DNA of 14,325 bases from an uncultured archaeon (GTDB taxonomy: Archaea > Asgardarchaeota > Lokiarchaeia > Sigyniarchaeales > SOKP01). The stretch lies in NCBI GenBank assembly GCA_964447495.1, contig CAYUTF010000084.1:1-14325 (forward strand). The letters run 5' to 3'. Below are positions 1-14,325 of this stretch, one piece after another. Made by a program: the position numbers and the translations under genes. The notes under the pieces are model-generated. The model worked only from the letters and a program-made list of their open reading frames with translations, searched no databases and was not told where the DNA came from. Every line of letters begins with the position of its first letter. The stretch's first letter is position 1.

Positions 1-27
1 AACTTGTTTTTTTAATCTAATTTTCAT
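1..27 (-). CDS. Possible 5' end of a gene running off the window (MKIRLKKQV...)
   Basis: ATG at 27-25 on the minus strand, open for 9 codons to the window edge; too short to identify. Confidence 0.25.
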
Positions 28-204
28 GCTTTAGCATCCGAACTATATTACTACTTTTTATATATATTCTAAAGATTTTACTTATTTAAATCTTATGTGA
101 ATAATCTCATCTTTTTTGCCTCTATCTTGAATTAGAACGAACATAAAGATACTTAAATAATTGTATTTTGGTTCAATAATCAAAATTATTATTATCAATC
201 CGCA

Positions 205-246
205 GCCAAGGGAAAATCACAAATAATTTTAAGTTAATCCCTTGGC
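205..246. other. GC-rich inverted repeat / stem-loop in AT-rich intergenic DNA
   Basis: GCCAAGGGA (205-213) pairs perfectly with TCCCTTGGC (238-246), with a 24-nt AT-rich spacer. Confidence 0.6.
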
Positions 247-288
247 AGAATAAAAAATTCAAAGAAAAATGAATCTTGAAGGAGTGTT

Positions 289-360
289 ATGATGTTAGAT
301 CGAGATTTACTTATAAGACTCATATTAAAACACTACATAAGTTTCCTTTCAATATTATAA
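289..360 (+). CDS. Putative small hydrophobic peptide, 23 aa (MMLDRDLLIRLILKHYISFLSIL)
   Basis: SD-like AAGGAGTG at 279-286, ATG ATG at 289/292, TAA at 358-360; below the ORF-track length cutoff. Confidence 0.3.
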   Translation: MMLDRDLLIRLILKHYISFLSIL

Positions 361-389
361 AAATAAATAATTTTCCCTAAAAAATTTTA

Positions 390-830
390 CTAGTTCAAGT
401 GTTTTCTTATTGAAGTCGAGCTTATTTTTTGATCACTATTATCTTTTAAAAGGGGTATTACAATGATCACTAATGGGTTAAATCCTTTCTGTGTTCGTAA
501 TTCATTAATCTTTAGCGCCGTTTTATAGGTTTCTTCACTTACGATAATTCCTTCATATTCCGATTCATGTATAGGAGGGCCATAAGAGTCAGTTAATCTC
601 ATGATTTCAACTTTATCTAAACTGGAGATAGAATCAATGAATTTTTCTAAATTCAACTTTCTGATATCATAAGGTTCTATTTTAGAAGAATACTCTTTAT
701 TCTTCAAAATATCATCTGAAGTCAATCCTATTACAAGCTTTTTAGAAAAAGATAAGGCTGTTTTTATTAAAAATTTATGCCCTTCATGTAGATGATCAAA
801 AGTTCCGCCTATTCCTACTTTTTTTAAAAT
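390..830 (-). CDS. coaD: Phosphopantetheine adenylyltransferase (archaeal/eukaryotic-type PPAT, HIGH nucleotidyltransferase)
   Basis: The frame stays open upstream of the tracked 725 start and encodes ILKKVGIGGTFDHLHEGHKFLIKTALSFSKKLVIGLTSD (GGTFDxLHxGH motif). The tracked part has D.YGP, IIVSEET, INELR..KG..PL and the C-terminal KISSTSIR. The start position (ATT at 830) is inferred. Confidence 0.92.
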   Translation of the reverse strand: MLKKVGIGGTFDHLHEGHKFLIKTALSFSKKLVIGLTSDDILKNKEYSSKIEPYDIRKLNLEKFIDSISSLDKVEIMRLTDSYGPPIHESEYEGIIVSEETYKTALKINELRTQKGFNPLVIIVIPLLKDNSDQKISSTSIRKHLN

Positions 831-871
831 TAGAACAACACCAATTAAATTTAAAGGTGATTTATTGAAAC

Positions 872-1300
872 TTAGACTTTATTTTGAAGCTTTACAATAT
901 CTGCTTTCTTTACCTCTACAGATGGCTTTTTTAATTTAACACTATATATTTGATTTATTTCCATAGCCTCACTACACTTTTCGCAAAAACCTGCCTTTTT
1001 AAACACAAAATCCCCTCTCTGATAGTTTCTTACATTAATGATTCCGCATAAGTTACATTTTAAAATAGTTAAAGTTTGTCTAATTGGCTCAGGTTTTCTT
1101 CTCTGAAGCTGGATTAAAGACGATCCAATGCAAATAAGAGCGAAACCTAAAACGAAATTAGTTATTTGATCGGGAGTAATTCCGATATAGATAAATAATG
1201 CTCCAATAACGATCAGTAAAATAAATAATAGATTTTTTAATATAGTCTTCAATGAAGTCTTTTTATTAAGGATATCCTCATCGTCTTCTTCATCAATCAT
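872..1300 (-). CDS. Hypothetical membrane protein with two TM helices and a C-terminal Zn ribbon (CNLC...CEKC)
   Basis: Two hydrophobic segments, then LKCNLCG...RNYQRGDFVFK..G.CEKC...MEINQIY, which resembles a conserved archaeal small Zn-finger family. ATG at 1300 is preferred over TTG at 1321, but the start is uncertain. Confidence 0.75.
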   Translation of the reverse strand: MIDEEDDEDILNKKTSLKTILKNLLFILLIVIGALFIYIGITPDQITNFVLGFALICIGSSLIQLQRRKPEPIRQTLTILKCNLCGIINVRNYQRGDFVFKKAGFCEKCSEAMEINQIYSVKLKKPSVEVKKADIVKLQNKV

Positions 1301-1437
1301 AATATACTTCTCAAAAATCAAGGAAAAATTACTTCTATACTCTATAATAGAAAAGAATATAAGATTAAATAAATTTTGTTATTATGAAAATTTACTACAT
1401 TTAAATTCTCTATTATAAAATTAAAATTCTAAGAAGG

Positions 1438-2601
1438 ATGTTCATGATTATTCAATTAATGCAACTATTTGGACAAACACAAACGGATCCATTGGGTCTT
1501 CTTCTTAATTTGCTGTGGTTTGTATTAATATTTGTATCCATGTTCTATGGAACGAAACTTCAATCGTATCGTTCACAAAAGGAAATAGAATCAGGATTAG
1601 AAAAATTAAAAACATGGAATGATGAAGGAAAACAAATTCTTTTAACTAGTTTTAAAAAATTTGCTGATAAAAAAGAAACAGAAAAAGATTTGATGCTAAA
1701 GCTTGAGGATTTCCTTAGCTTTATTGCTATTACTCCAGTGGATCTTGATCCCTATGGAATTGTTCCTAAAATTGATCATATTATTGATGTGAGAGACAAT
1801 AGATTCAAGGAAGAGGTTTTCCAAATGGCTCCAAATATCATAAAAGACTCTCCAGATGCCCAGAATTTAGAAAATCTTTTAGAAGCAGCTATGGCTGTAG
1901 ATTATATCTATAGATTAGTTAAACATTATTTGATTTTAGGAAAAAAATCAAAATCCTATATTTTACTCATGCAAATATCAATGCAAATGAGTTTAATTCT
2001 TGCAATGGCTAAATCATATCATCGGGCCACTAAAGCTTTCTCTGAAGGAAGTCCTATCGGTGATGCTCTTGGTCCTATGGTTGTAGGCAATTTAGTTCGA
2101 GACATCACTCAAAATGGTGAAGTAGAAGCACTTGAAGTAGCAAAGGATACTATATTACAGGAGGTTAGCTTTGAAGATAGAACTATTTTTGTTGTCCGAG
2201 CAAAAGGTCCTGGCGGGACCGTAGGTAAACCCGGAACAGCGATAAAAAAATTAATAGAGCAACACGGAGATTCAATTTCTCGTATTTTTATGATCGATGC
2301 CGGTTTAAAACTTTCAGGAGATAAAACAGGTTCTATTACTGAGGGTGTAGGTGCTGCAATCGGTGGAATTGGAGTTGAAAAATTCTACATTGAAGAATCA
2401 TCAACGAAAAAAGCGATTCCTATTGATGCCCTAATTTGTAGACAATCATTAGAGGATGCTATAACAACAATGAAACGACCTATTACGAACTCAGTACCGA
2501 ATATCGTAGAACGGATTAAGATGGGAATCCGAAAAAGAACCGAAAAAGGTTCAAAAGTAATTGTTGCAGGTATTGGTAATACAATAGGTATTGGTGTCTG
2601 A
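1438..2601 (+). CDS. DUF1512 family protein (N-terminal membrane anchor)
   Basis: N-terminal TM and the characteristic motifs PVDLDPYGIVPKIDHI, PIGDALGP, RAKGPGGTVGKPG, IDAGLKLSGDKTGSITEGVGAAIGGIGVEKF and AGIGNTIGIG. Confidence 0.88.
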   Translation: MFMIIQLMQLFGQTQTDPLGLLLNLLWFVLIFVSMFYGTKLQSYRSQKEIESGLEKLKTWNDEGKQILLTSFKKFADKKETEKDLMLKLEDFLSFIAITPVDLDPYGIVPKIDHIIDVRDNRFKEEVFQMAPNIIKDSPDAQNLENLLEAAMAVDYIYRLVKHYLILGKKSKSYILLMQISMQMSLILAMAKSYHRATKAFSEGSPIGDALGPMVVGNLVRDITQNGEVEALEVAKDTILQEVSFEDRTIFVVRAKGPGGTVGKPGTAIKKLIEQHGDSISRIFMIDAGLKLSGDKTGSITEGVGAAIGGIGVEKFYIEESSTKKAIPIDALICRQSLEDAITTMKRPITNSVPNIVERIKMGIRKRTEKGSKVIVAGIGNTIGIGV

Positions 2602-2752
2602 TTCCTAAATTAATTTGACCTTTACAATCCAATATAATTTTTTACTTTTACTTTTATTGAGTGATATACGAATTTTGATTATTTTCAAATAAAAAGGATC
2701 AATAATTAAATTAGTAACAAGTAAAATTAATGATTAAAAAAGAGTGTGAAAA

Positions 2753-3211
2753 ATGAAAGTTTTTTCAGAAGAATGGTCAAAAGCTTATGTTAAAGCATTA
2801 AATGCGAATACCGATTATAGAGCAGCCGCTTCTTGGTGGGATGGTGATTTTATATTTGTAATTGAGCCGAGTGGTAATTTAGATCATGAAATCAAGATGT
2901 TCATCGGGTTATACAAGGGTGATTGTACAGGTGCTAAACTACTTAAAGAAGGAGAAGGATATGATATTTTACCTCCAGGAACTCCGCCAAAACCATTGAA
3001 AGAGGGAGAAAAAGTAGCAGCAGAATTTGTTTTTGCTGGGAAATATGATAACTGGGTTAAAGTCTTGAAAAAAGAACTCGATCCGATTCAAGGTTTAATG
3101 GCGGGAAAATTTAAACTTGTCGGTAATATGGCTAAAGTCATGAGAGCGACCAAAGCGGCACAAGAAATGGTAAATTCAACCACGAAGATAGATGGAGCAG
3201 AATTTTACTAA
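2753..3211 (+). CDS. SCP2 sterol/lipid-binding domain protein
   Basis: FSEEW...Y...LN...Y..AA..W.GDF N-terminus and W..VLKKELDPIQGLMAGKFKLVGNMAKVMR C-terminus typical of SCP2; SD-like GAGTG upstream. Confidence 0.88.
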   Translation: MKVFSEEWSKAYVKALNANTDYRAAASWWDGDFIFVIEPSGNLDHEIKMFIGLYKGDCTGAKLLKEGEGYDILPPGTPPKPLKEGEKVAAEFVFAGKYDNWVKVLKKELDPIQGLMAGKFKLVGNMAKVMRATKAAQEMVNSTTKIDGAEFY

Positions 3212-3212
3212 A

Positions 3213-3240
3213 TTTTTTTATTTTTTTTATTTTAATTTTT
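3213..3240 (+). terminator. Archaeal oligo-T terminator
   Basis: Several T-runs directly after the SCP2 stop codon. Confidence 0.55.
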
Positions 3241-3276
3241 CACTTGAATATTAGAGAAATCAAAAATTGGACTATT

Positions 3277-3290
3277 GAAAATATTTAATT
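3277..3290 (+). promoter_or_regulatory. Putative BRE/TATA promoter for the 3343-5839 operon
   Basis: GAAAA followed by TATTTAATT about 55 nt upstream of the TTG start; weak evidence in an AT-rich background. Confidence 0.3.
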
Positions 3291-3342
3291 ATTATTTGAT
3301 TTTTCTAGACATAATACACTCTAATTAAAAAAGTGATTAAAT

Positions 3343-4353
3343 TTGGGCTTATCCGGTAAGGAATATTTTGTTCGAGATTTAATTATAGATGATGAATATG
3401 GGGTCATCAATTCAAATGCTTCTGTGCAAGATGCGGCCAAAAAAATGAAAGAATTAGGTGTTCCTGATCTTGTAGTTGTAGAAGAGGGCTCTGATAATGT
3501 TCTTGGCGTTATTGCTGATTTCGATATTGTTCAGAATGTAGTTGCAGAAGGAACGGATTGCAAAAGCGCAAAAGTTATATCCACTATGTATAAAATAGAA
3601 CCAGTAAATCTTGATACTCCTGTTTCTTTAGCTTTCACGAGGATGCGTGATTTACAAGTAAATATTGTACCTGTTGTTGAAAATGGAAAATTAGTAGGAG
3701 TTTCTAGTATACAGGATTGTTGGAGTTACATTCCTGATGAGATTCCCGATGAGAGAGGTTTAATTCCCGTCTCAAACACGCGAGTAGCTGAATTTTGGTT
3801 TGCTAGTATCTCAGCGGTCACTGCATTTATCTTAGGTATATTGTTACCGCTCGCAGGCGTTTTTGGATTTTTCATCGCTGATCAAGCAGACATAATGACT
3901 TTATTAGGTTTGGCAGATGTTAGAGGTGGTCTTCTTAACTTCTATCTCTTTGAAACACATGGCGTAGACTTTTTTGTACCAATACTCAGTTTAATACAGA
4001 AAGGCGGTCCTATATGGAGCGTCATTGTTGTAATCAGTACATTACTTTTAATTATAGGTATAATCGGTTTATTTGCGCTGATCTACTCTTCATTTGCAGA
4101 TACAAAAAATATTCGTACGGGCAATATCATTCGGATTGTAGTTCCCAGTCTTATTGTGGTTCTAATGATCGCAGAATGGATTTTCTTTGCGATAGCTTTT
4201 GCACTATCATCAATTCCCGTAGTAGCGGGGATCGATCCTATAGGACTAACGATGTCGATCATTTCCATGATTTTAATTATCGCCGCGATTAATCGAGACT
4301 ATATTTTCAAACAAAAAGGATTAAATGAATCAAAAGAAGCTGAGGTGAAATAA
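3343..4353 (+). CDS. CBS-pair (Bateman) domain fused to a 4-TM membrane domain
   Basis: VRDLI...SVQDAAKKMKELGVPDLVVVE...VLGVIADFDIV and TPVSLAFTRMRDLQVNIVPVVENGKLVGVSSIQD are two CBS repeats; four hydrophobic helices follow. TTG start with AAGTGA upstream. Confidence 0.85.
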   Translation: MGLSGKEYFVRDLIIDDEYGVINSNASVQDAAKKMKELGVPDLVVVEEGSDNVLGVIADFDIVQNVVAEGTDCKSAKVISTMYKIEPVNLDTPVSLAFTRMRDLQVNIVPVVENGKLVGVSSIQDCWSYIPDEIPDERGLIPVSNTRVAEFWFASISAVTAFILGILLPLAGVFGFFIADQADIMTLLGLADVRGGLLNFYLFETHGVDFFVPILSLIQKGGPIWSVIVVISTLLLIIGIIGLFALIYSSFADTKNIRTGNIIRIVVPSLIVVLMIAEWIFFAIAFALSSIPVVAGIDPIGLTMSIISMILIIAAINRDYIFKQKGLNESKEAEVK

Positions 4354-4357
4354 TAAG

Positions 4358-5839
4358 ATGCCTCGAGGCGGAGGTGGGATGAGAGGTGGTGGAGGATTTA
4401 GAGGAGGCGGTTTTGGTGGCGGTTTTAGAGGTGGTGGATTTCGTGGAGGTCCTAGCAGTTTTAGAATGCCACGTGGAACCCCAAGTGGAACTCCATTTGG
4501 TAGGACGGGCGCAACTCGTATAACCTCACGTTCTCCCAGTGGACCTTATAGACATAATTATTATCGTCCCTATAGGAGTTATTATCGATGGGGATACTGG
4601 GGCTATAGACCATGGTATTATCGATGGTGGTATTCTCCCTATTGGATTGGACATTGGTATCGACCTTGGTATTATTCTCCTGTGTATGTTGGCGGGGGAA
4701 TAGTCTTTGCAATTATCCTTGGATTAATACTCTTACCTCTTTTCGGTGTTGCGCTATGGTTCCCTTTTAGTAGTGCTAATGCAGATGGGTATGTCAATTA
4801 TCGATCCACAGAAACTATCTATTATAATGAATACTGGTATGAATATGAATATATTGAAGCGGGTAATCAGATTACGTATTCGGTGCAATCCTCACCTGAA
4901 GTAATCAGTTTTGCAATCTGGAACCAACCATTTGAGACTATTCCGAAGACTAATAAAGAAGGTGGCTTTGATGATTCGTTTACACTTCTAAATAATTACT
5001 ATGAATATTATTCAGTCTACTTAAAACCTGGTTCGTCTATTGATTATAATTTTAATTCGTCAAGTTCAGTAGATTTCTTTATAGCAGATGCAAACCAACT
5101 TTACAATTGGAATCAAGGGGGTAGTCCGATCTTTTATTATGAACTTAATGGAGTTCTTACAGATACGGGGGGTATTTCAATTAGTTCTGCGAAAGATTAC
5201 TATTTAGTATGGTTTAATGATTTTGGAGGTTCTGCTGATGTAGAATTCATAGCCAATTTTACTGCTGTAGATGTCTATAATCTAACAGCTGCTTATGAAT
5301 CTCATATAGCGGTCACAACCATCACCCAGGATACCTTCACAGTCCCTGTTGATGGCGACTGGTACTTTTTTGTATACTTTGATCCGCTCAATTCTCCCGC
5401 AGAATCTACAGATATAACGTTCGATGTTACCTACGATACGGGCATAAATGGCGCAGAAAGATGGGTTAGCATCTCACCAATATTAATAGGGATTCTTGTA
5501 GTAATTGTCATCATTCTCATAGCCGCAATAGTTGCTCGAAGCGGTCAAAAGAAGATGTCGAAAAAGCAACCCAAAGAAGCACAACAAGCACAAATCAAAA
5601 CGATACCCGGAAAGAAAGAAGTTGTTTCAGAATCCAAATGTATACGCTGCGGCAATTCGCTTCGACCCGACGCAAATTTCTGTCCTGTGTGTGGTGGTAA
5701 AGTTGAAGGAAGAGCTATTGGAACTAGTGATATAATTACTCCTGCAGATTCAAAAACGTGTAGTTTATGCGGAAGTAAATTAGAGGAAACCGCTAAATTC
5801 TGTAAATGGTGCGGTACTCAAGTTGAAAAGGAAATATAA
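4358..5839 (+). CDS. Two-TM membrane protein: RGG and Tyr/Trp/Arg-rich N-tail, beta-rich ectodomain, C-terminal double zinc ribbons
   Basis: Five RGG motifs in aa 3-31; Y/W/R/P-rich aa 63-110; TM about aa 115-137 and 372-393; CIRC/CPVC and CSLC/CKWC pairs in aa 428-485. SD GAGGTGA at 4342-4348 lies inside the upstream gene. Confidence 0.85.
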   Translation: MPRGGGGMRGGGGFRGGGFGGGFRGGGFRGGPSSFRMPRGTPSGTPFGRTGATRITSRSPSGPYRHNYYRPYRSYYRWGYWGYRPWYYRWWYSPYWIGHWYRPWYYSPVYVGGGIVFAIILGLILLPLFGVALWFPFSSANADGYVNYRSTETIYYNEYWYEYEYIEAGNQITYSVQSSPEVISFAIWNQPFETIPKTNKEGGFDDSFTLLNNYYEYYSVYLKPGSSIDYNFNSSSSVDFFIADANQLYNWNQGGSPIFYYELNGVLTDTGGISISSAKDYYLVWFNDFGGSADVEFIANFTAVDVYNLTAAYESHIAVTTITQDTFTVPVDGDWYFFVYFDPLNSPAESTDITFDVTYDTGINGAERWVSISPILIGILVVIVIILIAAIVARSGQKKMSKKQPKEAQQAQIKTIPGKKEVVSESKCIRCGNSLRPDANFCPVCGGKVEGRAIGTSDIITPADSKTCSLCGSKLEETAKFCKWCGTQVEKEI

Positions 5840-5864
5840 ACAGAGCATTAGAATAAAAAAAAAA

Positions 5865-5883
5865 TTTTTTTCTTTCTTTTTTT
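5865..5883 (+). terminator. Oligo-T terminator (preceded by an A10 run)
   Basis: TTTTTTTCTTTCTTTTTTT about 25 nt after the stop at 5839. Confidence 0.55.
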
Positions 5884-5936
5884 AATATTATTATAAGCTA
5901 GACTTTAATTGTTTAAATCATTGTAAAATTTATAAA

Positions 5937-6617
5937 ATGAGTGCTTTTGGTAAATTCAGTAGATTTTATCTTAAGAGAAAAATAATCAAACTCATCTTTT
6001 ATAGCCTTTTAATTTATTTTGTTTCAGTTTATATTTTCATAAGATTAGAAATAGAATATTTCTATTATTCTATTATAATATGGGTGGGTATGGTTTTAAT
6101 TATAGTAGTGTTTTTATTTTACAAATTCAATAAAGTATGTATCACTTTAGATACTTTAAGAAAGCAAGAATTATATTTCGAAGAAACCAATAATTATGCC
6201 CTTAAAAAGAAAAAATTTACTAAAAAATATAAAAAATGGTTATTATCGAATGCAATTAATGAAAATATGGATTTAAATTACAGGCCTCCCACCATGAATA
6301 GTGGAGGGGAATGCTGTATCTATTGCTGCACCACTATTATTCCTATTCTTTTAATTGCTTCTTTTTCTGTGATCTATTTACAAAGTGAAAATGGCTGGAT
6401 AACAGTAATTCCCATAATTATCATCGTGATAATATTATATCCAATTATTAGGAAAAAATCGGATGTAAAAATGTGTAAAATGCTTGATTCCGAAATTAAA
6501 CGAATCCTTTATGAAGAAGAGACAGGATATTCTCCTTTAAGAAATGGTAAATATACTTTCAAATATAGAGCATGGTTAATTCAAAGAGATCGGGAACCAT
6601 CAAAATTTAACCATTAA
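5937..6617 (+). CDS. Hypothetical 4-TM membrane protein made of two tandem [2TM + basic motif] units
   Basis: 226-aa ORF with an ungapped internal repeat, aa 66-102 vs 178-214. Confidence 0.75.
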   Translation: MSAFGKFSRFYLKRKIIKLIFYSLLIYFVSVYIFIRLEIEYFYYSIIIWVGMVLIIVVFLFYKFNKVCITLDTLRKQELYFEETNNYALKKKKFTKKYKKWLLSNAINENMDLNYRPPTMNSGGECCIYCCTTIIPILLIASFSVIYLQSENGWITVIPIIIIVIILYPIIRKKSDVKMCKMLDSEIKRILYEEETGYSPLRNGKYTFKYRAWLIQRDREPSKFNH

Positions 6618-6736
6618 TAATTTTTCATCATATCATTGTGAAAATTCCAATAATTTTTTTTTCCAAACATTATTTTTCTACAACATATTAGAAAAACAAG
6701 ATAAGTGATTTATTTCTCCATTCAATCTTTGAGATC

Positions 6737-7540
6737 ATGACAAAATTTGAACAAAATTTATCAGAACTAAAAAAAAAAGCGATTTTTTTTTTTGATTTAG
6801 ATGGTACTGTTTATTTAGGTAACCAATTATTCGAGGGGGTCCTTGATTTAATTGACCTATTAAAGAAAAAGCATAAGGCATACTTTTTTCTCTCAAATAA
6901 CTCAAGTTTATCTACCTCCGATTATCTCATCAAATTGAAAAAGCTCAATCTTCCTATTAAACGTGAAAATATAATATTATCTCAGCATCCAACAATTGAT
7001 TATTTACATAAAGAATCGTATAAAAACGTGTTTTTATTAGGAACTACATCTTTAAAGAAAGAATTTAGTGAAGCAGGGTTCAAATTAACTGAAGAAAACC
7101 CTGACATTTTAGTTTTAGCCTTTGATCAAGAATTAACTTATGCGAGATTAGAAAGAGCGTCAAAATTTCTCCAAAAGGGAATACCATATATTGCAACGCA
7201 TCTTGATAATAGATGTCCAATAGAGGATGGATTTATTCCTGACGCTGGTGGAATTGCAGCGTTACTTTACAAAACCACTGAACGTATGCCCAGAGTCTTT
7301 GGAAAACCAAATAAAGAGATGCTTTTGTTTAAATTAGAACAACTTAAATTACATCGCAATAGTGCAGTTATGACAGGAGATAGATTATATACTGATATTA
7401 AGATGGGACATAATGCCGGAATTACAACTTGTTGTGTATTATCAGGTGAAACAAATTTAGAAATGATAAAAAAAAGTGCTCAAATTAAACCCGATTTTAT
7501 TATTGATGGCATATGGAAGTTTCTTGATATTCTGACCTAA
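6737..7540 (+). CDS. HAD-superfamily hydrolase, subfamily IIA (NagD-like phosphatase)
   Basis: Motif I FFDLDGTVY, motif II LSNNS, motif III GKP, motif IV GDRLYTDI...G, and LSGET. Confidence 0.93.
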   Translation: MTKFEQNLSELKKKAIFFFDLDGTVYLGNQLFEGVLDLIDLLKKKHKAYFFLSNNSSLSTSDYLIKLKKLNLPIKRENIILSQHPTIDYLHKESYKNVFLLGTTSLKKEFSEAGFKLTEENPDILVLAFDQELTYARLERASKFLQKGIPYIATHLDNRCPIEDGFIPDAGGIAALLYKTTERMPRVFGKPNKEMLLFKLEQLKLHRNSAVMTGDRLYTDIKMGHNAGITTCCVLSGETNLEMIKKSAQIKPDFIIDGIWKFLDILT

Positions 7541-7549
7541 TTTTTTTTT
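7541..7549 (+). terminator. Oligo-T terminator
   Basis: T9 immediately after the HAD stop codon. Confidence 0.5.
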
Positions 7550-7585
7550 CCATATATCAATGTTCTATTATTTGTCAGTAGCTTA

Positions 7586-7599
7586 CGAAAATTTTATTT
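7586..7599 (+). promoter_or_regulatory. Putative BRE/TATA promoter upstream of ppdK
   Basis: CGAAAA-TTTTATTT resembles archaeal BRE plus TATA; an alternative TTATATAA lies at 7639-7646. Confidence 0.3.
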
Positions 7600-7696
7600 C
7601 ATAAGCAATATTATTAAAATTTAAGTAAATTTCGATTCTTATATAATCTTAATAAAGAATTTGAGTAGCATATAACATAAAATATAATGATGAACG

Positions 7697-10393
7697 ATGG
7701 CGACATCAGGTAAAAAGAAATATATATACGACTTTAATGAGGGAAGTAAAGAACTAAAGAATCTCTTAGGTGGCAAAGGTGCCAATTTGGGAGAAATGAC
7801 TAATTTAGGGCTTAATATCCCTCCAGGTTTTACAATAACGACTGAAGCGTGCTTAATTTATTTTAAGGACCCAAAAGCAATTATGCAAAAACTTGAGCCT
7901 CTTGTTATTGAGCATCTTAAAGAACTAGAACAAAAAACGGGTAAGAAATTTGGTGATAAAAAAAATCCATTATTAGTCTCAGTACGTTCAGGTGCTCCTA
8001 TGTCCATGCCCGGAATGATGGATACGGTATTAAATTTAGGACTTAATGATGAATCTGTAAAAGGAATGGCAGAACAAACTGGTAATCCGCGGTTTGCTTA
8101 CGATTCCTGGAGACGGTTTATTCAAATGTTCGGAGATGTATGTATGGGCATCGGAGATGAGAATTTCGAGAGAATTCTTGATAAATATAAACGTTCGATA
8201 TCTAGAACGGCTCAAGATACTGATTTAGAAGTTACTGATTTCCAAAACGTAATTGCTGATTATAAAGTCTTATATGAAAAAGAGATAGGTAGTCCTTTTC
8301 CGCAAGATCCCTATAAACAGCTTTTCATTGCAATTGAAGCTGTTTTTAAATCTTGGAATAACAAACGTGCTAAAACTTATCGTAGAATTAACAATATACC
8401 AAATTTTGGTACAGCTGTTAACATTCAAACCATGGTATTTGGAAATAAAGGATGGAATTCTGCTACTGGAGTAGCGTTTACTCGAGACCCATCAACAGGT
8501 GAAGATTTGAAATTCGGTGAATATTTAACTAATGCTCAAGGAGAGGATGTTGTTGCAGGAATAAGAACACCCAAAAAATTAGATGATATGGAGAGTGAAT
8601 TTCCAGAAATTTACAAAGAATTGAAAAAAACGATGGTCAAATTAGAACAACACTATCGGGACATGCAGGATATTGAATTTACTATTGAGAATGGAAAACT
8701 CTACCTTTTACAAACTAGAAATGGAAAGCGGACACCTTCTGCTGCGGTTAAAATTGCAGTGGATATGGTTAAAGAGGGCATGATAACTAAAGAAGAAGCT
8801 ATTTTGAGTATAGATACGTTTAAGATTTCAAAACTATTATTTAAAAGCATAGATGAGAATGCAATTATTCGTGTTTTAGCTACAGGAATCAACGCATCTC
8901 CTGGAGCGGTTTCAGGAATAGCGATATTTGATCCTGATACTGCAGAGCATTTAGCAAATACAGAACACCAAGAAATCATCTTAGTGAGACCCCAAACTAA
9001 ACCAGAAGATATTCATGGTTTATACGCTTCAAGTGGTGTTTTGACTCAGTTTGGAGGAAAAACATCTCATGCGGCGGTTGTTGCGAGAGGAATTGGAAAA
9101 CCCGCTGTTGTTGGTGCTCAAGATATTGAAATTGATGTAGAAAACAAAGAATTTAGGGTTGGAGATACCATTATAAAAGAAGGGGAGATGATTACTATTG
9201 ATGGAACAACTGGACGGGTAATTGAGGGAAAAGTAGCCTTAGTTGAACCTGAAATTAAAGGGGAATTCTCTGAGTTATTAGCAATGGCAGATAAAATTAA
9301 ATCTTTGGGCGTACGCGCCAATGCAGATACTCCCACAGATGCGAAAAAAGCCATAGAGTTTGGCGCAGAAGGTATAGGGCTTTGCAGAACTGAACATATG
9401 TTCATGGCTCAAGATAGATTGCCTGTTGTTCAGAATATGATTATGGCAAGAACACAAGAAGAAAGACAAGATGCTCTCAATAAGATTTTGCCAATGCAAA
9501 AAGGTGACTTTTATGAAATTTTTAAAATCATGGAAGGTAAACCGGTCACTATACGTTTACTTGATCCTCCTCTGCATGAATTTCTTCCAGAGTTATCCAC
9601 TGTTCTATTAGAAAGCCAAGAGTTAAAAATGACGAATTCTCTTTCTAAATCTCTTTTAGATATTTCGCCTCTTGATGATGAGATAAAAAAGAAAAATAAA
9701 GTTATATCATTAATCCGTTCATTATCTGAGGAGAATCCGATGATGGGATTGCGCGGTTGCCGGTTAGGGATTGTCTGGCCTGAAATAAATGAAATGCAGG
9801 TGAAAGCGATCTTTCAAGCAGCGTGTGAGTTGAAATTGCAAGGGATTGAAGTGTTCCCAGAAGTAATGATTCCATTAGTTGGAATGATCTCTGAATTAAA
9901 ACTTGTAAAAGATCAGCTCATCAAAGTTGCAAAGGATACCATTGATAGTTATGGAGTAAAATTAAATTACAAATTTGGGACCATGATAGAGATACCTCGA
10001 GCGGCTTTAACTGCGGATGAAATAGCTACAGAAGCAGAATTCTTTTCCTTCGGTACGAATGATTTGACCCAGATGACTTTTGGATTCAGTAGAGACGATG
10101 CAGAAGGAAAGTTTCTTCCGATCTATCTGAATAAAGAGATTTTAGAGCACAATCCTTTTGAAACCCTTGATCAAAAAGGTGTTGGTAAGTTAATGAAAAT
10201 GGCAATAAAGGATGGAAGACATACTCGACCTGATTTAAAGTGTGGTATTTGTGGAGAACATGGGGGTGAACCAACATCAATTAAGTTCGGTCATTCGATA
10301 GGGCTAAATTACGTTTCTTGCTCTCCTTTTAGAATTCCTGTTGCTAGATTAGCAGCTGCTCAAGCAGCAATTGAACAGAAAAAGAAGAAGTAA
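7697..10393 (+). CDS. ppdK: Pyruvate, phosphate dikinase
   Basis: LLGGKGANL, PLLVSVRSGA.SMPGMMDTVLNLGLND, NAQGEDVVAGIRTP, phospho-His motif GGKTSHAAVVARG, GIGLCRTEHMF, FFSFGTNDLTQ and CGEHGG; 898 aa. Confidence 0.98.
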   Translation: MATSGKKKYIYDFNEGSKELKNLLGGKGANLGEMTNLGLNIPPGFTITTEACLIYFKDPKAIMQKLEPLVIEHLKELEQKTGKKFGDKKNPLLVSVRSGAPMSMPGMMDTVLNLGLNDESVKGMAEQTGNPRFAYDSWRRFIQMFGDVCMGIGDENFERILDKYKRSISRTAQDTDLEVTDFQNVIADYKVLYEKEIGSPFPQDPYKQLFIAIEAVFKSWNNKRAKTYRRINNIPNFGTAVNIQTMVFGNKGWNSATGVAFTRDPSTGEDLKFGEYLTNAQGEDVVAGIRTPKKLDDMESEFPEIYKELKKTMVKLEQHYRDMQDIEFTIENGKLYLLQTRNGKRTPSAAVKIAVDMVKEGMITKEEAILSIDTFKISKLLFKSIDENAIIRVLATGINASPGAVSGIAIFDPDTAEHLANTEHQEIILVRPQTKPEDIHGLYASSGVLTQFGGKTSHAAVVARGIGKPAVVGAQDIEIDVENKEFRVGDTIIKEGEMITIDGTTGRVIEGKVALVEPEIKGEFSELLAMADKIKSLGVRANADTPTDAKKAIEFGAEGIGLCRTEHMFMAQDRLPVVQNMIMARTQEERQDALNKILPMQKGDFYEIFKIMEGKPVTIRLLDPPLHEFLPELSTVLLESQELKMTNSLSKSLLDISPLDDEIKKKNKVISLIRSLSEENPMMGLRGCRLGIVWPEINEMQVKAIFQAACELKLQGIEVFPEVMIPLVGMISELKLVKDQLIKVAKDTIDSYGVKLNYKFGTMIEIPRAALTADEIATEAEFFSFGTNDLTQMTFGFSRDDAEGKFLPIYLNKEILEHNPFETLDQKGVGKLMKMAIKDGRHTRPDLKCGICGEHGGEPTSIKFGHSIGLNYVSCSPFRIPVARLAAAQAAIEQKKKK

Positions 10394-10547
10394 GCTCCTT
10401 TTTCTAATTATTATTCTAATGTTTATGCAATTATATTTATTTATAATAACTCTTTAGTTTCAAATATCAAAAGAAGGGTATTAGTAAGAAATATATCGAT
10501 TATTTCATTATAATGACTAATTTAAATACATAAATGATGTTGATAAA

Positions 10548-11657
10548 ATGACGTTAACAATAGAAGAAAGAGTGGATTTAATAAAAGAAGTTGGTGAAGA
10601 AGTCATTGAAGTTGAGGAATTAAAAGAATTAATTAAATGGAAAACGAAAAATAATCAACCTATTTATGCTTATGATGGATTTGAACCTTCTGGAAATATT
10701 CATATAGCACAAGGTCTTTTAAGAGCTATAAATGTGAATAAAATGACCAAAGCTGGTGTCAAATTTAAATTTTTAATTGCTGATTGGCACGCAGCTGCTA
10801 ATAAGAAGTTCAATGGAAATCTAGATATTATTAAGAAAGTTGGGGATTTTTTTATAGAAGTATGGAAAGTATGCGGCATGGATTTAGATAACGTCGAATT
10901 TATCTATGCTTCTGATTTTGCGAAAATTCCTCGTTATTGGGAACTAGTTTTAAAAATTGCTATAAATACAACTCTAAAACGGGTGAAACGATGCACTCAA
11001 ATTATGGGAAGGAAAGAATCGGATAAATTATATGCTTCTCAAATTCTCTACCCTTTAATGCAAGCAGCAGATATATTTTATATTCCTGCAGATATTTGCC
11101 AATTGGGATTAGATCAAAGGAAAGTTAATATGTTAGCACGAGAAATCGCAAAAGTATTGGATAAACCTAAGCCAATAGCAGTTCATCACCATATGTTGCT
11201 TGGTTTAAATAAGCCTCCTGATATTGATTTAACAGGGGTAGATAGAGCAATAGAACTTAAAATGTCGAAATCCAACCCTGATTCTGCTGTATTTATGTTA
11301 GATACACCTGAAAATGTAAAAAGAAAAATAAATAAAGCTTATTGTCCTCCAAAAGACATTAATGAAAACCCAATCTTGGAATATTGTAAGTATATTATAT
11401 TCGAGTTGGTAGAATCATTTAAGATTGAACGACCTGATAAATATGGTGGGAATGTTGAATATCATACTTACGAAGATCTTGAAAAAGATTATACTCAAGG
11501 AAATTTAAATCCTCCGGACTTAAAGCCGGCAGTTTATAAATATCTTAATTCCTTTTTAGACCCTATCCGCAAGCATTTTGAAGTAGATCAAAAAGCGAAA
11601 GAGTTATATTTATTTGTTAAAAAAGAAGATAAAAAAGATAAGGATAGAAGGAAATAA
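10548..11657 (+). CDS. tyrS: Tyrosine--tRNA ligase (archaeal/eukaryotic type)
   Basis: AYDGFEPSG, HIGH-like HIAQG, YPLMQAADI, QLGLDQRKVNMLARE, KMSKS and AYCP. Confidence 0.97.
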   Translation: MTLTIEERVDLIKEVGEEVIEVEELKELIKWKTKNNQPIYAYDGFEPSGNIHIAQGLLRAINVNKMTKAGVKFKFLIADWHAAANKKFNGNLDIIKKVGDFFIEVWKVCGMDLDNVEFIYASDFAKIPRYWELVLKIAINTTLKRVKRCTQIMGRKESDKLYASQILYPLMQAADIFYIPADICQLGLDQRKVNMLAREIAKVLDKPKPIAVHHHMLLGLNKPPDIDLTGVDRAIELKMSKSNPDSAVFMLDTPENVKRKINKAYCPPKDINENPILEYCKYIIFELVESFKIERPDKYGGNVEYHTYEDLEKDYTQGNLNPPDLKPAVYKYLNSFLDPIRKHFEVDQKAKELYLFVKKEDKKDKDRRK

Positions 11658-11666
11658 TACTTAACT

Positions 11667-12296
11667 ATGGTTCATATACTTTTAACGGGAGATTCTCATA
11701 TACCACAAAGAGCATCTAAGATTGCTGATGAGATCTATAGAAAAATTAACAATATTGCAACTAAGAACCTATTTGATTATACTCTTTTCACAGGAGATCT
11801 AATTGACGCTCCAGAATTTATGGATTTCTTAAATAACAAAACAAAAAAGGAAGTATTTAAAGTAATTGGGAATATGGACTATTATGGTGGCAATAGAAAT
11901 CTTCCTCAATCTCGAAGCTTAAAAATCTCTTTAACTGGAAATGAATCTATCTCGATTGGTTTAATCCATGGTCACCAGATAACTCCAAGGGGAGATCATA
12001 GTCAATTAGAGTACTTAGCTCTTGAAAATAATTATAATATACTAGTCTCAGGACACACCCATAAAGAGGAGGTCTTTTTAACAAGAAAAGGGATTCTGTT
12101 GCTAAATCCTGGAAGTATAACAGGTGCTTGGTCTTTTGTTGCAAGTGGTAATTACTCCTTTATAAGTATGAAAATTGATGAGAAACTTAAAGAAATCTCT
12201 GTTAAGCTCTTTCAATATAATAATAAATCTAACAAATTTAATGAATCAGAATCTTTCTTTATATATGTTGATAGGATAATCAACCCTAAATATTAG
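11667..12296 (+). CDS. Vps29/YfcE (MJ0936)-family metallophosphoesterase
   Basis: GDSHIP, TGD, GNMD, IGLIHGHQ, LVSGHTH and NPGS.TGA motifs; starts 9 nt after tyrS. Confidence 0.92.
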   Translation: MVHILLTGDSHIPQRASKIADEIYRKINNIATKNLFDYTLFTGDLIDAPEFMDFLNNKTKKEVFKVIGNMDYYGGNRNLPQSRSLKISLTGNESISIGLIHGHQITPRGDHSQLEYLALENNYNILVSGHTHKEEVFLTRKGILLLNPGSITGAWSFVASGNYSFISMKIDEKLKEISVKLFQYNNKSNKFNESESFFIYVDRIINPKY

Positions 12297-12369
12297 AACT
12301 TCAATATTTGATGATATAGCTTTTAAAATTCAGATAAATAAAAATTGAAAAGGAAGATAAAAGATTTTC

Positions 12370-12795
12370 TTATTTTGGCATCTTAACCTTATCTAAAACG
12401 AGAATTTTCGGAAGTTTTAATAGAAGCCCGATATTCCTCTTGCCATTACTTCCTTTATCATATCGAAGTTTCCTAAACCCAAATCTGTTTTTCTTTAACA
12501 TCATATGGAGCGTTGAATTTTCCCTATTAGAGAAATACATCATATCTTCCGGAGTAGAAATTATCTCTAGATCATATTCTGTCAATTTATCTCTACCAAG
12601 AGTATAATTACCATTTTCTGCCGTAAGATGTACCCAGAATATATAATCCTCTTCAATGTGGAGTCCTAAATTAATTTTGGCTGTGAGATTATTAATGGTT
12701 TTTAAATTTTTTGGGTACTTTCGCTTATCATCTATAATACTATCAATAACTCCTTTAAAAGTAATGAATAAATTATTCTTTTCAGATTCATCCAT
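12370..12795 (-). CDS. Hypothetical protein, probably a divergent SCP2-like lipid-binding fold
   Basis: 141 aa with SD GAGGT upstream. Alternating beta pattern, then YDLEIISTPEDMMYFS....STLHMML...KLR, which resembles the SCP2 C-terminal pattern. Confidence 0.55.
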   Translation of the reverse strand: MDESEKNNLFITFKGVIDSIIDDKRKYPKNLKTINNLTAKINLGLHIEEDYIFWVHLTAENGNYTLGRDKLTEYDLEIISTPEDMMYFSNRENSTLHMMLKKNRFGFRKLRYDKGSNGKRNIGLLLKLPKILVLDKVKMPK

Positions 12796-12832
12796 TGTTT
12801 TTCTACCTCTTATTTTATTACTATCATGCTAG

Positions 12833-12850
12833 TCTAAATCTAAATCTAAA
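12833..12850. repeat. Short tandem repeat (TCTAAA)x3, followed by degenerate TTAAA/TTAAG
   Basis: Read directly from the sequence in the divergent intergenic region. Confidence 0.6.
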
Positions 12851-12909
12851 TTAAATTAAGATAAATTTTTTCGGTTAATAATTTATTTAATTTACAAAAA
12901 ATATAAGTA

Positions 12910-12917
12910 TTTATAAA
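12910..12917 (+). promoter_or_regulatory. Putative TATA box for the ADH gene
   Basis: TTTATAAA about 60 nt upstream of the ATG at 12976; SD AGGTGA at 12961-12966. Confidence 0.4.
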
Positions 12918-12975
12918 TTAATTAAATTAAGAAGTATAAGTAATTTTACTTAACTGTAAAAGGTGAAATGAAATA

Positions 12976-14172
12976 ATGTGGTTCTTTTTTTCTCCGAATA
13001 TAATTTACGGACCTGACGCAATAGATTTTATAGAAAATATTTCAGGAAAGAAATGTTTTATAGTAACAGATAAAGTTATTGAAGAGTTAGGCTATCTAAA
13101 GATTTTAACCGATGTTTTGGATAAATTTGGCAAAGAATACGAAGTTTTTAATGAAGTTCTTCCTGACCCTCGAGAAGAAGGCGTATTAAAAGCTAGAGAG
13201 TTATGTTTGAACTATAAACCGGACATAATTTTTGCTCTAGGTGGTGGTTCTGTTATGGATACTGCGAAAACTCTATGGGCTTTGTATGAATTCCCAGAAT
13301 TTAAACTCGATGATATTCATCCTTTTAGAAGTGATTTATATGAAATGGGCAAGAAAGCAAAACTAGTAGCAATTCCTACTACATCCGGAACAGGCGCAGA
13401 AACAACCTATGTGACTGTTATATCACGATATGAGGAAGAGATTTGGAAAAAATTTTTATTCCTCCATCGAGGATTAATCCCAACTTATGCTATTGTAGAT
13501 CCTATTTTTCCGAAGGGAATGCCACCAAAATTAACTGCTGACACGGGATTTGATGCGCTAGCTCATTCTATAGAGGGTTTGGGCACTATTTGGCGGAATG
13601 AATTTAGTAACGCTTTAGCATTAAAAGCAATTGAATTAATTTTTAAGTACTTACCAATTGCTTGTAAAGATGGAAATAATGAAGAGGCAAGAGATTATAT
13701 GCATCAAGCAGCAACCATAGCGGGATTAGCATTTGGTAATGGGAATGTCCATATTGGTCATACAATGGGACATAGTTGGGGTGCATTATATCATGTTCCT
13801 CATGGACGATCTGTGGGTATACTCTGCAGATATGTAACCCAATTCATTTTAAATGATCCAGATAATGATGAGACCATAAAAATCTATGCAAAACTCTCTA
13901 AACAATTAGGCTGGGTTAAATGGGACGAAGATGATAAAAAAGCTGCGTTTAAAGTAATTGATAAGATTAAAGAACTTCAGAGAGAAGTGGGGTTCCCTCA
14001 AGCATTAAAGGAAACCGGCATAAGTAGGGAAGACCTTGATTCTAATTTAGACACGCTCCTAAATTTATGCTATCAAGATGCAAGTGCTGTTTTAACACCT
14101 CGCTCTCCAAGCCCAGATGAATTTAAAGAGATCTATAAATATGCTTTTGAAGGAAAAGACATTGATTTTTAA
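12976..14172 (+). CDS. Iron-containing (group III) alcohol dehydrogenase
   Basis: ALGGGSVMDTAK, AIPTTSGTGAE, AIVDP, and metal ligands in DALAH, H.MGH and VPHG. Confidence 0.95.
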   Translation: MWFFFSPNIIYGPDAIDFIENISGKKCFIVTDKVIEELGYLKILTDVLDKFGKEYEVFNEVLPDPREEGVLKARELCLNYKPDIIFALGGGSVMDTAKTLWALYEFPEFKLDDIHPFRSDLYEMGKKAKLVAIPTTSGTGAETTYVTVISRYEEEIWKKFLFLHRGLIPTYAIVDPIFPKGMPPKLTADTGFDALAHSIEGLGTIWRNEFSNALALKAIELIFKYLPIACKDGNNEEARDYMHQAATIAGLAFGNGNVHIGHTMGHSWGALYHVPHGRSVGILCRYVTQFILNDPDNDETIKIYAKLSKQLGWVKWDEDDKKAAFKVIDKIKELQREVGFPQALKETGISREDLDSNLDTLLNLCYQDASAVLTPRSPSPDEFKEIYKYAFEGKDIDF

Positions 14173-14187
14173 ATTCTATGTTATTCC

Positions 14188-14216
14188 TTTTTTTATTTAT
14201 TAATTTAGTCCTTTTT
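14188..14216 (+). terminator. Oligo-T terminator region
   Basis: T-runs downstream of the ADH stop. Confidence 0.4.
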
Positions 14217-14325
14217 ATAATGATTTCGGGGTCTTAATATTCCTTTTCCGAAAATGTTAAACATATAAATAAAAATTTTATATTATTTTTGTAAAGAAGT
14301 ATAAAATCATAATTTAAGATACGAT

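Follow-up and report, generated by a model that had tools for sequence, protein, structure and literature searches.

What does an array of Phe-spaced RGG repeats do on an archaeal membrane protein? To our knowledge, GAR/RGG domains are regarded as a eukaryotic invention. The window, which is the whole stretch of 14,325 nucleotides that was analyzed, contains the gene of an Asgard two-pass membrane protein with a 111-residue N-terminal tail of RGG and Tyr/Trp/Arg segments. The gene (P0001; 4358..5839, + strand) encodes 493 residues, arranged as the tail, a first transmembrane segment (TM1), an outer domain, a second transmembrane segment (TM2), a Lys-rich linker, and a double zinc ribbon. A Shine-Dalgarno-like GAGGTGA (4341..4347, + strand) can be read in the sequence 10 nt 5′ of the ATG, where the upstream gene is still being encoded. 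The initial annotation singled out nt 4364-4687 (aa 3-110). Translation of the ORF at 4358-5839 confirmed that the RGG-aromatic tail is real, and aa 3-31 read exactly as quoted there. A search returned 290 homologues of P0001 at E ≤ 1e-3; submitter organism names of the homologues, together with a scan of the phylum, agree with the proposed Asgard host. We found no description of this protein family in the literature searched on Asgard archaea, RGG/GAR, GOLD, APD1/APD2, phase separation, and arginine methylation.

Composition and conservation of the tail

The tail was first described as a single low-complexity region, which does not hold; it consists of three modules, each with position-specific conservation. 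The FRGG(G) array (aa 3-31; 4364..4450, + strand) contains the five Phe-spaced RGG already noted, and the separators are Phe or Met. It is followed by a linker (aa 32-63; 4451..4546, + strand), and the column conservation of the homologues defines a motif, PFGRTGA.R..SRSP.GPYRH (aa 46-66; nt 4493-4555, + strand). The linker, initially described by its Ser/Pro/Thr content, is not a loose one; the motif there is kept in 116/116 homologues. The third module is a Tyr/Trp/Arg/Pro block (aa 64-111; 4547..4690, + strand), whose C-terminal end, RPWYYSPVYVGGG, is placed at TM1. It contains 16 Tyr, 8 Trp, 7 Arg, 5 Pro, and no Phe, and Tyr precedes every Arg; the expected YRPWYY repeat is present in two copies (aa 83-88 and 101-106). 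Half of the block is aromatic (24/48); aromatic residues adjoin one another in 11 pairs, and the spacers are 0-3 residues long. The whole tail (aa 1-114) has 17 Arg, no Lys, and no Asp or Glu, giving a net charge of +17; the long frames of the genome contain 8.5% Lys, 3.8% Arg, and 12.3% Asp+Glu. The AF2 model has a pLDDT below 50 across residues 1-82.

Such a composition is rare in its own genome (3.8 Mb, 31% GC, 98.4% complete). P0001 is the sole frame with at least three RGG per 40 aa among 10,491 stop-to-stop frames of at least 60 aa. Its best 48-aa window holds 24 Tyr+Trp and that of the runner-up frame 16, and the mean across 4,411 frames is 4.8 (sd 2.2). Look-alikes of the tail in the ESM Atlas reached a best score of 0.79, with no usable match. 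At the DNA level, Tandem Repeats Finder gave only a weak repeat (27-nt period, 2.3 copies, 80% match), and the Gly codons of aa 1-31 are mixed (GGT 9, GGA 6, GGC 3, GGG 1), as reported initially.

The tail is kept in 116 of the 121 homologues listed, all 116 beginning with xPRGG. These tails have 2-7 RGG (median 5) and 16-24 Arg each; 115 of them lack Lys, and 115 likewise lack Asp/Glu. Both PFGRTG and GPY occur in every one of the 116, and conservation across the 121 tails reaches at least 95% at each of the columns P46, F47, G48, R49, T50, G51, R54, R58, G62, P63, Y64, and H66. The aromatic residues are partitioned around PFGRTG, with 694 Phe before and 36 after it, and 40 Tyr+Trp before and 2,571 after it in the 116 tails. 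We computed pN/pS on 12 same-genus genes. The RGG array has the lowest value in the protein (0.05), although both this value and the identity of the array are flattered because the repeats align mutually and pS (0.58-0.75) is near saturation. The values are 0.20 for the aromatic block, 0.31 for the linker, 0.33 for the zinc ribbons, and 0.35 for the outer domain; the cytoplasmic Lys-rich linker is the least conserved part (0.65). As judged from these alignments, the tail is the best-conserved part of P0001. The pN/pS values, the Arg-only composition, and the column conservation bear out the earlier proposal that selection acts on the tail at the protein level.

The phylum scan found the tail in three families belonging to more than one class of the Asgard phylum. 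Distant relatives without RGG retain a remnant, [RK]PW[YF].SP...G.G, ahead of TM1. When 301 Asgard genomes were searched with a profile built from such relatives (P0157-P0188), it matched only the genes with RGG and some stray zinc ribbons, and P0158 alone returned no locus when used as a locus query.

Topology, outer domain, and the upstream gene

TM1 (aa 112-136; 4691..4765, + strand) was assigned by hydropathy and corresponds to an AF2 helix at 108-128. TM2 (aa 369-394; 5462..5539, + strand) ends with the nearly invariant R394. Hydropathy indicated two TM segments in 114/114 homologues. In these 114 proteins, the tail carries a mean net charge of +18.3, the loop one of −28.6, and the C-tail one of +13.8, and the sequons in these parts number 0, 329, and 29, respectively. 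The outer domain of P0001 itself has a net charge of −26 and sequons at N233, N300, and N308. Based on charge, sequons, and the two TM segments, P0001 is most likely N-in, C-in with a cytoplasmic tail, as was originally supposed. A reading of the tail as a Tat or Sec signal was rejected; 111 residues with 17 Arg stand ahead of the hydrophobic segment.

The pLDDT of the AF2 model climbs towards TM1, from 56 (residues 81-90) through 67 (91-100) to 84 (101-110); with values of 56-67 at residues 81-100, a structure of residues 83-100 therefore cannot be claimed. The summed interfacial transfer energy of the aromatic block is estimated at −20.9 kcal/mol, and only two of the 48-aa windows from 4,289 frames have a more negative estimate. 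By eye, the other five of the six most negative windows look hydrophobic and TM-like. In a variant, P0127, a zinc-ribbon/TPR domain takes the place of the RGG part, and the aromatic block is retained. Because half of its residues are aromatic, 11 pairs of them adjacent, and because it abuts TM1 and is kept in P0127, the block looks like a juxtamembrane, membrane-interface element and not a liquid sticker-and-spacer region. Its column conservation would fit a folded protein-protein interface equally, for example with the CBS protein described below.

The outer domain (aa 137-368; 4766..5461, + strand) is an all-β domain modeled by AF2 with a pLDDT above 95. Structural matches place a GOLD-type jelly roll at aa 198-305 (nt 4949-5272, + strand). 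The best match is the GOLD domain of p24β1 (5azw_B; Z 13.9, rmsd 1.4, 87 aligned of 93), followed by those of p24γ2, TMED1, SPF, and p24δ1 (5gu5, 7rrm, 1o6u, and 5azx; Z 12.2-12.9). The five best matches are all GOLD, and the next unrelated fold has a Z of 10.9; Foldseek matched TMED1 at E 2.3e-6. The predicted structure of the outer domain is thus of the GOLD type. At the sequence level, EMP24/GOLD (PF01105) matched 1/86 homologues (E 0.002), and profile matches among PDB sequences included no p24, only weak zinc-ribbon matches. A weak sequence link may connect the outer domain to APD1-4_N (PF16040), which matched 25/86 homologues at E ≤ 0.01 (best E 8.2e-7) over residues ~195-240, while P0001 itself had no Pfam match to it at this threshold. 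When five homologues were scanned singly, three scored 28.4-29.1 bits and the others 26.9 and 14.3, against a cut-off of 27.

Behind TM2, a Lys-rich cytoplasmic linker (aa 395-426; 5540..5635, + strand; net charge +6) leads to two CxxC...CxxC zinc ribbons (aa 427-493; 5636..5836, + strand). These match Pfam DZR (PF12773) at 3.3e-13 and 50 bits (cut-off 27.3), and DZR was found in 81/86 homologues. Cys428, Cys431, Cys442, and Cys445 are invariant, and Cys468, Cys471, Cys482, and Cys485 are at least 90% conserved. Pfam found no RING at the C-terminus of P0001, and only orthologues from family f24 have a RING-like end, with a zf-RING_4 match below the cut-off in 5/6 of them (16-20 bits vs 27).

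The upstream partner gene (3343..4353, + strand; TTG start) encodes a 336-residue protein with a CBS pair followed by four predicted TM helices, and its stop lies 4 nt from the ATG of P0001. In 76/76 copies from 75 genomes, this CBS-TM gene immediately precedes its partner on the same strand. The modules of the tail are conserved by position and Arg-only, the number of FRGG units is variable, and the CBS gene is always paired. The CBS pair (aa 1-135) has a net charge of −11, a Pfam CBS match of 2.8e-11, and structural matches to solved CBS modules at Z 15.5-13; the AF2 model of the protein has a mean pLDDT of 82. The TM part of the protein gave no convincing known fold, with full-length MgtE alignments at an rmsd of ~19-21 Å, and the NCBIfam scan found CBS and nothing further. 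When P0001 and the CBS-TM protein were modeled as a complex, the score was 0.11, short of the mark of 0.32. In one salt-marsh metatranscriptome run, a 166-nt contig, which may reflect DNA carry-over, is identical to 4137-4302 within the CBS gene; the same run gave an additional partial match of 36 nt and none over the tail.

Possible roles of the tail

The reading that we prefer, with a probability of roughly 0.4, is that the tail is a three-module cytoplasmic arm on a receptor-shaped two-pass protein that works with the upstream CBS membrane protein. The aromatic block (aa 64-111) would lie on the inner membrane surface beside TM1, belonging to the membrane core rather than acting as a free sticker, and the FRGG(G) array (aa 3-31) would be a flexible and sticky polycation that stays near the membrane. 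The array may cluster copies of the receptor via Phe and Arg contacts and may bind a polyanion, most likely RNA. Between them, the PFGRTG-GPYRH motif could serve a folded partner as a site for docking or modification. The arm and the two zinc ribbons would form the cytoplasmic output face, and the inputs would come from the GOLD/APD-like outer domain and from the CBS partner as a nucleotide sensor. Unless a polyanion is present, self-association of the tail should be opposed by its charge of +17, which no acidic residue offsets. According to a 2026 preprint, [FRGG]7 peptides form poorly dissolving, amorphous assemblies with and without RNA (10.64898/2026.01.26.701751); in these peptides 7 units recur with a period of 4, whereas the P0001 array has a period of ~5 and 3-6 units.

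A simpler function, which was the main reading of the initial annotation and which we regard as rather unlikely, is that of merely tethering RNA or other nucleic acids to the membrane. Arg-phosphate contacts and aromatic stacking would then attach the whole tail, including the aromatic block, to RNA, the zinc ribbons would strengthen the binding, and no clustering would occur. The array is of the fibrillarin type, in which, according to a published account, RGG repeats are mostly separated by Phe (PMC9957100), and an Arg-only polycation shares its side of the membrane with two zinc ribbons. However, RRM, KH, and other RNA domains are absent from P0001, its zinc ribbons match ribosomal proteins only weakly (E ≥ 0.003), and the locus has no link to RNA metabolism. 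Moreover, the aromatic block stays with TM1 even where the RGG part is swapped, as in P0127.

A protein-protein latch, in which the arm and the motif dock on the acidic CBS module or another folded partner and are released by nucleotide at CBS, is also a doubtful explanation. It would account for the invariant gene pair and for the motif in 116/116 homologues, and a TPR domain, a protein-binding scaffold, can replace the RGG part; the charges of the CBS module (−11) and the tail (+17) are opposite, but opposite charges alone are weak grounds.

Arg and aromatic residues are the classic sticker pair, and the strict use of Arg over Lys is consistent with cation-π chemistry. A FUS-like liquid scaffold, in which Arg and Tyr/Trp stickers alone drive two-dimensional phase separation, is nevertheless unlikely. 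Domains that follow the prion-like/FUS rule have sparse aromatics evenly spaced by polar spacers and a charge near neutral. In P0001, by contrast, the block is 24/48 aromatic with adjacent pairs, short spacers, and conserved columns, and the +17 tail contains no acidic residues. Finally, a tail that is extracellular, cleaved off, or a neutral low-complexity expansion without function is highly improbable, since the variable number of units (2-7 RGG) and the 27-nt period that would suit it are set against an N-in, C-in arrangement (17 Arg before the first TM segment, an acidic sequon-bearing loop, and zinc ribbons rich in Lys behind TM2), a pN/pS lower than elsewhere in the protein, and retention in three families of more than one class.

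Comparison with known systems

Eukaryotic GAR domains (the fibrillarin N-terminus, GAR1, and the nucleolin C-terminus) and the P0001 array share close-set, mostly Phe-spaced RGG, and both are Gly-rich, Arg-only, and predicted to be disordered; the P0001 array has at least three close RGG in such a region with Phe between the repeats. It differs in being carried by an archaeal two-pass membrane protein, in having 2-7 RGG in the homologues, and in being followed by a Tyr/Trp/Arg block. Eukaryotic GAR domains are found on RNA-binding or RNP proteins, whereas Pfam detects only zinc ribbons, and no RNA-processing domain, in P0001. The fibrillarin of the same genome is a 236-aa frame with no room for a GAR domain, in line with the initial statement that archaeal orthologues lack one. 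This 98.4%-complete genome gave no match to the PRMT5 or PRMT_C families, though the PRMT_C search was silent in the control genomes too; with no eukaryote-type PRMT found, one hallmark of GAR biology is unsupported. The resemblance to eukaryotic GAR domains is likely to be convergent. We consider it distinctly improbable that a pre-eukaryotic Phe-spaced RGG and R-x-PY arm on an Asgard GOLD/APD-like receptor nucleates RNA-protein assemblies at the inner face under CBS nucleotide control. If this were true, it would be a prokaryotic forerunner of the GAR domain and of membrane-bound RNP-granule biology. Asgard archaea are the closest relatives of eukaryotes known so far, and in them a membrane-anchored Phe-spaced RGG array is more strongly conserved than the rest of its protein, the outer domain of which appears to share its fold with eukaryotic GOLD cargo receptors. 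Whether by ancestry or convergence, the locus offers a defined, single-copy two-gene system for testing archaeal multivalent assemblies of Arg and aromatic residues, which could also reveal the role of a CBS sensor in such assemblies.

The consensus of PY-type signals is R-x(2-5)-P-Y. In FET proteins and hnRNP A1, which are cargoes of Transportin-1, RGG are followed by a basic stretch ending in this signal, and the same order is seen in 116/116 homologues; however, the Asgard cell has no nucleus, and the family f24 relatives P0123 and P0129 lack the PY. Importin-β IBN_N was not found in the genome, a result of little weight because 14 prokaryotic control genomes were also silent. The likeness to PY signals may serve as a lead only.

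Trp/Arg-rich membrane-interface segments are known from the HIV gp41 MPER and from the peptides indolicidin and tritrpticin. The aromatic block resembles them in its dense Trp/Tyr/Arg/Pro at the membrane and its strongly favorable interfacial energy, but they are extracellular or secreted and far shorter, whereas the block has 48 residues, is probably cytoplasmic, and is conserved by column. Eukaryotic APD1-4 are membrane RING E3 ligases, unlike P0001, which lacks a RING. The p24/TMED proteins share the GOLD β-sandwich fold with the modeled outer domain of P0001. They are type I proteins with a signal peptide, a coiled coil, and a short coat-binding tail; P0001, which has none of these, is predicted to be a two-TM protein with both termini inside.

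The RGG/aromatic tail and its conservation

P0001 is encoded on the forward strand at 4358-5839 (493 residues), with a Shine-Dalgarno-like GAGGTGA 10 nt 5' of its ATG, which lies 4 nt from the stop codon of the upstream CBS-TM gene. The residues quoted by the initial annotation for 4364-4687 (residues 3-110) are correct: residues 3-31 contain five RGG with Phe or Met spacers, and the repeated YRPWYY occurs at residues 83-88 and 101-106. The Gly codons of residues 1-31 vary as claimed (GGT 9, GGA 6, GGC 3, GGG 1), and a 27-nt period in the DNA is weak (2.3 copies, 80% match, Tandem Repeats Finder). The RGG/aromatic tail is a real feature. In its own genome (3.81 Mb, 223 contigs, 31.3% GC, 98.4% complete), P0001 alone has at least three RGG within 40 residues among 10,491 stop-to-stop frames of at least 60 residues. 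Its best 48-residue window holds 24 Tyr plus Trp, followed by a runner-up with 16 (mean 4.8, sd 2.2; 4,411 frames). Residues 1-114 include 17 Arg and no Lys, Asp, or Glu; across the genome's long frames, Lys makes up 8.5% of residues on average, Arg 3.8%, and Asp plus Glu 12.3%.

A word-indexed search yielded 290 homologues at E ≤ 1e-3, the best 120 of which were listed (52-96% identity). For the matches with submitter names, the sources are MAGs of Loki-, Hermod-, Hod-, Heimdall-, or 'Prometh'-archaeota, and the proteins are labeled zinc ribbon proteins; no description of the family was found in the published literature. The tail start xPRGG is present in 116 of 121 sequences (the query and the matches listed), and the N-terminus of the other five is apparently cut. 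The 116 tails among the matches listed contain 2-7 RGG (median 5) and 16-24 Arg; 115 are free of Lys, 115 are free of Asp and Glu, all have PFGRTG, and 114 have RPW[YF]. Alignment of 121 tails from the matches listed gave 44 tail columns (P2 to G114) conserved at 95% or more, or 48 with four in TM1. They include P46, F47, G48, R49, T50, G51, R54, R58, G62, P63, Y64, and H66, as well as P85, W86, Y87, W91, Y92, W96, G98, R102, P103, W104, Y105, Y106, S107, P108, Y110, and G112-114. Phe and Tyr/Trp are cleanly partitioned by PFGRTG: in the tails among the matches listed, 694 Phe precede it and 36 follow, and 40 Tyr plus Trp precede it and 2,571 follow.

Uncorrected Nei-Gojobori counts for 12 same-genus genes, in which pS is close to saturation (0.58-0.75), gave pN/pS values of 0.05 for the RGG array (flattered by repeat units that align to one another), 0.31 for the tail linker, 0.20 for the aromatic block, 0.20 for TM1, 0.35 for the outer domain, 0.33 for TM2, 0.65 for the Lys-rich linker, and 0.33 for the zinc ribbons. 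The tail is under strong selection, which upholds the initial annotation's claim that it is selected at the protein level.

Membrane topology and the upstream CBS-TM partner

All 114 full-length homologues among the matches listed have exactly two hydropathy peaks. Their mean net charge is positive in the N-tail (+18.3) and the C-tail (+13.8) and negative in the loop (−28.6). Of their N-x-S/T sequons, 329 fall in the loop, 29 in the C-tail, and none in the N-tail; the three of P0001 (N233, N300, and N308) all lie within the loop. By these sequence rules both termini would face inward; therefore, the tail, as annotated initially, and the zinc ribbons are probably cytoplasmic.

In the AF2 model of P0001 (86 sequences, mean pLDDT 79), residues 1-82 have pLDDT below 50. 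Short helices are predicted at 86-97; mean pLDDT is 56-67 over the 81-100 blocks and reaches 84 in the 101-110 block, immediately ahead of the TM1 helix; the all-beta loop exceeds 95. The aromatic block (residues 64-111) lacks Phe; it contains 16 Tyr and 8 Trp, along with 7 Arg and 5 Pro, and its 11 adjacent aromatic pairs are not above shuffles of the same composition. All seven block Arg (4547-4690) directly follow Tyr (three YRP, two YRW, one YRH, and one YRS). The summed interfacial transfer energy of the block is −20.9 kcal/mol, the third most negative 48-residue window of 4,289 frames; we read the other five of the six most negative windows as hydrophobic, TM-like stretches. A relative, P0127 (875 residues), retains the block beside TM1 with a zinc-ribbon/TPR domain in place of the RGG array and motif. 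The tails of P0130 and P0144 (35-38% identity) are rich in G/Y/W/R and without FRGG, and those of relatives at 21-29% identity are reduced to a [RK]PW[YF].SP...G.G remnant. Taken together, these features lead us to regard the block as belonging to the membrane core, at the inner interface.

The N-terminal region that substitutes for the array and motif in the metagenomic P0127 spans ~550 residues and appears zinc-ribbon/TPR-like from its sequence; this protein also retains TM1, TM2, and the outer domain between them, and it ends shortly after TM2. Another metagenomic relative, P0136 (652 residues), has the outer domain alone plus a long region of ~40-residue repeats between two hydrophobic segments, without RGG tail or zinc ribbon.

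The CBS-TM gene (3343-4353, forward strand, 336 residues) is the only neighbor common beyond the genus in 15 loci from three families (7-kb flanks); in all of them it is the adjacent upstream gene, in the same orientation. Among the 301 genomes searched in the phylum, where absence means not found, the P0001 type occurs in 78 and the CBS-TM type in 77: 52 and 49 of 68 in family f1, 6 and 7 of 7 in f2, 18 and 19 of 21 in f24, one each of 28 in f7, and none in the remaining families. A CBS-TM match is directly upstream of 76/76 copies with the N-terminal part (75 genomes), the matched ends being separated by a median of 16 nt (maximum 232 nt). One f24 genome has two copies, G214:C11:894-2360 and G214:C74:6607-8112, one of its own type and the other resembling the window's type at 59% identity. 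The sole f7 pair (G286:C264:1624-3099, in a short-contig assembly) is also of the window's type; mis-binning or transfer would explain both.

The CBS-TM model (mean pLDDT 82) comprises a CBS pair followed by four TM helices. The pair aligns with CBS modules of known structure (Z 13-15.5), several with a bound nucleotide, and structure search gave no clear known fold for the four-TM part. The best-fitting start is TTG in the window (3343) and in 6 of 14 orthologues scored (L015 and L024-L028). In one metatranscriptome run from a salt marsh, a contig of 166 nt is identical to 4137-4302, within the CBS-TM gene, at most a hint of expression, as DNA carry-over is possible. Downstream, 5937-6617 (forward strand) encodes 226 residues with many TM segments, a Cys cluster, and an apparent internal repeat; it has no Pfam family and is common to genus members only (34% identity in L015).

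Possible roles of the tail

The R-x(2-5)-P-Y consensus is used by Transportin-1 cargo. Among the matches listed, the tail motif PFGRTGA..R..SRSP.GPYRH fits it in 116/116 homologues; the relatives P0123 and P0129 lack it. According to a 2026 preprint (10.64898/2026.01.26.701751), [FRGG]7 peptides are poorly soluble and assemble into amorphous material whether or not RNA is present, and one Glu substitution leads to RNA-dependent droplets. By analogy, the acid-free FRGG array at the membrane should be sticky and bind polyanions.

We tentatively favor, with a probability of roughly 0.4, a three-module arm. The aromatic block would sit at the membrane interface, the conserved motif would be a docking site, and the sticky polycationic FRGG array would cluster the receptor and bind a polyanion, probably RNA. 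We consider a plain RNA tether unlikely. The CBS module is acidic (net charge −11), and its gene accompanies that of P0001; a putative latch of the tail onto this module or another protein is as unlikely as the tether. A FUS-like liquid scaffold, for which the Arg and aromatic content might speak, is very doubtful. A functionless or externally located tail deserves almost no credence given its conservation and charge.

Comparison with eukaryotic systems

The FRGG(G) array of the tail has the pattern of the fibrillarin GAR domain, in which RGG repeats are mostly separated by Phe, as stated in PMC9957100. The fibrillarin of the own genome is a 236-residue frame for a 227-position profile and thus without GAR domain, so the statement that archaeal fibrillarin lacks one holds here. 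No family match to PRMT5 was found in this genome. PRMT_C and IBN_N also had no match in it; neither search matched in any control genome, so their absence says little.

In a model-based fold search, which hardly covered residues 145-197 and 306-360, residues ~198-305 of the outer domain best matched eukaryotic GOLD domains: p24beta1 (Z 13.9, rmsd 1.4, 87 aligned of 93), p24gamma2 (12.9), TMED1 (12.8; Foldseek E 2.3e-6), SPF (12.7), and p24delta1 (12.2). PliG (10.9) and protease C-terminal jelly rolls (10.6) came next. The only archaeal GOLD domain that we found mentioned is in methanogen ESCRT neighborhoods, in part of PMC10936438. Of 86 homologues, 25 matched Pfam APD1-4_N (residues ~195-240, lowest E 8.2e-7) and one matched EMP24; P0001 itself had no APD1-4_N match at E ≤ 0.01. 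Five homologues scanned singly against APD1-4_N (cut-off 27) gave 28.4-29.1 bits for three, 26.9 for one, and 14.3 for one. A profile search of PDB sequences returned weak zinc-ribbon matches only.

PMC6118397 lists the APD proteins as one group of plant RING E3s. The f24 orthologues (L024:6998-8677, L025:6806-8455, L026:6995-8659, L027:6803-8464, L028:6803-8473, and L029:6995-8644) have 550-560 residues, with ~60 extra at the C-terminus, where zf-RING_4 appears below the cut-off in five of six (E 6e-4 to 8e-3, 16-20 bits vs 27). P0001 is without this RING-like end, whereas the f24 layout, given that sub-threshold match, would be nearer to the eukaryotic APD RING ligases.
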